Positions 1-64,000 of a stretch of 64,000 nt of DNA are shown piece after piece. Source of the stretch: an uncultured delta proteobacterium (lineage in GTDB: Bacteria > Myxococcota > Myxococcia > SLRQ01); contig CAVSGM010000002.1 in assembly GCA_963727485.1 (NCBI GenBank), positions 1,792,001 to 1,856,000 on the forward strand, in the 5' to 3' direction. Below the pieces are notes generated by a model that did no database searches, was not told the origin of the DNA, and saw only the letters and a list, made by a program, of their open reading frames with translations. Each line of letters starts with the position of its first letter. Positions within the stretch are counted from its first letter, which is position 1. The position numbers were made by a program, and so were the translations under genes.

Positions 1-934
1 GGGTGGGCACCGAGAGGATCCCCGGCCCCACGGTGAAGGGCAGGGCGGTGGGCCGGTTGCCGGTGCCGTGCTTCGCCTCCTCGAGGCCGGTGGTCCACGC
101 CTCCTCCACGCGCTTGAGGTCCCGGACCATCTCCAGGCACTCGGCGAGGCGCTTCCGGTGATCGAGGGCGTCGGCGGCGGTGTCGGCCCGCTCGATCCCC
201 CGGGCGAGCGGCTGCTCCACCCGCGGCTCCCGGTCCCAGATGCACCCGCGCTTCTCGTCGAAGTCGGCCTTGAGCCGGGTGATCATCAGGTCCTCGAGCA
301 GGGCCGCGCGCTGCTTGACGAGTGACGCCGCGTACCGCTCGCCGGCGAGCTGGTCGAAGTACCTGGTCACCCGGGGGCAGAAGCGCCTCGGGTCCATGGC
401 GGTCTTGGTGGGCGTCGGGGTCCCGAGCACCGCCAGGTGCTGGGCCTGGCGCGCCGGGGCGCCCACCAGCTTGTCCACCAGGGGCCCCACCACCTTGGCC
501 GCCTCCTCGAGGTGCTTGAGCTGTGCCGACGACCGCGCCAGGAGCTTGGCGTCCTTGGCGTCGAGGAGCTTCAAGGTGACGACGTAGAGCTTGCCCAGGC
601 GCCCCACCTGCCCGGTGACCACCAGGTCCGCGTTCACCGCCCCGCCGAGGGTGGCCATGCAGCTGGCGTCGGAGCACCCGAGGAGCTGCTTCTGGGCGTC
701 GACCGAGAGCAGGCTCTTGATGTCCGAGGGGCCCAGGGCCCGGATCCCGTGGCGGTTGAGCAGGGCGTCGAGGACCAGCTCGGTGAGCACCTTCGCCGCC
801 GGGCGGTCGGCCTTCGTGGTCGACTGGATCCCCGGGACCACGAACTTGTGGCCGTCGGCGAGGGCGGGCCGCGGCGCGGCGGCGAGGACGAGGAGGGCGG
901 CGAGGGCGGCGAGGGCGGCGGAGGCGTGTCGCAT
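1..934 (-). CDS. Secreted protein, 3' end runs off the window edge; N-terminal alpha/beta domain with a GCxxxxC motif typical of myxobacterial surface proteins
   Basis: Manual translation from ATG 934 with GGAGG upstream: MRHASAALAALAALLVLAAAPRPALADGHKFVVPG...KQLLGCSDASCMATLGGAVNADLVVTGQVGRLGKLYVVTLKLLD; open to position 1, so absent from the ORF track. Confidence 0.7.
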   Translation of the reverse strand, partial: MRHASAALAALAALLVLAAAPRPALADGHKFVVPGIQSTTKADRPAAKVLTELVLDALLNRHGIRALGPSDIKSLLSVDAQKQLLGCSDASCMATLGGAVNADLVVTGQVGRLGKLYVVTLKLLDAKDAKLLARSSAQLKHLEEAAKVVGPLVDKLVGAPARQAQHLAVLGTPTPTKTAMDPRRFCPRVTRYFDQLAGERYAASLVKQRAALLEDLMITRLKADFDEKRGCIWDREPRVEQPLARGIERADTAADALDHRKRLAECLEMVRDLKRVEEAWTTGLEEAKHGTGNRPTALPFTVGPGILSVPT

Positions 935-954
935 GGTGCCTCCGTTCTACCCCA

Positions 955-2418
955 TCAGGGCCCCGGGCCGTCGAGGGCGTCGAGGGCGTTTCGGGTGAGC
1001 CTCGCGGCGGTGGCGCTGGTGCGGTGGGGGATGGCGCCTTCCGGGTCCAAGGCGAAGGACCAATCCAGGGAGCCGGCGGCGAAGACCCGGGTCCCCGAGG
1101 GCGCGGCGTAGAAGGTGGCGTTGGACACCGCGGTCCCGCCGTAGAGGGGGAAGCTGCCTCGGGTGAGCACCCGGATCCCGGCAGGGGTCGATCCGTTGTC
1201 GAGGAGACCGTCGGCCTCGTAGCCCACCAGATCCCCCAGGTCGGCGCCGTCGTGGATCCCGGTGCCGGCGAAGAGGGGATCGGACGCATCGACGGCCTTT
1301 TCGGGGTAGCGCTGCTTCCCCACCAGCCCCACGTAGGCCACCCCGAGGATCGCGTTCGCGGGCTGCCCCAGGTCGCGCCAGCGGATGGTCACCCGGCTCG
1401 GGTTGGCGACCGGGTCGAGGCTGGCGTCGCGGTAGCACACCAGGACCGAGCGGGGGGTGGCGTCGGGGCCCGGCTCCAGGCGCGCCTGCCAGTAGAGGTC
1501 GTTGGCGCCGAGGGCCGCGAGGTTCGGGTGACCGTTCGCCACCGCGGCGGCGAGATGGCTGCGGGCGTCGTAGGTGACGTACTCGTCGTGGCCCACCAGG
1601 ATCACCGCCTTCACCTTCGGGTCCGGGGCCGCGGCGTCGAGCTCGAAGTCGGTCTCGTAGGAGACCCTCGCGCCGTAGGTGCGATCGAGCCAGCGGAGGA
1701 TCGGCGCGTCGTAGGCGCCCAGGTTGGTGGCCAGGAGCCCCGCCGCGTCGTAGGGCCGCCGGAAGCTCACCCGCTGGGCGGCGACCTTCCCTTGGCTGTT
1801 GTAGCCGTAGAGGCTGTGGCCCCCCCACGAGTTGTAGGCCTCGAAGGTGAACACGCCGATCACCGCCAGGTAGTCGGTGGGCCGCCGGCTGCCCACCACC
1901 AGGGGCACCGCCGTCGGCCGCCGTCGGGGGTGGTGAGGCGCAGGAGGTAGACCCCGCTGGGCCAGGGCCCGATGGTGAGGTGGAGGGTCGGGCGCCAGCC
2001 GCAGTCGAGGAGACCGTCGGGGCCGGCGTCGCAGGGGGGCTGGGGGATCGCCGGGACGTGCGTCCAAGCGGCCATCAGCTTGCTGTTCCGGTCGCCGTAG
2101 GCGCCGACCCGCAGGAGGCGCACGGTGAAGGTCGGCGCGACGGTGCGCACGTAGAGGGGCACCTCGTCGCCGGGGTAGGCCGCGTGGGCCACGCTGAAGG
2201 CGTCGATGGAGGGGCCGCCCTCGGGAAGCCACCACCAGGGCAGGCTCGGGAGGATCGTGTCGGGCGCGCCGGTCACGGCGGGGGGCGCCGGCTGCCGCGC
2301 CTCCAGGGCCGGTCGGGGGAATCCGTGGGGGCCGCAGCCCACGGCGAGGACCAGGACCAGGACCACCCCCCCCCCCCTGCCGCCGGGCTCGGCCGCCCTG
2401 GGGGTGCGCGGTGGGCAT
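955..2418 (-). CDS. N,N-dimethylformamidase beta-subunit-like (DUF6605-type) lipoprotein, frameshifted
   Basis: C-terminal part has TFEAYNSWGGHSLY..VSFRRPY, GHDEY, VGYEAD and VFAAGSLDW; the N-terminal part is in ORF 1860..2366 (lipobox LAVGC, WPSGVYLLRL); frame breaks near 1915 and in the poly-C run near 2370. Confidence 0.7.
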   Translation of the reverse strand: MPTAHPQGGRARRQGGGGGPGPGPRRGLRPPRIPPTGPGGAAAGAPRRDRRARHDPPEPALVVASRGRPLHRRLQRGPRGLPRRRGAPLRAHRRADLHRAPPAGRRLRRPEQQADGRLDARPGDPPAPLRRRPRRSPRLRLAPDPPPHHRALAQRGLPPAPHHPRRRPTAVPLVVGSRRPTDYLAVIGVFTFEAYNSWGGHSLYGYNSQGKVAAQRVSFRRPYDAAGLLATNLGAYDAPILRWLDRTYGARVSYETDFELDAAAPDPKVKAVILVGHDEYVTYDARSHLAAAVANGHPNLAALGANDLYWQARLEPGPDATPRSVLVCYRDASLDPVANPSRVTIRWRDLGQPANAILGVAYVGLVGKQRYPEKAVDASDPLFAGTGIHDGADLGDLVGYEADGLLDNGSTPAGIRVLTRGSFPLYGGTAVSNATFYAAPSGTRVFAAGSLDWSFALDPEGAIPHRTSATAARLTRNALDALDGPGP

Positions 2419-2598
2419 CCCTAGACTCTACTACCGGGTCCGGGAACGGGCGAGGACAATCCGGGATGGGATCTCCCCGGGGGGATCCGGCGCCTCGGCG
2501 CCCCGGGTCACGAACTGGCGGGGCTCCCGGCGCGGTGGTAACATCGCGTCTCTCCGGTTCCTCTGCAATCGCAAGGACTTACGAGGCCGACGCCCCAA

Positions 2599-5500
2599 AT
2601 GGCCGACCCCACCGCCCCGCGCCGGGAGGGCCCCGAGGCCCCAGACCCCGCGTCGACCCGCCCGGCCGACGACGGGCCCCGCTTCGCCCTCTCGTTCATC
2701 GAGGGGCGGGCGCTGGTGGGCTTCGAGGACCGGCCCATCTCCCCCTGGCTCACCGTGCGCCGGTACGCCATGGAGATCCCCGACGTCACCTTCCCCTTCG
2801 ACGTCACCGGGGGCGCCGAGCGCTTCCGCCACCGGCGCTGCCGCCTGGTGGCGCTGACCTTCGAGGCCGACGAGGCCGGGTGCGTCGCCGAGCTCCGCGG
2901 GCGCGTGGATCTCGCCGCCTTCGGCCTCGAGGAGGTCGCGGTGGCCTTCGCCGAGGGCTTCGTGGAGGTCGCCGGCACCGTCGCCGCCGGGCACCTCGAC
3001 GAGACCGGGGGCGACGCCGGCGCCATCGGCGAGCGGGTCCCCTTCACCCTGAAGATCGCCGTGGACGCCTCGGCCGATCGCGAGGTGCGCCTGCTGGTCC
3101 ACGACGTGCGCCTCTACGGCGAGAGCACCCTGGCCGCGCCGGCGGTGGCCACCGCGCTCCTCGCGGCGGTGGCGCACAGCGACCTGCCGGTGGAGACGGT
3201 GGCGCCGGCGGTGGTGCGCTTCGACCCGGTCCCCGGCTTCCTCCGGGGCCTGCTCCCCCGCCACGGGTGGAAGCTCCCGGACGCCCGGCACCTGCGCCTC
3301 ACCGGCGCCGAGATCCACCCCGGGCGCCTCGCCCTCACCTTCGACGCCGGCCAGGGGACCCACGCGCTGCCCGCCGGTGACGCCCTGCGCCCGTTCCTCT
3401 CGGCCCTCGAGGGGAGCCGGGCCTTCGAGGACGCCGAGCGGGCCATCGCCGAGGGGCGCCTCGACGACGCCCGGGCCGCCTACCTCGACCTCGAGGGGCC
3501 GCTCCTCGAGCACCCCTTCGCCGCCGAGCGCACCCTGGCGCTCCTGGCCGCCGAGCCCACCACCCGCGACGAGGCCCTCGACCTCGCCGCCGCCTGGCTG
3601 GAGCGCGAGCCCGGCTTCCCCCCGGCGCTCTGGGTCGCCGCCCAGGTCCGCCGGGCCACCGGGGCCGCCGGTGCCGCCAAGGCCCTGTTGAACCTCTCGG
3701 TCCACGCCCGGGAGCGCGGGGAGATCCTCGGCGCCCTCTTCGCCGCCGCCGCCGCCGGGGCCGCCGCCGAGGACGAGGGCGATCTCGGCCTCGCGGTCAC
3801 CGCCTGGGAGCGGGCGCTGGCCGTCCGGGCGATGCACCCCCCGGCCCTCGAGGCCCTCGCCCGCCTCTACCCGAAGGTCGCCGACCTCGCCGGCGCCGCG
3901 CGGGTCCTGGGCCACCTGCTCACCGTCACCCGGGGGCCCGAGCGCGCCCGGGCCCACCTGGCCCTCGGTCGCCTCCACGCCGAGGAGCTCGAGCCCCTGG
4001 GGGTCCCCGAGGGCGAGGTCGCCCGGGCCTGGCGCGCCCGCCGCGCCGCCGCCCCGTTCACCGGCGACCTCACCCGGGCCAAGCTCCACTTCGACGCCGC
4101 CCTGCGCCTCGACCCCGGGCTCACCGGCGCCTGGCTCTCCCTGGGCCGGGCCTGCGTGCGCCGGGCCGAGCCCCTGCGGGCGGTGCGCTGCCTCGACCGG
4201 GGGGCCGAGGGGCTGCTCGCCGAGGGGCGCCGCACCGAGGCCACCGCGGTGGCCATGGAGATCGGGCGGCTGTGGGAGGAGCAGCTCGGCCACGCCGAGA
4301 ACGCGCTGTTGCGCTACCGGGAGGTCCTCGACGCCGACCCCGAGGCCCTCGAGGCGCGCCTGCGCTACGCCCGCCTCGCCGAGACCCTGGACCACCTCCC
4401 GGAGGCCGAGGGGGCCTTCGAGGAGGCCCTGGTGCTCCTCGCCCCGCGCCTCGAGGCCGGGGGGGCGGACGCCGAGGACGAGGCCGCCCCGGGCCCGGAT
4501 CCCGCCGACGCCGGCGCCGCCCTCGACGCCCACCTGGCCCTGGCCCGCCTCTCCCAGGCCCGGCACCGGGACCCGGCGGCCGCCGCCGCCCACCTCGAGG
4601 CGGCCTACGCCCTCTGCGCCCCCGCCGGCCGCGCCGCCGCCGCCCCGGGCCTCCTCGCCCGGCTGGTGGCCCGCTACGAGGAGTCCGGGGACGCCCGGCG
4701 CCTGGCGGTGGCCTGCACCCGCGCCGCCGCCACCGCCCCGACCCCCGCCGAGGCCGCCGCCTGGCTCGCCCGGGCCGCCCGGGTCCTCGCCGAGGACGTC
4801 GGCGACGTCCCCGCCGCCCGGGCCCGCCTCGCCGAGGCCCGGGAGCGCGACCCCGAGGGCCTCGCGCCCCTGGAGGCGGCGCTCCGTGTCGCCGAGGCCC
4901 ACGGTCCCCCGGCCGCCGCCGCCGAGGCCCTCGAGGCCCTGGCCACCCGCCGGGACGACGCCGACGGCCGCGCCGGGGCCCTCCTCGCCCTCGGCCGCCT
5001 CCGGGCCGGGGCGCTCGACGCCCCCCGGGACGCCCTCGACGCCTTCGCCCGGGCCCGGGCCGAGGCCACGGATCCGGACCTCGCCGCCGCCGCCGCCGCC
5101 GAGGCGGTGGCCGTGGCCCGGCGCCTCGACGACCCCGAGGCCCTCGCCGAGGCCCTGGGGGTGCAGGCCACCGGGCTCACCGAGGCCCACGCCGCCGCCG
5201 CCGTCGCCGAGCTCCGCCTCGAGGAGGCCGCCCTCCGGGAGGGCGCCCTCGCCGATCCCACCGGGGCGCTCGTCGCCCTCGAGGCCGGCGCCGCTGTCGC
5301 CCCGGACGACGCCCGGCTCCACTGGCACCTCGGCCGCCTCCGCCTCGACGCCGGCGACGCCGACGCCGCCCACGCCGCCTTCGGCCGCCTCGTCGCCCTC
5401 GGGGGCCCCGGTGCCGCCGGGGTCGCCGAGGCCGAGGGCGCCCGCCGCCTGGGCGAGGCGGCCATGGGCGCCGGCGACCGCGCCGCCGCCGTGGACTTCC

Positions 5501-8500
5501 TCGCCGCCGCCTGGGACGCCGACCCCGGGGACGCCGCCCTCTACGAGCGGGTCGACGCCCTCCTCGGGGAGCTCGGCCGCCCGGGCGCCCGGGCCGATCT
5601 CGCCCGCCGGGCCGGGGAGGCCGCCCTCGAGGTCGGGGACGGCCCCGGCGCCGCCGCAAGGTTCCTCGCCGCCGCCCGCCTCGCCGGGGACACCCTCGGG
5701 GACCTCGACGCCGCCGTCGCCGACACCCAGGCCGCCCTCGACGCCGTCCTCCCCGAGGACACCGCCGGCCGCCGCCTCGAGGCCCGGGCCGCCACCGGGG
5801 GCGGGCCCCTGACCCCCGACGCCGGCGACGCGGTGGCCGCCGCCGCCGCGGGCCTCCTCCTCGATCTCGGGGAGGCCGCCTCCGACCCGGTGCTCCGGGC
5901 CGACGCCCGGGAGGCGCTCGCCGCCCTCGCCGGGGACGCCGCCCTCGCCGCCGGCCACCTCGCCCGCCGGGCCGACGATCTCGGCGAGGCCGGGGAGACC
6001 GAGGCCGAGGTCCGGGCCCTGGAGCAGGCCCTGGCCCTCGACCCGGCCCGGGACGACCTGCGCACCCGCCTCGCCGAGGATCTCGCCGGCGAGGACCCGG
6101 CCGCGGCGCTGGCCCACTACGAGGTGCTCCTCGCCCCCGACCGCCTCCACCCCGACGCCCTCGGCGCCTCGGATCGCCTCCTCCGGGCCGCCGACCTCGC
6201 CGAGGCCGCGGGGCGCCCCGAGCGCGCCCGCCACCACCTGGGCCTCTACCTCGCCCGGGAGCCCGCCGACGAGGGGGCCCTCACCCGCTACGCCGATCTC
6301 CTCCGGGACGCCGGGGCCAGCGGGCCCCTGCACGACGCCCTGGTCCACCACGCCGAGATCCTCGCCCACCGGGGGAGCCGCGCCGGCGACGAGGCCGAGG
6401 TCGACCGGGCCGTCGCCTGCCTCCTCGAGGCCGCGGCGCTGGCAGAGGGGCCGCTGGCCCGCCCCGACGCCGCCCGGGCGGCCCTGGAGCGGGTCCTGGC
6501 CCTCGCCCCGGACGAGGGCCGGGCCCTCGAGGGCATCCTCCCCTACCTCGACGCCGCCGACGACGCGCCGCTCCGGGCCGACGTCCTCGGGCGGCTGGCC
6601 GAGCAGGCCCCGGACCCGGCCGTCGCCGCCGCCCACCTGGTGGCCCGGGGGGCGGCCCTCCTCGGCCTCGAGGACCTCCACGGCGCCGACGGGGCCTACG
6701 CCGACGCCCTCGAGGCCGACCCCACCTCGGTGGCCGCCGCCGAGGGGCTGGCCACCGTCGCCTGGCTGCGCGGGGACCTCGGGCGCTTCGCCGAGGCCGC
6801 CGCCTGGCGCGCCGACCAGGCCACCTCCGACGGGGAGCCCGGCGCCCCGCGGCGCCACCTGGTGGTCGCCCGCCTCCGCCTCGACGCCCTCGGAGACACC
6901 GACGGGGGCCTCGCCGCCCTCGACGCCGCCCTCGCCGGGGAGGCCGCCCTCGGCGCCGTCGAGGCCGAGGAGGCCCATCGCCGGCGCCTGGCCTGCCACC
7001 TCATGGCCGGGGACGCCGCCGGGGCCGAGGCCGACCTCGGCGCCCTCATCGCCGGCCGCCGCCGGGGCGACCCGAAGGGCCGGGCGGCGCTGCTCCGCCA
7101 CCGGGCCGAGCTCCGGGAGGACCAGCTCGCCGATCCCGAGGGGGCCCGGGAGGACTGGGCCGAGGCCCACGCCCTCGACCCCGAGGACCCGGTGGCCCTG
7201 GGCCGGCTGCTGGCCATCGCCGCCGCCGCCGACGAGCCGGTGGCCCTCGCCTTCCTCCAGGCCGACGACGCCGCCCGCCGGCGCCGGGCCGGGGACCTCG
7301 ACGGCGCCGCCCGGGCGCTCGCCGCCCGGGCCGCCCTCCTCGGCGACCGCCTCGGCAATCCCGCCGCCGCCGTCGACGCCGCCCGGGACGCGGTGGCCAC
7401 CGCCGCCGCCCCGGCCCTCCTCGCCGAGCTCCGGGGCGAGCTCCGGACCCGGCTCCGCGCCCTCGGCGACCTCGACGGCGCCTTCGAGACCGCCCTCGCC
7501 GAGGCCGCCGCCCTCGATCCCGCGGCCGCCGCCGCCCACCTCGCCGCCCGGGCCCGGGAGGCCGACGCCGACGGCCGCCCCGATCTGGCCCTCGCCGCCA
7601 GCCGCGCCGCCTTCGCCGCCGCGGTCGAGGACCCGGTCCTCGCCGCCGACCTCGCCTGGCGCCTGGTCCGGGCCGGGAGCGTCGACGAGGCACGGGCCCC
7701 GTCCGCCCGCGCCGCCGCCGCCACCCCCGAGGCCGTCGCCGCCGCCGCCGACCTCGGCCTCGACGAGGCGGTGGGCCGCCTCGCCCTGGTGGCCTTCGCC
7801 CTCGAGGACGCCGCCGCCGCCGCGGCTCTCCTCGATCGCCTCCTCGCCGCCGCCCCCGTCCGGGCGGGCCTCGCCGACCTCGCCGCGGACCGGGCCGCGG
7901 CCCGGGGCGACCTCGACGCCGCCCGGGGGATCCTCGCCGCCCACTTCGAGGCCGCTCCGGGGCCCGGTGCGCCGCCGGGCGGTGGCCCGGCACCTCGCCG
8001 ACCTCGCCGCCGCCGCCGGCGACGCCGCCGCCGAGGCCCTGTGGCTCGCCGAGGCCGGCGCCGAGGCCCCCGAGGACCTCGCCCGGCGCCTCGACGCCCA
8101 CGCCGCAGCCGGGGACGTCTCCGGCGTGCTCGAGCTCGCCCGCCGGCGCCTCGACGCGGGGCCCGCGGCCGGGGACCGCGCCGGCCACCGCGCCGAGCTC
8201 GGGGCGCTGGCCGGGCGCCTCGCCGACGACCTCGGCAATCCCGCCGCCGCCCTGGCCCTCCTCGACGAGCACCCGGACCTGGTGGCCGACGACCCGCGCC
8301 TCCTCGTCCGCCGCCTCGACGCCGCCCGGGCCGCGGACCGCCCCGAGGCCCAGGCCGCCGCCCTGGTGCGCCTCGCCGAGCTCGCCGGGGACGCCGGCGA
8401 CGACGCCGCGGCCGCCGCCTGGCTGGTCGAGCTCGGGCACCTGCGCCGCGCCCGCCTCGACGACCCGGCGGGCGCCGAGGCGGCGCTCACCGAGGCGCTC

Positions 8501-11500
8501 CACCGGGGCCTCGCCGACCGGGCCATCGCCGACGAGGCCCTGGCCCTCGCCGACGCCCGGGGGGACGCCGCCGCCGCCGCGGATCTCCACGAGCTCGCCG
8601 CCGAGCGCGCCCAAGACCCCGCCGGGGCCGCCGCCCACCTCGCCGCCCTCGGGCGCCTCTACGCCGGCCCCCTCAAGAGCCCCGAGGCCGCCGAGGCCGC
8701 CTGGCGCGCCGCCCTCGCCCAGGTCCCCGGCCAGCCCGAGGCCACCGAGGGGCTCCGGGCCCTCCTCGCCGCCGCCGGCCGGCGGTCCGACCTCGCCGCC
8801 CTCGCCCGGGACCTGGCGCTCGCCGCCGAGGGCCAGGCCCGGGCCCTCGCCCACCTCGACGCCGCCGACCACGCCCTCGCCGGCGGCGACGCCGAGGCCG
8901 CGGTCGCAGACCTCCTCGCCGCCCGGGCCACCGACGCCGAGGCCTTCGCCGAGGCCGCCGGCGAGGCCCGCCTCGACGCCGCCCGGGCCGCCGCCGGCCA
9001 GCACCGCGCCCGGGCCGAGGCCCGCCTCGACGCCGCGGTGGCCACCGCCGACCCCGAGCCCCTCTACCTCGAGGCCGGCGACCTCCTCCGGGACGAGGTC
9101 GGCGACGCCCACCTCGCCGAGCGCGCCTACCGGGCGGCGTTCCAGGTGGCCCGATCGGTGCGCGCCGCCGAGCGCCTCGCCGCCCTCCTCGAGGATCGGG
9201 GCGACGCCCGGGGCCTCGCCGAGCTCGACGAGGCCCGGGCCGACCACGCCCCCGACGGCCCCGCCCGGGCCGCCCGCTACCTCGCCGCCGGGGACCGCTA
9301 CCGCGACCAGGTCGGCGACCTCGACGCCGCGGTCCAGGCCTACGACGCCGCCTACGACGCCGACCCCACCGGCGCCGACACCGCGGCCCGCCTCGAGGCG
9401 GCCCTCCGGGCGGCCGGGCGCGTCGCCGAGCTCGCCGAGCTCCTGCGCCACCTCGCCGAGGGCCAGGCCGGGGCCGCGCGGGCCGCCCGCCTCCTCGAGG
9501 CCGCCGAGCTCGAGGCGGAGGCCGGGAACGCCGAGGCGGCGCTGGCCTGCCGCCTCGACGCCGAGGCCGCCGACCCCGACGACACCGAGCTCCTCCGGGG
9601 CGCCGCCGACGCCCTCTGGGCCGCCGACCGCCGGGCCGAGGCCGCCGAGCGCTACCGGCGCCTCCTCGCCCGGGAGCCCGGGGCCAGCCGGGCCTTCGAC
9701 CGGCTCACCGAGGTCCTCGAGGCCGAGGACGACCACGCCGCCCTCGCCGAGGTGGTCGCCGCCCGGGCCGAGGCCGCCGAGGGGCGCCTGGCCCTCGACC
9801 TGTGGCTGAAGGCCGAGACCCTCTTCGCCCGCCTCGAGGACGGGCCCCGGGCCGCCGAGGCCGCCGCCCGGGCCTTCGCCCTCGAGCCCGGGGACCCGGA
9901 GGCCTTCGCCGCCGCCCTCCGCCACGCCGAGGCCGCCGCCGACCACCGGGCGGTGGCCGAGGTCCTCGACGCCCACCTCGAGGTGCTCCCCGCCGAGGAC
10001 GGCGCCCGGCCGGGCCTGCTCCGGCGTCTCGCCGAGGCCCGCCAGGCGGCCGGCGACGTCGCCGGCGCCCGGGGGGCCCTCGACGCCCTGCTCCAGCACG
10101 TCCCCGAGGACGCGGGGATCGTCGCCCTCGCCGCCGCCCTCGCCGCCAGCGCCGGGGAGGCCGAGGCCCTCCCCTACGACACCCGCCTGGTGGCCCTCGC
10201 CGAGGAGGGGGCCGAGGTGGACCCCGAGGCCCTCCAGGCGTCCCGCCGGCGCCTGGGCACCGCCGCCGCCGCCGCCGGGGACGCCGGGGAGGCGGTGCGC
10301 CAGCTCGGTGCCGCCCTCGCCGCCACCACCGGCGACGATCGGGTGGCCGTCGCCACCGCGTTGGCGCTGGCCGCCCGCCGTGCCGGCCTCGCCGAGGCGG
10401 AGGCCGACGCCGAGGCGATCCTCGCCGACGCCGCCATCGATGATCCCGATCGCCGCAGCCACCTGGTGGCCGCCGCCCGGGCCCGGGAGGCCGCGGGCCA
10501 GCCCGACCGGGCCCTCGCCCACTGGGAGGCGGCCTTCGACCTCGACCCCGCCGCCGAGGACGCGGTGGAGGTCCTCCTCGGCGCCGCCCGGGCGAGGGGC
10601 GACGGGGCCACCGAGGTCGCCCTCCTCCGGCGCCACGCCGCCGGCCTCGACGACCCGGCGCGGGCCCTGCGCGCGTACCTGGCCCTGGTCGCCGCCGCCG
10701 AGGCCGCCTCGGACCCCGCCACCGCCGAGGCCGCCGGGGTCACGGCCTTCGACCTCGCCCCCGACGATCCCCGCGCCGCCGCCGCCGCCCTCCCGGGCCT
10801 CCGGGCCCGGGGCCCCGCCGCCGGCGCCGACCTCGCCCGGGCCCTGGAGCGGGTGGCCCGGGACGCCGAGGGCGAGGCCCGGGTCGCCTGCCTCCTCGAG
10901 GCCGGGGAGGCGCTGGCCGCTGCCGGGGCCGAGGACCGCGCCCGGGCGGTGAGCCACCTGGGCCTCGACGCCGCCCGGGACCTCGAGCCCTGGGACGGGC
11001 CCACCCGGGACCGGATCCGCGCCGCCTGCACCCGCCTCCTCGAGGGGGCCGACGATCCGGTGGAGCGCGGCGAGCTCACCTCCCTCATGGCCCGGGCCGG
11101 CGAGGGCGAGGGCCGCCTCTCAGCCTGGCTCGCCGCCGCCGAGGCCTTCGCCGAGGGCGGGGAGTCCGGCCGGGCCGCCGCCGCCCTCGCCGCCGCCAGC
11201 GAGGCCGCCCCCCAGGACCCCCGGCCCCCCCGGGCCGCGGTGGCCCTCCACCTCGCCGCCGGGGACCTCCCCGCCGCCGCCGCCGCCGCCCGGACCCTCG
11301 CCGAGGGGAGCGCCGACCACCTCCCCGACGAGGTCCTCGCCGTCGCCGACGCCGCCAGTGGCGCGCCCCAGGTGGCCCGGGGGCTCCTGGCGCTGGCCTG
11401 CGCCCGGCTCCCCGGGCGCGGCGACCTGCTGCTGCGCCTCGCCGACGCCTGCGCGGCCACCGGAGACCCCGCCGCGGGCCTCGAGGCCCTCGAGACGGCG

Positions 11501-14500
11501 CTGGCCACCGGCGCCCTCGATCCCGTCTCCAGCCTCGAGGCCACGGTGCGCGTGGCGCGGATCCACGCCGCCGCCGGGGAGGCGCCCGCCGCCGCCGAGG
11601 CCTGGGCCCGGGTTCTCGACGCCGACCCGGACCACGCCGAGGCCCTCGGCGCCCTCGAGGCCCACCACGCCGAGCGCAAGGACTGGTCCGCCCTCGCCGC
11701 CCTCCACCGGAGCCGGGCCCAGGCGCTGGCCGCCGCCGGGGATCCCGAGGGCGCCGCCGCCGCCGAGCTCGCCCGGTCCGCCGCCCTCGAGTCCGTCGGC
11801 GACCTCGAGGCCGCCCGGGCCGCGGTGGTCGCCGCCCTCGACCGGCGCCCGGGGTGGGACGCCGCCCTCGACCGCCTCGCCGACCTCGCCCGGGCCGCCG
11901 GCGACGCCGCCGCCGAGGCCAAGGCCCTCCAGGCCCGCCTCGAGGCCGCCGAGGACACCCGGGCCCGGTCCGCCGCCGCCTGCGCCCTCGGCCGCCTCCA
12001 TCGCCGCGGCGGCGACGACCTCACCGCCGCCGCCGCCTACCGCGTGGCCCTGGTCGCCGCCGGCGAGGGTGAGGGCGAGGGGGCACCCACCTGGGCCCGG
12101 GACGCCGTCCGGGAGGGCGCCGCGGTCCTCGCCGGGGTCACCCTCTCCGCCGGGGATCCCGCAGGCGCCCTGACGCTGGTCGATCGCGCCCGCGCCGCCG
12201 GCGCCGAGGGCCCCGACCTCCTCAAGATCGAGGCCCGGGCCGCCGCCCTGGCCGGGGACGCCGCCCGGGCCCGGGACCGGTTCCAGGAGATCCTCGCCGA
12301 GCGCCCCGACGATCCGGTGGCCCTCGAGGGCCTCGCCGCCGCCGCCGCCGCCCTTGGGGACGCCGAGGGCGAGCTCGAGGCGCGCAGCCGCCGGGCCGAG
12401 GCCGCCGGCGACGCCGGGGACCAGGTGGAGTGGCACCTCGCCGGGGCCGCCCGCGCCCGGGAGCTGGACCGCGCCGAGGAGGCCGCCGCCGCCGAGGACG
12501 CCGCCTTCGACGCCGACCCCACCGACCCCCGGGCCTTCGAGGCGGTGCGCCGGCGCCTGGACGAGACCGGCGACGCCCGGGGCCTCCACGACCTCTGGCG
12601 CCGCCGCGCCCGCGCCCTCGAGGACGACCGGGCCCGGGCCGAGGCCTTCTACGAGCAGGGCGAGGTGGCCCGCCTCCGCCTCGACGAGCCCCACATGGCC
12701 GCGGAGGCCTACGAGCGGACCCTGGCGTTGGCCCCGGATCACCCGGCGGCCCTGGCCGCTCTCGCCGAGACCTTCCATGTCCTCGGGCGCCCGGATCGCG
12801 CCGAGCCCCTCTACCGACGCCTCCCCGACGGCGGCCCCGGGCTCCCGGCGTTCGTGGTCCACCACCGCCTCGGGGAGCTCGAGGCCGGCCGGGGCCGGGA
12901 CCGGGAGGCGCTGGCGGCCTTCCGGGAGGCCGCCGCCCGGAACCCCGGCTTCCTCCCGGCGTGGCAGTCGGCCCGCACCGTGGCGCGGCGCCTCGGGGAC
13001 GCCGACGCCGAGACCGCGGCCCTCGAGGGCCTCCTCGAGGCCCTCCCCGACGACGCGGGGGAGGACCGCCTGGCGGCCATCAAGAGCCTCGGCGACCTCG
13101 CCCGCGGGCGCCTCAAGACCGAGGTGGCCCTGCGCCACTACCAGGCCGCCGCCGAGCTCGACCCGGCCGACCGGGAGGTCCACGAGGCCCTCGCCGACCT
13201 CTACGGGGGCCAGGGCCGGTGGCGGGAGGCCCAGGCGGCCCTGGAGCGCCTCGCCGACGCCACCACCGAGCCCGACGCCGAGGCCGAGGTCTGGGTCCGC
13301 CTCGCCCGGCTCCACGCCAACCGCCTCGCCGACGCCGACGGGGCCCTGCCCTGCCTCGCCCGCGCCCTGGAGGCCGACCCGGACCACGTGGACGCCTGGC
13401 GCCTGCGCCTGGAGCTCGAGGCGCCCCGGGGCGACGCCGCGGCCATCGCCGACTGCGCCCGGCGCCTCGCCGAGCTCGGCCACGAGGGCGACCTCGAGCC
13501 CTTCCGCCTCGAGGTGGGCCGGGCCCTGCTCGCCACCGGGGACCCGGCCACCGCCGCCCCCTGGCTCCTCGACGCCGCCCGGGCCCGCCCCGCCGACGCG
13601 GCCCTCGCCGCCGAGGCCGCCGCCGCCCTCACCGTCTCCGGCCACCCCGAGGACGCCGCGGCCCTCCTCGCCGAACGCGCCGAGCAGTCCGGCAGCCCCG
13701 CCGACCTCCGGGAGGCCGCCGAGGCGGCCCTGGCCGCGGGGGACGCCCGGGGCTACGTGGACAAGATGTGGGCGGGCCTCGCCGACGCCGGCCTCGAGCC
13801 CAGGCTCCAGGCGCTGGCCGCCCGGGGCCTCGCCGAGGTCATGGGCCAGCGCCTCGGGGACCCGGCCGCCGCCGCCGAGGCCCTGCGCCCCTTCGCCGTC
13901 GCCCACCCCGAGGATCGCGGGCTCCTCGGCCAGCTCGCGGCCCTCCTCGAGGACGCCGGGGACCCCGCCGGGGCCCTCACCCTGTGGCTGGACATGGCCC
14001 GCCGTGCCCCCGACGACCTCCGGGCCCTGGGCCGGGCCGCGGAGCTCCTCGAGCCGCAAAGCCCCCTGCGCGCCGGGCTCCTCCGGGGCCTCACGGCCTT
14101 CGTCGAGGGCGCCGGGCCCCGGGACACCGCCGCCGACCTCTCGGGCCTCCGGGTCTCGGAGATTGGGCGGATGGAGCTCGCCGACCCGGCGGTGGCCGGC
14201 CCCCTGGGCTGGTTCCTCCGGGCGATGACCCCCTACCTCGAGCCCCTCTTCCCCGCGGACCTCCTCCGGGCCGGCGCCGACGAGAGCGCCTACCTCGACC
14301 CGGCCCTCTCCGAGCCCGCGGCCCGCCTCACCGACTTCGCCCGGGTGGTCACCGACCGGCCCCTGCGCCTCTACCGCTCCGAGCGCCTGGGCTTCGAGCT
14401 GCAGGTGGAGAACACCCGGCCGGTGAGCGTCATCGTCGGCGCCGAGGTCCTGGACGCGTCCCCGGGCCTCCGGGACCAGGTGCTGCTCCGGGCCGCCGAG

Positions 14501-14950
14501 CTCGCCGGCGCCGGCTACGCCCTCCCGGGGAAGTTCACCGGCCAGGACTTCGAGCTGCTGGTCCGCCTGGCCCTCGCCTTCTTCGATGCCTCGGTGGCGG
14601 TGCCCCTCTCCGACGACCGCCGGGCCCAGTACCTCGAGGCCATGGGGCGCCTGTGCCCCGACGCTCGCAAGGCCCAGCTCGAGCCCCTGGCCGCCGAGGC
14701 GGTGGCGGCGCTCCCGCGCTTCGATCCGGCGGGCTACGCCTCGGCCCTGCGCCGGACCGCCGACCGCCTGGCCCTGGTGGTCACCGGCGACGTCCCCGGG
14801 ACCCTCACCACCCTCCTGCGCCTCGACCGTCGCGCCGCCACCCCGGTGGCCGGGCGCGGGGAGGCGGTGCGCACCCACCCGGCGGCCTTCGATCTGTGCC
14901 GCTTCCTCCTCCGGGACGACCTCGAGGACGTCTGGGACTCGGTGCGCTAA
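2599..14950 (+). CDS. Giant (~4100 aa) Ala-rich tetratricopeptide-repeat protein, one frameshift near 7963
   Basis: ORF 2599..~7963 joins ORF 7967..14950; continuous TPR-like helices (e.g. YERTLALAPDHPAALAALAETF); consistent GC3 bias; stop TAA at 14948-14950. Confidence 0.85.
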
Positions 14951-15016
14951 GCACGACGCCCCGGCACCACCGCGAGGTGGGCCGGGGCGAGGGTGCGGCC
15001 CGGAGGCCGGCGGCGA

Positions 15017-15901
15017 TCAGCTGCCGATGAGGAACATCACGAAGCAGCTGTTGGCGATGGTCGCCGCCTGCTGGTCGGTGAAGGTCATCCCGGTCTTGGA
15101 GCCGGTGTAGTCGGCCAGGGCCACGTCGGAGACCACGAACACGCCGTTGGCGGAGGTGGCGCCGGTGGTGGTCAGCCCCGAGAAGTCGGCCTTCGGGTAG
15201 AAGGCCTGGGGGATGGCGTTGCCGTTGGTGTCGGTGAGGGTCACGCCCTCGATGGGGGCGTTGTTGGCGTCCACGAAGGTCCCGAGGATGAAGCCCGAGG
15301 AGAGCAGGTCGCCGGGGTTCTTGCCGTCGAGCGTGGCGAGGGCACCCTCGGTGGCGGCGGTGACCGCGAAGGCATTGGCGCCGCTGACCGCGCCGCTGGT
15401 GAAGGGCGGGGCGGCGATGCCGGTGGCGGTGTTGACGAAGGTGCTGTTGCCGGTCTTGTTGTCGACCACGGCGATGAGGCCGAGGACCACGTTGTCGGCG
15501 TTGACGCTCTGGAGGGAGAAGGTCGCGGTGGTCGGGTCGGTGCTGTCCGGGGTGAGGTCGCCCATCACCGGGGTGCACGCGGCGTCGGAGTAGGTGAGGA
15601 TCGGCTTGTTGCCGCTGAGCAGCCCGCTGGCCCGGGCCATGGCCAGGGTGGTGTTGTCGAGGGTGACGGTGGTGCTGGTGCCCGCGGCGATCGCCGCCGA
15701 CACCGGGTGGACGCTCACCGTGCCGTCGATGGTGATCGGGGTCTGGGTGACGCAGGTGGAGCCGGCGTCCTGGGTGCCGGCGTCGGTGGTGCCGGCATCG
15801 GTGGTGCCCCCGTCGGTGCCGTTGTTGGTGCCGCTGCAGGCGGAGAAGAGGACGATGGCGGGCAGGGCCACGAGGATCGTGGCCAGACGCTTGGTATTCA
15901 T
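15017..15901 (-). CDS. Thr-rich beta-sandwich lipoprotein (carboxypeptidase-regulatory-like C-terminus)
   Basis: MNTKRLATILVALPAIVLFSAC lipobox, GGAGG RBS, TDAG linker repeats, GTFVDANNAPIEGVTLT motif. Confidence 0.7.
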   Translation of the reverse strand: MNTKRLATILVALPAIVLFSACSGTNNGTDGGTTDAGTTDAGTQDAGSTCVTQTPITIDGTVSVHPVSAAIAAGTSTTVTLDNTTLAMARASGLLSGNKPILTYSDAACTPVMGDLTPDSTDPTTATFSLQSVNADNVVLGLIAVVDNKTGNSTFVNTATGIAAPPFTSGAVSGANAFAVTAATEGALATLDGKNPGDLLSSGFILGTFVDANNAPIEGVTLTDTNGNAIPQAFYPKADFSGLTTTGATSANGVFVVSDVALADYTGSKTGMTFTDQQAATIANSCFVMFLIGS

Positions 15902-15929
15902 GGATTCCTCCAAGGGAATGGCGCCGGGA

Positions 15930-17375
15930 TCAGGCGCCGAACTTGCCCTCGAGACCGAGGACGAGAAGGGTGGTGTTGGCATCGTAGGTGCCGTTGCCGA
16001 TGACCTGGCCCTGGTAGGGCTGGCCGATGGGCGGCGGCGACACCTGCTGGCGCACCGAGCTGTTGCGGACGGTCTGCTGCGCCTGGAAGATGTGGCTGGC
16101 GGTGAGGGTGATGCCGAGGTAGCCGAGGTCGTAGGTGACCCCGGCGCTCACCTGGTTGCGCAGCCCATCGAGGAAGTCGATGCCCAGGGTGTCGGCGGGG
16201 ATGGCGCTGCTGGAGAAGGTGTAGCCGGCGCGCACCGTGAGCGGCACCGGGAGGTGGTACTGCTGCTTGAGGTCGAGGCGCCCGCCGACGCGCACGCTCA
16301 CCGTGTCGTTCCAGCGCTTGGGGATGACGATGTCGGGCAGCTTGTTGGAGCTGTTCCCGAGGGTGAGGGTGATGTCGGGCTTGACCACCAGGGCCTGCAC
16401 CGTGGACCACTGGGTGTAGTCGACGTCGAAGCTCCCCTCCCAGCCCCCCTTGTAGACGGCGGCGCCGAAGCGCCAGACGGTGGGGAACTTGGTGGTGAGG
16501 GTGGCGGCGTTGCCCTCGAGCTTGCCCCCGAGGGTGTCGAGGAGGCCCTGGAGCTGGTCGGTGAGGGTCACGTCGAGGGTGCCGGTGCCCTCGATGGTGA
16601 AGCCCGGCCGCCAGGAGGCGCCGAAGATGACGCCGTCGGCGGGACGCGCCTGGATCCCGAGGATCCCGGTGAACACCGGCTTGCTGGTCACCGAGAGGTC
16701 GGCGATGCCGTCGTTGGCCGGGTCCTGGCCCGGGCCGAGGCCGGCGTAGATGGCCTGGGAGAACGCCGTCGAGCCCACCACCACCTGGGCGGTGCCGCCG
16801 ATGGACAGCCACTTGGTCGGCGCCCAGCCGACGGCCAGCGAGGGGTAGAGCACCAGGATGTTGGAGTCGATCAGCATGTAGCGCTGGGGCGCCTGCTGGC
16901 TGATCGCCGAGGTGTCGGTGGGATCGTTGTTGGGGTTGCCGTCGAAGAGCGTCGGCTCGATCTTCCGCGGGTCGGGGTAGGTCTGGGCCCCGAAGGCGCT
17001 GGGGCCGTAGATACCGGCGGCGACGGTGAGCCCCTTGAAGATCTGCTGGCTCACCGCGAGGAACGGCGCGATCCACGGGTTGTAGCCGTTGTGCACCATG
17101 TCGCCCATCGGCTTCCCGGTGGCGTCGAAGCGCTGGTAGCCGGTGTTCATGAACACGAAGTGGCCGTCGAGGACCACCCGGGTGCCGGTGAGGCCGGCGA
17201 GGCCCGCGGGGTTGAAGTAGAGCGCCGTGCCGTCCGTGGGGTCGGCCGTGAACGCGCCGCCCTGGGCCAGGGCCTTGGCCCCGTTGTCCGGGTACTCGTA
17301 GCCCGAAGCCCGGGCGAGACCCGGCACCGTGGACACGGCAAACACCATCGCCATCCCGATAGACCACCGCCGCAT
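15930..17375 (-). CDS. OmpP1/FadL/TodX family outer-membrane transporter
   Basis: Signal peptide then SGYEYPDNGAKALAQGGAFTADPTDGTALYFNPAGLA (FadL N-terminal signature); WNDTVSVRVG and TVRAGY strands; C-terminal aromatic residue. Confidence 0.9.
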   Translation of the reverse strand: MRRWSIGMAMVFAVSTVPGLARASGYEYPDNGAKALAQGGAFTADPTDGTALYFNPAGLAGLTGTRVVLDGHFVFMNTGYQRFDATGKPMGDMVHNGYNPWIAPFLAVSQQIFKGLTVAAGIYGPSAFGAQTYPDPRKIEPTLFDGNPNNDPTDTSAISQQAPQRYMLIDSNILVLYPSLAVGWAPTKWLSIGGTAQVVVGSTAFSQAIYAGLGPGQDPANDGIADLSVTSKPVFTGILGIQARPADGVIFGASWRPGFTIEGTGTLDVTLTDQLQGLLDTLGGKLEGNAATLTTKFPTVWRFGAAVYKGGWEGSFDVDYTQWSTVQALVVKPDITLTLGNSSNKLPDIVIPKRWNDTVSVRVGGRLDLKQQYHLPVPLTVRAGYTFSSSAIPADTLGIDFLDGLRNQVSAGVTYDLGYLGITLTASHIFQAQQTVRNSSVRQQVSPPPIGQPYQGQVIGNGTYDANTTLLVLGLEGKFGA

Positions 17376-17603
17376 CTGTCCCCTCCTCACCCGCGTCCGG
17401 GCGTGGGTCACCCCACCCCTCGCGGGACGTAGGTCACCAATAGGCAACCGAGGGGCCGGTGGCAAGGAAATCGCCACCACCGCCTCGGAGCGCCCGGGCC
17501 GCCGCGGGCCCCGGAGACGACGGCGGCGACCCGGATGGGGTCGCCGCCTGGGAGGCCGGCGAGGGCGCGCGAGGCGCCCCCGGGGCCCGGGAGGGTCTGC
17601 CGG

Positions 17604-18939
17604 TCAGCGCGCCGGCTTCTTCTTGGCCGGGCGCCCCGGGTGGGCCGCGTGGCCCCGGGGGTGCTGCGCTCCTTGGCGCCGTTCTTGGCCTTCCGGGCCT
17701 TCTCGGGCACGAAGCCGCGGCCGCCCCGGGAGCCGCTGCTCCCGCCCACCGGACGGGTCACGGGCCGGGTCACCGGCGGGCGCACGCCCGGACCGGGGTG
17801 GAAGCCGCCGCTCGAGCCCGGGTTCGACGGAGCCTGGGGCCGCCCCGGGTTCACCGGGTGGAAGCGCGGCGGGGGGGGCGCGCTCGGCCGCCCCGGGTTC
17901 ACCGGGTGGAAGGTCGGCTGGGAGGGCGCGCTCGGCCGCCCCGGGTTCACCGGGTGGAAGGTCGGCTGGGAGGGCGCGCTCGGCCGCCCCGGGTTCACCG
18001 GGTGGAAGGTCGGCTGGGAGGGCGCGCTCGGCCGCCCCGGGTTCACCGGGTGGAAGGTCGGCTGGGAGGGCGCGCTCGGCCGCCCCGGGTTCACCGGGTG
18101 GCCGCCCGCGGGCTGGCCCGAGCCCTCGATGGGCCCGAGGTCGACGCTCCCGCGGCTCCCGGGCACCGGGTGGCCGTTGCCGATCCCCGGATTCCGCCGG
18201 GCGGAAGCCGCCGTTCCCACCGTTGACCGGGTGCCCGTAGGTGGGGTTGCCGTTCCCGCCGTTGACCGGGTGCCCGTAGGCCGGGTTGCCGTTCCCGCCG
18301 TTGACCGGATGCCCGTAGGCCGGGTGCCGTTCCGCCGTTGACCGGGTGCCCGTAGGCCGGGGTGCCGCTTGCCGGGCGCGCCGGGTGGCCGGCGTAGGTG
18401 CCGCCGCCGCGCACCGGGTGCCCGGGGGTCACGTAGACCGGGTGGGCCCGGCGGTAGGCGGGCTCGGCGGGGTGGTAGCGCCCGTTGTCGGCGTCACGCC
18501 GGTTCGGGTCCCAGTAGTAGTAGCGATAGGTCGGCTGGTAGTGCCACCCGAGGTTGTAGCCCGGGTGGTAGTGGTGCACGTGCCGCCCGTGTCGGTAGCA
18601 CCACCCGCCCCCGTCGGCGGCGGGGATGGGATGGGGGCCGTAGAAGTAGAAGCTCACCGGGCCCTGGTAGCTGTAGTACCCGTCGTCGTTCTGGTAGTAC
18701 TCCGCGTAGTCGGGCGGGTAGACGTGGTAGTGGAGGCCCTGGATGAAGCACCACCCGCCTCCGTAGCGCTCGGGGATCACGTGGCCGCCGTAGTAGGCGT
18801 AGTACTGGGTGGGCTGCTGCTGCTGGGCGTAGGTGGCGGTGTCGGGCCGGTACTCGTGGACGACACAGCCCGAGCCGAAGAGGAGCAGCGCCGAGGCGGC
18901 GCCGAGGATGAGGGCTCTGGCTCGGTGGGGGATGCGCAT
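17604..18939 (-). CDS. Tyr/His-rich lipoprotein with a Pro/Gly-rich repetitive tail, several frame breaks
   Basis: Lipobox LLFGSGC; two GGGWC/His motifs; HPVN repeat tail spread over ORFs 18091..18939 and 17408..18220; plausible end PAKKKPAR-TGA at 17604 (inferred). Confidence 0.6.
17840..18101. repeat. Coding tandem repeat, 48-bp unit (FHPVNPGRPSAPSQPT), ~4 exact plus flanking degenerate copies
   Basis: Unit cgccccgggttcaccgggtggaaggtcggctgggagggcgcgctcggc repeated head to tail. Confidence 0.95.
18208..18360. repeat. Coding tandem repeat, ~39-bp unit (GNGNPAYGHPVNG-like), ~4 imperfect copies
   Basis: Recurrent ccgttgaccgggtgcccgtagg core. Confidence 0.85.
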
Positions 18940-19126
18940 CGTGATCTCCTTGCGGTCGACGGCCTCGGCCGTCCGTGGGCACCGACGGAGCGGTCGCCCG
19001 GGTATTCAGCCTCGCGCTTCCTGCTCTTCAGAGCAAGCCGGGTGCCACGCCACGGATTGCCCAAGTACCTGGAAACACGTGACCCCCCAGGGGCCAGGGT
19101 GTGACCGTCAGTCACGCCGTGGTGAA

Positions 19127-19789
19127 TCAGTGGCTCGGGCCGCCCCGGCACAGGACCAGGTGGCGCGTCAGCAGGGTCAGGTAGGCGTCCGCCGACCGGG
19201 CCCCGGCGACGATCCACCGCTGGTCCACGAGGAGCGAGGGGACCGCCCGGATCCCCAGGGCCTCGGCGCGCTCCCGGTGGGCGAGGATCTCCCCGAGCTG
19301 GCCCCCGCTGGCGAGGTCGGTGGCGAGGCGCACCGGGTCCAGCCCCACGTCCCGGAGGCCCTCGGCGAGCTCGATGATCACCCCGGGCCGGCTCACGTTC
19401 AGCCCCCGTTCGAAGGCCGCCGCCCGGAGGGCCGCCTCCAGGGCGGCCGCCTGCCGGGGGCCCTGGAGCCGCGCCGCCTCCACCGCCCCCAGGGGGATGA
19501 GGCCGGTGCCCGGGGGATCCTCGCCGGCCCAGAGGTCGGGGACCAGGGTCTCGCCCCCGGGCTCCCGGGCCACCCGGGCCAGGCGCCGGAGGGCGAGCCG
19601 CCGGGCCTCGGCGTCCGGTGGCTCCGAGGCCATCCGGGCGGGGAAGGGCCGGCTGGTCATCGCCACCTGCGCGCCGAAGAGGGCGATCACCGGCTCCAGG
19701 CGCTTGGCGGCCAGGTACGACCAGGGGCAGAGCAGGTCGCGGTAGAACTCGACCTCCATGGGCGCGGTGAAGGGCGCCGGGCCGCTCAT
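19127..19789 (-). CDS. DsbA/FrnE-like thioredoxin-fold protein
   Basis: VEFYRDLLCPWSYLA (CxxS), GIRAVPSLLVD cis-Pro motif, IVAGAR; start overlaps the stop of the upstream gene. Confidence 0.8.
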   Translation of the reverse strand: MSGPAPFTAPMEVEFYRDLLCPWSYLAAKRLEPVIALFGAQVAMTSRPFPARMASEPPDAEARRLALRRLARVAREPGGETLVPDLWAGEDPPGTGLIPLGAVEAARLQGPRQAAALEAALRAAAFERGLNVSRPGVIIELAEGLRDVGLDPVRLATDLASGGQLGEILAHRERAEALGIRAVPSLLVDQRWIVAGARSADAYLTLLTRHLVLCRGGPSH

Positions 19790-21609
19790 GGTCCCTGGTA
19801 CCGCGTCACCCCGGCGTTGGTCGCGCCGTAGAGGGTCCAGGGGGTCCCCGGCTGGACGGCCAGGTCCCGGTAGGCGGCCCCGCTGTCGAGGGTCTCCCAG
19901 ATCGCCGGCTGCCAGTTGGGCGCCGTCTGGGGCATGGACTGGAGGCGGTAGAGGCCGCTGTCGGCGCCGACGAACACGTCGCCGTCCCCCCAGATCACCA
20001 CGTCGTTCATCCCCTTGCCCGGGGGCGGGTCCCAGTTGGAGACGTGGACCGTCCAGATCCGCGGGCCCAGGTCGCAGGCGCCGCACTGGTCGATGCCGTC
20101 GAGGTCCACCCGGAGCAGGACGTTGTCCAGGTCCTGGGTGAGGACCCAGAGCACCGAGCTGCTGGCCGCCAGGGCCGAGGCGGTCCCCGCCGAGAGGGCG
20201 GTGGTCACCACCGGGTGGCTCGAGGGCCACAGCCACCAGCTCGGGTCGGCGTGGCCCAGGTCCGGGTCGGAGACGTCGAGGCGGTTCACGCCCTTGTCGG
20301 TGCACACCCAGAGGTGGCCGGCGCCGTCGTAGGTGACGCAGGAGACGTTGCCCTTGTCCGGGGGCCGGTCCGACCCGTTGGGCACGGTGACGAAGTTGTT
20401 GGAGCCGTGGTCCCGCACCCGCAGGTGGTTCGCGGTGACCGCCCACACCCGGCCCTGGCCGTCGATGGCCATGGCCCGGTCGGCGACGCTCCCGGAGGCG
20501 TCCACCGGCATCCCCACCGGGTTGGAGAGATCGGTGCGGTCGGCGAAGACCTGGACCCAGTCGCTCTTGTTGTTGCGGCCGAAGAAGGCCCGGTCGGTGT
20601 CGTCGACCACGCAGGCCCGCACCGCGCCGGTGCTGGCGTTGGAGGACTCGGCGGTGAGGTCGGGGTTGAGGCTCCTGGCCTCGGTGCCGGTGCCCACCCA
20701 GGCCGCGTCGGGGCCCGGGCCCACGCACACCGCCCGGATGTCCGTGTCCCCCCCAGGGGCGTGGGTGGTCATGGGGGCGCCGACCTGGATCTCCACCCGG
20801 TCGGTGGCGTTCTTCTGGCACTGATCCCGGACGTCGAGGAGGACCTCGTGGAGGCCCGGGTCGAGGACGACGTCGGCGGCGCTCCCCGGGGGGCCCACCG
20901 AGACGGTGGCGCCGGCGGCCATCTGGCCGTCCTGGGTGTTGCGGTACCACAGGTCCCGGGCCGGGTGGCCCGGGTAGCAGCCCGCCACGTCGCAGCTGTC
21001 GACCACCGCGGTGAGGGTCACCGGCGCGTCGCCCGATTGGAGGGTGACCCGCCCGGTGGGCGCGGCGCCGTTCACCTCGAGGTGGGCCGTCGGCGGCAGA
21101 TAGGTCGAGGGGATGTCGTCGACGTGCCCGTTGCAGTCGTCGTCCTTGCCGTCGCAGATCTCCCGGGCCCCGGGGTGGACGTAGGGGTCCTGGTCGTTGC
21201 AGTCGCCGTCGCAGACGCGGTAGCCGTCGTGATCGGCGTCGTTGGGATCGGTGCAGGTGCCGCCGTCGGGGGCGGGGCCGCCGTCGACCCCTCCGCCGTC
21301 GGCCGCGCCCCCGTCGGTGACGCCGCCGTCCCCGGGGCCGGCGTCCGGCACCCCGGCGTCGGGGCGCCCCGCGTCGGGGGGGCCCGCGTCGAGGGTCCCG
21401 GCGTCCCCGGGGCCCCCGTCGGTGACCCCGCCGTCCCCGGCGCCGGCCGCCTGGGCCACGCAGGTCCCGGCGACGCAGGCGTAGCCGGGCAGGCAGCTCT
21501 GGCTGGGGCCGCAGACATGGCCGTCGAGGCTCCCGGCCTGGGGCACGCAGCCCCCGGTGGCGACCACCACGGCCGCCACGACCACGAGGGGGATGCGCGG
21601 GGAACCCAT
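19786..21609 (-). CDS. Cys-rich lipoprotein with a MopE-type putative metal-binding motif and a C-terminal beta-propeller-like region
   Basis: Lipobox ATGGC; DAG linker; DADHDGY..CDGDCNDQDPYVHPGAREICDGKDDDCNG; propeller-like repeats DGQGRVWA and DGAGHLWVCTDKGV. Confidence 0.75.
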   Translation of the reverse strand: MGSPRIPLVVVAAVVVATGGCVPQAGSLDGHVCGPSQSCLPGYACVAGTCVAQAAGAGDGGVTDGGPGDAGTLDAGPPDAGRPDAGVPDAGPGDGGVTDGGAADGGGVDGGPAPDGGTCTDPNDADHDGYRVCDGDCNDQDPYVHPGAREICDGKDDDCNGHVDDIPSTYLPPTAHLEVNGAAPTGRVTLQSGDAPVTLTAVVDSCDVAGCYPGHPARDLWYRNTQDGQMAAGATVSVGPPGSAADVVLDPGLHEVLLDVRDQCQKNATDRVEIQVGAPMTTHAPGGDTDIRAVCVGPGPDAAWVGTGTEARSLNPDLTAESSNASTGAVRACVVDDTDRAFFGRNNKSDWVQVFADRTDLSNPVGMPVDASGSVADRAMAIDGQGRVWAVTANHLRVRDHGSNNFVTVPNGSDRPPDKGNVSCVTYDGAGHLWVCTDKGVNRLDVSDPDLGHADPSWWLWPSSHPVVTTALSAGTASALAASSSVLWVLTQDLDNVLLRVDLDGIDQCGACDLGPRIWTVHVSNWDPPPGKGMNDVVIWGDGDVFVGADSGLYRLQSMPQTAPNWQPAIWETLDSGAAYRDLAVQPGTPWTLYGATNAGVTRYQGP

Positions 21610-21634
21610 GGGCAAAGCGGCCCGGCGGCCGGGA

Positions 21635-22327
21635 TCAGCCGCCGGTGGCGGCCTGGACCACGTTCACCGTGACCGCAGGCTGGAGGGTGGCCTGGAGGTG
21701 GAGCTGCTGGGGCAGGTTCTGGAGGGCGCTCGAGGGCACGGTGACCGTGGCGGTGAGGGACACGTGGACCGCGGTGTGGTTGTTCACCCCGGAGACCAGC
21801 TTCTGGAGCAGGGGCCCGGAGAGGGTCTTCTTGACCGGGGTCCCGGCGTCGAGGGCGCTGATGTCGTCCTTGGTGAACATCACCTGGCCGTCGAGGCTCA
21901 CCGAGAGATCGCTGATCCGGCCCCCGAGGGTGACCGGCTGGTCGCTCTGGTCGGTGAGGCTGTAGGCGGTGACTGTGACCGACGCCGACTGGACGCCCTG
22001 GAGGCTCTGGCCCTGGAGGGCGCCGGAGGCCTTGCGGGCATCGGCCTCGGAGAAGAGCAGGAGGCTCGGCTCCTCGAAGGCCATCTGGCAGCTCCCGTCG
22101 GAGAGCTTTGCCACGTGGACGGTGATGGTGTCCCCGCTGCGGCTGTCCTTGATCTGCTGGTCGCCCACCGGGCACTGGGTCATGTCCGGCTGGGTGAGGT
22201 CGTAGCTGCGGTCGATCTGGATCGGGGCGATGGCGCCGGATCCCAGGGTGAGCTCGGCGAGCCCGCCGCAGGCGGCGACGAAGGTACCAAGGGTGAGGGC
22301 GATGACGGTCGTGCGGGTCTTGTTCAT
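21635..22327 (-). CDS. Hypothetical lipoprotein
   Basis: MNKTRTTVIALTLGTFVAAC lipobox, GGAGG RBS, strong codon bias. Confidence 0.75.
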   Translation of the reverse strand: MNKTRTTVIALTLGTFVAACGGLAELTLGSGAIAPIQIDRSYDLTQPDMTQCPVGDQQIKDSRSGDTITVHVAKLSDGSCQMAFEEPSLLLFSEADARKASGALQGQSLQGVQSASVTVTAYSLTDQSDQPVTLGGRISDLSVSLDGQVMFTKDDISALDAGTPVKKTLSGPLLQKLVSGVNNHTAVHVSLTATVTVPSSALQNLPQQLHLQATLQPAVTVNVVQAATGG

Positions 22328-22479
22328 GGGGCCTCCAGCACCAGAAGACAGGCTAGCACAGGCTTCGGCCACGGGCCCACGCGCCGAGGTAAGGCGCCGG
22401 AACCCGGCCGCTGGTACGGATCCCGCAGCCAAGCCCTCGTTTGTCCCGGGCACCCCCTGGAACCCGCAAGAACCGACCT

Positions 22480-24766
22480 TTGACGCAGAATCCACACGCA
22501 AACCCTGCGGGAACCTGGCTCCGACGGCGGGTCGGCTCCCTCCGCCGGCGCTTCGTCCTCCTCCTGGCGCTCCTGGCCCTGGCCTCGCTCCTCCCCTGGC
22601 GCCTGGCGGTGGATCTCCACGGCCACCTCCACGGGTTCGCCGAGCGCCTGGACGTGGCGAGCACCCTGCGCTTCCGCCTGGTGGAGCTGGGGATGGTCGC
22701 CGGGAGCGCCGAGGCCGACGATCCCCTCTCCCGGGGTACCATCCACCAGCTCGAGGCCGAGCAGCGGGTCACCCTCGAGGCGCTCCTCCGGGGCGACCCG
22801 GCCCGCGGCCTCCAGCCCTGCCGGATCCCCGCGGCCTGCCAGCAGCTGCGCGCCTACCTCCACCGGTGGAACACCGTGGTGGTGCCCCGGGTGGAGGCGG
22901 CCCGGAGGGGCACGCCCGAGGCGCGGCGGAACCTGCGCCGCACCCTCCTCGGGGAGGTGGGGCGCATCGACGCCATCGTCCACCTCATGGCCACCGACGC
23001 CGAGCACCGGGTGGGGGAGATCGTCGGCCAGGGCCTCGCCGCGGTCGCCGCCAGCCTGCTGCTCCTGCTCCTGGTGGGCTACGGGGTGTGGGAGGTGTTC
23101 CTGCGCATCCGCCGCCTCCAGGAGGTCAGCGGGGAGCCGGTGGACGAGGCGGAGCTCGAGAGCCAGGGGCGCGGCTCCGACGAGGTGGCGGCGCTCGCCC
23201 GGGCCCTGCTCACCTCGGTGCGCTCCCTGCGCCTCCACGGCGAGAGCGATCGGCGCCGGGCCGCCCGCCTCGACCGGTGGCAGCAGGCCCTGGCGCGCCT
23301 GGCCGCCCGGCTCAACGACTGGATCGATCGGGGCGGCGACCTCTCGGCCCTGGTCGACGACTGGGCCGAGGACGCGGGCCTCGCCGGGGCCACGGTGCGC
23401 CTCCCCCCCGCGGCCGGGGCCTTCGACCTGCCCATCGCCGACGGACCCCGGGAGCTGGTGCTCCCCCTGGCCTGGGGCGACGACACGGTGGGGGCCCTGG
23501 TCCTGGTCCGCAGCGGCCGGGGGCCCGTGTCTCCGGAGACCCTGGCCATGGGGGACGCCGCCGCCCGGACCCTCGCCATCGCCCTGGTGGCGCGGGGGCT
23601 CCTCGCCGAGCGGGAGCAGCGCAGCGCCATCGCCGCCGAGCTCGCCACCCTCCGCCACCTCGAGGAGGGCGCCCCGGCGCTCGCCGACCGCCTGCGCCAC
23701 CACATCGCCCACGACGCCGCGGTCCTGGTCCTCCTCGACGACGCGGGCGCCCTGGAGCGCGCCGTCGAGCTCGGCCCCGAGGGCCTGGTGCAAAGGCCCC
23801 TGCGCCAGGCGCCGGCGTTCCCGGAGGCGGTGCGCAAGGTGGCGCCGGGGGACCCGGTCCTCGAGGCGCTCCTCGGCCCCACCGGCCAGGCGGGGCTCCT
23901 GGTCCCCCTCCGGGGCGAGGCCCACCCCCTGGGCCTCCTCGCCCTCGCCCGGGCCCACCCCTTCACCGACCGGGAGGCGGACGTGGCCCGGGTCCTGGCC
24001 CCGGTGCTGGCCTCGGCGCTCCTGCGCCTGCGCCTCACCGACCGGCTGCTCCTCACCGAGCAGATGGCCACCGTCGGCGGCTTCTCCCGGATGGTGGCCC
24101 ACGAGGTGCGAAACCCCCTCAACAGCATGGGCCTCCACCTCCAGCTCATCGGCCGCCTCCTCAAGGGCCTGCCCATCCCCGAGGAGACCGCCAGCCGCCT
24201 CGACGGCCACCTCTCGGCGGTGCGCTCGGAGACCACCCGCCTCGACCAGGTGGTCGAGAGCTACGTGACCTTCGGCAGCGGCGCGGTGGCCGCCCGCTTC
24301 GAGGAGGTGGATCTCCGGGAGCTGGTGGGCGAGGTGCTCCGGGTCCACGCCCCGGCCCTCGAGGACCGCCACGTGACCCTCGACGCCGACCTGGGGGCCG
24401 CGCCGGCCAACGCCCTGGTGGACCGGGTCCGCTACCAGCAGGCGGTCCACAACCTGGTCCTCAACGCCCTGGAGGCCCTCCCCGGCGACGGCGGCGCCCT
24501 CGAGGTGGTCCTCGAGGAGCAGGGGGCTGCGTTTGCCCTCCACGTGGTGGACAACGGCCCGGGGTTCGCCGAGCCCGCTCGGATCTTCGCGCCCAGCTAC
24601 ACCACCAAGAACGCCGGGAGCGGCATGGGCCTGCCGGTGAGCCTCCAGAATCGCAAGGCTCCACGGGGGCAGCCTCACCGCCCACCGCCCCGAGGCCGGC
24701 GGCGCCGAGCTGGTGCTCACCGTGGCCAAGCGCGCCCCCGAGGCCATCTTCACCCCGGAGGGGTGA
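22480..24766 (+). CDS. Membrane sensor histidine kinase (two TMs flanking a helical periplasmic domain, GAF-like regions, HisKA, HATPase), frameshift near 24650
   Basis: H-box MVAHEVRNPL, N-box NLVLNALEA, VVDNGPG, TTK..GSGMGL; removing one A near 24649 restores IARLHGGSL..GAELVLTV ending at TGA 24766; start approximate (TTG 22480). Confidence 0.85.
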
Positions 24767-24784
24767 GGGTCCCGGGGGTCGGCG

Positions 24785-25189
24785 TCAGTGCCGGGCGGTG
24801 GTGGCCCGGGCGGCGGCGCGGCGGATGATCGCCGCCTCGGTCTCGTAGCCGTCCTCGCCGGGGTGCTTCCCGTCGAGGCGGGCCCGGGCCTCCGCGAGGG
24901 CCCGCTCCTCGGCCTCGAGGTCGATGTCCTCCACCGCCACCGCCTCGCCGGCGAGGACCACCACCTGGTCGTCCTCCACCTTCACGAAGCCGTCGACCAC
25001 CGCGTAGTGCCGCTCGGTCTTGCCGTCGATGTAGGTCAGGGGCCCGGCATCGAGGACGGTGAGGAACGGCGCGCGCCCGGGGCGGACCCCGAAGAACCCC
25101 AGGGCGCCCGGGGCCCGGACCTCGTCGCACTCGGCGGTGAGCAGGTCGGCCTCGGCGGTGATCAGCCGGAGGGTGAGGCGGTCGGCCAT
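24785..25189 (-). CDS. atpC: F1 ATP synthase epsilon subunit
   Basis: PGALGFFGVRPGRAP, VVDGFVKVEDDQVVVLA; follows atpD. Confidence 0.95.
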   Translation of the reverse strand: MADRLTLRLITAEADLLTAECDEVRAPGALGFFGVRPGRAPFLTVLDAGPLTYIDGKTERHYAVVDGFVKVEDDQVVVLAGEAVAVEDIDLEAEERALAEARARLDGKHPGEDGYETEAAIIRRAAARATTARH

Positions 25190-25210
25190 GTCGACTCCTT
25201 GGGGCGCCGG

Positions 25211-27552
<2,342 letters not shown>

Positions 27553-27555
27553 CGG

Positions 27556-29103
<1,548 letters not shown>

Positions 29104-29116
29104 GGGTGTGTCGTCC

Positions 29117-29659
29117 TCAGTGCTCGAGCGCGGCGGCGCGCAGCAGCTCGAGCTGGGTCTTGAGGGAACCGTCGTAGACGCGATCGCCCACCCGGGCCAC
29201 CAGGCCCCCGAGGAGGGCCGGGTCGAGCTCGGTGGTCAGGGCGACGGTCTTGCCGGTGGCCGAGGCCAGGGCGCCCGAAAGCTGGCTGGTCTCGGTCTCG
29301 GAGAGGGGCAGGGGGCTCACCACGGTGGCCCGGACGCGCCCGGCGGCCTCATCGGCGAGATCGCGGTAGATGCGCGCGATCTGGCGGAGGAGGGCGGTGC
29401 GGTCCCGGTCCACGAGGAGCATGAGGAAGTCGTGGGTGGTCTTGGTGAGCTTCGCCTGCTCGGCGATGGCGGCGAGGACCTCCCGTCGCTGGCGCCCGGC
29501 GAAGATCGGGCTCTCGAGGAGGATCCGGAGGTCCTCGGCGCCGTCGATCTCGGCGGCGAGGGCCTCGAGCTCGGCGAGGATCTTGTCGCCCTGGCCGGAC
29601 TCGAGGGCGACCTCGAGGAGTGCGCGGGCGTAGCGTCGGGAGATGCTGACCAGGGCCAC
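29117..29659 (-). CDS. atpH: F1 ATP synthase delta subunit
   Basis: [33 protein letters not shown] start inferred. Confidence 0.95.
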
Positions 29660-29826
29660 GTTCAACTCGTCGGAAAGACAGGAAAAATCGGACGGGGAAC
29701 CGGGCGCCTGGGGCCCCGGGGGGCGCATGAGGTAGCACAGGGGTAAGGGGCGGTCAAGCGACGCGGTGCGTCCCCGGCCGCCGGGGCATGCTAGGGTCCC
29801 CGCTCCCCCCGCGCCGGAGCCTTCCC

Positions 29827-30912
29827 ATGTCCCCACGCACCTGGGCCCTCGTCCTCGCCATGAGCCTCCTCGCCGCGGGGTGTGGCGCCTTCACCGGGAC
29901 CGACGCCGGAGACGGAGGCGCCGGGGACGCCGGTCTGCTCACCGACGGCGGCGCGTCCGACGGCGGCGGCACGGTCACCGACGCGGGGACCCCCGACGCC
30001 GGGTCCCCGGACGCCGGGACCGTGGACGCGGGGACCCCCGACGCGGGCCCTCCCGACGCCGGCCCCCCCGACGCCGGCCCCGACGGCGGCCTCCCGGGCA
30101 CCGCCACCCTCACCGTGGGCAACTGGAACCTCGACTGGTTCGGCTCCACCCAGTACGGCCCCACCGACCTCGCCCTCCAGGAGCAGAACGTCGACACCGT
30201 CCTCCAGCGCCACCCGGCGTCGCTGTGGGCCCTGCAGGAGGTCGTCGACGTGAACCGCCTGGCCCGGGTGGCCCAGACCCTCGGGGGCCTCGGGCACCTG
30301 GCGGCGGGCGACAACCAGGTCCTCAACCATGGCGACTACCGGGGCACCCAGCAGACGGCGATCCTCTACGACCCGGCGGTGATCACCGTCCGCTCGGCCC
30401 AGGTGGTCCTCGGCGCCGACTACTACGACTTCGCCCAGCGCCCGCCCTTCGTGGTCGCCGTCGACGTCCACACCCCCGGCGGGGTGCTGCCGATGACCGT
30501 GGTGGTCGTCCACATGAAGGCCTACGCCGACGCCACCAGCTACGCGCGGCGCCAGGCGGCGAGCCGGGAGCTGAAGACCTGGCTCGACCAGACCCATCCC
30601 AGCGACCCGGTGCTGGTCCTCGGCGACTGGAACGACGACCTCGACACCTCGGACTACGCCAGCAGCGCCTCGCCCTACGTGAACTTCGTCTCCGACACCG
30701 CCGACTACACCTTCCCCACCCTGATCTTCACCCAGCACAGCATCGGGACCTACGTGGGCAGCTCGGACCCCATCGATCACCAGATGGTCACCAACGAGCT
30801 GGCGCCGGACGTGGTGGCCGGCTCCCAGATGGCGATCCACCCGGCGATCCCGAGCTACCGCTCGACCACCAGCGACCACTACCCGGTGCAGGTGACCTAC
30901 CAGCTCCAGTAG
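29827..30912 (+). CDS. Endonuclease/exonuclease/phosphatase (DNase I-like) lipoprotein
   Basis: Lipobox LAAGC, PDAG linker, NWNLDWF, ALQE, HMKA, GDWN, IDH, SDHYPV. Confidence 0.9.
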   Translation: MSPRTWALVLAMSLLAAGCGAFTGTDAGDGGAGDAGLLTDGGASDGGGTVTDAGTPDAGSPDAGTVDAGTPDAGPPDAGPPDAGPDGGLPGTATLTVGNWNLDWFGSTQYGPTDLALQEQNVDTVLQRHPASLWALQEVVDVNRLARVAQTLGGLGHLAAGDNQVLNHGDYRGTQQTAILYDPAVITVRSAQVVLGADYYDFAQRPPFVVAVDVHTPGGVLPMTVVVVHMKAYADATSYARRQAASRELKTWLDQTHPSDPVLVLGDWNDDLDTSDYASSASPYVNFVSDTADYTFPTLIFTQHSIGTYVGSSDPIDHQMVTNELAPDVVAGSQMAIHPAIPSYRSTTSDHYPVQVTYQLQ

Positions 30913-30939
30913 GGCGGTGGGCTGCGCCTGGGAGGCATC

Positions 30940-31575
30940 ATGCGCATCCGTCGAGCCGTCCCGCTCCTCGCCCTGCTGGCCCTCGTCGCGGCCGGGTGCA
31001 CGCGCCCCCGCGCCCCCGCCGCCCCCACCGCCCCCACCGCCCCCACCGCCAAGGCGGCGCCGGTCGTCGCGGCGCCCAAGGCCAAGCCCAAGGCCTTCGA
31101 TCCCCACCAGGTCCTCGGCTGGCCGCGCCTGCGCGCCGACCGCTTCGGCTGCATGCTCCAGCGGCGCTTCGGTCACCGGGACCCGAAGTTCAACTGCGAC
31201 CTGAAGGGCTACCAGCCCCAGGGCGACCCCTGTCACGACACCCGCCACTACTACGAGGGCCCGGCGTTCCCCGACGCGGCGATCCCCGCCGTCGATCCCC
31301 GCCTCGAGGCCGTCGAGCTCCACTGGGAGCACGGCGAGCTGCAGGCGGCCACCCTGACCTTCCGCGGCAAGATCCCGGTCGACGACCTGGTCCACCGCTT
31401 CGGCCTGCCGACGCTGCGGCGGACCCCCGGCGACAGGGTCCTCGCTGACGTCGCCTACCCCAAGGGCCACGACAACCTCAGCCACCTCTCCATCGAGCGC
31501 TGCGGCAGGGGCGTCACCTGCCTCGACCTCGAGGGCTTCGAGCACCAGGGCGCCGGCGACGTCGACTGCCGCTAG
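30940..31575 (+). CDS. Hypothetical lipoprotein
   Basis: Lipobox VAAGC, APT repeats, six Cys in the mature domain; GGAGG RBS. Confidence 0.7.
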   Translation: MRIRRAVPLLALLALVAAGCTRPRAPAAPTAPTAPTAKAAPVVAAPKAKPKAFDPHQVLGWPRLRADRFGCMLQRRFGHRDPKFNCDLKGYQPQGDPCHDTRHYYEGPAFPDAAIPAVDPRLEAVELHWEHGELQAATLTFRGKIPVDDLVHRFGLPTLRRTPGDRVLADVAYPKGHDNLSHLSIERCGRGVTCLDLEGFEHQGAGDVDCR

Positions 31576-32687
31576 TCAGAAGGGATCGGCCGGCTCATCG
31601 CGCCGGTCACCGCCTCATACGTCTCCCGCACCCGCCTGACGTAGTCCAGGTACCGCGGCCACGTCTCCAGGGTCAGCGCCTGGGGCCCGTCGCAGAGCGC
31701 CGTCGCCGGGTCCGGGTGCAGGTCCACCAGGATCATCGACGCCCCGGCGATGACCCCCTGGCCGGTGACGTGGAAGATGTCCGGGAGGCCGTCGGGGGCG
31801 AGGTCGGCCTTGCCCACGCTGTGGGAGGGGTCGATGCACACCGGCAGGCGGCTCAAGCGCCGCACCACCGGGACGTGGGCGAAGTCCACGAGGTTGCGGT
31901 GGGGGGCGCCGAGGTGGGTCTTCACGCCCCGGAGGCAGAACACGATGTTGGGGTTGCCCTCGCTGGCGACGTACTCGCAGGCGTTGAGCGACTCCTCGAG
32001 GCTGATGCCCATGCCCCGCTTGAAGAGCACCGGGAAGCGCTGCTGCTGGCCGACCTCCTTGAGGAGCTCGAAGTTCTGGGCGTTCCGCGTGCCGATCTGG
32101 AGCATCACCCCGGTGGGGTTGCCGGCCTGCTCCAGGGCCTCGGTGATCTCGGCGACGTGGCGCGCCGAGGTGACCTCCATGGCGATGACCCGGATGCCGT
32201 GGCGGCCGGCGCTCTCGAAGACCCAGGGGAGGCACTCGGCGCCGAGGCCCTGGAAGTCGTAGGGGCTGGTGCGCGGCTTGTAGGCGCCCATGCGGGTGGT
32301 GGTGACCCCGGCGGCGGCCAGCGCGGCGAGGGTCTGGTCCACGTGCGAGACGGTGTCCACGGCGCAGAGGCCGGCGAAGACGTGGAGCTGCTTCTCGTCG
32401 AAGGCGACGCCGTTGTAGGTGAAGCCCGGGGTCGGCGCGTCGGGGACGTGGCGGCCGATGAGGCGGTAGCGGCTCGAGACCCGCACCACCGAGAGGACCC
32501 CGGGCAGCTCGCGGAAGGGCTCCAGGGGCACCAGCCGGGTGTTGCCCACCAGGTGGATCTCGACCAGCGCCTGGCCCTCGCCGGTGAAGGCGTGGCGGTG
32601 CGGGGTGACCCCGGGGTAGGTGGCGGCCAGCCGCATCACCGCGGCTTCCACGGCCTCGGTGGCGTCGGGGGCGAGGGTGATGACCAT
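31572..32687 (-). CDS. aroF: DAHP synthase, class I-beta, with an N-terminal regulatory extension
   Basis: AGLCAVD, GAYKPRTSPYDFQGLG, QIGTRNAQNFELL, KRG, DPSH, CDGPQAL. Confidence 0.92.
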   Translation of the reverse strand: MVITLAPDATEAVEAAVMRLAATYPGVTPHRHAFTGEGQALVEIHLVGNTRLVPLEPFRELPGVLSVVRVSSRYRLIGRHVPDAPTPGFTYNGVAFDEKQLHVFAGLCAVDTVSHVDQTLAALAAAGVTTTRMGAYKPRTSPYDFQGLGAECLPWVFESAGRHGIRVIAMEVTSARHVAEITEALEQAGNPTGVMLQIGTRNAQNFELLKEVGQQQRFPVLFKRGMGISLEESLNACEYVASEGNPNIVFCLRGVKTHLGAPHRNLVDFAHVPVVRRLSRLPVCIDPSHSVGKADLAPDGLPDIFHVTGQGVIAGASMILVDLHPDPATALCDGPQALTLETWPRYLDYVRRVRETYEAVTGAMSRPIPSD

Positions 32688-32751
32688 GGGCCAGAGGATA
32701 GCGCGTATCCGCCTCGACCTCGCCCGCGGGCGCCGCTATGCTCCCGCTGCC

Positions 32752-33435
32752 GTGCGCAACGCCCTCCTCGAGCCCGCCCGTCGGGCCCTCGCCCTCGCCG
32801 GCGCCGCGGCGATCGTCGCCGGGTGCAGCCCGGCGCCCCAGACGCCCCCGGTCGCCAACGCCGCGCCCTTCGCCCGCTTCTCCGCGCCCTCCCGCGTCGC
32901 CGACGGCGCCGAGGCCCGCTTCGACGCCAGCGGGAGCTTCGATCCCGACGGCACCCTCGTCTCCTTCCGCTTCACCTTCGGCGACGGCACCCCCGACGCT
33001 TTGAGCGGGAGCCCGGCGGCGACCCACGTCTTCCACGGCCCCGGCGACTACCCGGTGCACCTCACCGTCACCGACGACGCCGGGGCCACGGGCGAGGCGG
33101 TCCACACCGTCCACGTGAGCCTCGTCGCCCCCGACCCCTGCAGCGACGCCGCCCCCTGCCCCCTCACCCAGGTCTGCGACACCGGCACCTGCTACAACAC
33201 CGGCCCCGGGGACGCCTGCGCCTCCGACGCCGACTGCACCGCCCCGGGCACCGGGTGCTACGGCGGGGCCTGCGTGCCCCCCGAGTGCCAGGTCGACGCC
33301 GACTGCGGCACCGGCGCCGAGTGCCGGGGCGGCCTCTGCCAGCCCCTGCCCACCTTCGACGGGGGCACGGTGACCGACGGCGGGACCTCGACCGACGGCG
33401 GCGTCACGGACGCCGGAACCGGAGACGGCGGATGA
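32752..33435 (+). CDS. PKD-domain lipoprotein with Cys-rich repeats
   Basis: Lipobox IVAGC; FDASGSFDPDG..FTFGDG..GDYPVHLTVTDDAG (PKD); CxxDADC repeats. Confidence 0.85.
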   Translation: MRNALLEPARRALALAGAAAIVAGCSPAPQTPPVANAAPFARFSAPSRVADGAEARFDASGSFDPDGTLVSFRFTFGDGTPDALSGSPAATHVFHGPGDYPVHLTVTDDAGATGEAVHTVHVSLVAPDPCSDAAPCPLTQVCDTGTCYNTGPGDACASDADCTAPGTGCYGGACVPPECQVDADCGTGAECRGGLCQPLPTFDGGTVTDGGTSTDGGVTDAGTGDGG

Positions 33436-34094
33436 CCCGAACGCGCCTGGTCCTCCTTCTCGGCGCCTGCGGGGCCCTGGGTCTCGCCCTGGCCGCCTGC
33501 CCCGCGACCCCGCCCCCGGGGAACGTGCAGCTCGGCGAGTACCTCGTCGACGCCCATCGCCAGGACGGCGGCACCTGCGTCCTCAGCGCCAGCGACGCCC
33601 AGGGCAGCCAGTTCCAGTTCTGGGCCCGCCTCGGCGCCGACGCCGACGGCGGCACCGCCTACCTCACCGTGGCCCAGCCCCCCACCGCCGTGGCCCAGCA
33701 GCCCCGCCGGGGGACGATCCACGACGGCACGCTCCTGTTCACCAACGAGCAGATGCAGAACATCCAGACCTGCGGCTGCCTGGTGGACGTGACCGAGACC
33801 ATCGCCCTCACCCCCCTCGCCGGCTCCGTCGACGGAGGCACCGGGGCCAGCGACGGCGGCACGCCCGACGCCGGCCCCGCCGACGCCGGCCCCGCCGACG
33901 CCGGCAGCGGCCCCATCCCCGGCCTCCCCCCGACCGCCGACCTCACCCACGTGGTGGGCACCATCGGCTACCACCTGGTCAGCGGCGGGAGCTGCGCGCC
34001 CCCGGTCGACGGCGGCGTCCTCCCCGACGGCGGCGTCGCCGGGTGCAACCTCCCCTGCGACTTCGGCTACGACCTCTCCGGCAAGCGCCAGTAG
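33432..34094 (+). CDS. Hypothetical Cys-containing lipoprotein
   Basis: MTRTRLVLLLGACGALGLALAAC lipobox; ATGA overlap with the upstream stop; DAG linker. Confidence 0.75.
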   Translation: MTRTRLVLLLGACGALGLALAACPATPPPGNVQLGEYLVDAHRQDGGTCVLSASDAQGSQFQFWARLGADADGGTAYLTVAQPPTAVAQQPRRGTIHDGTLLFTNEQMQNIQTCGCLVDVTETIALTPLAGSVDGGTGASDGGTPDAGPADAGPADAGSGPIPGLPPTADLTHVVGTIGYHLVSGGSCAPPVDGGVLPDGGVAGCNLPCDFGYDLSGKRQ

Positions 34095-34106
34095 GCGCCG
34101 GGCGGG

Positions 34107-35619
34107 TCACTCCGGGTCGTCCTCGGGGGCCGCCGGGAGGCGGACGATGACCTCCGTGCCCCCGCCGGGCCGATCGGCGACCTCGATGCGCCCGCCGAGG
34201 GAGGTGACCACCCCGTGGGCCGCGGCGAGGCCGAGGCCGGTGCTGCGCTCGCCGTCCCAGGCGTCGCCGTCCCAGGCGGAGAAGAAGGGATCGAAGACCC
34301 GCCCCCGGAGGTGCTCGGGGATCCCCGGCCCCCGGTCCAGGACCGACAGGCGCACCCGGCCGGGCTCGCCGGGGCCGGTGACCACCGTGACCTCCGGGCG
34401 CCCGGAGGCGGCACCGGCGCGCAGGGCGTTGGTCACCAGGTCGAGGATCACCTGGGCCAGGTGGGTGCGGTCGCCGAGGGCCCGCGGCGCCGGGTAGTCC
34501 TCCCGGACCAGGGTCGCCTCCCGCCGCAGGCGAGGGGCCGCCAGGGCCAGGGTGCCCGAGACCACCTCCGCCAGGTCCACCGGCTCGACGCGGGCGCCGC
34601 CCCCGGTGGCGGCGAAGGTCCGGAGGCCGCCGATGACCCGCCGGGCCTGGGCCACCGCCTCCAGGGCCTCGGCCAGGGCCTCCTGGAGGTCGTCGCGCAC
34701 CGGCGGGGGCACGCCTTGGCCGAGCTCGGCGAGCTCGGTGGAGACGAAGCCCAGGGTGGCCTTGATCACCGCCAGGGGGTTGTTGAGCTCGTGGGCGGCG
34801 CCCCCGGCGAGGGTGCCCAGGGCGGCGAGGCGGTCGGTGGTCACCAGGCGCCTGGCCAGGTCCCGGCGGGCGGTCCGGTCCTCGAGGACGGTGAGGCCCG
34901 CCGGGCCGGCGTCGAGCTCGAGGCGCCCGGCGGGGACGGCGTCGAAGAGGGCCTCGGCGCCGTCGGCCCGGACCCACCGGGACTCCCGGCGCTCGGGGAC
35001 GTCGGTGCCCGCGAGGAGCCGATCCATCCGCGCCCCCGCCTGGGGCCGGTCGTCGGGGTGGAGGAGATCGAGGACCGGGAGGCCCAGGAGGGCCGCCGGG
35101 TCGTCGTGGCCCAGCATCCGGGCCAGGGGGTCGTTGCCGTAGGCGATGGTCCCGTCGTCGCGAACGACGAGGACCCCCACCGGGAGGTGGTCGAGGACCC
35201 GGCGCAGGGCCGCCTCGGTCCGGGCGGAGCGCTCCCGCGCCTCGGTCTCGTCGGTGACCTCGACGCTCTGCCCCACGACCCCGCCGCCCTCGCCGGGGTA
35301 GGGGTACTTGAAGTTGATGAAGTGCCGGCGCCGGCCGCCGACGGTCACCCATCCCCGGCTCACCTGGGGGAGGCCGGTCTCGAGGACCGCCCGGTCCACC
35401 GCCCGCAGGGCCCCTCCCTCGTCGGGGCCGAAGACCTCCAGGTCGGAGCGGCCGAGGAGCTCCGACGGGTCCCGGCCGGTGAGCGCCCCGAGGGCGGCGT
35501 TGGCGAAGCGGTACCGGCCCTCGGCGTCCTTCACGTAGGCGGGGGTCGACGCCTCGTCGAGGAGGGTCGAGACGTGGGCCAGGAGGGCGTCGGCGGCGGG
35601 GTCGGGAATCGTTGGGCAT
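34107..35619 (-). CDS. Cytoplasmic PAS-PAS sensor histidine kinase
   Basis: [13 protein letters not shown] (PAS), second [31 protein letters not shown]; the in-frame region extends to ~35610 and ATG 35619 needs one frame correction. Confidence 0.85.
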
Positions 35620-35711
35620 CCTTGGGAGCGATTCTACCCACGCGGTGCCCCCTCGCCAGCCCCTCCCCACGACCATGGGGTCCACCGGCGCCCTGGTCTA
35701 TGCTCCTCGCC

Positions 35712-36806
35712 ATGGCGAGCACCACCGGCGTCCTCTTCCGGGTGACCACCTTCGGCGAGAGCCACGGCCCCGCGGTGGGGGTGGTCCTCGACGGCTGCCC
35801 GGCCGGGCTCGAGGTCGACCTCCAGGCGGTGCAGGCCGACCTCGACCGGCGCCGCCCGGGGCAGGGGCCGCTGACCAGCCCCCGGCAGGAGCGGGACCGG
35901 GTGGAGGTCCTCTCGGGCCTCAAGGACGGGGTGACCCTGGGCAGCCCGCTGACCCTCCTGGTCCACAACACCGACGCCCGCCCGGGGGCCTACGACCACC
36001 TGGCGCACGTCTACCGCCCCAGCCACGCCGACTACACCACCGAGGCCAAGTACGGCCGCCGGGATCACCGGGGCGGGGGCCGGGCCAGCGCCCGGGAGAC
36101 CGTGGGCCGGGTCGCCGCCGGGGCCGTCGCCCGGGCGCTCCTCGCCCGGGACTTCGGGGTGGAGGTGGTCGGCTGGGTGGGCTCGGTGGCGGACGTCGAC
36201 GCCGAGGTCGACCCCCTCACCGTCACCCGGGAGGCGGTGGACGCCCAGGCGGTGCGCTGCCCCGAGCCCGGGGCCGCCGGGAAGATGGCCGAGGCCATCG
36301 AGGCCGCCCGCCGGGACCGGGACACGGTGGGCGGGGTGGTCGGCTGCGTGGCCCGGGGGGTGCCCGCGGGGTGGGGCGAGCCGGTCTTCGACAAGCTCAC
36401 CGCCGACCTCGCCAAGGGGTGCATGAGCCTGCCCGCCGCCCGGGGCTTCGAGGTGGGGCTCGGCTTCGCGGCCACGCGGATGCGCGGCTCGGCCCACAAC
36501 GACCCCTTCGTGATGGCCGGCGGCCGGGTCCGGGCGCCGTCGAACCGCAGCGGCGGGATCCAGGGCGGCATCTCCAACGGCGAGCCGGTGCTCTGCCGGG
36601 TGGCCTTCAAGCCGGTGGCCACGATCTTCCAGCCCCAGCAGACGGTCACCGACACCGGCGAGGCGGTGGAGCTCACCGCCAAGGGGCGCCACGACCCCTG
36701 CGTGCTCCCCCGGGCGGTGCCCCTGGTGGAGGCGATGGTGCTGCTCACCCTCGCCGACCACGCCCTGCGCCAGCGGGCCCTTGGACCCGCTCCATCCTCG
36801 GCGTGA
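35712..36806 (+). CDS. aroC: Chorismate synthase
   Basis: [45 protein letters not shown]. Confidence 0.98.
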
Positions 36807-37013
36807 GGTGCTCGCCGTCGGGCGGCGGGTGCGTCACCGTCGATGATGCGGCGACCAGGCCTCCCTCGGCACCCCTCTGAACGCGTCACGTTGGGATACG
36901 TTGGGGCGGATTGCCCCAGTGGGATACGTTGTGACGCATTCGACGGGTCGACCACCCCGCGCCGCCCGGGCACGGCTGATCGAGCCGCGAGGCGCCGTCC
37001 GCCACAGGCGCCT

Positions 37014-37878
37014 TCAGGGTCCGTCGGCGCCGGCGAGGTAGTCGGGGTAGCGCAGCTCGACGCCGAAGACCGCCTTGGCCTTGGCGTTCGTCACCCGCTT
37101 GGAGCCCAGGAGCGTCGGCGACGGGGCCTCGCTGGCCGGGGCCACCTCCGGCGCCGGGAGCCCGAGGCGCCCGGCGAGGAAGGTCGCCACCTCCCGGAGG
37201 GACGCGGGCCGGTCGTCGGCGAGGTTGTAGATCCCCGAGGCGTCGGGGTCGGCGGCGAGGGCGCGGGCGAGGGTGGCGACGATGTCGTCGACGTGGATCC
37301 GGTTGAGGAGGTTCTCGCCCCCGCCAAAGAGACGCACCCGGCCGGCGCGCAGGCGCCCCTCGAGCCCCCGGCCCCGGCCGTAGATCGCCGCCAGCCGCAG
37401 GACGATGCCGGTGGCCCCGAGGCTGCGCGCCCCCTCGAGGAACACGGTCTCCGCGTCGAGGCGGGCGGCGGCGCGATCGGGCCCGGGGTCCACGGGGCTC
37501 TCCTCGGTGACCTCGCCGCCGTCGCGCTCGGCGTAGACCCCGGTGGTGGACAGGTAGATGAGCGCCCGGGGCGCGGCGGCCGGCGACGACGTCGAGGACC
37601 GCCCGGGCCCCGGCGTCCCGGCGCGGGTCCGGGCCCACCGGGGGCACGGTGTGCACCACCACCGCCCCCTCGGGGCAGATATCGCCGAGGCCCTCCGTCT
37701 CGGGAAGTGCACACACCGCGACCTCGACGCCCCGACCGGCGAGCTCCTCGGCCCGGGCGGGATCGCGGAGGGTGCCAGAGACGGCGATCCCGTGGCCCCG
37801 GAGGGTGCGCGCCAGGTGGGCGCCCACGTGGCCGAGACCGACGACGACGACGGGCGGGGGCGCGGTGGCATCGGGCAT
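37014..37878 (-). CDS. NAD-dependent epimerase/atypical SDR (YeeZ-like), frameshift near 37600
   Basis: VVVGLGHVG Rossmann motif; YLSTTGVY, LRLAAIYG, NRIHVDDI, YNLADD. Confidence 0.85.
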
Positions 37879-38003
37879 GCAGCGTCCATAGCACGGCGCC
37901 GGGCCGGTCGCACCCGGACGCACCCGGGGCCGAAAAGTTGACCGATCCCCACCCTGGGCGACGATGGACGGGCCCGGCGACCTCCGCCGGACGAGGAGGG
38001 AAC

Positions 38004-38375
38004 ATGGACGCGATCCGAACCGAGACGGCACCCGCCTCCACCGCCGTGACCTCGACCCGCAGGGCGCCGGCGAGCGCCGAGCGCCCGCCCCGGGTCCACG
38101 CCGACCTCTCCGTCGAGGTCCGCACCCGCCAGGGCCCGGTGTTCCGCCCGGTGCGCGACCTGTCCCTCACCGGGCTCTACGTGGCCGGCCTCCGGGCGCC
38201 GGTGGGCCACGAGATCCACCTGACCCTGGCGTTCCCCGACGAGGCGCCCCTGTCCCTGCGGGGCCGGGTGGTCCGCTGCGACCCGGGGACCGACGCCGGG
38301 GTGGCCATGGTCTTCAGCCGCATCGGCTGGGACGACATGCTCACCATCGCCCGGTACCTGGCCCCCCGGATCTGA
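38004..38375 (+). CDS. Stand-alone PilZ-domain protein
   Basis: ERPPRV (RxxxR-like), RDLSLTGLYV (DxSxxG), LRGRVVR, GVAMVF. Confidence 0.85.
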   Translation: MDAIRTETAPASTAVTSTRRAPASAERPPRVHADLSVEVRTRQGPVFRPVRDLSLTGLYVAGLRAPVGHEIHLTLAFPDEAPLSLRGRVVRCDPGTDAGVAMVFSRIGWDDMLTIARYLAPRI

Positions 38376-38396
38376 GTGGGGTCATAGCCGACCCAT

Positions 38397-38426
38397 TTTA
38401 CAGTCAGACTGTGAATTCTCTACACT
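38397..38426 (+). promoter_or_regulatory. Sigma70-like promoter with an overlapping palindromic operator candidate
   Basis: TTTACA (38397-38402), 18 nt, TACACT (38421-38426); inverted repeat ACAGTC-A-GACTGT at 38400-38412; AT-rich island in very GC-rich DNA. Confidence 0.6.
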
Positions 38427-38468
38427 GACGGACGTCCTCGCCGGGGAGACACGCCAGGACCCCGACCC

Positions 38469-38909
38469 TTGACCGACGACCCCTCCGTACCCGAGAGCCC
38501 CCCCGCCGAGCCCACCTCGGGCCGGCGACGATTTCTCCGGGAGGGCGCGGGGATGCTGGCCCTCGGGGCCCTCGCCGTGGCGCCCGGCGGCCGCGACCGC
38601 GCCCTCGACGCCCTCCGGGGCCGGGTTCGCACCGTGCGCCTGGGCAGCGCCCGGCCCCACCCGGCGCCCGGTGTCAGCGCCCGGCGCGCCGGTGACGAGC
38701 TGGTGGTCTCCATCCCCGGCGCCGATCCCGGCGTCGCCCTCAACGAGACCGCCGCCCAGGTGTTCCTCGCCTGCGACGGCCGGCGCACCGTCGACGCCAT
38801 CGCCGCCTCGCTCTGTCGGCGCTACCGCGTGTCGCCGGCGCGGGCCCGCCGCGACGCGGGGGCGGTGGTCTCGGCGCTGACGCGCGCCGGGTGCCTCGTC
38901 CTCGGCTGA
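38469..38909 (+). CDS. PqqD-family RiPP recognition element (RRE) protein with a twin-arginine-like N-terminus
   Basis: LNETAAQVFLACDGRRTVDAIAASLCRRY..ARRDAGAVVSALTRAGCL is the PqqD pattern; N-terminal GRRRFLR followed by a hydrophobic stretch. Confidence 0.85.
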   Translation: MTDDPSVPESPPAEPTSGRRRFLREGAGMLALGALAVAPGGRDRALDALRGRVRTVRLGSARPHPAPGVSARRAGDELVVSIPGADPGVALNETAAQVFLACDGRRTVDAIAASLCRRYRVSPARARRDAGAVVSALTRAGCLVLG

Positions 38910-38936
38910 TCCCCGGCGTCCCCGCTCCGGGGCCGC

Positions 38937-39147
38937 TCAGGGCCGGCTGGGGGCGCAGGGTCCCGACGGGCGAGCAGATCTGGGGGTGGCAGGCGTAGGG
39001 TCCGCAGCTCGAGGACGGCGCCGCCCGGGGGATGGGGATTTTGATCGACCGGATCCGAGGGCGGACGTACTTCTTGACCCCGTCGACGATCGCCTCCTCG
39101 GCGGCCTCCAGGGCCTCGTCCTCGATGTCGTTGCGGTCGTCGCTCAT
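38937..39147 (-). CDS. Candidate RiPP precursor peptide (~69 aa after one-base correction), CxP-repeat core
   Basis: MSDDRNDIEDEALEAAEEAIVDGVKKYVRPRIRSIKIPIPRAAPSSSCGPYACHPQICSPVG; dropping one G near 38963 gives PCAPSRP-TGA; starts 6 nt after the peptidase stop. Confidence 0.7.
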
Positions 39148-39153
39148 GGTCCG

Positions 39154-40863
39154 CTACCAGGCGGTGGACCAGGTCAGGCGCCAGCCCGCCGGGAACCGCT
39201 CGAGCCAGTACTCTACCACCTGCGTGGTCTCCCGGTCGCCCTGGTCGGCGGTGCGCAGGGCGTGGACCAGGACCTCGGGGTAGTTGCGGGTGCCGGTGGT
39301 GTAGACCGAGAGGATCCGGGTGTGGACGGTGGCGTCGGTGTCGGTCCGGCCGGTGGCGATCCGGGCCCGGGCGGCGTCGTCGAGGGCGTCGCAGTAGAAG
39401 CCGTCCATGGTCGCCCGGTAGGCCTCCGGGTCCCGGGCGTTCACCGCGGCGTCGGCGTCGTGGATCACCCGGGCGATGGCCGCGCGGTCGGCGTCGGGGA
39501 CCGGGGTGGGCGGCTGGGAGAGGTAGGGGGCCAGGGCGTCCTTCCAGGCGGCGCGGAAGGCGTCGAGGCCCTCCCCGACCACGTGCTGGAGCAGGTGGTC
39601 CATCGCCCGGGCCAGGGAGGGGCCGTCGCTGACCTGGTCGCCGAGGGTGTCGACCAGGGTCCACCCGTGCCAGGTCACCGCGGCGGCGCGCCACAGCTCC
39701 AGGAGCTTCGCCCGGCCGTAGCGGGAGACGAAGAGGCTCACGAACGAGCCGTCCCGACCGTAGTTGCGGCCATAGACGTCGCTGTCCTCGAAACCGTAGC
39801 GGTAGGTCGCGTTCTCCTCGCCGGCGACCAGGTCGTCGGCGTAGGCCTGGTGGCGGTCCCGGCCCGAGCCGTCGAGGTAGACCGCGAGCCCCTCGTCGAG
39901 AAACGGCAGGTGGTCGGTCTTCCCGTCGACGGCGGTGGCGAGGACGTGGGTGAGCTCGTGGCCGAAGTGGTGGCGCTCGTAGCTGTCGTCGCCTTGGAGG
40001 TAGAGGACGTCGACCTCGTGCTTCCAGGGGAAGGCCTGGCCCACGCTGTAGCCGTGGGCGAAGGCGGCCATGCGGTTGGGCGAGAGGACCACGGTGATCC
40101 GCGGGCGGGTGGTCAGGCCCAGGAACTCGCTGATGCGGTCGTAGGCCCGCTGGCGATCCTGGAAGATGGGGTCGAGGTCGGCGGCGGCGGCGGTGCCCGG
40201 GAGGTAGCGCAGGTCGAAGGGGCCGCGCTCGGTGTCCTGGTAGGCGACGCCCGCGTAGGTGGGGACGTCGGCGCAGAGGACCGGCGCGATCGGGCCGCCC
40301 GCGTCGCCGCCGGCGCCGGGGCCGTTGTCGTTGCCCGCGGTGCCGGGGCCGTTGTCGCTGCCCGCGGCCCCCTGGCCGTTGCCGTTGCCGTTGCCGAGGC
40401 CGCTGTCCGGGCCGGCGCCGGTGCCGCCGGTGTCGCCGTTGCCTCCGGCGGTGCCGTTGCCTCCGGCGGTGCCGTTGCCTCCGGCGGTGCCGCCCGCGCT
40501 GCCGCTGGCGCTCCCGCCCTGGTTGGCGCTTCCGTCGTCCTCGCTGCCGGTGCGCGGCCCGGCGCCCGGGACGCCGTCGAGGCCTCGAAGGTGCAGGCCC
40601 CCCGGGAGGCCCGGACGGACGGCGCGCCCAGGCCGGGTCCGCCAGCCGGGGAGGGCGCCGGGGCGGGTGGCCAGGGACGCCACCGGGACGCGCAGCGCGC
40701 TCGGCGTCGCCACCGGGCGGGTCGCCGCCGCCGGGGCGCCGCCGGCCGTCGCCGGGCTGGCGGCGGTCGTGGTCGGGGGCGCATCGGTGGGCGGCGCCGC
40801 CGGGGCGGTGCAGGCGGCGGCGAGGAGGACGAAGGCGAGGGACGGGGGGGCGAGTCGGCGCAT
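39154..40863 (-). CDS. Lipoprotein with a gluzincin (peptidase MA-like) zinc metalloprotease domain
   Basis: Lipobox LAAAC; Gly/Asn-rich linker; HELTH followed by FLDEGLAVY (HExxH + ExxA). Confidence 0.8.
   Translation of the reverse strand: MRRLAPPSLAFVLLAAACTAPAAPPTDAPPTTTAASPATAGGAPAAATRPVATPSALRVPVASLATRPGALPGWRTRPGRAVRPGLPGGLHLRGLDGVPGAGPRTGSEDDGSANQGGSASGSAGGTAGGNGTAGGNGTAGGNGDTGGTGAGPDSGLGNGNGNGQGAAGSDNGPGTAGNDNGPGAGGDAGGPIAPVLCADVPTYAGVAYQDTERGPFDLRYLPGTAAAADLDPIFQDRQRAYDRISEFLGLTTRPRITVVLSPNRMAAFAHGYSVGQAFPWKHEVDVLYLQGDDSYERHHFGHELTHVLATAVDGKTDHLPFLDEGLAVYLDGSGRDRHQAYADDLVAGEENATYRYGFEDSDVYGRNYGRDGSFVSLFVSRYGRAKLLELWRAAAVTWHGWTLVDTLGDQVSDGPSLARAMDHLLQHVVGEGLDAFRAAWKDALAPYLSQPPTPVPDADRAAIARVIHDADAAVNARDPEAYRATMDGFYCDALDDAARARIATGRTDTDATVHTRILSVYTTGTRNYPEVLVHALRTADQGDRETTQVVEYWLERFPAGWRLTWSTAW
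40435..40488. repeat. 18-bp tandem repeat x3 encoding TAGGNG in the peptidase linker
   Basis: gccgttgcctccggcggt repeated. Confidence 0.85.
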
Positions 40864-41039
40864 GCCCCGGGTAAGAGCAGCGGCCGTGCCACCGGGCCCG
40901 AACCGGGAAGCGCCAATGGTTCCGAGGATCTGGGGGCTGCGCGGGTGAGGATTGCCCGGGTCGGCGGGGCCGGGCGGGTCACCTGGCACCCGGCCCGCGG
41001 GGACCCGGGCCCCGCCCCGCCGTGCTATGCTCCGTGCGG

Positions 41040-43302
41040 ATGGCCCGGGCTTCCCTTCCCATCCTCGGCACGGGGGCGGTGGCACCAGCGGCGCCCCGGC
41101 CCCTGCGGTTCGCCTGGCTGGAGCTGACCCACCGCTGCAACCTCCAGTGCGACCAGTGCTACACCAACAGCACTCCCCGCACGCCCCTGGGGAGCCTGCC
41201 CACCGAGCGCTGGCACCGCCTCCTCGAGGAGATCGTCGCCGCCGGGGGGAAGACGGTGCAGTTCACCGGCGGTGAGGCCACCACCCACCCGGACCTGGTC
41301 CCGCTCCTCGAGCACGCCGCCGGGCTCGGCCTCGCCGTCGAGCTGTTCACCAACGCCACCCGCCTCGACGACGCCCTGATTCGAGCGCCTCGCCACCCTC
41401 GGGGTGGCGGTGGCCACCTCGCTGCACAGCCACGAGGCGGCGGCCCACGACGCCATCACCCGGACCCCCGGGAGCCACGCCCTCACCGTCGACGCCATCC
41501 GCAGGCTGGTCGCCCGGGGGATCGAGGTCCGGGTCGCCGGGGTGCTCATGGCCGGCAACGCCGACCACGGCCCGGCCACCGAGGCCCTCATCCGGCGCCT
41601 CGGCGTCCTCACCCCGTTCAAGACCGACCCGGTGCGCCCCACCGGCCGGGGGCGCAAGGCCGAGTCCCCGGCCGAGGTGGCCAGCTGCACCGTGTGCGAC
41701 GACGGGACCTTCCAGGCGATGCACACCGATCCCGCGGGCCCGGCGCCGTCGACCTGCTGGGACGGGCGCATCGCCGTGAGCCCCCGGGGCGAGGTCTACC
41801 CCTGCATCTTCAGCCGCGGGGCGAAGGTGGGCAGCGTCGCCGACACCCCGCTCCCCCAGGTCCTCGCCCGCGGGCCCCTCGCCGGGCTCTGGGCCCTGAC
41901 CACCGACGACGTCCCCGAGTGCCGGGACTGCGACCGGAAGGGCGTGTGCTTCGACTGCCGGGCCCTGCCCCTCACCGCCCTCGGCGACGTCACCGCCAAG
42001 AACCCCCGGTGCGACTACGTGCCCCCGGCCAGGCGCCCCAGGCGCCCGCGCCCCGAGGCGGCGAGGGTGCGCCCGGGTCTCCTGGGCCGGGACCTGGCCG
42101 GCGAGCGGCTCCTGGTCGACGCCGCCACCGCCCGGCTCCACCGCCTCGACGCCGGGGCCGCGGCGATCCTCGACGCCCTGGCCGCCGGCGCGTCGGAGGC
42201 CGCCCTCGCCGCGGGCCTCACCCGGCGCTTCGGCCTCGCCCCGGACGAGGCGGCCTCGGAGATCGCCACCGTCGCCGACGGCCTCTGGGACGCGGGGCTC
42301 CTGGTGGACCCCGCGGGCCGGGACGTCACCGGGGACCGGGTCCTCGCCGGCGTCGCCCCGCCACCGGTGCCCGACGCCCTGGGCCTGGCCGCCGGCGCCG
42401 CGGACCCGGCGGCCGGGCGCGCCGTCGCGGACACCCCCGCCGCCGAGGTCCCCCGGCGCGCTCTCCTCGGCCTCCTCGGGCGCACCGTGGCCCTCGCCGC
42501 CGACGCCGCCGCCTGGGCCGAGCTCGAGGCCCTGCTGGCCCCCCTGGCCGCCGACCCCGGGGCCACCCCCGAGGCCACCATCTCGGTGGTCTCCCGCCGC
42601 TCCGCCCCCCACCTCGGGGCGCTCCACCACGTCCTGGTCGACGGCCGGCAGGTCCGGGCGGTGCGGACCCCCGGCGCCCTGCGCTCGGCGGTCGAGGAGG
42701 TGCTGTGCACCCTCGCCGCCGAGGGCCAGGGCGACCTGCGCCTCCACGCGGCGGTCCTGGTGGGCCCCGCCGGGGCGGTGCTCATCCCCGGGGCCTCTGG
42801 GGCGGGCAAGAGCCTGCTCGCCCTCGCCGGGGTCGCCGCGGGCCTCGGCTACGGCACCGACGAGGCGGCGCGGATCCCGCTGGTCGGCGAGGTGGTGGTC
42901 GACGCGCTCCCCAAGCCGGTGACCGTGAAGGCCGCGGGCCGGCCCTGGGTCCCCCCGGCGCTGACGGCCCGGTGGATCCCCCCGGACGTCGCCGACCCCG
43001 ACGACTACGCCTGGGTGCCGCTGGTCGGCAGCGCCCCGGCGCCGGTGGTGGCGGTGGTCCTCCCGGATTGCTCCGGCGCCACCGAGGGCCTCGCCCCCTG
43101 CGAGGCCGGCGACGCCGCCGAGGCCCTCCTCGCCGGGGTCTTCAACCTCGGCGGGGCGGGGGTCGCCGCGGGCCTCGAGGCGGTGTGCCGCCTGGTCGAG
43201 GGCGCGGCCTGCCTCCGCCTCGACACCCGGGACCTCCCGGCCGCCGGGGCGCGCCTCGCCGAGCGCCTCGGCCAAGGCGCGGCCCGGGGCACCGGCACCT
43301 GA
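41040..43302 (+). CDS. Radical SAM/SPASM peptide maturase fused to a PqqD/RRE domain and an HPr-kinase-like P-loop domain; frameshift at ~41380
   Basis: [86 protein letters not shown]; kinase LHAAVL..GASGAGKS..GTDE; removing one T at 41380 restores IERLATLGVAVATS. Confidence 0.88.
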
Positions 43303-43315
43303 GCTTCGCCGGGCG

Positions 43316-44943
<1,628 letters not shown>

Positions 44944-45134
44944 GGGGGCCTCCTCGGTTGCAGGTTCGGGGGCGCAAGATACACATCTGCCTGCGGTGAT
45001 CCACCCCGCGCGCGTGCCGCGGTGCGTCGCGCGGCGGCCTCGGTGGCGCGTCGCCGCGGCGGGGCCGAGGCCGCGGCCCGCGGCTTGCCGCCGGGGTCCC
45101 GGTGGCTAGAAGGGCGCCTGAGGGGGAACGCGAG

Positions 45135-46265
45135 ATGGACACGCGACGCTGGCTGGGCCTCGCTCTTTCGATCGCCACGCTGACCGCCGGCTGCGGGAAG
45201 CCCGCCGAGCTCGCGGTGGGCACCTACAATGCCGGCCTCGCCACCGGCTATGTGCCCTGGGCGGCACAGCGGGCGCCGAAGGTCGCCTCCGGGCTCGCGG
45301 CCCAGGACCTCGACGTCCTCTGCGTCCAGGAGGTGTGGTCGGCCGACGACGTCGCCCGGGTGAAGGCGGCCACCACAGACCGCTACGGCGAGGCGGTCTT
45401 CCTCGATCCGGATCCCGGGAGCGCCGCCGCCCTCGAGCCCGCGTGCACCGGCGCCGAGCTCGACCCCCTCCAGAGCTGCGCCGAGGCCAGCTGCGCCGGG
45501 GTCCCGGTGGACCAGCTCGCCGGCTGCGTCCTCGACCAGTGCGGCGTCGAGTTCGCCGCGGTCTCCCAGAGCTGCTCCACCTGCCTCGCCGCCAACATCG
45601 GCGCCAGCTTCTCGGAGATCCGCACCGCCTGCACCACCGGCGGCTCCGGCAGCTACGCCTTCGGCGGGAGCTTCGGGATCGGCCTGCTCACCGGCCTCCC
45701 GGTGCAGGCCACCAGCCACGTGGTCCTCGACTCCACCTACAACCGCCGGGCGGTGATCCACGCCCGCCTCGACGCCGGCGCCCTCGGCGAGGTCGACGTC
45801 TACTGCACCCACCTCTCGGCGATCTTCTCCAACATCCCCTACCCGGGCGAGGGGAGCTGGGAGGCGGAGCAGGGGGCGCAGATCCAGGCGATGCACGCCT
45901 TCGTCTCGCGCACCGCCGGCGCCGGCAACCCGGTGCTCGTCCTCGGCGATCTCAACTGCGGCCCGAAGGCCACCTCGGCCAGCGCCGAGGCCGAGGCGAA
46001 CTACCAGGCGGCCCTGGCCCCGGGCTACGCCGACCCCTACGCCGCCACCTCCGGGGCCACCTGCACCTTCTGCCAGGACAACCCCCTGGTGGGCGCCTCG
46101 GGGACCTCGGTGCTCATCGACCACGTCCTGGTCCGGGGCGGGCTGAAGGCGGTGGACAGCGCCCGGATGCTCACCGACGAGGTGACCTACGAGGCCGATG
46201 GCGCGACCCGGCAGACCCCCCGCTCCGATCACTACGGCCTGAAGGTGGTGCTCCAGGCGAAGTAG
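45135..46265 (+). CDS. Endonuclease/exonuclease/phosphatase-family lipoprotein with a Cys-rich insertion
   Basis: Lipobox LTAGC; TYNAGL, DVLCVQEVW, CTHL, GDLN, IDHVL, SDHYG. Confidence 0.88.
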   Translation: MDTRRWLGLALSIATLTAGCGKPAELAVGTYNAGLATGYVPWAAQRAPKVASGLAAQDLDVLCVQEVWSADDVARVKAATTDRYGEAVFLDPDPGSAAALEPACTGAELDPLQSCAEASCAGVPVDQLAGCVLDQCGVEFAAVSQSCSTCLAANIGASFSEIRTACTTGGSGSYAFGGSFGIGLLTGLPVQATSHVVLDSTYNRRAVIHARLDAGALGEVDVYCTHLSAIFSNIPYPGEGSWEAEQGAQIQAMHAFVSRTAGAGNPVLVLGDLNCGPKATSASAEAEANYQAALAPGYADPYAATSGATCTFCQDNPLVGASGTSVLIDHVLVRGGLKAVDSARMLTDEVTYEADGATRQTPRSDHYGLKVVLQAK

Positions 46266-46330
46266 CTCGGGTGGAACCCCATGGCTGCGCTCCCGGCGCC
46301 CCTGATCTACGCTGGCTTCGGGAGATCACC

Positions 46331-47032
46331 ATGGTCGAGATCGTGATGGACGGCCCGGGGAAGAACGCCCTGGGCAGCGGGATGATGGACTTCCTCCGGG
46401 GGCGCCTCGAGGCCGCCGACGGGGCGCCGGTGCTCCTCACCGGCGCCGGCGACGCCTTCTGCTCGGGCCTCGATCTCCGGGAGGTGGCGAGCCTCGACGA
46501 CGCGGGGATGGTCGCCTTCCTGGAGCGGCTCGAGGCCACCTGCGCCGCCCTCTTCGACTACCCGGGCCCCACCGTCGCCGCGGTCAACGGCCACGCCATC
46601 GCCGGGGGCGCCATCCTCGCCCTGTGCTGCGACGTGCGCCTCGCCTGCGACCGGGAGCGGCCCCGGATCGGCCTCAACGAGGTGGCCATCGGCCTGCGCT
46701 TCCCGCCGGCGATCCTGCGCATCGTCCGCCACCGGCTCCCCCCCGAGCACCTCGCCGAGGTGCTCCTCGGCGCCGGCCTCCACCCGCCCCGGGAGGCGGC
46801 CCGGGTCGGCCTGGTCGACGCCGTCGCCGACGACTGCCTCGCCGAGGCCCGCGCGCGCCTCGAGGCCCTCGCCGCCCATCCCCCCGCCGCCTACGCCGCC
46901 ACCAAGGCCGACCTCGGCCGGGGGGTCACCGCGGTGGACGACGTCGAGCGCCGCCGCTTCGCCGAGGAGGTGGCCCCGGTGTGGACCTCCCAGGCCACCC
47001 GGGACCGGGTCCTCGCCGCCCTCGGCCGCTGA
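46331..47032 (+). CDS. Enoyl-CoA hydratase/isomerase family protein
   Basis: AFCSGLDL, AAVNGHAIAGG, IGLNEVAIG. Confidence 0.92.
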   Translation: MVEIVMDGPGKNALGSGMMDFLRGRLEAADGAPVLLTGAGDAFCSGLDLREVASLDDAGMVAFLERLEATCAALFDYPGPTVAAVNGHAIAGGAILALCCDVRLACDRERPRIGLNEVAIGLRFPPAILRIVRHRLPPEHLAEVLLGAGLHPPREAARVGLVDAVADDCLAEARARLEALAAHPPAAYAATKADLGRGVTAVDDVERRRFAEEVAPVWTSQATRDRVLAALGR

Positions 47033-47050
47033 CCCCGCGGGACCGCCTCC

Positions 47051-49204
47051 GTGAGCAGCATCGCCCAGTCCCTCCTGACGGTCCTCACCGCCGACGCCCT
47101 GCTCACCGCGGCGTTCGTCTACCTCTACCGCCAGGACCGGGTGGCCTACCTGCGCCTGTGGGCCTGGGCCTGGGTGACGGTGGAGCTGCGCCACGGGCTG
47201 GCCTTCCTCGCCGCCATCGGGGTGGGCCCGAGCCTGCCGCTGCTCATCGGCATCGAGCTGGCGACCCCGATCTCGCTGCTGCTGGTGGTCGCCGGCACCC
47301 TGGGCTTCCTCGGCCGGCGGCTCCACCCCCTGTGGATTGTCGGCGCCGCCCTGGCGGCGGCCTGGGCCATCGGCTGCCAGATTGTCGGGGCGAGCCTGCT
47401 GGTGACGCGGCTCCCGATCTTCTGGCTCCTGGGGCTGGCCATCGCCTGGGCCGGGTGGATCTTCCTGCGCCGGGTGGGCCCCTCGCCCGGGGCCCGGGTC
47501 ACCGGCGTCGCCCTGGTGGTCCTGGGCCTCCACCTCCTCGACCACCCGTTCCTCCGGGACGTGGCCTGGTTCGCGCCCTGGGGGTTCTGGCTGGCGTCGC
47601 TGGCCGCGATCGTCGCCGCCCTGGGGATCATGGTCCTCCACTTCGATCGGACCCGGGTGCGCCTCGGCGAGAGCGAGGCCCGGTACCGCTCCCTCTACGA
47701 GAACGCCCTCGAGGGGATCTTCGTCGCCACCCCCGAGTGGCGCCTCGCCGAGGGGAACCCGGCGTTCCTCCGGCTCCTGGGCGCCGAGGGCCCGGGGGCG
47801 GTCGCGGCCCTCGACGTCCGGGCGGCCCTCTTCGCCGACCCCGTCGAGCTCGAGCGCCTCGACGAACGCCTCGACGCCGACGACGTCGCCACCTTCGACG
47901 AGGTCGCCTGGCGCCGCCTCGACGGGGCGCCGCTGCGGGTGAGCCTCGACCTGCGCCGGGTCCGCGACGGCACCGGCGAGGTCACCCACCTCCAGGGCCT
48001 GGTCCGGGACGTCACCGAGCGCCGGCGCCTCGAGGAGGCGCTGCGCCAGTCCCAGAAGATGGAGGCCCTGGGCCGGGTCGCCGGGGGCGTGGCCCACGAC
48101 TTCAACAACCTGCTCACGGTGATCCTGGGGAGCACCGACCTCCTCGACCGCCGCCTCGACGGCCAGGATCCCAACGGGCCGGTGGTGGCGCAGATCTCCG
48201 GGGCCGCCGAGCGCGCCGCCGCCCTCACCGGCCAGCTCCTCGCCTTCAGCCGCCGCCAGGTGCTCCGCCCGGCGGTGGTGGACCTGGGGGCGTCGGTGCA
48301 GCGCGGCGCCGAGATGCTCCGCCGGCTCATCGGCGAGGACGTCACCCTGGGCCTGGAGGTGGCGCCGGTGCCCCTGCCCATCCGGGCCGACCCGGTGCAG
48401 CTCGAGCAGGTGCTCCTCAACCTCGCGATCAACGCCCGGGACGCCATGCCCGGCGGCGGCACCCTCACCCTCCGGGTCCTCGCCGATGCCGGTCGCGCCT
48501 GCCTCGAGGTCGAGGACACCGGCGAGGGGATGGACCCGGCGACCCTGGAGCACGTCTTCGAGCCCTTCTACACCACCAAGGATCCGGGCCGGGGCACGGG
48601 CCTGGGGCTGGCGACGGTCTACGGCATCGTCACCCAGAGCGGCGGCGAGATCGCGGTGGAGAGCCACCCCGGGCGCGGGAGCACCTTCCGGGTGAAGCTC
48701 CCGCTCGCCGAGGGGGCCACCGAGGTGCGCCCCGAGCCCCCGGGGCCGCCGGCGACCCCCGCCCCGGCGGCCCGGGAGACCCTGCTGGTCGCCGAGGACG
48801 ACGAGGCGGTACGCCGGCTGGTGCAGGAGATCCTCGAGGAGGCCGGCTACCGGGTCCTCGCCGCGGACACCGGCGAGGTCGCCCTGGCGCTGGCCGCCGC
48901 CCACGACGGGGCGGTGGACCTGTTGGTCAGCGACGTGGTGATGCCGGGGATGCGGGGCCCCGACCTCGCCGCCCGCCTCGCCGAGGCCCGGCCCGGGATC
49001 CCGGTGGTCCTGATGTCCGGCTACGCCGACCACGACCTCGCGCTCGGCGCCGGGACCCCGGCGTTCCTCGCCAAGCCCTTCACCCCCGAGGCCCTCCTGG
49101 AGACGGTGGCCCGGGCCCTCGCCGGCCGCCGGCGCGCGGGCCCGGTGGCCGCCGGGGCCTATGCTTGGTCTCATGGGGACGGGGGGGTCCCGGAGGATGG
49201 GTGA
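47051..49204 (+). CDS. Hybrid histidine kinase (multi-TM sensor, PAS, HisKA, HATPase, receiver)
   Basis: About 7 hydrophobic segments; YRSLYENALEGI; AGGVAHDFNNLL; NARDAM; GTGLGL; DLLVSDVVMP; KPF. Confidence 0.93.
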   Translation: MSSIAQSLLTVLTADALLTAAFVYLYRQDRVAYLRLWAWAWVTVELRHGLAFLAAIGVGPSLPLLIGIELATPISLLLVVAGTLGFLGRRLHPLWIVGAALAAAWAIGCQIVGASLLVTRLPIFWLLGLAIAWAGWIFLRRVGPSPGARVTGVALVVLGLHLLDHPFLRDVAWFAPWGFWLASLAAIVAALGIMVLHFDRTRVRLGESEARYRSLYENALEGIFVATPEWRLAEGNPAFLRLLGAEGPGAVAALDVRAALFADPVELERLDERLDADDVATFDEVAWRRLDGAPLRVSLDLRRVRDGTGEVTHLQGLVRDVTERRRLEEALRQSQKMEALGRVAGGVAHDFNNLLTVILGSTDLLDRRLDGQDPNGPVVAQISGAAERAAALTGQLLAFSRRQVLRPAVVDLGASVQRGAEMLRRLIGEDVTLGLEVAPVPLPIRADPVQLEQVLLNLAINARDAMPGGGTLTLRVLADAGRACLEVEDTGEGMDPATLEHVFEPFYTTKDPGRGTGLGLATVYGIVTQSGGEIAVESHPGRGSTFRVKLPLAEGATEVRPEPPGPPATPAPAARETLLVAEDDEAVRRLVQEILEEAGYRVLAADTGEVALALAAAHDGAVDLLVSDVVMPGMRGPDLAARLAEARPGIPVVLMSGYADHDLALGAGTPAFLAKPFTPEALLETVARALAGRRRAGPVAAGAYAWSHGDGGVPEDG

Positions 49205-49205
49205 C

Positions 49206-49487
49206 ATGGCCGAGAGCACCGACAGCCTGAAGCGACACCTCGACGAGCTGAAGCAGGCCCTCGACGACGCCGAGGCCATCGACCCCCACACCCTCGACGA
49301 GCTGCGGGACACCCTCGACGCCATCGACCGGCAGCTCGACCGCATCGGGCCGAGCGCTCCGGCGGCCGAGGCCGGGACCATGGTCGAGCGCCTCACCGGG
49401 GGGGCCTACCGCCTCGAGGCGTCGCACCCGGACCTGGCGCTCGCCCTCAACCGCATCGCCGAGAGCCTCTCGGCGATTGGCATCTGA
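49206..49487 (+). CDS. DUF4404-like small helical protein
   Basis: C-terminus LEASHPDLALALNRIAESLSAIGI matches the family pattern. Confidence 0.75.
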   Translation: MAESTDSLKRHLDELKQALDDAEAIDPHTLDELRDTLDAIDRQLDRIGPSAPAAEAGTMVERLTGGAYRLEASHPDLALALNRIAESLSAIGI

Positions 49488-49603
49488 GGCCCCGCCGGTC
49501 CCCCGGGACCGGCCTTGACAGCCTTCCGGGGGCATGCGACCCGAGGAGGGGAAGGCCGTACGCTCTCCGCCGCAGTCGAGCCGTCACCCCTGGGAGGGAT
49601 CCG

Positions 49604-49942
49604 ATGCGCAAGCTCGTCGCCGCCGCTCTGGCCCTGGTCGTTCTCACCGCGAGCACCGGGTGCGCCAGCACCATCCTGATCAACAGCCAGCCCCCGGGCG
49701 CCAAGGTCTTCGTGGACGGCGCCTACCTCGGCACGGCCCCGGCGAGCTACACCGACACCGCCATCGTGGGCACGGTGCACCAGGTGAAGCTGACCCTCCC
49801 GGGCTACCGGGACCAGATCGGCTTCTTCGGCCGGAACAGCCAGTTCAACGCCGGCGCCTGCATCGGCGGGGTGTTCCTCCTGGTGCCGTTCCTCTGGATC
49901 CTCGACTACCCGGCCCAGGTCACCTACCAGCTCCAGCGCTAG
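49604..49942 (+). CDS. PEGA-domain lipoprotein
   Basis: Lipobox STGC; INSQPPGAKVFVDGAYLGTAP. Confidence 0.85.
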   Translation: MRKLVAAALALVVLTASTGCASTILINSQPPGAKVFVDGAYLGTAPASYTDTAIVGTVHQVKLTLPGYRDQIGFFGRNSQFNAGACIGGVFLLVPFLWILDYPAQVTYQLQR

Positions 49943-49973
49943 GCGCCGGTGCCCAAGGCGCCCGAGCCGGCGG

Positions 49974-51122
49974 TCAGCGGATGGTGATCCGCACCGGCCA
50001 GAAGGTCGAGCCGCCGTCGTCGCTCCAGGCGATGACGAAGTAGAGGGCGTTGCCGTTGTGGGGCGCGTTCGCGGGGACGTGGACATCGAGGTGGACGGTG
50101 TCCCCGTTGTTCATGGTCGCGGTGTCCATCTGCGGCTGACCGTCCCAGTCCTCGCTCCAGGTGAAGGCCTGCACGTGCCAGTCGCTGCGCTTGGCCGCGG
50201 ACCACCCGTGGATGGGAACCTTCAGGTCCTGGCCCTGCTGGCCCCAGACGATCCGGGCGGCGGTGGGCGTCACCCCGAACTGCACCGCGGTCCCGGCGGG
50301 GACGCAGGGATCCGCGTTGCCGGCCTTGGCCGCGGAGTTGGACCAGGTGCGCTGGTAGGTCTCGCCGTCCTCCACGATGTCCAGGCCGATGCACTCGTCG
50401 CCGACCTCGCCGCCCAGGTACGACCAGGGGTTGGCGACGTCGGTGATGAACCAGCCCGGGGCGGTGCGGTACCAGGGGTCGGTGGCCGCCTCGATGAGCT
50501 CGTGGGAGGCGGCGGACTCGATGTAGGACCACTTGCTGAAGTCGCCGGGGCACTCCGGGAGGACCGCGTAGGGGAAGCGGTCGCCGGTGAAGTCGGCCTC
50601 GGAGTGGAAGCCGGCGAAGGTCGAGCAGCTGGCGGAGCCGTGGTAGCCCGAGAGGATGGGCACCCCGGGGCTGTAGAACACCATGTAGAGGATCGGGTCC
50701 TCGCCGGGGGCGGCCTTGGGGAGGTCGCCGGCCTGGATGTGCTGCTCGATGAAGTTGGCGGTGCCGGTGTCCGAGGCCACGTTGGGGCCGTTGGAGAACT
50801 CGAAGTTCCCCTCGTAGGTCCCGTTGCCCACGCCGTAGGCCTCTCCGGCGGCCTTCAGCCACTTCGAGCCCACGACCTTCTGGCCGAACTGCTGCACCTG
50901 GGAGGTGTAGTTGTAGCCGGTGAAGGTGATGGTCACCACGCGGGGGTGGGCCAGCACCGCGCCGCCGTGGTCGACCACCTCCGGGTAGGCGGCGTGCTGG
51001 GCCGGGAACTCGGGGGGCGGGGTGCCGCCGTCGGTGCCGCCGCCGCCGCCCCCCGGCGAGGCCGGGCCACAGGCGGCGAGGAGGAGGAAGCTGGCGGACA
51101 CGGCGGCGGCGATCGACTTCAT
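49974..51122 (-). CDS. Lipoprotein with an HELxE motif (Phi-1/EXORDIUM-like or metallopeptidase-like)
   Basis: Lipobox LAAC; HGGAVL, CSTFAGFH, ASHELIEAATDP, GEVGDEC, QRTWSN. Confidence 0.7.
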   Translation of the reverse strand: MKSIAAAVSASFLLLAACGPASPGGGGGGTDGGTPPPEFPAQHAAYPEVVDHGGAVLAHPRVVTITFTGYNYTSQVQQFGQKVVGSKWLKAAGEAYGVGNGTYEGNFEFSNGPNVASDTGTANFIEQHIQAGDLPKAAPGEDPILYMVFYSPGVPILSGYHGSASCSTFAGFHSEADFTGDRFPYAVLPECPGDFSKWSYIESAASHELIEAATDPWYRTAPGWFITDVANPWSYLGGEVGDECIGLDIVEDGETYQRTWSNSAAKAGNADPCVPAGTAVQFGVTPTAARIVWGQQGQDLKVPIHGWSAAKRSDWHVQAFTWSEDWDGQPQMDTATMNNGDTVHLDVHVPANAPHNGNALYFVIAWSDDGGSTFWPVRITIR

Positions 51123-51268
51123 TCGGACGGCTCCTGGACTTCGGCGGCGGCGGGAAAGGCCGAAGGTTGCCCGAGATCAGGGCCTTCTGGCAATGCAAAG
51201 CTGGCGCCGAGGCCCCGGCGTAAGGGGGGGCGCCCGGGATCCCGGGGCCCTGGCGGGGCGGCGTGCCC

Positions 51269-51802
51269 CTAGAACCCGATGCCCAGGAGCACCGAGACGT
51301 TGGCCCACAGCGGGCCGAAGCCCGGCGGCGCGGTGAGCCAGCTGGTGACCCCGGCGACCACCTCGGTGTCCACCGCGAAGTGGTCCGAGAGCCAGAGGGC
51401 GTAGTCGAAGCCGGCGAGGGCGTCGATGCCCACCGCCGGGGCCCCGTTGGCGTCGAAGCTCGCCCCCCGGGCCCCGCCGAGGATCACCAGGTGGAAGACC
51501 CCGGAGCGGTCGCCGGCGTCGGTGGTGGCCAGGGTGACCACGTCGTAGCCCACCCGGGCGTAGACCGAGCTGACCACCAGGCCCAGGGCCGCCCCGCCCT
51601 CGAGCTCCACCGGCCGCAGGGTGGTGAGGTCGACGTCGAGGCCCACGAAGTCCGGCCCGCCGCCGGTGATCGCCCGGATGGCGACGTGCCCCGGCGGGGT
51701 GGCGTCGTCGGCCCGGGCGGCGGAGGCGACCGAGGCCGCCAGGACCGCCGTGGCGACGGCGACGAGCCCCCGGCGGGCCGCCGCTGCCGGCCGCGGGCTC
51801 AC
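51269..51802 (-). CDS. Hypothetical small outer-membrane beta-barrel-like protein
   Basis: Signal peptide ending AARA; alternating amphipathic strands; terminal LLGIGF; GTG overlaps the upstream stop. Confidence 0.6.
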   Translation of the reverse strand: MSPRPAAAARRGLVAVATAVLAASVASAARADDATPPGHVAIRAITGGGPDFVGLDVDLTTLRPVELEGGAALGLVVSSVYARVGYDVVTLATTDAGDRSGVFHLVILGGARGASFDANGAPAVGIDALAGFDYALWLSDHFAVDTEVVAGVTSWLTAPPGFGPLWANVSVLLGIGF

Positions 51803-53802
51803 GCGGCGTCCTGCCCCGGGGTGTCGAGGCCGTCCGGGGGCAGGGTGATGTGGCCGGCGAGGGCGCTGGCGGCGACCACCAACGGCGAGGCGAGGTAGAC
51901 CTGTCCCGGCCCGCTGCGCCCGGGGAAGTTCCGGTTGATCGCCGAGATGCTCACCGTGCCCTCCTCGTAGCTCACCCCGGGCCCCGCCCGGATGCACGCC
52001 CCGCACGAGGGGTTGATGAGGGTGGCGCCGGCCTTCTCGAAGAGGGGGATGTAGCCCTTGGCCTCGGCGTACTGCTTGATCTTCTGGGAGCCGAACTGGA
52101 TGAAGAGCTGCACCCCGTCGGCGACCTTGCGGCCCTCGGCGAGGGCCTGGCCGAGGACGGCGGCGTACATGTCCATGTCCGCCATCTTGCCCCCGGTGCA
52201 CGAGCCCCCGTAGGCGATGTCGACCTTCACCTTGCCGCCCACCTTGGCCTCGAGGTCGGCGAGGGGGATGCCGTTCCGGGGGTCGCCGGGGGTGGCGACC
52301 ATGGGGTCGACCTCGGCGAGGTCGACGTGGATCTCGTGGGCGTACTCGGCGCCGTCGTCGGAGCGCAGCAGCCCCGCCCGGGCCGCCTCGAGGTCCACGT
52401 CGGGGCGCACCTGCTTCAGCCAGGCGAGGGTGACCTCGTCGGCCTCGATGATCCCGGTGAACCCGCCGGCCTCGACGGCCATGTTGGTGAGGGTGGCGCG
52501 CTCGTCCATGGAGAGGTCGGCGAGCCCCTCGCCGGTGAACTCCAGGACCTGGCCGATGCCCTGGCCGCTCTTGATGTAGTCCTGGGCCATCACCAGGAGG
52601 ATGACGTCCTTGGCGGCGACCCCGGGGCGCCGGCGGCCGGTGAGCTTCACCCGCACCGTCTTCGGCACCTTCACCCGGACGTCCCGGGTGTGCCAGGCGC
52701 CCGCCATGTCCGTGGAGCCGACCCCGAAGGCAAACGCCCCGAGGGCCCCGGCGGTGCAGGTGTGGGAGTCGGTGCCGAGGATCACCTGGCCGGGGAGCCC
52801 GATGTCCTCGAGGATGGCGTTGTGGCAGATGGCCTCGGAGCCGCCCTCGGCGCGCTCGCCGTAGAGGCGGATGCCCTGCTTCTCGCAGAACTCTGCCTGG
52901 GTGGTGGCCAGGCCCTGGGCGCGCTTCAGGAGGCCCTGCTGCTTCTGGGCCTCGGGCATCACGTCGCCGATGAAGGTGAGGTGGTCGCGGAAGGCGTAGA
53001 CGCTCGAGGTGTCCTGCACCCGGGCGTCGTCCCCGAGACCCTGGCGGAAGAGGGCGGCGGCCATGGGGGTGACGTACTCGTGGGAGAAGCGGACGTCGGT
53101 GCGGATGAACAACGCGTCGCCGGGGGCCACCGCCTCGATGCCGGTGGCGCCGGTGGTGGCGTCGGCGATGGCGTGGCGGGCGATGATCTTCTCCACCATG
53201 GTCATCGGCCGCTTGCCGGTGGGGATCGCCGGGGGCGACACCTCGCCCTGGAGCCTGGCCTGGTTGTAGGCGAAGAGCCCGCCATGCTCGACCACCGCCT
53301 GCGAGATGGGATCCATCCCCTTGGTGAACTCGGCCAGCGGGATCTCCTCGCCGGCGAGGATCCGCGGCACCAGCGAGAGATCGGTGCTGGTGAGCAGGCC
53401 GATGTTCACGCAGTTCTGGCCGTAGATCTTCTCGATGCTCTCGGCGATGACCAGCTTGATGCCCGCGGTGAGCTCGGCGTAGGGGGCGGTCTCCCGGGAG
53501 GAGCCGCAGCCCTTGCTCTTGCCGCTGACCACCACCTCGGCGCCGAAGTGCTTGACCCCCAGGTGCTCGGCGGCCTTCTCGCGCATCCCCACGTAGCAGT
53601 ACTCGCCCAGGGTCTCGTCGTAGAAGAAGCAGACCCACCCCGGGGTGATCTCGTCGGTGGAGATGTTGTCCATCCGCGGCCGGTCCGGGTCCCAGTCGAG
53701 GATCTTCCCCTCGCCGAGCTGGGCCTTCACCAGGGACGGGTCGCCGGTGAGGTAGAGGACCTTGCCGTTGAAGCGGATCTTGTCGGGTCTCTTGGTCGCC
53801 AT
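51799..53802 (-). CDS. Aconitase-family dehydratase: LeuD-like swivel domain fused N-terminally to a LeuC-like 4Fe-4S domain
   Basis: DNISTDEITP, GCGSSRE (small subunit); ICH, GTDSHTCTAGA, GGSCTGG, PSCGACI, NRNFPGRSG, YLASP (large subunit). Confidence 0.9.
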   Translation of the reverse strand: MATKRPDKIRFNGKVLYLTGDPSLVKAQLGEGKILDWDPDRPRMDNISTDEITPGWVCFFYDETLGEYCYVGMREKAAEHLGVKHFGAEVVVSGKSKGCGSSRETAPYAELTAGIKLVIAESIEKIYGQNCVNIGLLTSTDLSLVPRILAGEEIPLAEFTKGMDPISQAVVEHGGLFAYNQARLQGEVSPPAIPTGKRPMTMVEKIIARHAIADATTGATGIEAVAPGDALFIRTDVRFSHEYVTPMAAALFRQGLGDDARVQDTSSVYAFRDHLTFIGDVMPEAQKQQGLLKRAQGLATTQAEFCEKQGIRLYGERAEGGSEAICHNAILEDIGLPGQVILGTDSHTCTAGALGAFAFGVGSTDMAGAWHTRDVRVKVPKTVRVKLTGRRRPGVAAKDVILLVMAQDYIKSGQGIGQVLEFTGEGLADLSMDERATLTNMAVEAGGFTGIIEADEVTLAWLKQVRPDVDLEAARAGLLRSDDGAEYAHEIHVDLAEVDPMVATPGDPRNGIPLADLEAKVGGKVKVDIAYGGSCTGGKMADMDMYAAVLGQALAEGRKVADGVQLFIQFGSQKIKQYAEAKGYIPLFEKAGATLINPSCGACIRAGPGVSYEEGTVSISAINRNFPGRSGPGQVYLASPLVVAASALAGHITLPPDGLDTPGQDAA

Positions 53803-53852
53803 GGCCGGGGCAATATGGATCACCGCCCCTGGGTTCGCCAAGACCCGTCGCG

Positions 53853-54230
53853 TCAGGGCTGGGTGTCGCCGCGGAAGCGCGCCTGGAGGAAGAGCAGGCG
53901 GGTGCCGCCGATCTGGATCTCGTCGAGGTGGCGCAGGCGCTCGCGGACCCCCGGCTCCAGGGTCTTGGTGTTCACCCGGGTGCCGTTCTTGGAGTGGAGG
54001 TCCACCACGCTGGCGACCGAGCCGGTGACGTAGATGACCAGGTGGCGCTTGCTCACCTCCTCGTCGTCCACCCGGAGCGCCGCCTCCTCGCCCCGGCCGA
54101 CGACGGTCTCCGGCCCCAGGAGGCGGTAGACCTCGTTGGGCCGGGCGCCCTCGACCACGGCGAGCACGAAGACGTTGGGGGCGCCAAACGGCGGCACCGG
54201 CGCGGCCATCTCCCGGGTCGAGTCGTCCAT
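53853..54230 (-). CDS. FHA-domain protein
   Basis: VVGRG..VSKRH..DLHSKNGTRVN..DEIQIG. Confidence 0.9.
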   Translation of the reverse strand: MDDSTREMAAPVPPFGAPNVFVLAVVEGARPNEVYRLLGPETVVGRGEEAALRVDDEEVSKRHLVIYVTGSVASVVDLHSKNGTRVNTKTLEPGVRERLRHLDEIQIGGTRLLFLQARFRGDTQP

Positions 54231-54250
54231 GGCCGGGGATGGTACCAGCT

Positions 54251-55454
54251 TCAGCCGCCGAAGAACGACACCAGCCGGTCGTGCTGCCGCCGGCAGTCGG
54301 CATAGGCCAGGTCGATGAGGTCCCGGGCGTAGGGGCCATGGAAGAGCAGGTAGCTCACCAGGTCCTCGTCGCCGAGGTTGGAGCCGGCGAGCTGGCGCAG
54401 CAGGCGTCCGGCGAGGCCCCCGGCGCTGGCGGCCGCCGGCTCGAGGTGGTCGGTGGCCAGCGCCCCGATGTCCTGGCTGGGGGCGAGGTTGACCTCCTCG
54501 ATGCGCCGGAAGGCGGTGCCGAACCAGGGCGAGCGCAGCTCCGAGAGCTGCTCGACGAAGGTGTCGCCGAAGCGGGCCCGGGCGTCGTCGATGGCGGCGT
54601 TGAGGTGCTTGAGGCGCGAGAGGTCCTGCTCCACCTGGTCGAGGAGCAGGGCGTTCAGGACCTTGCCGAAGAGGAAGGGCGCCGAGGGGTAGCGGTGCTC
54701 GTCGTCGCCGGGCTCCCCGGGGGGCGGGGGCGCCGGGGTCTCCGGGTGGTGGCGCAGGGAGACCACCAGGACCTTGTCGGCGCCGAGGGCGAGCGCCGGG
54801 AGCAGGGGGGTGTTCTGGCGCAGGCCCCCGTCGCAGTAGAGGCGGTCGCCGAGGCTCACCGCCGGGAACACGATGGGGATCGCCGCCGAGGCCAGGGCGT
54901 GGCGGGGGCCGATGCGCGCCGGGTGCACCTCGAGGAGCGGGTGGCCGTCGAGGGCGACCTCGACCCCGGGCCGGCACTGGGTGAAGAGGGTGACCATCCC
55001 GTCGGAGATGCGGGTGGCGGTGACGGTGAGGGCGTCGAGGTGGCCCTCGGCGAGGTTCCGGCGGATGCGGGCCCAGGGGGTGCGGTGGGTGACCAGGCGC
55101 TCGAGCGGCTCGGCCCGCAGCAGGCTCATCCGGCCGTCGAGGCCCCCGAGGAGCCACCGGGGGATTCTGGAGGAGGTGGCGCGCCGGGAGGCGGAACACG
55201 TCCTCGATGGACAGCTCGCCCCAGAGGGCCGCGAGGTCGTCGGCCTGGCGCCCGGGGTCGTGGGCGGTGGCGGCGAGGTAGCAGGCGTTGATGGCGCCGA
55301 CGCTGGTGCCGCAGACGACGTCGAAGCGCGGCTGGGTCCCCAGGGCGCGGGCCACCTCGGTGCGCAGGTAGCGGATGACCCCGGCCTCGTAGGCCCCGCG
55401 CGCGCCCCCGCCGGCGAGGATCAGGGCGAGGCGGGGCGGTCGCTGGCGGGGCAT
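54251..55454 (-). CDS. Patatin-like phospholipase, frameshift near 55140-55170
   Basis: [13 protein letters not shown] nucleophile motif, ASAAIP, DGG. Confidence 0.9.
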
Positions 55455-55493
55455 GGGGATCGCAGCCTATCATCTCGCCCCCGGAGACCCACC

Positions 55494-56183
55494 ATGCCCC
55501 GCACCCTCGACGTCGCCACCAGCTGGATCGCCTCCATCCTCTCGCTCGGCGCGGGCCTCGAGGCCCGGTCCGCCGGCGCCCGCCCCGAGGCGCCGGTGAT
55601 CCTCTACGAGTTCGAGGGCTGCCCCTTCTGCCGCCGGGTCCGGGCCGCCCTCTCCGAGCTCGACCTCGAGGCCGAGATCCGCCCCTGCCCCAAGGGCGGC
55701 GCGCGCTTCCGCCCCGAGGTGGCCCGGCGCGGGGGCAAGGCCCAGTTCCCGTTCCTGGTCGACCCGGCCACCGGCGCCGAGCTCTACGAGTCCTCTGAGA
55801 TTGTCGCCTACCTCTACGACCGCTACGGCGACGGCCGGCCGCCTCTGACCCTGGGGCCGGTGGGGCTCTTGCCCTTCCAGCTCACCTCGGTGGCGCGGGG
55901 TCTGGCCGGGGTCCGGGTCCGGCCCTCGTCCGCGCCGGCCCGGCCCCTCGAGCTGTGGAGCTTCGAGGCCTCGCCCTACTGCCGCCTGGTCCGGGAGACC
56001 CTCTGCGAGCTCGAGCTCCCCTACCGCCTCCACAACGTCGCCAAGGGGAGCCCCTCGCGGCCGGCGTTCGTGGCCCGGTCGGGGAAGATGCAGGTGCCCT
56101 ACCTGGTGGATCCCAACACCGGCGAGGCGCGCTTCGAGAGCGCGGACATCTGCGACTACCTCCGGCGCACCTACGGGGCGTGA
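55494..56183 (+). CDS. Tandem GST-N/glutaredoxin-like domain protein
   Basis: YEFEGCPFCRRVR..QFPFLVDP..YESSEI and SFEASPYCRLVR..QVPYLVDP..FESADI. Confidence 0.88.
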   Translation: MPRTLDVATSWIASILSLGAGLEARSAGARPEAPVILYEFEGCPFCRRVRAALSELDLEAEIRPCPKGGARFRPEVARRGGKAQFPFLVDPATGAELYESSEIVAYLYDRYGDGRPPLTLGPVGLLPFQLTSVARGLAGVRVRPSSAPARPLELWSFEASPYCRLVRETLCELELPYRLHNVAKGSPSRPAFVARSGKMQVPYLVDPNTGEARFESADICDYLRRTYGA

Positions 56184-56341
56184 TCGGGCGCGGGGGCGCC
56201 TCCCCGCCGGCGACCGGCGCCGCCAGGTAAGGTGGCCGGGGGGCGCGGCCGAGGGTCGGTGAAGTGCCCGGTTGTCCCGCCGGGCGCTCCGCCGCAGGCT
56301 CGAGGCGCCGGAGCCCGAGACACCCCTGAGAGGTTCGCCCC

Positions 56342-56869
56342 ATGCGACACGCAAGGCCTTCGCTCCATCGATACACCACCGCTTCGCTGCCCCTCCTGGC
56401 CGCGGGCCTCCTCGTCGCCGCCTGCGGCGGGGTCTACGAGGGCGGCGGGGCCACGACGCCCGTCGCCACCACCGTCTGCAGCTCCGGCCAGCAGTGGACC
56501 GGCGGCGGCGAGGGCTCCTCCCAGATGAACCCGGGCATGGACTGCATCGCCTGCCACGCCCGGGGCGAGGGGCCGAACTTCACCGCCGCGGGCACGGTCT
56601 TCGGCGACGCCCACGACGCCGATCGCTGCGTCGGGGTCTCCGGGGCGGTGGTGAAGGTCACCGACGCGAACGGCCAGGTGCTCCAGGCCACCACCGGCGC
56701 CACCGGGAACTTCTACCTGCGCGGGACCCTCGCCTTCCCCGTCCACGCCCAGGTCACCTACGACGGCAGGACCCGGGCGATGGTCGCCGCCCAGGCCACC
56801 GCCGACTGCGCCGGCTGCCACACCCGGGCCGGCCTCAACGGGGCGCCCGGGCGCATCGTCGCGCCCTAG
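56342..56869 (+). CDS. Putative di-heme c-type lipoprotein with an intervening beta-sandwich
   Basis: Lipobox VAAC; MNPGMDCIACH and CAGCH CxxCH motifs. Confidence 0.8.
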   Translation: MRHARPSLHRYTTASLPLLAAGLLVAACGGVYEGGGATTPVATTVCSSGQQWTGGGEGSSQMNPGMDCIACHARGEGPNFTAAGTVFGDAHDADRCVGVSGAVVKVTDANGQVLQATTGATGNFYLRGTLAFPVHAQVTYDGRTRAMVAAQATADCAGCHTRAGLNGAPGRIVAP

Positions 56870-56945
56870 CAGCCCCCGGGCGACGAGCCCCCACAGGCGG
56901 GTTCCCCTCCCGTGCCCCGGGCGCCGCCGGGCCTAGGCTGCGCCC

Positions 56946-58307
56946 GTGGGTCGAGTGAGCGCAGCGCGGCTTCGGGCCCTGCCCGGGCAGGGTCCCGGGC
57001 CCCGCTTCGGGGCCCACCCCCTGCTCCGCGCCGCCGGGGTGGGCGTCGCCGCGGTGGCGGGCTACTGGGTCCTGGAGAGCGCGGTCCACGCCTTCGTCCT
57101 CCACCGCGGGACCTTCGCCGAGGCGCTCCGACCCTCGAGCGGAAACGAGCTGTGGATGCGCGGCCTCATCGCGGCGCTCCTGCTCCTGGTCAGCGCCCTG
57201 GTGTTCCTCCGGCCCGCCCCGCGTCCGCCGGAGGACGTCGCGCTCCTCGGCCGGGTGGTGGAGGCGGCGAGCGAGGGGGTGCTGATCACCGACGCCCTCG
57301 GCCGGATCCAGTACGTGAACCCGGCCTTCACCCGGATCACCGGCTACGCCCTGGCCGAGGTGGTGGGCCGCACCCCGGCGGTGCTCAAGAGCGGCGCCAT
57401 GGATTCCGGCCTTCTACCGGGGCCTGTGGGACACCATCCGCGCGGGCCAGGTGTGGGTGGGCACCCTCACCGACCGGCGCCGGGACGGGCGCTTCTACCC
57501 GGCGGTCCTCACCATCGTCCCGGTCCTCGATCCCCAGGGCCAGGTCCGCCACTACGTGGGGATCCAGCGGGACGAGAGCGATCGGACCGCGCTCTCGGCC
57601 CGGGCGGACGAGGCGGAGAAGCTGGCCCAGGTCGGGCGCCTGGTCGGCGGGGTGGCCCACGACTTCAACAACACCCTGACCACGCTCAACGCCCTCTCGG
57701 ATTCTCGCGTCCCGGGAGGCGCGGGGGAACGCCGACCTCCAGGCGCTCCTCTCGGGGATCGACGTGGCGGTGGACGGCGCCGGGGCCCTGGTGCGCCAGC
57801 TCCTCGACTTCCTCCGGGAGGACCACCCCGAGCTGCCGGTGGGGCGCCTCGACCTGGTGGCCTTCGCCCGGCGGGTGCGCCCGGCCCTCGAGGCGCTGGT
57901 GCCCGAGGCGGTGGCCTTCGAGTACGTGCCCCCGCCGCCGGGGACGGTCGCCCGCGCCGACGCCCACGGCCTCCAGCACCTCCTCGCCAACCTCTTGCTC
58001 AACGCCGTCGACGCCGTCGCCGACCAGGCGGCGCCCCGGATTCCGCCTGCGCTTCGGCGCCGGCTTCGAGGGCGGCGTCGGCTCCCGCGACCTCGCCATC
58101 CAGGTGCGCGACAACGGCCCGGGCATCCCCGAGGCGCGCCGGGAGAGCATCTTCGAGCCCTTCTTCACCACCAAGGACGCGGGCAAGGGCACGGGGCTGG
58201 GGCTGCCCAGCGCCCGGGAGACGGTGCGCCGCTTCGGGGGCGAGCTCGTCCTCGAGCACACCGGGCCGGAGGGGACGACGTTCACGGTGCGGCTGCCGGT
58301 GGGCTAG
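56946..58307 (+). CDS. Membrane PAS sensor histidine kinase, ~3 frameshifts (~57410, ~57705, ~58040)
   Basis: Two TMs, YVNPAFTRITGY PAS, GGVAHDFNN, NLLLNAVDA, DNGPG, FTTK..GTGLGL distributed over three ORFs. Confidence 0.8.
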   Translation: MGRVSAARLRALPGQGPGPRFGAHPLLRAAGVGVAAVAGYWVLESAVHAFVLHRGTFAEALRPSSGNELWMRGLIAALLLLVSALVFLRPAPRPPEDVALLGRVVEAASEGVLITDALGRIQYVNPAFTRITGYALAEVVGRTPAVLKSGAMDSGLLPGPVGHHPRGPGVGGHPHRPAPGRALLPGGPHHRPGPRSPGPGPPLRGDPAGRERSDRALGPGGRGGEAGPGRAPGRRGGPRLQQHPDHAQRPLGFSRPGRRGGTPTSRRSSRGSTWRWTAPGPWCASSSTSSGRTTPSCRWGASTWWPSPGGCARPSRRWCPRRWPSSTCPRRRGRSPAPTPTASSTSSPTSCSTPSTPSPTRRRPGFRLRFGAGFEGGVGSRDLAIQVRDNGPGIPEARRESIFEPFFTTKDAGKGTGLGLPSARETVRRFGGELVLEHTGPEGTTFTVRLPVG

Positions 58308-59017
58308 CTGACCGCGCCGCCGAGCCTGGCCGCCAGGGCGTCGAAGAACGCCCGGATGCGCTTGGCGTTGGTCCCCAGGTCGCCCTTGCCCACCCGGGAC
58401 CGCGAGCGCATGTCGACCTTGGAGCCGCCCCCCTCGCCCGGGGCGATGCGCACCACCACGTCGTCCTTGAACCGGAACAGCCTGGTGGTGGCCACCGCCT
58501 GGAAGGCGTAGTCCTTGGGGTCCTCGTCGACGATCTCCCACCGGGGCCAGGCCTTGGCGAGCGCCAGGGCCGCCTCGTAGACCTCCGCCGGCGCCGCGGT
58601 GAGGTGGAGGGTCTGGACCTCGGGGTAGCTCTTCCTCACCACCGCCTTGAACGGCTCGGGGTAGGGGTGGTCGTGGGCCAGGAAGTGGGGCGGGGCGGCG
58701 AGGTCGGTGGTGATGTCGTTGATCGCGGGCATGCCGGCTCCAGAGTGGGCCGCGAGGGCCAGGGTTGCCAGGGGGAGGGCGCCGAGGACGAGGCCCACCA
58801 GGGCGCGCCGACGGCTGCCGCGGAAGAGGGCGATGACGGCGAGGATCACGGCCACCAGGCCGACCACCCCGGCGAGGAGGAAGACGTCGAGGCCGGCGAG
58901 CGGCGGGAGGCCCGCGTGGGCGAGCGCCGGGCCGGCGACGATCAGGAGCAGCGACAGGAGGCCGAGGCCCTGGGCGAAGCCCCCCCGGCGCCTGCGGGTC
59001 TCGAGGGTGGCGGTCAT
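58304..59017 (-). CDS. DUF1499 family membrane-anchored protein
   Basis: Three TMs then PAINDITTD, TTRLFRFKDDVVVR, DMRSRSRVGKGDLGTNAKRI. Confidence 0.9.
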   Translation of the reverse strand: MTATLETRRRRGGFAQGLGLLSLLLIVAGPALAHAGLPPLAGLDVFLLAGVVGLVAVILAVIALFRGSRRRALVGLVLGALPLATLALAAHSGAGMPAINDITTDLAAPPHFLAHDHPYPEPFKAVVRKSYPEVQTLHLTAAPAEVYEAALALAKAWPRWEIVDEDPKDYAFQAVATTRLFRFKDDVVVRIAPGEGGGSKVDMRSRSRVGKGDLGTNAKRIRAFFDALAARLGGAVS

Positions 59018-59745
59018 GATCCCTCCGGGAGCCTTGCGGCGGCGGCGCGATCGAGGAGGTAGCGCAGGCGGCCGGCGCCGGGGTCGATGCCCTGGGCCGG
59101 GAGCCGCGCCACGTCCCGGGGGCCTTCGATCACCTGGTTCACCGCGTCGGCCTTCCCGGCGCCGGTGACCAGGAAGCACACCGCCTTGGCGGCGTTGAGC
59201 ACCGGGTAGGTGAGGGTCACCCGCCACAGGTCCGGGTCCGCCACGTGGACCGGCGCCGCCCACCGCTCGCGCTCGTCGAGGACCGTAGAGCCGGGCCACA
59301 GCGACGCGGTGTGCCCGTTGTCCCCAAGCCCGAGGAGCACCAGGTCGAAGCGCGGGGCGTCGCCGAAGTAGGCGCGCAGGTCCGCCTCGTAGGCCGCCGC
59401 CGCCTCGTCGGGGTCGCCGTCGCAGACGATGGGGTGGAGGTTCGCCTCGGGGAGGCCCACCACGTCGAGGAACGTCTCCCGGGCCAGGCGCTGGTTGGAG
59501 CGGGGGTCGTTCGCCGCCACGCAGCGCTCGTCGCCCCAGAACACGTCCACGTGCTGCCAGGGCACCTCCTCGAGGTACGCGTCGCCGAGGAGGTCGTAGG
59601 CGCGCTTCGGCGTCGAGCCGCCGGAGAGGGCCACCGCGAAGCGCCCGTGGTCGGCGAGGGCGGCCCGGGCCGCGGCGGCGAAGCGCTCGGCGAGGGCGTG
59701 GGCGGTGGCCTCGGCGTCGTCGTGGACCTCGATCACCGGCTTCAC
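59014..59745 (-). CDS. pgl: 6-phosphogluconolactonase
   Basis: ALSGGSTP, FWGDERCV, DLVLLGLGDNGHTASL, RVTLT. Confidence 0.96.
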   Translation of the reverse strand: MKPVIEVHDDAEATAHALAERFAAAARAALADHGRFAVALSGGSTPKRAYDLLGDAYLEEVPWQHVDVFWGDERCVAANDPRSNQRLARETFLDVVGLPEANLHPIVCDGDPDEAAAAYEADLRAYFGDAPRFDLVLLGLGDNGHTASLWPGSTVLDERERWAAPVHVADPDLWRVTLTYPVLNAAKAVCFLVTGAGKADAVNQVIEGPRDVARLPAQGIDPGAGRLRYLLDRAAAARLPEGS

Positions 59746-61256
59746 GCGTCGTCCTCCGGGAGCGAGGGGGTCACCCAGCTGCGGCCGTCCCGGGCGATGA
59801 GGGTCTCGGCACCCTCGGGCCCCCAGGTCCCGGCGGGGTAGTTGGGGAAGTCGCTGGCCGGGGCGTCGGCCCAGGCGTCGAGGATGGGCTGGATCACCGA
59901 CCACGCGGTCTCCACCTGGTCGGCGCGCATGAACAGCGTGGCGTCCCCCTGCATCACGTCGAGGAGCAGGGTCTCGTAGGCCTCCGGGGGCTTGTCCCGG
60001 AAGGCGTCGGCGTAGATGAACTTCATCTCCACCGGCGACAGGCGCAGCTGCTGCCCCGGCCGCTTGGCCTGGAACCGCAGGAGGATCCCCTCGTCGGGCT
60101 GGATGCGCAGGAGCAGGCGGTTGGGCTCGAAGCCCGCGGTGGCGCTCGCCGGGAAGCTCTTGTGGGGCACCGGCCGGAAGTGGATGCAGACCTCGGAGAC
60201 CCGGCTCGGCAGGTGCTTGCCGGTGCGCAGGTAGAAGGGCACGTCCTGCCACCGCCAGTTGTCCACGAAGAGCTTGAGGGCGGCGAAGGTCTCGGTGCCC
60301 GAGTCCGGGGCCACCTGGGGCTCGTCGCGGTAGCCCTGCACCTTGTCGCCCTGGAGCCACCCGCCGGCGTACTGACCGCGGACCGCGACCTCGGCGACGT
60401 CCTCGGGGGCGATGGGCCGGATGGCGCGCAGCACGTCCACCTTCTTGTTGCGGATCTCGTCGGCCTCGAAGGAGACCGGGGGCTCCATGGCGATGAGGCA
60501 GAGCATCTGCAGGAGGTGGTTCTGCACCATGTCCCGCAGGGCCCCGGCGCCCTCGTAGTAGCCGCCGCGATTCTCCACCCCCACCCGCTCGGCGACGGTG
60601 ATCTGCACGTGGTCGATGTAGCGCCGGTCCCAGATCGGCTCGAAGAGCGCGTTGCCGAAGCGAAACGCGAGGATGTTCTGGACCGTCTCCTTGCCCAGGT
60701 AGTGGTCGATGCGGAAGACCTGCTTCTCCTCGAAGACCCGGGTGAGGTGGCCGTTGAGCTCCTTGGCGCTCGCCAGGTCGTGGCCAAAGGGCTTCTCCAC
60801 CACGATGCGCTCGCGCTCCCGGTCGTGGCAGAGCCGCGCGGCGTCGAGGCGCGGCGGGATGACCTCGATGAGCGCCGGCGGGGTCGCCAGGTAGTAGACC
60901 CGGCTGGCCCGGGCGTCCCACTTGTCGTCGAGGGCCTTGAGCTTGTCGGCGAGGGCCGCGTAGGTCTTCTTGTCGTCGAACTCGCCGACCAGGTAGTCGA
61001 GGTGCCCGGCGAACTCCTCCCAGGCCTGCGGGTCCAGGTCGCCGTCGGTGGTGTCGTCGACCCCGTCGTGGAGGTGGTCCCGGAACTCGGAGGGGTCCAT
61101 GCCCTTGCGGTCCACGCCGATGACCGCGAACTCCTCGGGGAGCCAGCCGTCGGCGTGGAGGTGGAAGACCGCGGGGATGAGCTTGCGCCAGGTGAGGTCG
61201 CCCCCGGCGCCGAAGATCACCAGCGCCGTGGGGCCGGGGTGCTTGCCGTTGTGCAC
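59742..61256 (-). CDS. zwf: Glucose-6-phosphate 1-dehydrogenase
   Basis: IFGAGGDL, EKPFG, RIDHYLGKE, RDMVQNH, YLRTGK. Confidence 0.98.
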   Translation of the reverse strand: MHNGKHPGPTALVIFGAGGDLTWRKLIPAVFHLHADGWLPEEFAVIGVDRKGMDPSEFRDHLHDGVDDTTDGDLDPQAWEEFAGHLDYLVGEFDDKKTYAALADKLKALDDKWDARASRVYYLATPPALIEVIPPRLDAARLCHDRERERIVVEKPFGHDLASAKELNGHLTRVFEEKQVFRIDHYLGKETVQNILAFRFGNALFEPIWDRRYIDHVQITVAERVGVENRGGYYEGAGALRDMVQNHLLQMLCLIAMEPPVSFEADEIRNKKVDVLRAIRPIAPEDVAEVAVRGQYAGGWLQGDKVQGYRDEPQVAPDSGTETFAALKLFVDNWRWQDVPFYLRTGKHLPSRVSEVCIHFRPVPHKSFPASATAGFEPNRLLLRIQPDEGILLRFQAKRPGQQLRLSPVEMKFIYADAFRDKPPEAYETLLLDVMQGDATLFMRADQVETAWSVIQPILDAWADAPASDFPNYPAGTWGPEGAETLIARDGRSWVTPSLPEDDA

Positions 61257-61257
61257 G

Positions 61258-62678
61258 CTAGTCCTCCCACTCGGTGTGGAACGTCCCCGCGTCGTCGACG
61301 CGCTCGTAGGTGTGGGCGCCGAAGAAGTCGCGCTGGGCCTGCACCAGGTTCGCCGGCAGGTGCGCCGCCCGCAGGGCGTCGAAGTAGGCCAGCGCGGTGG
61401 CGAAGCCCGGCGCCGGGATCCCGATGCCCGCGGCGGTCTGCACCACCTGGCGCAGGGCGCCCTGGAGCGAGGCGACCTTCTGCGCCCAGCCCCGGATCGA
61501 GGAGCAGGTTGGTGCAGATCCGGGCTTCGCCCGGTAGGCCTGGCGCATCTCCTCCAGCAGCGCCGCCCGGATGATGCACCCGCCCCGCCAGATGCGGCTG
61601 ACCACCTCCAGGTCGAGGTCGTAGCCGTAGTGCTCGGAGGCGTGGGCCGAGCTGGCTCATGCCCTGGGCGTAGGTGACGATCATCGCCGCGTGGAGGGCC
61701 TCGCCGACCTGCTCGACCAGGGCGTCGACGTCGCCCTGGTAGGTGGGCTTGGGGCCGTCGAGGGCCTCGGCGGCGGCCTGGCGCTCGGTCTCGAAGGCCG
61801 AGAGGTTCCGCATGGCGACCGCCATGTCGATGGTGGGCACCGGGACCCCGAGGGTGAAGGCGTCCTGGCTGGTCCACATCCCCGTGCCCTTCTGCCGGGC
61901 CACGTCGAGGATCACGTCGACCATCCGCTTGCCGGTGCGGTCGTCGTCCTTGGTGAAGATCTCGGCGGTGATCTCCACCAGGAAGCCGGCGAGGTCGCCG
62001 GTGTTCCAGGCGCCGAAGATCTCCGCCAGCCGGTCGTTGCCGATCCCCGCGCCCCGGTGCATCAGGTCGTAGCTCTCGGCGATGAGCTGCATCAGCCCGT
62101 ACTCGATGCCGTTGTGGACCATCTTCACGTAGTGGCCCGCCGACCCCGGCCCCAGGTGGGCCACGCAGGGCTCGCCGTCCACGTGGGCCGCAGCAGGCCT
62201 CGAGGAGCGGGCGCACCCGCTCGTAGGCGTCGGCGGGGCCCCCGGGCATCATGCTCGGCCCGTGGCGGGCGCCGCGCTCGCCCCCCGAAACGCCCATGCC
62301 GAAGAAGTTGAGGCCCTTCTCGGCGAGGGCCTTGGCCCGGCGGTCGGTGTCGGTGAAGTGGGAGTTGCCGCCATCGATGATGAGGTCGCCCTTCTCGAGG
62401 AACGGCTCGAGGCTGCCGATGACCGCGTCCACCGCCTTGCCCGCGGGGACCAGCATCATCACCACCCGGGGCTTCTTCAGCAGCTTCACGAAGGCCTCGG
62501 CCTCGCCGGCGGTGTGCACCGGGGCCTTGGCCGGGGCGCCCTCCTTGGCGAGCGCCGCGACCTTGTCCTGGTCGAGATCGTAGCCGGCCACCGCGAAGCC
62601 GTGGTCCGCCATGTTGAGCAGCAGGTTTCGGCCCATGACCCCCAGGCCCACCATTCCCAGCTCTGCACCCTCTGCCAT
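61258..62678 (-). CDS. gnd: NADP-dependent 6-phosphogluconate dehydrogenase, ~3 frameshifts
   Basis: GLGVMG, DGGNS, GVSGGE; VKMVHNGIEYG, QKGTG; IWRGGCII, QAQRDFFGAH in successive frames. Confidence 0.93.
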
Positions 62679-63307
62679 CACGTCTCCTCAGCGTCGTCGA
62701 GGCCCAGGGTCGCCAGGGCCGCGCGCGTGGTTTCGATGTCGGTGTGGTGGATCCCGTGGAGCCCCAGGCCCCGGCCCACCTCGATGAACAGCGCCCGGTC
62801 GTCGAGGTAGACCACCTCGTCGGGACGCACCTGGGTGACGTCGAGGGCGAGGCGGTAGAGGTCGAGATCGGGCTTGGCGACCCCGGCGAAGCACGAGGCC
62901 ACGAACACGTCGAACAGGTCCATCAGGTCGAAGGCGCGGATCCGGTACTCGGTGAGCTCCCGGCTCTCGTTGCTCACCGCGCAGACCTTGAGGCCGTGAC
63001 GCGCCTTGAGCCGGAGCATCAGCTCCTTCATCCCCGGGAGCGCCGCCGACTGCTCGAACATGAACTTGCGGAACGCCTCCCGGGTGAAGGTGCGCTCCTT
63101 GTGGAAGACCACGTAGGTCAGGTAGGCGTCGATGTCGTACTTCCCGGCCTCGTAGCCGCGCACGTACTGGTGGTGGCGCTCGTCGAAGTCGCCCGGGTCG
63201 ATCCCGAAGCGCTCGGCGGCCAGGGCCCGGGCGTGGCGGTCCCAGCCGTTGGTGAGCAGGACGCCGCCGACGTCGAGGAAGAGGGTGGTGATCCCGGTGT
63301 CGCTCAT
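62678..63307 (-). CDS. HAD-superfamily phosphatase
   Basis: LFLDVGGVL, VSNE, KPD, YLDD. Confidence 0.9.
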   Translation of the reverse strand: MSDTGITTLFLDVGGVLLTNGWDRHARALAAERFGIDPGDFDERHHQYVRGYEAGKYDIDAYLTYVVFHKERTFTREAFRKFMFEQSAALPGMKELMLRLKARHGLKVCAVSNESRELTEYRIRAFDLMDLFDVFVASCFAGVAKPDLDLYRLALDVTQVRPDEVVYLDDRALFIEVGRGLGLHGIHHTDIETTRAALATLGLDDAEET

Positions 63308-64000
63308 GCCGTGTGCTCCCCGAGGACCGCCTCCAGCATCGCCTCCAGGGCCTTCAGCCCCGCCTTGACGTCACCGCCGAGGTGCACCCGCAGGGCCCGG
63401 CGGTCGTGCTTCACCAGCGCCCCCAGATCGCCCAGGGCCTGGGCCCGGCGCAGCTTGTCGAAGGAGTAGGCCTCGCCGTAGACCTCCAGGTCCTCGGGGG
63501 GATCCACGGTGAGCTGGAGGAAGTGGCCGGTGTTGGGCCCGCCCTTGTGGAGCTGGCCGGTGGAGTGGAGGAACCGGGGCCCGTAGCCGAGCGTGGTGGT
63601 GGCGTGGGTGGCGGTCATCAGGTGCCGGCGCATCCGGGCCAAGGCGGCGTCGGTGGCGGCGTCCTCGGTGAGGTAGGCCATGATCGCCACGTAGCGCCCG
63701 GGGCCGGCGCCGTCGAGGAGCGCCTTGAGCAGCGCCTCGCCGCTCTCGCCGCCGGTGTCCGAGTAGAACGACAGGGGCCCCTCGGTGAGCGAGGGCTTGG
63801 GCTCGGGCACCAGGCTGGTGAGGCGCACCTCGTCGAGGAGCCGTGCGGTGTTGTCCTTGCTCTCCTGGACGTTGGGCTGGTTGAAGGCGTTGATGCCCAG
63901 GATCGACCCGGCGGTGGCGGTGGCGATCTCCCAGCGCATGAACTCCTGGGCCACGTCGAGCTTCTCCTCGAGGTGGATGCGCACCAGGGGGTGGCCCGCC
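63304..64000 (-). CDS. C-terminal phosphoglucose-isomerase domain, probably of a bifunctional transaldolase/PGI (5' part outside the window)
   Basis: GINAFNQPNVQESK, GYGPRFLHSTGQLHKGGP, AQALGD; pentose-phosphate context. Confidence 0.85.
   Translation of the reverse strand, partial: AGHPLVRIHLEEKLDVAQEFMRWEIATATAGSILGINAFNQPNVQESKDNTARLLDEVRLTSLVPEPKPSLTEGPLSFYSDTGGESGEALLKALLDGAGPGRYVAIMAYLTEDAATDAALARMRRHLMTATHATTTLGYGPRFLHSTGQLHKGGPNTGHFLQLTVDPPEDLEVYGEAYSFDKLRRAQALGDLGALVKHDRRALRVHLGGDVKAGLKALEAMLEAVLGEHTA

Follow-up and report, generated by a model that had tools for sequence, protein, structure and literature searches.

In the 64,000-nucleotide window, that is, the whole stretch of DNA analyzed, four adjacent genes lie between a PilZ gene (38004-38375; PF07238, 6.5e-11) and pruA (PF00171). 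They encode a free RRE, a short CxP-repeat peptide, a lipoprotein peptidase, and an rSAM-SPASM fusion protein; both this arrangement and the strands given in the earlier note were confirmed by profiles and open reading frames (Table 1). Two sigma-70-like promoter sites were found in the region, compared to 0.0 ± 0.1 in shuffled sequences, and a similar −35 hexamer precedes the free RRE gene of G002, a genome from another genus of the family.

Table 1. Features of the CxP locus, with positions counted from the first letter of the window
Feature	Position	Strand	Basis
Sigma-70-like promoter site	38397..38426	+	Upstream of free RRE, 9/12 matches
Free RRE (PqqD fold), 146 aa, predicted export carrier	38469..38909	+	PF05402, 1.7e-12
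Tat-like segment of free RRE	38517..38591	+	RR motif, 16 uncharged residues, then Arg-rich stretch
Precursor peptide, 69 aa (extra base 38965 discounted)	38937..39147	-	CxP units, YxxP leader
YxxP-type putative RRE-binding motif of leader	39046..39069	-	Motif comparison
Predicted lipoprotein zinc peptidase (gluzincin-like), 569 aa	39154..40863	-	Lipobox, HExxH, upstream of precursor
rSAM-SPASM-RRE-HprK-like fusion, 753 aa (extra base 41380 discounted)	41040..43302	+	Profile matches, motifs

As read in the window, the precursor has three CxP units in frame, with the fourth unit and the stop codon in the +1 frame. The frameshift correction proposed in the earlier note was carried out and traced the interruptions to two extra bases, one in the precursor gene, absent from near-identical contigs of runs X1 and X3, and one in the fusion gene, absent from those of runs X1, X2, and X4. 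Removal of both bases left intact frames of 69 and 753 aa with zero internal stops. Two frameshifts inside one window could also mean that the locus is decaying and that precursor and maturase are pseudogenes in the organism. This is highly improbable: precisely these two bases are missing from the near-identical other-run contigs, which largely refutes decay and is the ground on which we rejected it, and furthermore the neighboring housekeeping gene pruA and an epimerase gene are likewise frameshifted, the near-identical P0002 has its shifts elsewhere, and GC3 is ~0.99 throughout the fusion. Also rejected was a precursor of 135 aa that would arise by read-through and overlap the RRE gene, on the absence of the extra base from other-run contigs and on comparison with the G002 precursor.

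G002 and G003, from two further genera of the family, have the CxP cluster at the same chromosomal site, and this recurrence puts the locus beyond chance. Co-occurrence of the four genes elsewhere was sought and found in G002; G003 has the cluster without the peptidase. Neither tblastn nor a motif scan revealed a second precursor in the source genome. The one NTP_transf_5 (PF14907) gene of that genome, located on a different contig, was considered as a remote partner and found unsupported: all five family genomes have such a gene, including G001 and G004, both of which are without the locus.

The precursor opens with an acidic N terminus, followed by a Y-x-x-P-x-I-x-S leader motif, three Ser residues, and then the units CGP, CHP, CSP, and CAP, spaced by 5, 5, and 6 as in the G002 precursor. 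A YxxP-type leader motif is present in 20 of the 22 family precursors listed, with one-residue variants in L109 and L039; YxxP is the lasso-type RRE motif in the excerpts consulted from PMC12710340 and PMC13381572. In these 22 precursors, 106 of the 111 Cys residues are followed by Pro at +2, compared to a Pro frequency of 0.23, which likewise exceeds chance. Within the cores, only Cys and Pro are invariant: no acceptor is conserved at +1, +3, or +4, no aromatic or Lys residue is conserved in the cores, and the number of Cys is often odd (3, 5, 7, 11). Ser or Thr lies within three residues ahead of the first CxP in 15 of the 22 precursors listed (0.28 expected), and of the remaining 7, 4 have Ser or Thr as the last residue; the L104, L116, and L188 precursors (3/22 listed) satisfy neither Ser rule. 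The leader Ser/Thr at Y+7 was set aside as a kinase site, Gly occupying that place in four precursors, and MinE matches on the precursor (E 0.03-0.05) were attributed to chance.

The fusion protein matches Radical_SAM (3.2e-13), as well as SPASM and PqqD above the Pfam cut-off; its RRE spans ~42109-42303 and its kinase domain ~42442-43284, the latter matching HprK_rel_A at 1.1e-9, below the cut-off. It carries CxxxCxxC, a linker CxxC, and seven conserved SPASM Cys residues, and its kinase domain has a Walker A motif (GxSGxGKS) and TDE, with Walker A and DE/DD intact. Full-length fusions occur in G003, P0003, and P0005, and in G002 the rSAM region is unbroken and the contig stops within the kinase domain; the extra linker CxxC is found in four of five fusion proteins. 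With CxxxCxxC, a SPASM Cys motif, an RRE, and an adjacent conserved peptide, the protein is of the broad kind of rSAM-SPASM RiPP maturases. The sactisynthase SkfB is its best solved relative (E 4.9e-34), followed by PqqE (E 7.9e-27). Nonetheless, none of the curated maturase families was reached at its cut-off by the fusions (StsB, 53-88/625 bits; SkfB, 39-75/300; AlbA, 45-79/850), including the G003 fusion (StsB, 88/625 bits; SkfB, 75/300 bits), and no NCBIfam equivalog reached its cut-off for the locus. The earlier view that the locus fits no recognized class is supported by the lack of a match to a curated family.

CxP loci were sampled from genome and metagenome collections with generic patterns, and the counts refer to the matches listed. 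Unfused relatives in several phyla have a CxP precursor upstream, then rSAM-SPASM-RRE, then a kinase gene. The CxP precursor adjoins the enzyme in 3/3 Myxococcia fusion loci with context and in at least 19 further loci; fusion homologues lacking such a peptide were sought, and both homologues with context have one. This bears out the earlier claim of a genuine RiPP-type locus in which precursor and enzyme are linked, and the proposal that the kinase belongs to the pathway is supported by an HprK-like gene or domain at 13/13 genome and 5/6 metagenome fused-RRE loci listed. Sister enzymes without the full SPASM motif have CxP repeats fused to the enzyme C terminus (46/56 genome loci and 47/74 metagenome loci listed). 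An NTP transferase gene, absent from the window locus, is present in 7/13 genome loci listed, and a polysaccharide-locus context is frequent. The earlier note took the four genes for a self-contained pathway, and this is supported in part: rather than standing alone, the window locus is the form that a CxP family of several phyla takes in Myxococcia, with the enzyme fused and the peptidase optional.

The N terminus of the free RRE reads G-RR-R-F-L-R followed by 16 uncharged residues; R19 and R20 are invariant in 8/8 aligned homologues, and the homologues P0162 and P0163 retain RRRFL. We scored such segments with a Tat-like rule written by us and modeled on TatFind (RR-x-hydrophobic-hydrophobic near the N terminus plus an uncharged stretch). 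All seven locus free RREs listed pass it, compared to 0/15 other free RREs listed and a background of 49/2333 ORFs of the source genome (2.1%), and across three phyla the locus RRE motifs are near the Tat consensus at +2 to +4 (F/L, L/I/V, K/R). Where the precursor is without the twin Arg (0/8 pass), an extra tagged free RRE accompanies it in 7/8 loci listed; in the remaining loci listed, 12/14 precursors carry a Tat-like motif themselves, ending the signal in AxA-like sites, and a tagged RRE occurs in 0/14. The distribution of the putative twin-arginine motif between precursor and free RRE is thus complementary. Tagged-RRE loci form three supported clades in the tree, and since a single origin was not rejected (AU p 0.054), the 7/8 may count no more than a single event. 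In L105, the precursor is of the carrier type, and an RRE was found neither upstream nor in its incomplete genome. TIGR01409 (TAT_signal_seq) scored 13.6 bits on the L104 RRE only, with a cut-off of 16.7, and was unreported for the others, the window RRE included; three h-regions of the free RREs are only 12 residues long, and a signal-peptidase (AxA) site is not clear. The RRE fusions P0167 and P0169 contain a similar RR-hydrophobic-AxA segment at an internal position, ~100 residues in; interpretation as an ordinary signal peptide does not explain this. TatC is present in the source genome, G002, and G003; a search of the L104 genome (a 1.9-Mb MAG) did not find it, and it is common (11/14 controls).

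The peptidase has a lipobox (Cys18), a Pro/Ala/Gly-rich linker, H302-E303-x-x-H306, E324, and two invariant Cys, and the gluzincin signature of HExxH plus a downstream Glu is invariant in 7/7 homologues. Peptidase_MA_2 matched at 7.5e-5 (23.1/32.4 bits, under the Pfam gathering score), Atlas neighbors include a cluster in which 46% of the members carry Peptidase_MA_2, and no PDB chain was found as a solved relative at better than E 0.27. Its stop lies 6 nt ahead of the precursor start, and the two overlap in G002. In the 401 genomes of the phylum and the 368 of the class, strong matches were limited to the source genome (G000) and G002, both in the CxP locus; a match in G280 was dismissed as a distant 789-aa multi-domain relative with the locus genes not nearby. 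The gene is absent from G003 (98% complete) and from the 160 wider loci listed and is, therefore, accessory in the CxP locus.

Altogether, we somewhat favor a conserved peptide-maturation locus that would cross-link Cys by thioethers, phosphorylate Ser, and export its product as a Tat hitchhiker on a tagged RRE. Sequence shows that the precursor carries a YxxP leader and CxP repeats and in every case sits beside this enzyme clade. The internal RRE of the fusion very likely binds the leader, and the rSAM-SPASM part probably makes Cys thioethers, most simply to Pro or a neighboring residue of the same CxP unit, given that only these two residues, Cys and Pro, are invariant. With slightly greater confidence, the HprK-like domain is expected to phosphorylate a Ser just ahead of the first CxP. 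The free RRE may then take over the rigid product, and the two would, on balance, leave together as a folded complex by Tat hitchhiking; the precursors of relatives, having a Tat-like signal of their own, would not require a carrier. Outside the cytoplasm, the lipoprotein peptidase might cut the leader, a step we hold at not quite even confidence, and loci without it might use a housekeeping peptidase. Hitchhiker export via Tat is established, and the Sec pathway handles bulky cyclic peptides poorly (excerpts of PMC4273604 and PMC11626156, respectively). The absence of an ABC exporter from the locus, already noted earlier, was confirmed; the gap that it left is likely explained by the predicted Tat export, at which the earlier note had hinted in its title only.

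The complementary pattern would be accounted for equally well if the chemistry were unchanged and the RR-hydrophobic segment were an intracellular docking or membrane-anchoring helix, a leader part moved to the RRE. The internal segments of the RRE-precursor fusions P0167 and P0169, the short h-regions and unclear cleavage sites of the RREs, their scores under the TIGR01409 cut-off, and the L109 and L039 precursors, which retain the hydrophobic part without the RR pair, are consistent with such a helix. We consider it unlikely, however, as the RRE motifs keep close to the Tat consensus in three phyla, AxA-like sites close the precursor versions, the peptidase encoded in the same transcript is predicted to be a lipoprotein, has two invariant Cys, and would hence be extracytoplasmic, and another exporter is absent at the locus.

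Similarly doubtful is a maturase that forms no thioethers and instead makes C-C links, epimerizes, or desaturates next to Pro, leaving Cys free as metal ligands or for postexport disulfides. SPASM enzymes catalyze several chemistries (excerpts of PMC10114670), PqqE is the second-best solved relative, the fusion clade has the additional linker CxxC, and core positions +1, +3, and +4 show no conserved acceptor, all of which leave room for it; on the other hand, the cores offer no conserved aromatic or Lys, odd Cys counts are ill suited to disulfides, Cys-x-Pro is invariant in free and fused substrates, and SkfB is the best structural relative. The extra CxxC could fill the auxiliary cluster site, arguing against thiol binding. 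As for the peptidase, a role other than leader cleavage, as an immunity or turnover enzyme or as a passenger inserted in the divergent promoter region, is a real possibility that we rate below even. Its absence from the loci named above and the existence of five further homologues, known as sequences without gene context, speak for such a role. Against it stand the confinement of both strong genome matches to the CxP locus and the 6-nt gap here with the stop-start overlap in G002, the latter two pointing to co-translation with the precursor.

RREs are known to serve modifying enzymes and peptidases as adaptors in the cytoplasm. If an RRE did export its client, this would be a new role and would account for transporter-less RiPP clusters, and it could serve the secretion of macrocyclic peptides. 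Under thioether maturation with Tat export, we propose tentatively that RREs may act as dedicated Tat carriers: the twin-Arg signal would have passed from the precursor to an additional RRE, which would take the cross-linked, phosphorylated peptide across the membrane, with a new lipoprotein gluzincin freeing the core there and a new Cys-to-Pro cross-link. The invariance of Cys-x-Pro hints at cross-link chemistry outside the curated families. The CxP repeat occurs free, Tat-tagged, and enzyme-fused across many phyla, and the locus, with one 69-aa peptide and one four-domain enzyme, is a compact test case for this unstudied, widespread motif. In the literature searched, we found no description of the CxP family, its Tat-like leaders, or an export-tagged RRE, and no report of an RRE carrying an export signal; for the terms looked up, excerpts of PMC10288494, PMC7470986, and PMC12710340 held no CxP, kinase, or Tat passage.

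Among known systems, sactipeptides and ranthipeptides (SkfB, AlbA, StsB, CteB) likewise use rSAM, SPASM/twitch, and an RRE on a Cys-rich peptide; however, the RRE here comes after SPASM and before a kinase, the cores are CxP repeats behind a YxxP leader, no ABC exporter is present, and scores are far under the cut-offs. Linear polyphosphorylated peptides (LPP), in excerpts of PMC13381572, share with the locus the YxxP leader, a discrete RRE, and an HprK-like kinase, and with the CxP family a frequent NTP transferase, a polysaccharide-locus context, and a phosphorylated Ser near the core start (predicted here); as reported there for Bacillota, they have no rSAM and use a SipW-like peptidase and an MsbA-like exporter. 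The window locus has an rSAM and no SpI-like peptidase, NTP transferase, or MsbA-like exporter. Phosphorylated lasso peptides (paeninodin, pseudomycoidin; PMC6993621) also have a YxxP leader, a B1-like RRE, and an HprK-like kinase, but the locus has an rSAM in place of a lasso cyclase, B2 peptidase, and Asp/Glu ring site; no domain of a macrolactam cyclase or B2 leader peptidase was found in the four genes or scanned flanks. As precedents for the predicted kinase step, LppK phosphorylates core Ser3, and PsmK a C-terminal Ser. SynChlorMet and HPr-rel-A (TIGR04248-04251, TIGR04352-04353; bioinformatic only) resemble the locus in their rSAM/SPASM, PqqD-like, and HprK-like parts, and HprK_rel_A is the best model of the fusion's kinase domain. 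In contrast to SynChlorMet, the locus has one rSAM rather than two and CxP rather than CxxG cores, and scores stay below the cut-offs (ScmE/ScmF, ≤89/400 bits for the fusions; ScmD, 12/100), as they do for HPr-rel-A (37.8 bits for TIGR04352, cut-off 200, and 14-21 bits for TIGR04353, cut-off 35); four stand-alone relatives scored 103-158 bits with HprK_rel_A, cut-off 200. Bufferins and lipoprotein RiPPs (excerpts of PMC11626156 and PMC13056109) are also without a dedicated exporter, but place Sec or lipoprotein signals on the precursor itself. The Tat hitchhikers HybOC and PaoABC are alike in that a signal-less partner is carried by a Tat-tagged subunit (excerpts of PMC4273604), the arrangement predicted here for the precursor and its free RRE.

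The window locus, on contig C2 of a 5.55-Mb genome with 73% GC, comprises the four genes in the table. Of the two frameshifts mentioned in the earlier note, both +1, one lies in the precursor gene and one in the fusion gene; they were compared with near-identical contigs from salt-marsh and sediment runs (four studies; one run possibly related to the window's source). The extra base at 38965 was absent from such contigs in two of the four runs, the other two having no coverage there, and that at 41380 was absent in three of the four. These frameshifts are assembly errors; with both bases removed, the precursor frame is 69 aa and the fusion frame 753 aa. The neighboring genes pruA (43316-44943) and an NAD-dependent epimerase (37014-37898) are frameshifted too, consistent with long-read errors. 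A minus-strand promoter-like site at 38395-38422, the second one there, overlaps the RRE promoter.

Features of the CxP locus in the window
Feature	Coordinates	Strand	Location
Free RRE	38469-38909	+	between PilZ and pruA
Precursor peptide, short	39147-38937	-	between PilZ and pruA
Peptidase-like lipoprotein	40863-39154	-	between PilZ and pruA
rSAM-SPASM-RRE-kinase fusion, divergent	41040-43302	+	between PilZ and pruA

A search of 61 related genomes found the fusion in the window's own genome, G002, and G003, the same three being its only carriers among 401 genomes of the phylum (tallies are lower bounds). G001 (97% complete) and G004 (85%), of the same family, gave no full fusion match. In G002, one contig carries PilZ, RRE, precursor, and peptidase, ordered as in the window, and a second contig carries the fusion; each of the two stops within the N-terminal region of the peptidase. 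G003 has PilZ, RRE, precursor, and fusion and lacks the peptidase. Among the best 150 matches of a profile search against 1.84 billion representatives, P0001, P0002 (near-self), and P0005 alone extend across the kinase part, the remainder being rSAM-SPASM proteins with or without a C-terminal RRE; the four-domain fusion is therefore restricted to the lineage. No NCBIfam equivalog reached its cut-off, whether for the window pieces or with any of five intact relatives. In G003, the fusion is directly followed by another, divergent radical SAM gene (L012:7085-8626), which the window lacks at the corresponding position. Elsewhere on C2, at about 1,515,000-1,565,000 and so beyond the window, a 50-kb stretch holds about a dozen radical-SAM-like ORFs.

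To survey the wider CxP family, we carried out two collection scans, samples of at least 80 metagenome and at least 80 genome loci. Among the matches listed, an enzyme with a fused RRE occurs at 6 metagenome and 13 genome loci, accompanied by an HprK-like gene or domain in 5/6 and 13/13 and by an NTP-transferase-like gene in 4/6 and 7/13, respectively; these counts contain duplicates (L025/L102 and L053/L104 have the same proteins, and L101 is G002). Where the kinase has its own gene immediately downstream, this arrangement is the unfused counterpart of the window's fusion protein. Hosts among the matches listed include Latescibacterota, Planctomycetota, Nitrospirota, Desulfobacterota, Acidobacteriota, and Poribacteria. 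At L127:4857-5669, a PEP-CTERM protein gene lies between precursor and rSAM. In a second group, the SPASM enzyme comes without an RRE or kinase, and the CxP peptides are free and bear a different leader; the enzyme stands beside such a peptide at L177, L126, L172, L137, L157, L161, L178, and L144. Several of these SPASM-only loci share a short E-L-x-K-V leader motif, repeated in the L126 precursor. In a third group, which lacks the full SPASM motif, the CxP repeats form the enzyme's own C-terminal tail (46/56 genome and 47/74 metagenome loci among the matches listed). Examples are L129, L117, L112, L132, L148, and L175, with about 90 more among the matches listed, in Actinomycetota, Pseudomonadota, Acidobacteriota, CPR, and archaea. 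These proteins are likely self-modifying enzyme-substrate fusions. Because the repeats are fused to the enzyme C terminus here, the strongest evidence available, we read them as the probable enzyme substrate.

Across 22 kinase-group precursors, Pro stands at +2 of 106/111 Cys, with a CxP spacing of mostly 5 to 7 and variable +1, +3, and +4 positions; L040, L063, L111, and L120 (no precursor detected, or too short a contig) and L103 (contig begins within the precursor) were left out. Because Cys and Pro alone are invariant, the simplest product would be a Cys thioether within each CxP unit. The best solved relative of the enzyme is the sactisynthase SkfB. The SPASM domain retains seven Cys, which we take to leave the first auxiliary cluster with an open site, a feature of thioether-forming enzymes (anSME/CteB numbering); a linker CxxC, added in four of five fusion proteins, could fill it. 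The kinase domain has an intact Walker A and acidic pair. Ser/Thr lies at most 3 residues before the first CxP in 15 of 22 precursors (0.28 expected), and four of the other seven end in Ser/Thr. These positions match the sites used by the peptide kinases LppK and PsmK, namely core Ser3 (PMC13381572) and a C-terminal Ser (PMC6993621), respectively.

The precursors at the loci listed are of two types, T (14 loci) and K (8 loci, window included). Type T precursors combine RR-x-L-L-K, a hydrophobic stretch containing YxxP, and an AxA-like site, and 12/14 passed a Tat-like rule of our own formulation, modeled on TatFind (L109 and L039 are degenerate); 49 of 2333 ORFs of the window's genome pass it as background. 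A tagged RRE is absent from all 14 type T loci: a short, unextended free RRE occurs at four and no free RRE at the rest, and the rule was passed by 0/15 free RREs in ten genomes searched. Type K precursors have a basic patch before YxxP and no hydrophobic stretch, and 0/8 passed. Seven of the eight type K loci have a second, free RRE upstream; all seven RREs passed the rule, with both Arg invariant in their alignment; TIGR01409 does not reach its cut-off. L105, the eighth, is a possible exception: neither the 5 kb upstream nor its 2.6-Mb MAG shows an RRE, and its contig breaks inside the rSAM gene. In the enzyme tree, the K loci fall into three supported clades (Myxococcia with L105, Latescibacterota, and Nitrospirota) on an unresolved backbone; a topology that unites them in one clade is not rejected (AU p 0.054, 35 sequences). 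The complementary pattern may reflect one evolutionary event. TatC was found in 3/3 Myxococcia and 3/4 other K genomes. A second twin-Arg-tagged RRE, away from the locus and with no precursor in view, occurs on contig C15 of G003 (L019:1495-2085), between genes that we take to be SpoVR-like and M23-like.

The peptidase family has seven known members, with HExxH, Glu, and two Cys invariant. Since both strong genome matches lie directly upstream of a precursor, the enzyme likely trims the leader outside the cytoplasm; it is dispensable. Its linker (window 40300-40560) has Gly/Asn-rich repeats, and a contig of run X3 is 18 bases shorter there, so linker length varies.

Beyond the observed gene content, motifs, and co-occurrence, the fused RRE is predicted to bind the YxxP leader, a motif known in lasso and LPP systems (PMC12710340, PMC13381572). 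Cross-linked peptides are poor Sec substrates (PMC11626156), and hitchhiker export via a Tat-tagged partner is an established principle (PMC4273604). Type T precursors would be exported directly by Tat and type K precursors would hitchhike out on the tagged RRE. In the full form of this carrier reading, the RR signal would have moved from the precursor to an extra RRE that ferries the cross-linked, phosphorylated peptide through Tat, the lipoprotein would release the core, and the Cys-to-Pro link would be new; we give this full form somewhat less than an even chance. Alternatively, the RR segment may be a helix for docking or anchoring, as suggested by P0167 and P0169, in which a similar segment is internal: an RRE is fused ahead of an RR-hydrophobic-AxA segment and a core rich in Cys, with chaperone and precursor in one chain.

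The literature searched describes no CxP rSAM family or Tat-tagged RRE, although large rSAM atlases, whether supplementary files or articles in subscription journals, may include the clade. As the earlier note had held, the locus fits no recognized class among those tested (sactipeptide/ranthipeptide, LPP, SynChlorMet, and HPr-rel-A). Altogether, it is real, conserved, and uncharacterized. It would work similarly to a sactipeptide/ranthipeptide system, with an LPP-style leader and kinase, and, like LPP loci, several CxP family loci sit in polysaccharide or exosortase-type regions.

Follow-up and report, generated by a model that had tools for sequence, protein, structure and literature searches.

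The window, by which we mean the whole 64,000-nucleotide stretch of DNA analysed, contains a gene cluster in the order PilZ gene, Tat-RRE, convergent precursor and peptidase genes, and a divergent gene for a radical SAM (rSAM)-SPASM-RRE-HprK-like fusion (Table 1). The same order was found in two of the four other genomes of the family. The leader of the precursor carries a YxxPxI motif and has neither a twin-arginine (Tat) motif nor a hydrophobic h-region. The maturase carries its own internal, signal-less RRE, and tatC is present in the window genome.

Table 1. Features of the Tat-RRE cluster (positions in the window) and of two related precursor genes (positions in their loci)
Feature	Position	Strand	Remarks
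Tat-RRE: stand-alone PqqD/RRE, N-terminal twin-arginine signal-like region	38469..38909	+	146 aa, TTG start
AGGA, likely ribosome-binding site, 9 nt 5' of TTG	38456..38459	+	sequence; kept in L016
G-R-R-R-F-L twin-arginine motif, residues 18-23 of Tat-RRE	38520..38537	+	
Uncharged h-region-like stretch, residues 26-41, contains rival ATG 38553	38544..38591	+	
Basic, moderately amphipathic linker helix (predicted), residues 41-58	38589..38642	+	AF2 model and sequence
RRE fold, residues 63-145	38655..38903	+	Pfam, AF2, Foldseek
Precursor peptide, about 69 aa, YVRPRI leader motif, Cys-x-Pro (CxP) repeat core, no export signal	38937..39147	-	
Predicted lipoprotein zinc peptidase, HELTH...EG, Gly/Asn-rich linker	39154..40863	-	
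Radical SAM-SPASM + internal RRE + HprK-like kinase fusion	41040..43302	+	
CxP precursors, leader overlays twin-arginine signal and YxxPxI RRE motif	L122:9570-9785 (G114); L123:11148-11414 (G247)		

The first-pass annotation had described the cluster as lacking an exporter and its peptidase as a lipoprotein; the first point was upheld, and the second agrees with a predicted signal. Local phmmer searches of window positions 30001-52000, with one query each, gave no match for an ABC transporter, an S24/S26 peptidase or a nucleotidyltransferase. The peptidase, recognizable by its HELTH motif, begins with MRRL...LLAAAC, which we take by the lipobox rule to be a lipoprotein signal; its match to Pfam Peptidase_MA_2 is below the cut-off (E 9e-5). 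The peptidase gene is present in genomes G000 and G002, the G002 copy being 42% identical to that of the window. Its Gly/Asn-rich repeat linker (GGNGTA units, 40300-40560, minus strand) shows an 18-base gap in one short-read contig. The PilZ-domain gene (about 38000-38375, plus strand, the end of ORF 36843-38375) lies directly upstream of Tat-RRE in G000, G002 and G003 and on the contig of homologue P0002, an adjacency that may be plain synteny or may point to c-di-GMP-linked control.

The assembly comprises 14 contigs and contains one-base errors. Extra bases at 38965 and 41380 are absent from short-read contigs (from two and three runs, respectively) and therefore account for a run-on precursor, whose stop is hidden, and for a split rSAM-RRE-kinase gene. 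Other ORFs in the window also look frameshifted, such as the PutA-like 43678-44943. Over 38300-38589 a short-read contig showed 0 differences from the window, which rules out an assembly artefact at the N-terminus of Tat-RRE.

RREs are normally treated as cytoplasmic adaptors. Proteins exported by Tat carry an N-terminal R-R-x-F-L consensus, and the TatFind threshold is at least 13 uncharged residues after the motif. Tat-RRE, whose residues 17-38 read SGRRRFLREGAGMLALGALAVA, has a motif of the R-R-x-F-L type, followed by an h-region of 16 uncharged residues with a best 12-residue Kyte-Doolittle mean (KD12) of 2.14, then a helix and finally the PqqD/RRE fold. Ala-x-Ala is present only within the h-region, and the segment on its C-terminal side is very basic. 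Pfam PqqD (PF05402) matched residues 89-142 above its cut-off (E 1.7e-12). The AF2 model, built on an 18-row alignment, has a pLDDT of 83 overall and 92-98 in the RRE part, with helices at residues 20-34 and 41-58 and an RRE of three strands and three helices. In Foldseek, its best solved matches were discrete RREs of the same fold, the lasso B1 proteins (TfuB1-type 6jx3 and TbiB1 5v1u) and PqqD (5sxy), with E 4e-4 to 1e-3, probability 1.00 and rmsd 1.6-2.0 Å. As with these discrete RREs, a precursor with a YxxPxI leader motif adjoins; Tat-RRE differs in having about 60 more N-terminal residues, which hold the twin-arginine motif, the h-region and the linker helix. Pfam TAT_signal (PF10518) and the NCBIfam Tat-signal models gave no match to the window protein, and Pfam TAT_signal gave sub-cut-off matches in only 4 of 22 sequences scanned. 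The protein also fails to reach the cut-off of any NCBIfam PqqD equivalog and gave no match at E 0.1 to TIGR04248 (ScmD, cut-off score 100). A twin-arginine signal-like N-terminus ahead of a PqqD fold, as first annotated, is thus confirmed by ORF reading, Pfam, AF2 and Foldseek. Judged from its sequence, the gene at 38469-38909 encodes a stand-alone RRE whose N-terminus resembles a twin-arginine signal and is conserved.

This reading depends on the start codon, and the first-pass annotation had itself named a true start downstream of the RR motif as one of the points at which it could fail. A GGAGG lies 8 nt upstream of the rival start, ATG 38553, from which the public gene call reads a 118-aa protein that has lost the motif; at 75% GC, moreover, Arg-rich text is common. 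The RR stretch would then be untranslated or incidental, and the protein an ordinary cytoplasmic PqqD. Against this, the Met is replaced by Ile in P0001 and by Leu in P0002, the two nearest homologues (77% and 62%), both of which keep GRRRFL. Relative to the 77% homologue, in which the TTG start and AGGA site are preserved (L016), GRRRFL has undergone three synonymous and 0 replacement changes and the preceding 16 codons (2-17) ten replacements. Low-GC homologues have an ATG start 3-10 codons before RR. ATG 38553 is accordingly unlikely as the main start and was rejected, and a protein of ordinary PqqD type is highly improbable. Since gene callers can clip the tag, as the public call does, the Tat-RRE family is likely under-counted.

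To describe the family, 1.84 billion representatives were searched with a Tat-RRE profile. Among the 150 matches listed, 13 reach the first 25 positions of the query, two of which belong to the query alignment; of the other 11, ten show RR/KR-x-[FLV]-hydrophobic plus an h-region (one of them with KR). P0010 and P0040 also have the motif, though their profile match begins later. Two short PqqDs flagged as Tat-like by a regular expression (P0071 and P0115) were rejected by eye. The named members come from Deltaproteobacteria, Syntrophales and one 'Pseudomonadota' MAG. A search of 401 genomes of Desulfobacterota, the phylum of Syntrophaceae, gave 13 matches at E 1e-14, and the motif is present in all six full-length ones. 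Homologues from both Myxococcota and Desulfobacterota show RRx[FL]. Conservation of RRxFL had been proposed as a check at first annotation, and the motif proved conserved. A search of 401 Myxococcota genomes with the A2 alignment found 116 with a PqqD match; the motif occurred in 0 of the 27 N-termini read (L033-L059) and only in family f1. In the ESM Atlas, the clusters nearest to Tat-RRE are PqqD proteins of 139-147 aa (0.94; 52-76 members), and matches to the precursor stayed under 0.9.

Motif statistics were taken from 25 members picked for having the motif (P0105 was corrected by eye). Among these, 24 have RR and one KR, and the +3 residue is F in 16, L in eight and V in one. The spacing from RR to the LN motif of the RRE is 68-78 residues in 22 of 25. 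A strict A-x-A follows the h-region in 10 of 25, and a clear c-region is seen in several members (PALA|N, AFA|K, AAA|R, AEA|S). The tatC gene, the one Tat component searched for, was found in 10 of 10 Tat-RRE genomes tested, all genomes tested being of this kind.

Binding of the precursor by Tat-RRE was modelled with ESMFold2. RRE residues 40-146 with precursor residues 10-60 scored 0.44, versus 0.01 for the best control; in calibration 116 of 157 solved pairs reached the mark, as did 2 of 215 mismatched ones, and 18 of the 157 solved pairs and both mismatches reached it at 0.60 or under, the range in which our score falls. The runs share at least 86% of contacts, with a partner pLDDT of at least 48 (about 50). 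As RRE-leader complexes are among the solved structures, the score may reflect likeness, and the model offers weak support for binding of the neighbouring precursor leader by Tat-RRE.

We then compared related CxP clusters. With the G003 rSAM as query, a search of 401 Myxococcota genomes gave matches at E 1e-36 in five (G000, G002, G003, G114 and G247). A search of 296 further genomes added no CxP cluster, and a locus scan of genome contigs with the same rSAM gave no match. G114 and G247, the next-nearest rSAM matches, have no Tat-RRE. Their CxP precursors have leaders with SRRKML or RRKLL, followed by YxxPxI, by a hydrophobic stretch (KD12 1.95 and 2.12, respectively) and by AAA or AAG, and their RREs, one fused and one free, show no Tat motif. 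In the three clusters with Tat-RRE (window, G002 and G003), none of the precursors has a Tat-like motif; their KD12 is 0.41-0.66 and the stretch is broken by basic residues. Across the five clusters counted, the tag thus lies either on the precursor (2/2 without Tat-RRE) or on the RRE (3/3), never on both, which amounts to one contrast, because the three clusters with Tat-RRE belong to a single family. From these sequences, it appears that in the CxP family the chaperone bears the export tag instead of the precursor.

The Desulfobacterota Tat-RRE homologues sit in SynChlorMet-type cassettes. As in SynChlorMet (NCBIfam TIGR04248-04252), these cassettes have ScmE-like and ScmF-like rSAMs, a ScmC-like kinase, a ScmD-like PqqD and a ScmA-like Cys-repeat precursor; Tat-RRE is an extra gene without a curated model. 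The window cluster itself was rejected as SynChlorMet, having a single rSAM fused to RRE and kinase, a CxP core and Scm scores far under cut-off. Our survey covered all 36 ScmE-like matches, from 34 of the 401 genomes, and two extra Tat-RRE loci. Loci with both rSAM and kinase were counted (19 without and 6 with Tat-RRE), and 12 ScmE loci without a kinase match were left out (L091, L095, L097-L099, L102, L104, L105, L107-L109 and L115), among them several cut contigs, L105, which has an S24 peptidase, and L107, part of the split cassette of G748. In G748, Tat-RRE, precursor and nucleotidyltransferase lie on L088:2968-5239, and PqqD and two rSAMs on L107.

An S24/S26 leader peptidase was found in 18 of 19 cassettes without Tat-RRE versus one of six with it (Fisher p 0.0006, an overstated value, since the loci are phylogenetically clumped and kin are not independent). 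The sharing of kinase and transferase genes suggests perhaps one or two origins only for the Desulfobacterota Tat-RRE cassettes, a further reason why this p overstates. On an rSAM tree built by a quick method, two or three changes of the Tat label are required, at least two of them forced by well-supported branches. Short contigs (3.4 and 6.9 kb) carry two of the six Tat loci. With cleavage sites placed by eye, the leader ends in [AV]-x-A in 8/8 precursors beside Tat-RRE and in Gly in 15 of 16 others; Ala-x-Ala is a signal peptidase site (PMC6708511). An ABC transporter lies in the locus of only 7 of 19 non-Tat cassettes and in none of the remaining 12, so exporter absence does not discriminate and the lack of one in the window is weak evidence. 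A signal-less ScmD-like PqqD is present in five of six Tat cassettes (G401, G518, G573, G480 and G744), the sixth being the 3.4-kb contig. That a signal-less RRE is kept besides Tat-RRE, in fused form in the window, is as would be expected for a division of labour. The exception to the peptidase pattern is G573, where Tat-RRE lies near an S24 fusion and an ABC transporter. This contig (G573:C129, L086:3796-5116 and 13449-13682) holds two SynChlorMet-type cassettes, the one with Tat-RRE having two precursors with leader ends AYA/VYA and the other a single precursor ending in QAMG, and the S24-nucleotidyltransferase fusion and the ABC transporter lie between them.

Two further known systems are close to the proposed one. 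In the LPP system of Bacillota (LppB/LppS/LppD; Popov et al. 2026), an RRE presents the leader to a signal-peptidase-I (SpI)-like enzyme, and LPP and window clusters share an RRE of the discrete kind, a kinase that is HprK-like and a [Y/W]xxP-type leader (PMC13381572). However, an SpI-like peptidase and an MsbA-like exporter are both encoded within LPP clusters (PMC13381572), and the window has neither; no SpI-like peptidase, MsbA-like transporter or NTP transferase, the defining genes of an LPP cluster, was found in window 30001-52000. The window differs further in having an rSAM and in bearing the tag on the RRE, and the words 'twin-arginine', 'Tat' and 'signal peptide' do not occur in the main text of the LPP paper (PMC13381572). 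Hitch-hiking through Tat, in which one partner has an RR signal and the other lacks it, is described for PaoABC (PMC4273604) and for hydrogenase (cited in PMC6708511). Its known passengers are folded enzyme subunits, whereas the passenger proposed here is a modified peptide, which the carrier would hold by the leader and subsequently release.

Taken together, we consider it likely, with a probability of roughly 0.6, that Tat-RRE binds the leader of the signal-less CxP precursor and carries it through Tat by hitch-hiking. The cytoplasmic rSAM-RRE-kinase fusion would modify the core, probably by thioether cross-links and phosphorylation, after which the second RRE would take over the leader and the folded complex would be translocated by Tat. 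At the outer face the RRE, cleaved or signal-anchored, would present the leader to a protease, putatively the clustered lipoprotein peptidase in the window and elsewhere probably housekeeping signal peptidase I. The first-pass annotation had proposed carriage of the modified precursor through Tat to the periplasmic peptidase. Its first half is favoured by the five-cluster comparison; delivery to the clustered lipoprotein peptidase does not stand as a general step, because that peptidase was found neither in G003, a 98% complete genome, nor beside the Desulfobacterota Tat-RREs. By gene content, the system can do without the lipoprotein peptidase. Tat is able to turn away cargo whose tail is unstructured (PMC6708511), and such proofreading is a real obstacle that a cross-linked core may ease.

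The Tat-motif evidence would be accounted for equally well if Tat-RRE travelled empty, with a different transporter for the peptide and a periplasmic RRE that did no more than present the leader to an outside protease, in the manner of an extracytoplasmic lasso B1 or LppB. Leader cleavage in LPP and lasso systems does require RREs (PMC13381572), and in G573 an ABC transporter adjoins Tat-RRE. What makes this unlikely is that the closest relatives tag the precursor itself, the tag being absent exactly where Tat-RRE is present, and that no ABC transporter lies in the loci of the window, of G003 or of five of the six Desulfobacterota Tat loci.

We regard as quite unlikely that the N-terminus is a membrane tether, a short hydrophobic stretch with an amphipathic helix holding the RRE on the cytoplasmic face. 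A tether has no need for RR-x-F/L-hydrophobic across genomes of 40% to 75% GC with Lys almost excluded, nor does it explain the clear c-regions. It would suit the basic residues on both sides of the h-region, the near-fixed spacing of RR and LN, the 15 of 25 members in which strict A-x-A is missing and the want of a Pfam TAT_signal match in the window protein. The very basic segment after the window h-region could also hold the RRE in the cytoplasm, although Tat signals typically have a basic c-region (PMC6708511).

Carriage of the precursor through Tat, if extended beyond the window, would define a trans-signal RiPP route, in which a Tat-signal RRE binds a finished, signal-less peptide by its leader, crosses Tat and holds the peptide at the membrane for cleavage, replacing a dedicated exporter and leader peptidase. 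Such a route would operate in at least two phyla and on unrelated cores and, in the CxP family, would alternate with a Tat signal on the precursor; we hold the chances of this wider proposal to be about even. The accepted exits for RiPPs are a dedicated transporter or a signal carried by the precursor. A chaperone that lends its Tat signal would open a third way of RiPP export, would explain clusters without transporter or protease and would provide a portable leader/RRE pair for delivering modified peptides to the periplasm. In a literature search with few subscription journals, nothing on topic was found that joined RRE, PqqD or RiPP with twin-arginine or Tat, and no paper on SynChlorMet was found; supplementary tables of RRE architectures could bear on the matter. 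The parts are known, and their combination as an export route appears to be undescribed.

G003 encodes a second RR-RRE paralogue, P0010 (L018:9093-9551, G003:C15). No RiPP genes were seen within about 6 kb of it, which counts against the hitch-hiking reading. It has a shortened linker and lies between genes that, on reading the sequence, we named SpoVR-like and M23-like.

Follow-up and report, generated by a model that had tools for sequence, protein, structure and literature searches.

A conserved Cys-x-Pro peptide gene masked by an assembly error near a radical SAM/SPASM/RRE/HprK-like kinase fusion

Sactipeptide and ranthipeptide pathways (SkfB, 6efn; AlbA; StsB/StsC; CteB; PapB; CrpC/CrpA, as far as the available text of PMC13692751 goes) bring together a Cys-rich precursor, a radical SAM/SPASM enzyme and an RRE. 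The YxxP-type motif bound by RREs is not confined to one class: a sactipeptide RRE recognises it too (available parts of PMC12710340 and PMC13622209); StsC binds a W/YxxP-type motif (PMC12710340, same part), similar to the leader motif described below. Linear polyphosphorylated peptides (LPPs; LppA/K/B/S/D/N) and paeninodin-type lasso tailoring likewise involve a YxxP leader, an RRE and an HprK-like kinase whose target is a Ser close to the beginning of the core, and for LPPs the accessible portion of PMC13381572 reports that YxxP is required for RRE binding and that the HprK-like kinase phosphorylates a core Ser. The HPr-rel-A and SynChlorMet systems (TIGR04352/04353, TIGR04248-04251) combine PqqD with an HprK-related kinase, and SynChlorMet includes radical SAM genes. 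Bufferins, which are RiPP precursors with Cys residues, rely on a signal peptide to enter a general export pathway, and macrocyclic peptides are described as poor Sec substrates (both from the accessible part of PMC11626156).

Here we describe a related locus in a 64,000-nucleotide stretch of DNA (the window), in which a one-base assembly error masks a conserved 69-residue gene. Judged from its context, the encoded peptide is a likely precursor for the adjoining fusion enzyme, and the product is probably thioether-cross-linked and serine-phosphorylated.

The peptide gene and its reading frame

In the window as assembled, an ORF of 135 aa starts at 39147 on the minus strand and extends to 38740, overlapping the PqqD gene (38469-38909) by 170 nt. 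The preliminary description of this DNA had reported the overlap of the two and had proposed that deletion of one base converts the ORF into a 69-aa peptide, which is corroborated by contigs of the runs X1 and X3 and by intact homologues. Residues 1-61 of the ORF comprise an acidic N-terminus, the motif Y27-x-x-P30-x-I32, a Ser run and three Cys-x-Pro (CxP) units; these three units are indeed read in the uncorrected frame, and YxxPx[IV] is kept in five intact homologues. The frame changes after Val61, and with an X at the break the neighbouring frame supplies a fourth CxP unit followed by the stop (38939-38937), giving the 69-aa product. The proposed distance of 27 nt to the stop of the PqqD gene holds in this translation, and the fourth unit and the Cys spacing of 5,5,6 hold both in the translation and in intact homologues.

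The preliminary description had pointed to raw reads at 38955-38970 as the place to look. Our independent check of 38965 used contigs, not raw reads, from six public DNA runs (X1-X4, X6 and X8). Two contigs from different studies, both with a depth below 5, bridge the site and lack one base there: a 639-nt contig of X1 (study P1; depth 4.2; one other letter differing) and a 501-nt contig of X3 (study P3; depth 2.6; seven other letters differing). The window's version is supported by none of the six runs, with X2, X4, X6 and X8 not bridging the site. An extra base had thus been recognised correctly, but it aligns to 38965, the C of GTC, and not to the G run in which it had been placed; the protein is identical either way. 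Three runs carry a variant at 39040 that leaves the encoded peptide unchanged, and GC3 is 0.95 over codons 1-61 compared with 0.72 over the as-assembled tail. The pattern CxP-CxP-CxP with spacers of 2-3 residues occurs at five places in the six frames of the 5.55-Mb genome, of which only the window peptide fits the family profile, and the genome holds a single copy of the peptide. A word search with the peptide as a single sequence retrieved only a noisy, near-identical copy. We regard it as practically certain that the hidden 69-residue gene is real.

Table 1. Features of the peptide locus in window coordinates
Feature	Position	Strand	Basis
Precursor peptide gene	38937..39147	-	69-aa product when the extra base is ignored
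Core, Cys48/53/58/64, each Cys-x-Pro, spacing 5,5,6	38949..39006	-	Translation; spacing shared by P0008, P0011, P0014
Extra base breaking the peptide frame in the window assembly	38965..38965		Omitted in bridging contigs X1 and X3
Ser45, predicted kinase site three residues ahead of Cys48	39013..39015	-	Invariant in 6/6 window-type peptides
Y27-x-x-P30-x-I32, predicted RRE recognition motif	39052..39069	-	Conservation; role inferred from the available parts of PMC13381572 and PMC12710340
Stand-alone PqqD/RRE with N-terminal RR-x-FL and hydrophobic stretch (Tat-signal-like), putative start	38469..38909	+	PF05402 E 1.7e-12; orthologues G364, G365
Predicted lipoprotein zinc peptidase (HELTH...E), accessory	39154..40863	-	PF13485 E 9e-5, below cut-off
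Radical SAM/SPASM/RRE/HprK-like kinase fusion, split by extra base 41380	41040..43302	+	Domains; contigs; homologues P0007, P0009

The cassette in the window and its close relatives

The stand-alone PqqD/RRE (146 aa) is encoded convergently with the peptide, and its N-terminus is the same in the orthologues of the relatives G364 and G365. Two overlapping sigma-70-like sites (9 of 12) are located upstream of this gene at 38395-38426; the promoter/terminator scan of the locus found no terminators. Directly upstream of the peptide gene and in the same direction lies the peptidase gene, whose G364 orthologue overlaps the peptide start codon. No orthologue was found in G365-G367 with the window peptidase as query. 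The peptidase is absent from G365 and from the other loci, and it was rejected as a core gene.

The fusion gene is divergent from the peptide gene and encodes four domains, with the RRE C-terminal to radical SAM and SPASM and fused to the HprK-like kinase. The base at 41380 is missing in X1, X2 and X4, which joins the two halves into one ORF, and intact homologues have 736 and 744 aa (P0007 and P0009); single-base assembly errors had hidden both key genes of the cluster, peptide and fusion. Frames also look split in the genes for the epimerase and the aldehyde dehydrogenase (about 36886-38219 and 43316-45223, both on the minus strand), the aldehyde dehydrogenase of G364 being intact, and the window assembly likely carries more single-base errors. 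The fusion has the full SPASM Cys set with two auxiliary cluster motifs, PF13186 scoring above its cut-off. Its kinase part retains a His, a Walker A motif and an acidic pair, which we take to be the residues of HprK catalysis. A fold search with a model of P0007 (mean pLDDT 66, pTM 0.52, SPASM region modelled poorly) matched SkfB, BlsE and PEP carboxykinase folds, and the best solved sequence matches were SkfB, PqqE and BlsE, with TfuB1 for the RRE part. The scores of PqqE and BlsE, neither of which forms thioethers, are close to that of SkfB, so that the chemistry cannot be read from homology. All curated maturase models scored far below their cut-offs, those for AlbA, SkfB and StsB reaching 58-88 bits with P0007 and P0009 against required values of 300-850.

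A 62-aa peptide query was run against 368 genomes of the class. Besides the window itself, one clear match was obtained, in G364 (E 1.2e-6), and a match in G365 at noise level was confirmed by its context. Homologous peptides, which the preliminary description had suggested looking for near related radical SAM genes, are present at two syntenic loci. In G364 the gene order is the same (epimerase, PilZ, signal-bearing RRE, peptide, peptidase), and the 65-aa peptide has four CxP units at a spacing of 5,5,6; the fusion is on a different contig, so that adjacency is inferred from synteny. In G365 a gene for an 81-aa peptide, which has six CxP units, runs divergently to the fusion gene; a signal-bearing RRE is present and a peptidase is not. 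The same region contains an HxsC4-like second radical SAM gene after the fusion (L033:8085-9626) and a gene for a 720-aa, very Cys-rich predicted lipoprotein without a Pfam match (L033:5825-7987). Orthologues of fusion, peptide and RRE were not found in G366 (85% complete) and G367 (97%), and the site behind the syntenic PilZ gene of G366 holds other genes in place of the cassette. Within the window's bacterial family, peptide, fusion and Tat-like RRE occur together in three of five genomes and were jointly not found in the other two.

An exhaustive search yielded three more intact peptides, P0011 (5,5,6), P0012 (7,5,6) and P0014 (5,5,6), which are known as peptides alone, without readable gene context; P0013 proved to be an unrelated repeat protein and was dropped from the set. 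The five intact homologues contain four to six CxP units, three of them with the 5,5,6 spacing. A class-wide search for the RRE, with the best 10 candidates scored per genome, gave matches in 16 of 368 genomes, and among those read no twin-arginine extension was seen except in the three orthologues and a G365 paralogue. This paralogue (L118:6096-6551; N-terminus RR-x-LL) is an orphan with no peptide or radical SAM gene within 12 kb, indicating that such RREs can stand alone; its neighbours are presumably PrkA/YeaH/SpoVR-like genes.

Leader, core and export signal across the CxP family

A profile of the fusion matched 17 of 401 genomes of the phylum at 1e-30. Five of the 14 that are outside the window's bacterial family have CxP-repeat peptides beside the enzyme, and several have YxxP peptides without CxP repeats. 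With a profile made from 11 peptides, 96 clusters were found among 2801 candidates. The family spans at least 96 precursor clusters and has no Pfam or NCBIfam model, none matching the 17 peptides scanned (11 + 6); those members that carry a name are annotated as hypothetical proteins of Myxococcota. The unpublished genome G257 underlies none of the statements made here. We read seven loci from outside the window's bacterial family (G421, G350, G351, G416, G225, G345 and G255). An RRE and an HprK-like kinase are encoded at every one of them, a radical SAM gene at six and a nucleotidyltransferase (NTP_transf_5), a feature shared with LPP clusters, at two. The complete cassette is present in G345, which was retrieved with a profile excluding it. 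At the G255 locus (L085:1968-3253) a Tat-like leader, an RRE and an HprK-like kinase are found, the radical SAM gene is absent between housekeeping neighbours, and one CxP is left. This kinase-only derivative is, as a control, a single case.

In a tree of 23 radical SAM cores, from which the window's own split enzyme was left out, all enzymes of CxP loci fall into one clade (97/94) that also includes P0007 and L036, where peptides are not visible, and enzymes beside other YxxP peptides fall outside it. The window-type enzymes keep the full SPASM Cys set; five related enzymes (L040, L041, L043, L046 and L077) have a reduced auxiliary set, yet similar peptides. Short Cys peptides with a YxxP leader and without CxP repeats, next to radical SAM/SPASM enzymes of a separate clade, were observed at L042, L045, L047, L049, L050, L052 and L054. 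On a short contig, the same-clade radical SAM gene of L036:800-2739 is accompanied by a separate RRE and lies beside a PEP-CTERM-like gene. At least six radical SAM genes form a run at about 1,515,000-1,556,000 of G000:C2, where one frame near 1,555,500 contains a putative Cys/Glu/Pro/Trp repeat.

Other searches added little. A metagenome scan with the fusion alignment gave 191 pattern matches, none of which was confirmed, and a DNA-pattern scan for the last two CxP units gave nine matches, none fitting the peptide, fusion or RRE profiles. A scan of genome contigs returned two loci, one of them previously found; in the classes of G416 and G421, 1 of 22 and 1 of 18 genomes matched, with no new member. 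An ESM Atlas search with P0011 produced no usable feature match and uninformative structure rows.

The Y and P of the leader motif are invariant in 11 of 11 aligned peptides, and YxxPx[IV] is present in 94 of the 96 clusters, at a near-fixed distance from the first Cys. In the six window-type peptides the invariant residues are this Y and P, a further Pro, the first CxP units and a Ser located three residues ahead of the first Cys. The suggestion that the SSS run and the Tyr are kinase targets narrows to this one conserved Ser. The SSS run occurs in one of the six peptides, that of the window, and was rejected as a conserved multi-site target; Tyr51 recurs in one of five homologues (P0012) and the remaining Ser positions vary. 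In the other 94 family peptides, a Ser directly precedes a CxP in 88.

Across the 96 clusters, 487 of 502 Cys after the motif are part of a CxP, and 193, 104 and 80 of the 406 Cys intervals are 5, 6 and 7 residues. For 99 peptides the CxP fraction of core Cys is 0.97 compared with 0.24 in shuffles, a value inflated by the search profile, which itself selects for CxP. Pro at +2 is the sole fixed residue around the Cys in 499 units of these peptides. Asp and Glu together account for 11% at +3 and 5% at +4, Asn for 20% at +3 and Gly for 20% at +1, while aromatic residues make up 1-6% at every position. On these frequencies CxxxD, CxxQ/D and aromatic motifs were rejected as the family signature. 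Checked for acidic or amide acceptors, the window peptide has no Asp, Glu or Asn at +3/+4 and one Gln at +3.

The location of a putative export signal varies within the family. Immediately ahead of the YxxP motif, RRx[FLM][LFI] is found in 93 of the 94 other peptides but in none of the six window-type ones; the 93 also have a hydrophobic stretch behind the YxxP motif. The best 12-residue hydropathy is at least 1.42 (median 2.02) in the former and 0.13-0.66 in the latter, the two peptide sets coming from different queries. An AxA-like site is found in 63 of the 94. At the seven other loci the RRE is either plain or fused, with a plain RRE in all six enzyme-bearing loci. Each of the three readable window-type loci has an additional RRE that combines RR with a hydrophobic stretch (hydropathy 1.96-2.22), and all three stand-alone orthologues have the twin-arginine motif plus hydrophobic region. 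In most members the twin-arginine-like segment is part of the peptide, and here it belongs to the stand-alone RRE, as scored by motif consensus and hydropathy rather than by a trained predictor. Since the three window-type loci come from one bacterial family, the swap counts as one event. No profile similarity was found between the peptide leader and the RRE N-terminus, and hence no evidence that one derives from the other. The Pfam model detected TatC in five of five genomes checked; a search with TatA/TatC motif patterns had given no match. A lipobox-like Cys follows the hydrophobic stretch in 20 of 94 peptides (e.g. P0017, P0030, P0031, P0042), and some family products may be lipid-anchored.

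Proposed pathway, rival readings and known systems

Starting from the gene, its frame and motifs, the fused enzyme, the cassette and their joint occurrence, a pathway can be proposed in which the peptide is very likely the substrate of the fusion enzyme. In a first step, for which we have good confidence, the fused RRE would bind the YxxPxI motif, as in LPP and lasso systems. The radical SAM domain would then, rather likely, link the sulfur of each Cys to a carbon close by. As the residues around the Cys vary, Gly is common and only Pro is fixed, the most probable acceptor is the alpha-carbon of the backbone or the invariant Pro rather than the side chain of Asp, Glu or Asn; such variable flanking residues are compatible with a thioether from Cys-S to an alpha-carbon. 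The HprK-like domain would in a third step phosphorylate Ser45, as LppK does on S3, a step that we slightly favour. Tentatively, the Tat-like RRE could finally bind the still-attached leader and carry the product via Tat, with the lipoprotein peptidase, if present, trimming the leader. The helper RRE beside the peptide may in this way escort it out of the cell. A Tat route, with the leader in most members and the second RRE here, would fit the poor performance of macrocyclic peptides as Sec substrates, and a surface or periplasmic role would follow if export is true.

It is possible that the signal-bearing RRE is not an exporter but an uncleaved membrane anchor tethering peptide or enzyme, or a regulator or receptor, and that the product stays inside or uses a general route. 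Basic residues after the hydrophobic stretch, the lack of a clear shared cleavage site, a gene that is convergent and not co-transcribed with the peptide, and the orphan RR-bearing paralogue in G365 are consistent with such a role. However, the signal-like segment is carried by nearly all of the relatives' peptides and appears on the RRE exactly where the peptide is without one, and the three window-type loci showed no dedicated transporter gene.

Export by the RRE aside, the peptide may be the substrate while the radical SAM domain modifies Pro or the x residue (desaturation, epimerisation or a C-C link) and the Cys stay free for metal or disulfides, which we consider unlikely. Such a chemistry would agree with Pro being, apart from Cys, the one invariant position of the units, with the lack of a match to any curated thioether maturase model and with the reduced SPASM Cys set of five related enzymes, but every repeat is anchored on Cys and SkfB is, narrowly, the nearest solved relative by sequence and fold. 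An odd Cys count, found in 36 of 99 peptides, moreover misfits complete disulfide pairing and argues against disulfides alone. It is very improbable that the peptide is an unmodified small disulfide-bonded or metal-binding protein merely travelling with the cassette: modification is predicted here from gene context and no structural relative of the peptide was found, but the RRE-type motif is conserved at its near-fixed distance from the first Cys, a radical SAM neighbour is present in 9 of 10 loci read overall, and the repeats are lost where the enzyme is missing, in G255. The 135-aa ORF as a real product, or the gene as a true strain-specific pseudogene, can practically be dismissed: the bridging sequence comes from other samples and not from the window's own reads, and the noisy record P0004 likewise ends in the shifted frame, but the base is missing in both bridging contigs, the adjoining fusion gene shows the same kind of error, P0004 has further frame errors, and five homologues end soon after a last CxP.

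With a thioether-cross-linked, phosphorylated product as the preferred reading, the pathway would work like a sacti-/ranthipeptide one with LPP-type phosphorylation, and it reaches no curated family cut-off. A broader assignment is straightforward: a short ORF with a conserved leader motif and a variable core lies beside a radical SAM/SPASM enzyme and an RRE, as in RRE-dependent radical SAM RiPP systems. A further reading is rather doubtful: the family would be a RiPP class not yet described, its products cross-linked from Cys to Pro (or otherwise at Pro), bearing a phosphoserine and exported by Tat. Most members would combine export signal and RRE motif in a single leader, whereas in this lineage the four enzyme domains would have fused and the signal would have moved to a dedicated RRE carrying the folded product piggyback. 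No description of the CxP family was found in the full-text literature searched, and the available part of PMC7470986 contained nothing of relevance; subscription journals and supplements were outside this scope, so that radical SAM RiPP atlases may list it. A role of an RRE as export escort was found in no paper searched.

The 69-aa peptide and one fused enzyme provide a two-gene test system for a family with at least 96 clusters and no curated model. A cross-link tied to the invariant Pro, if true, would extend radical SAM peptide chemistry, and the swap of the signal from peptide to RRE is a direct handle on whether RREs act as export escorts.

Compared with the known systems, window-type enzymes stay far below the thresholds of the sactipeptide and ranthipeptide models, the fusion homologues falling short of the sactipeptide maturase models (AlbA, SkfB, StsB), and the RRE here follows SPASM and is joined to a kinase. 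The fusion has the full SPASM of ranthipeptide enzymes, but an acidic or amide acceptor at +3/+4 is not a regular feature of the family peptides, and neither is the aromatic residue per three-residue motif of cyclophane type. The repeats of the PapB substrate are reportedly CxxxD, in contrast to Cys-x-Pro here. Those of CrpA are CxxQ/D in the available text of PMC13692751. The window peptide has the YxxPx[LIV] leader motif of lasso peptides and LPPs, but LPPs are, in the accessible portion of PMC13381572, without a radical SAM enzyme, unlike the window cassette. No lasso cyclase, B2 protease, signal-peptidase-I-like protease or MsbA-like pump was found among the neighbouring ORFs scanned, which cover part of the flank. 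TIGR04352 reaches 38-55 bits here against a cut-off of 200, the Scm models score far below theirs, and no peptide model is matched. Bufferins have a Sec signal and MNIO, according to the accessible part of PMC11626156, whereas here the signal is Tat-like, the enzyme is a radical SAM protein and the window peptide is without a signal. Compared with all of these, the novelty lies in the fusion of four domains and in the occurrence of two signal states in a single precursor family.

Follow-up and report, generated by a model that had tools for sequence, protein, structure and literature searches.

The locus raises the question of whether a single protein chain joins a radical SAM (rSAM)/SPASM enzyme, a PqqD-like RRE and an HprK-like kinase, and, if so, which peptide such a chain would modify and how. 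The gene lies in a stretch of 64,000 nucleotides of DNA from an uncultured delta proteobacterium, referred to here as the window. A sequence-only reading of this DNA had proposed that, after one frame correction at 41380, a chain of about 750 residues carries these domains, with the RRE placed between the two catalytic domains.

All motifs named in that reading (CxxxCxxC, CTVC, the SPASM cysteines, the RRE, LHAAVL, GASGAGKS and TDE) were located where it had placed them (Table 1). The SPASM-RRE-kinase junctions also fell, as it had claimed, inside the single ORF 41404..43302, in which a frame check revealed no internal stop. Radical_SAM reached 50.6 bits on 41040–41381 (Pfam cut-off 29.5). On the long ORF, SPASM reached 23.2 bits (Pfam cut-off 21.5), with at least seven cysteines, and PqqD (PF05402) 25.1 bits (Pfam cut-off 23.4).

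The proposal of a single three-domain chain was confirmed by four other sequences in which the fusion runs in one frame. Three of these were intact, namely P0004 (736 aa, 53% identity), P0008 (757 aa) and G003 (744 aa, 48%), while the fusion in G002 (53%) ended at a contig edge just past the DE motif of the kinase. The fusion is thus real and was not made by the frame correction. A further sequence, P0003, was dropped as independent support, being 96–99% identical and frameshifted elsewhere.

Table 1. Features of the maturase gene and its cluster in the window (positions counted from the first nucleotide of the window).
Feature	Position	Strand	Basis or remark
Fused maturase, rSAM-SPASM-RRE-HprK-like kinase, about 750 aa	41040..43302	+	Surplus base near 41380 in the assembly
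Radical SAM CxxxCxxC	41136..41159	+	Motif position and Radical_SAM profile; GGE at 41268
Extra CxxC (CTVC) ahead of SPASM	41686..41697	+	Lineage-specific; possible eighth cluster ligand
SPASM domain, seven conserved Cys	41755..42018	+	Profile and Cys positions
Central RRE, PqqD-like	42064..42309 (about)	+	PqqD profile; P0004 model
HprK/PEPCK-fold kinase-like domain	42457..43302	+	Profile, model, motif alignment; LHAAVL at 42742, His at about 42745, GASGAGKS (Walker A) at 42790–42813, TDE at 42856–42864, DE pair at 42859–42864
Stand-alone RRE, N-terminal twin-arginine-type signal	38469..38909	+	PqqD E 2e-12; convergent with precursor; also in G002, G003
Precursor peptide, 69 aa	38937..39147	−	Leader with YxxPxI; four CxP units, with three Ser shortly ahead of the first Cys; surplus base at 38965
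Predicted lipoprotein zinc peptidase	39154..40863	−	LAAAC lipobox, HELTH and EGLA motifs; Peptidase_MA_2 E 9e-5, under cut-off

The fusion is rare and restricted to one lineage. Of five genomes in the order to which the window belongs, three carried it. In the top 150 representatives, taken from 1.84 billion, the kinase was reached by three, two of which were the window protein and its near-copy. The other architectures in this set were rSAM-SPASM-RRE (27), relatives with a scored N-terminal RRE (7) and the rSAM part only (113). The view that the architecture is unusual therefore holds for the triple fusion; it does not hold for a C-terminal RRE as such, which is common in the clade. The enzyme clade matched no curated family, and every NCBIfam maturase model scored under its cut-off.

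A metagenome scan with a broader alignment gave 137 confirmed matches, of which the best 80 were analysed, several of them duplicates; none of these 80 loci carried the triple fusion. An earlier, narrower metagenome scan had yielded 191 pattern matches and no relatives, and a scan of genome contigs yielded two loci. In trees built by a quick method and by FastTree, whose deep branches were not resolved, the four intact fusions formed one clade (support 97–98). A linear series from the fully split to the fused arrangement was ruled out, as the fully split type occupied a separate branch.

A precursor gene lies about 2 kb from the fused enzyme gene and had not been mentioned in the sequence-only reading. 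Of the 56,597 frames in the genome, no other showed its pattern, and counterparts were found in the same setting in G002 and G003. When 401 genomes of the phylum were searched for the rSAM clade, with three to four candidates scored per genome, the clade was detected in eight, and all eight carried an adjacent precursor. In these eight peptides the Y..P pair of the leader (YxxP) was invariant (8/8), and 37 of the 40 core cysteines stood in CxP. Proline was the sole conserved neighbour of cysteine, at +2 in 37/40 and at −3 in 20/40, and is for that reason a candidate acceptor or recognition element.

Beyond the phylum genomes, a CxP-rich ORF was observed at 61 of the best 80 of the 137 metagenome loci, compared with 1 of 23 rSAM-free control loci; many metagenome loci were short or duplicated, so these counts overstate independence. 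A CxP-repeat tail on the enzyme itself occurred in 18 of 150 relatives and in none of 101 controls. YxxP is a characterised RRE-binding motif, according to the available parts of PMC12710340 and PMC13381572. The 69-residue CxP-repeat peptide is, on this sequence evidence, the likely substrate of the fused maturase.

Serine residues were found at Y+18 to Y+20 of the window precursor, counted from the leader Tyr, and one to three residues ahead of the first Cys in all eight phylum precursors. The residue phosphorylated by the HprK-like kinase of LPP is Ser3, located 18 residues past the leader Tyr (PMC13381572, available text). Among metagenome precursors linked to a kinase, those read (L073–L081, L088) all lacked a Ser in this place ahead of the first Cys and thereby ruled out a universal rule of this kind. 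The precursors at L076 and L080/L081 contained no Ser at all, with intact kinases, while those at L073, L074, L077, L078 and L088 carried Ser or Thr at the C-terminal end. Since the Ser placement fails outside the eight phylum precursors, the phosphate acceptor may differ by subgroup, or the kinase may have another role.

The scheme that we favour, to which we give an even chance, assigns one step to each domain. The single RRE would bind the CxP-repeat precursor encoded nearby by its YxxP leader, the rSAM/SPASM half would install thioether cross-links on the cysteines, with Pro or a neighbouring residue as the putative acceptor, and the kinase half would phosphorylate a Ser right before the first Cys (Y+18 to Y+20). 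The lipoprotein zinc peptidase would remove the leader, and the separate, signal-bearing RRE may carry the peptide out via Tat.

Thioether chemistry is suggested by the top structural match, SkfB, and by the parallel with CrpC, a seven-Cys SPASM enzyme that forms ranthionines on a Cys-repeat substrate (PMC13692751, available text). The rSAM half of the P0004 model matched SkfB with Z 15.9 over 182 residues (rmsd 3.1). This case is tempered by the lead over other radical-SAM folds, which was only about 1.5 Z, and by the low confidence of the SPASM model. The fusions have seven conserved auxiliary cysteines and one or two extra ones, in a region where that model is of low confidence. The extra cysteines could fill the iron site that is open in thioether-forming enzymes, which would speak against the thioether reading. 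Both Cys of the extra CxxC were present in four of five fusions and one in P0008; among the rSAM-RRE relatives, of which 19 of 28 could be scored, the extra Cys were missing in 5 of 19. The CTVC pointed out in the first reading is therefore present in the window, but as a hallmark of the family it was rejected, since P0008 has one of its cysteines and 5 of the scored relatives have none.

A different radical chemistry is unlikely, although several observations point to it. The CxP cysteines would then be oxidised, as by the anaerobic sulfatase maturases that act on CxPxR (through a thioaldehyde to formylglycine or a thio-oxazole), or C–C links would be formed. The sulfatase motif CXPXR begins with CxP (PMC13638132, available text), and in the window, G002, G109 and G114 the final repeat takes the form CxPxR or CxPxK; the Arg, however, was missing from most repeats, the +4 position being mixed. 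The eight or nine cysteines of the fusions make fully ligated auxiliary clusters possible, but part of the clade lacks the extra ones. An anaerobic sulfatase maturase (anSME) appeared among the Foldseek matches, yet it ranked below SkfB. Thioether formation remains the preferred assignment for the rSAM half.

The position of the RRE was clarified by gene order. The kinase gene was directly downstream in all 11 metagenome rSAM-RRE loci. In the unfused G114 it followed with overlapping stop and start codons, and at several other unfused loci the start codon lay within a few bases past the stop. In G109, G238, G247, G269 and L088, rSAM, RRE and kinase were three genes in the same order. Where no RRE was scored (68 loci), the flanking DNA that had been fetched, short at some of these loci, revealed no kinase. 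Because the kinase is tied to RRE loci and missing from those 68, the second RRE would have arrived with the kinase. A search with the RRE-kinase half (8000 candidates) returned nothing beyond the window protein, a near-copy of it and a single weak PqqD-HprK match, a result compatible with an RRE that came with either the rSAM part or the kinase.

The tree and the gene order together point to a single origin, in which an rSAM-SPASM-RRE gene was fused in place to the downstream kinase gene and the N-terminal RRE was lost. As the order rSAM, RRE, kinase was simply fused in place, the central position of the RRE needs no special design. The first radical-SAM Cys was at residue 27–37 in all four fusions; in 25 of 28 rSAM-RRE relatives it did not occur before residue 70. 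The N-terminal extension of most relatives was RRE-like (hhalign against the RRE, probability 96%, E 2e-9) and was absent from all four fusions. The central RRE is, for this reason, the only predicted leader-binding domain within the fused chain.

It is plausible from these comparisons that one RRE serves both catalytic domains, as had been suggested from the central placement alone. The lack of an N-terminal RRE in the fusions favours such sharing. The placement itself does not, being explained by gene order, and one of the two catalytic domains could depend on the separate RRE. The coupling of cross-linking to phosphorylation that the first reading had proposed is likewise putative.

A central RRE that works for the kinase alone is rather improbable; the rSAM half would then use the separate RRE or none, and the fusion would be an accident of translational coupling without mechanistic coupling. 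Consistent with such an accident, the C-terminal RRE and the kinase co-occurred at 12 of 12 loci, as against no kinase at the 68 loci without an RRE, and only a few bases separate stop and start codons in the unfused loci. PqqD-bearing look-alikes of the RRE-kinase half, about 400 aa long, also form large ESM Atlas clusters, where both RRE-kinase and rSAM-kinase two-domain fusions are common. Against it stand the absence of an N-terminal RRE-like domain from the fusions and the retention of the fusion at 40–55% identity over five sequences. Moreover, the separate RRE carries an export-type signal and is also found beside enzymes that keep both RREs (L075–L081). A shared central RRE remains the preferred reading.

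The C-terminal domain, which the earlier note had taken for an HprK-like P-loop fold, did model as a PEPCK/HprK fold with intact catalytic motifs. For the window domain, pLDDT was 89.5, and Foldseek returned PEPCK first and HprK structures next; the best PDB sequence-profile matches were HprK (E 3e-5). The P0004 model, built from a four-sequence alignment (mean pLDDT 66), was confident for the RRE (residues 341–424, three strands followed by three helices) and the kinase (454–728), and of low confidence for SPASM. Its C-terminal part matched PEPCK with Z 14.4 over 273 residues (rmsd 5.0). TIGR04352 (HprK_rel_A) matched the window protein with E 1e-10 and 40.9 bits, against a cut-off of 200, and P0004 with 51.3 bits. 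For HPr kinase proper (TIGR00679, PF07475), no match was listed for the window protein, and the relatives reached at most 27 against 33.3. The His, the GK[ST] motif and the acidic pair were kept in all 21 aligned kinases.

We consider it improbable, to a somewhat greater degree than for a kinase-only RRE, that this domain is something other than a peptide Ser kinase, such as an ATP-dependent helper or an enzyme acting on Thr, Tyr, an existing phosphate or a small molecule. The Ser-free precursors beside intact kinases (L076, L080) would fit such a role, as would a fold nearer to PEPCK than to HprK over the full length and a weak match to the FomB kinase in two relatives. The characterised RRE-linked HprK-like enzymes, however, are peptide Ser kinases according to the available text of PMC8498205 and PMC13381572, and the window precursor offers three Ser at an LPP-like distance. 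Peptide Ser phosphorylation stays the favoured role in the window.

An error of the assembly accounts for the frame break near 41380. Both the frames of tblastn homologues and the codon-position bias switched at 41372–41396. Contigs assembled from the short reads of three studies (X1 record 5, X2 record 15, X4 record 29) each aligned with one gap and fell one base short of the part of the window that they covered; two of the three satisfied a 31-letter bridging rule (X1 had 24 letters on one side), at a depth of 2–3. The correction that the sequence-only reading had introduced here was thus justified. A surplus base was also present at 38965 inside the precursor ORF and was lacking in X1 and X3. 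The assembly had further frame breaks, among them in the adjacent epimerase and aldehyde dehydrogenase genes; a frameshift appeared in 3 of the 24 matches put to the test, antisense duplicates among them. That the frameshifts are genuine, or the fusion a product of assembly, is very improbable and already largely refuted: these other frameshifts and the position of 42368–42817 outside the coverage of the listed short-read pieces speak for it, but four independent one-frame fusions and the absence of the surplus bases from the short-read contigs speak against it.

The remaining genes of the cluster may point to export. The zinc peptidase is co-oriented with the precursor and ends 7 bp before it, and is a candidate leader peptidase; an orthologue was found in G002 and none at the G003 locus. 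No ABC exporter was present in the window's cluster. At five unfused phylum loci the precursor leader carried RRxxL/K and a hydrophobic stretch (mean hydropathy 1.3–1.9). The precursors of three fused loci lacked such a leader (hydropathy −0.04 to 0.4; G003 has Arg pairs and no hydrophobic stretch), and these loci instead carried the separate RRE with a twin-arginine-type N-terminus.

The same exchange was observed in a second clade (L075, L076, L079, L080/L081), where the L075 copy was cut by the contig start and the separate RRE of L080 matched TAT_signal with E 5e-4, under the cut-off. The loci with an RR leader (L073, L074, L077, L078, L088) showed no separate signal-bearing RRE in their flanks, some of which were short. 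Overall, within the fetched DNA, the signal was on the separate RRE at 8 loci of two clades and on the precursor at 10, and never on both; these loci are interrelated, and support for treating the two clades with a signal-bearing RRE as separate was only 81–83. The pattern suggests piggy-back Tat export of the peptide by the signal-bearing RRE. Two further features prompt the same proposal: the cluster lacks an exporter, and, in both the window and G002, the gene for the lipoprotein zinc peptidase lies upstream of the precursor gene.

A more far-reaching synthesis is doubtful. It would describe a new RiPP class in which the rSAM clade staples every CxP unit, possibly as Cys–Pro thioethers, the shared RRE orders phosphorylation and cross-linking, and the RRE with the Tat signal exports the folded peptide to the periplasmic lipoprotein peptidase. 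If Pro is the acceptor, the cross-link would be of a type that is not known to occur among thioether RiPPs. If the signal-bearing RRE does export the peptide, RREs would gain a role in transport.

No description of an rSAM-RRE-HprK fusion, a CxP-repeat RiPP or a twin-arginine RRE was found in the literature searched, most of it non-subscription; PMC12710340, available in part, has a list of 1,158 architectures that may hold the fusion. The word "kinase" does not occur in the main text of two RRE surveys. The CxP-repeat RiPP family of the fused maturase is apparently unstudied. Two-domain versions of both halves are already known, and what is apparently new is the lineage-restricted three-domain maturase. 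As mere architecture the fusion matters less, since two-domain versions of each half are common. Its value is practical, as the enzyme gene and the precursor gene would suffice to reconstitute both modifications in a compact two-gene entry. It also allows one to ask directly whether two unrelated active sites can be served by one RRE, and in which order they act.

When compared with known systems, the cluster resembled SynChlorMet (SCM) in make-up, as judged by model names: both combine an rSAM/SPASM enzyme, a PqqD-like RRE and an HprK-like protein in a peptide cassette. Fusions of rSAM with ScmC exist in SCM, in ESM Atlas clusters of 50–89 members, for which PqqD was not listed. Pfam ScmC (PF27840) appears in the ESM Atlas listing, though not in the local Pfam scans. 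The SCM models of NCBIfam (ScmC TIGR04249, ScmD TIGR04248, ScmE-F TIGR04250-1) scored far under their cut-offs here; ScmE/F gave about 59 for P0004 against a cut-off of 400, and ScmC was not listed for the window kinase. Unlike SCM, the window has one rSAM rather than two, and its precursor has CxP repeats and a C-terminal residue other than Ser. The name SynChlorMet gave no match in the searched literature.

LPP shares with the window the YxxP leader, the RRE, the HprK-like kinase and the Ser 18 residues past the leader Tyr, but the available text names no radical SAM enzyme for it (PMC13381572). The same text lists a signal-peptidase-I-type enzyme, an MsbA-like exporter and an NTP transferase, which the window's cluster lacks; none of these accessory genes was found among all ORFs from the PilZ gene to the aldehyde dehydrogenase. 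An NTP_transf_5 gene of the window's genome is located on another contig (C3), and the split relatives G109 and G238 also hold one. The phosphorylated lasso peptides paeninodin and pseudomycoidin resemble the window in their [Y/W]xxP leader, RRE and HprK-like kinase, and differ from it in a lasso cyclase and a B2 peptidase, both absent from the window's cluster (PMC8498205, available text). According to the same source, lasso kinases act on a C-terminal Ser, which was found in none of the eight phylum precursors.

SkfB (PDB 6efn) and CrpC are like the window in having an rSAM/SPASM enzyme with seven conserved auxiliary Cys and a Cys-repeat substrate engaged through an RRE (PMC13692751, available text). 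Unlike the fused maturase, CrpC has an N-terminal RRE and no kinase, and the repeats of CrpA are CxxQ/D, where the window precursor has CxP (same source). A Cys-rich precursor adjoining an rSAM/SPASM gene, one of the criteria for sactipeptides and ranthipeptides, was found here. SkfB, whose RRE is N-terminal, also differs from the fused maturase in having no kinase.

The best kinase profile was that of HprK-related kinase A (TIGR04352), and PqqD_rel_X (TIGR04353) matched the window RRE weakly; unlike members of the TIGR04352 family, the window domain is far under the cut-off and is joined to an rSAM enzyme. By score or by gene content, the system is outside the HprK_rel_A, SCM, LPP and lasso families. 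By analogy, the fused maturase would work like a sactipeptide/ranthipeptide maturase joined to a kinase of the LPP or paeninodin type.

Two further reading-frame disruptions were observed in the window, one in an epimerase-like gene and one in an aldehyde dehydrogenase gene, and both are most likely additional assembly errors. The repeat linker of the lipoprotein peptidase appears to vary in length, because 18 gap positions were found there in one contig of the short-read set X3. Base composition was also uneven: a 10-kb stretch reached 81–84% GC, compared with about 74% in the remainder, with a steadily negative GC skew throughout. The locations of these and other features are listed below.

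Locations of features in the window, its genome (G000) and related loci
Feature	Location	Strand
Frameshift, epimerase-like gene	window ~37575-37630	
Frameshift, aldehyde dehydrogenase gene	window ~43770-43785	
Gly/Asn/Thr-rich peptidase linker	window 40330-40520	-
GC-rich stretch	window 4001-14000	
Radical-SAM group, outside window	G000:C2 ~1,515,000-1,565,000	
Second rSAM, 3' of fusion (G003)	L011 7085-8626	
Unlinked twin-arginine RRE paralogue (G003)	L022:1492-1950	-
Lone RRE (G003)	L023	
Lone RRE (G000)	G000:C3:627754-628101	
NTP_transf_5 gene, split cluster	L033:8974-9858	
NTP_transf_5 gene, split cluster	L034:5072-6154	

The dense radical-SAM group comprised about a dozen matches, of which some join two rSAM domains within a single frame; it also contained the best match of the second rSAM of G003, a related genome with an intact fusion. 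No precursor was seen near the twin-arginine RRE paralogue of G003, and the lone RRE of each genome lay close to electron-transfer flavoprotein genes.

The radical-SAM enzyme itself carried a C-terminal tail of CxP-repeat substrate in 18 of 150 relatives (including P0183, P0219, P0225, P0238, P0246, P0249 and P0253), which may represent self-modifying enzyme–precursor fusions. At six loci (L082–L084, L086, L087 and L090), CxP-repeat precursors of about 200 aa combined an Arg-Arg (RR) leader with a folded C-terminal domain that appears to resemble a peptidoglycan-binding domain.

NTP_transf_5 genes flanked two fully split clusters, as they likewise accompany phosphoglycosylated lasso clusters. 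At five other loci (L043, L044, L046, L047 and L050), HprK-like kinases were adjoined by Cys-free peptides with an RR and YxxP leader like that of CxP-repeat precursors, four of these peptides sharing a GSPP motif, and no rSAM match was present in the 1.5-kb flanks. These loci have the appearance of kinase-only, LPP-like systems within the phylum of the window.
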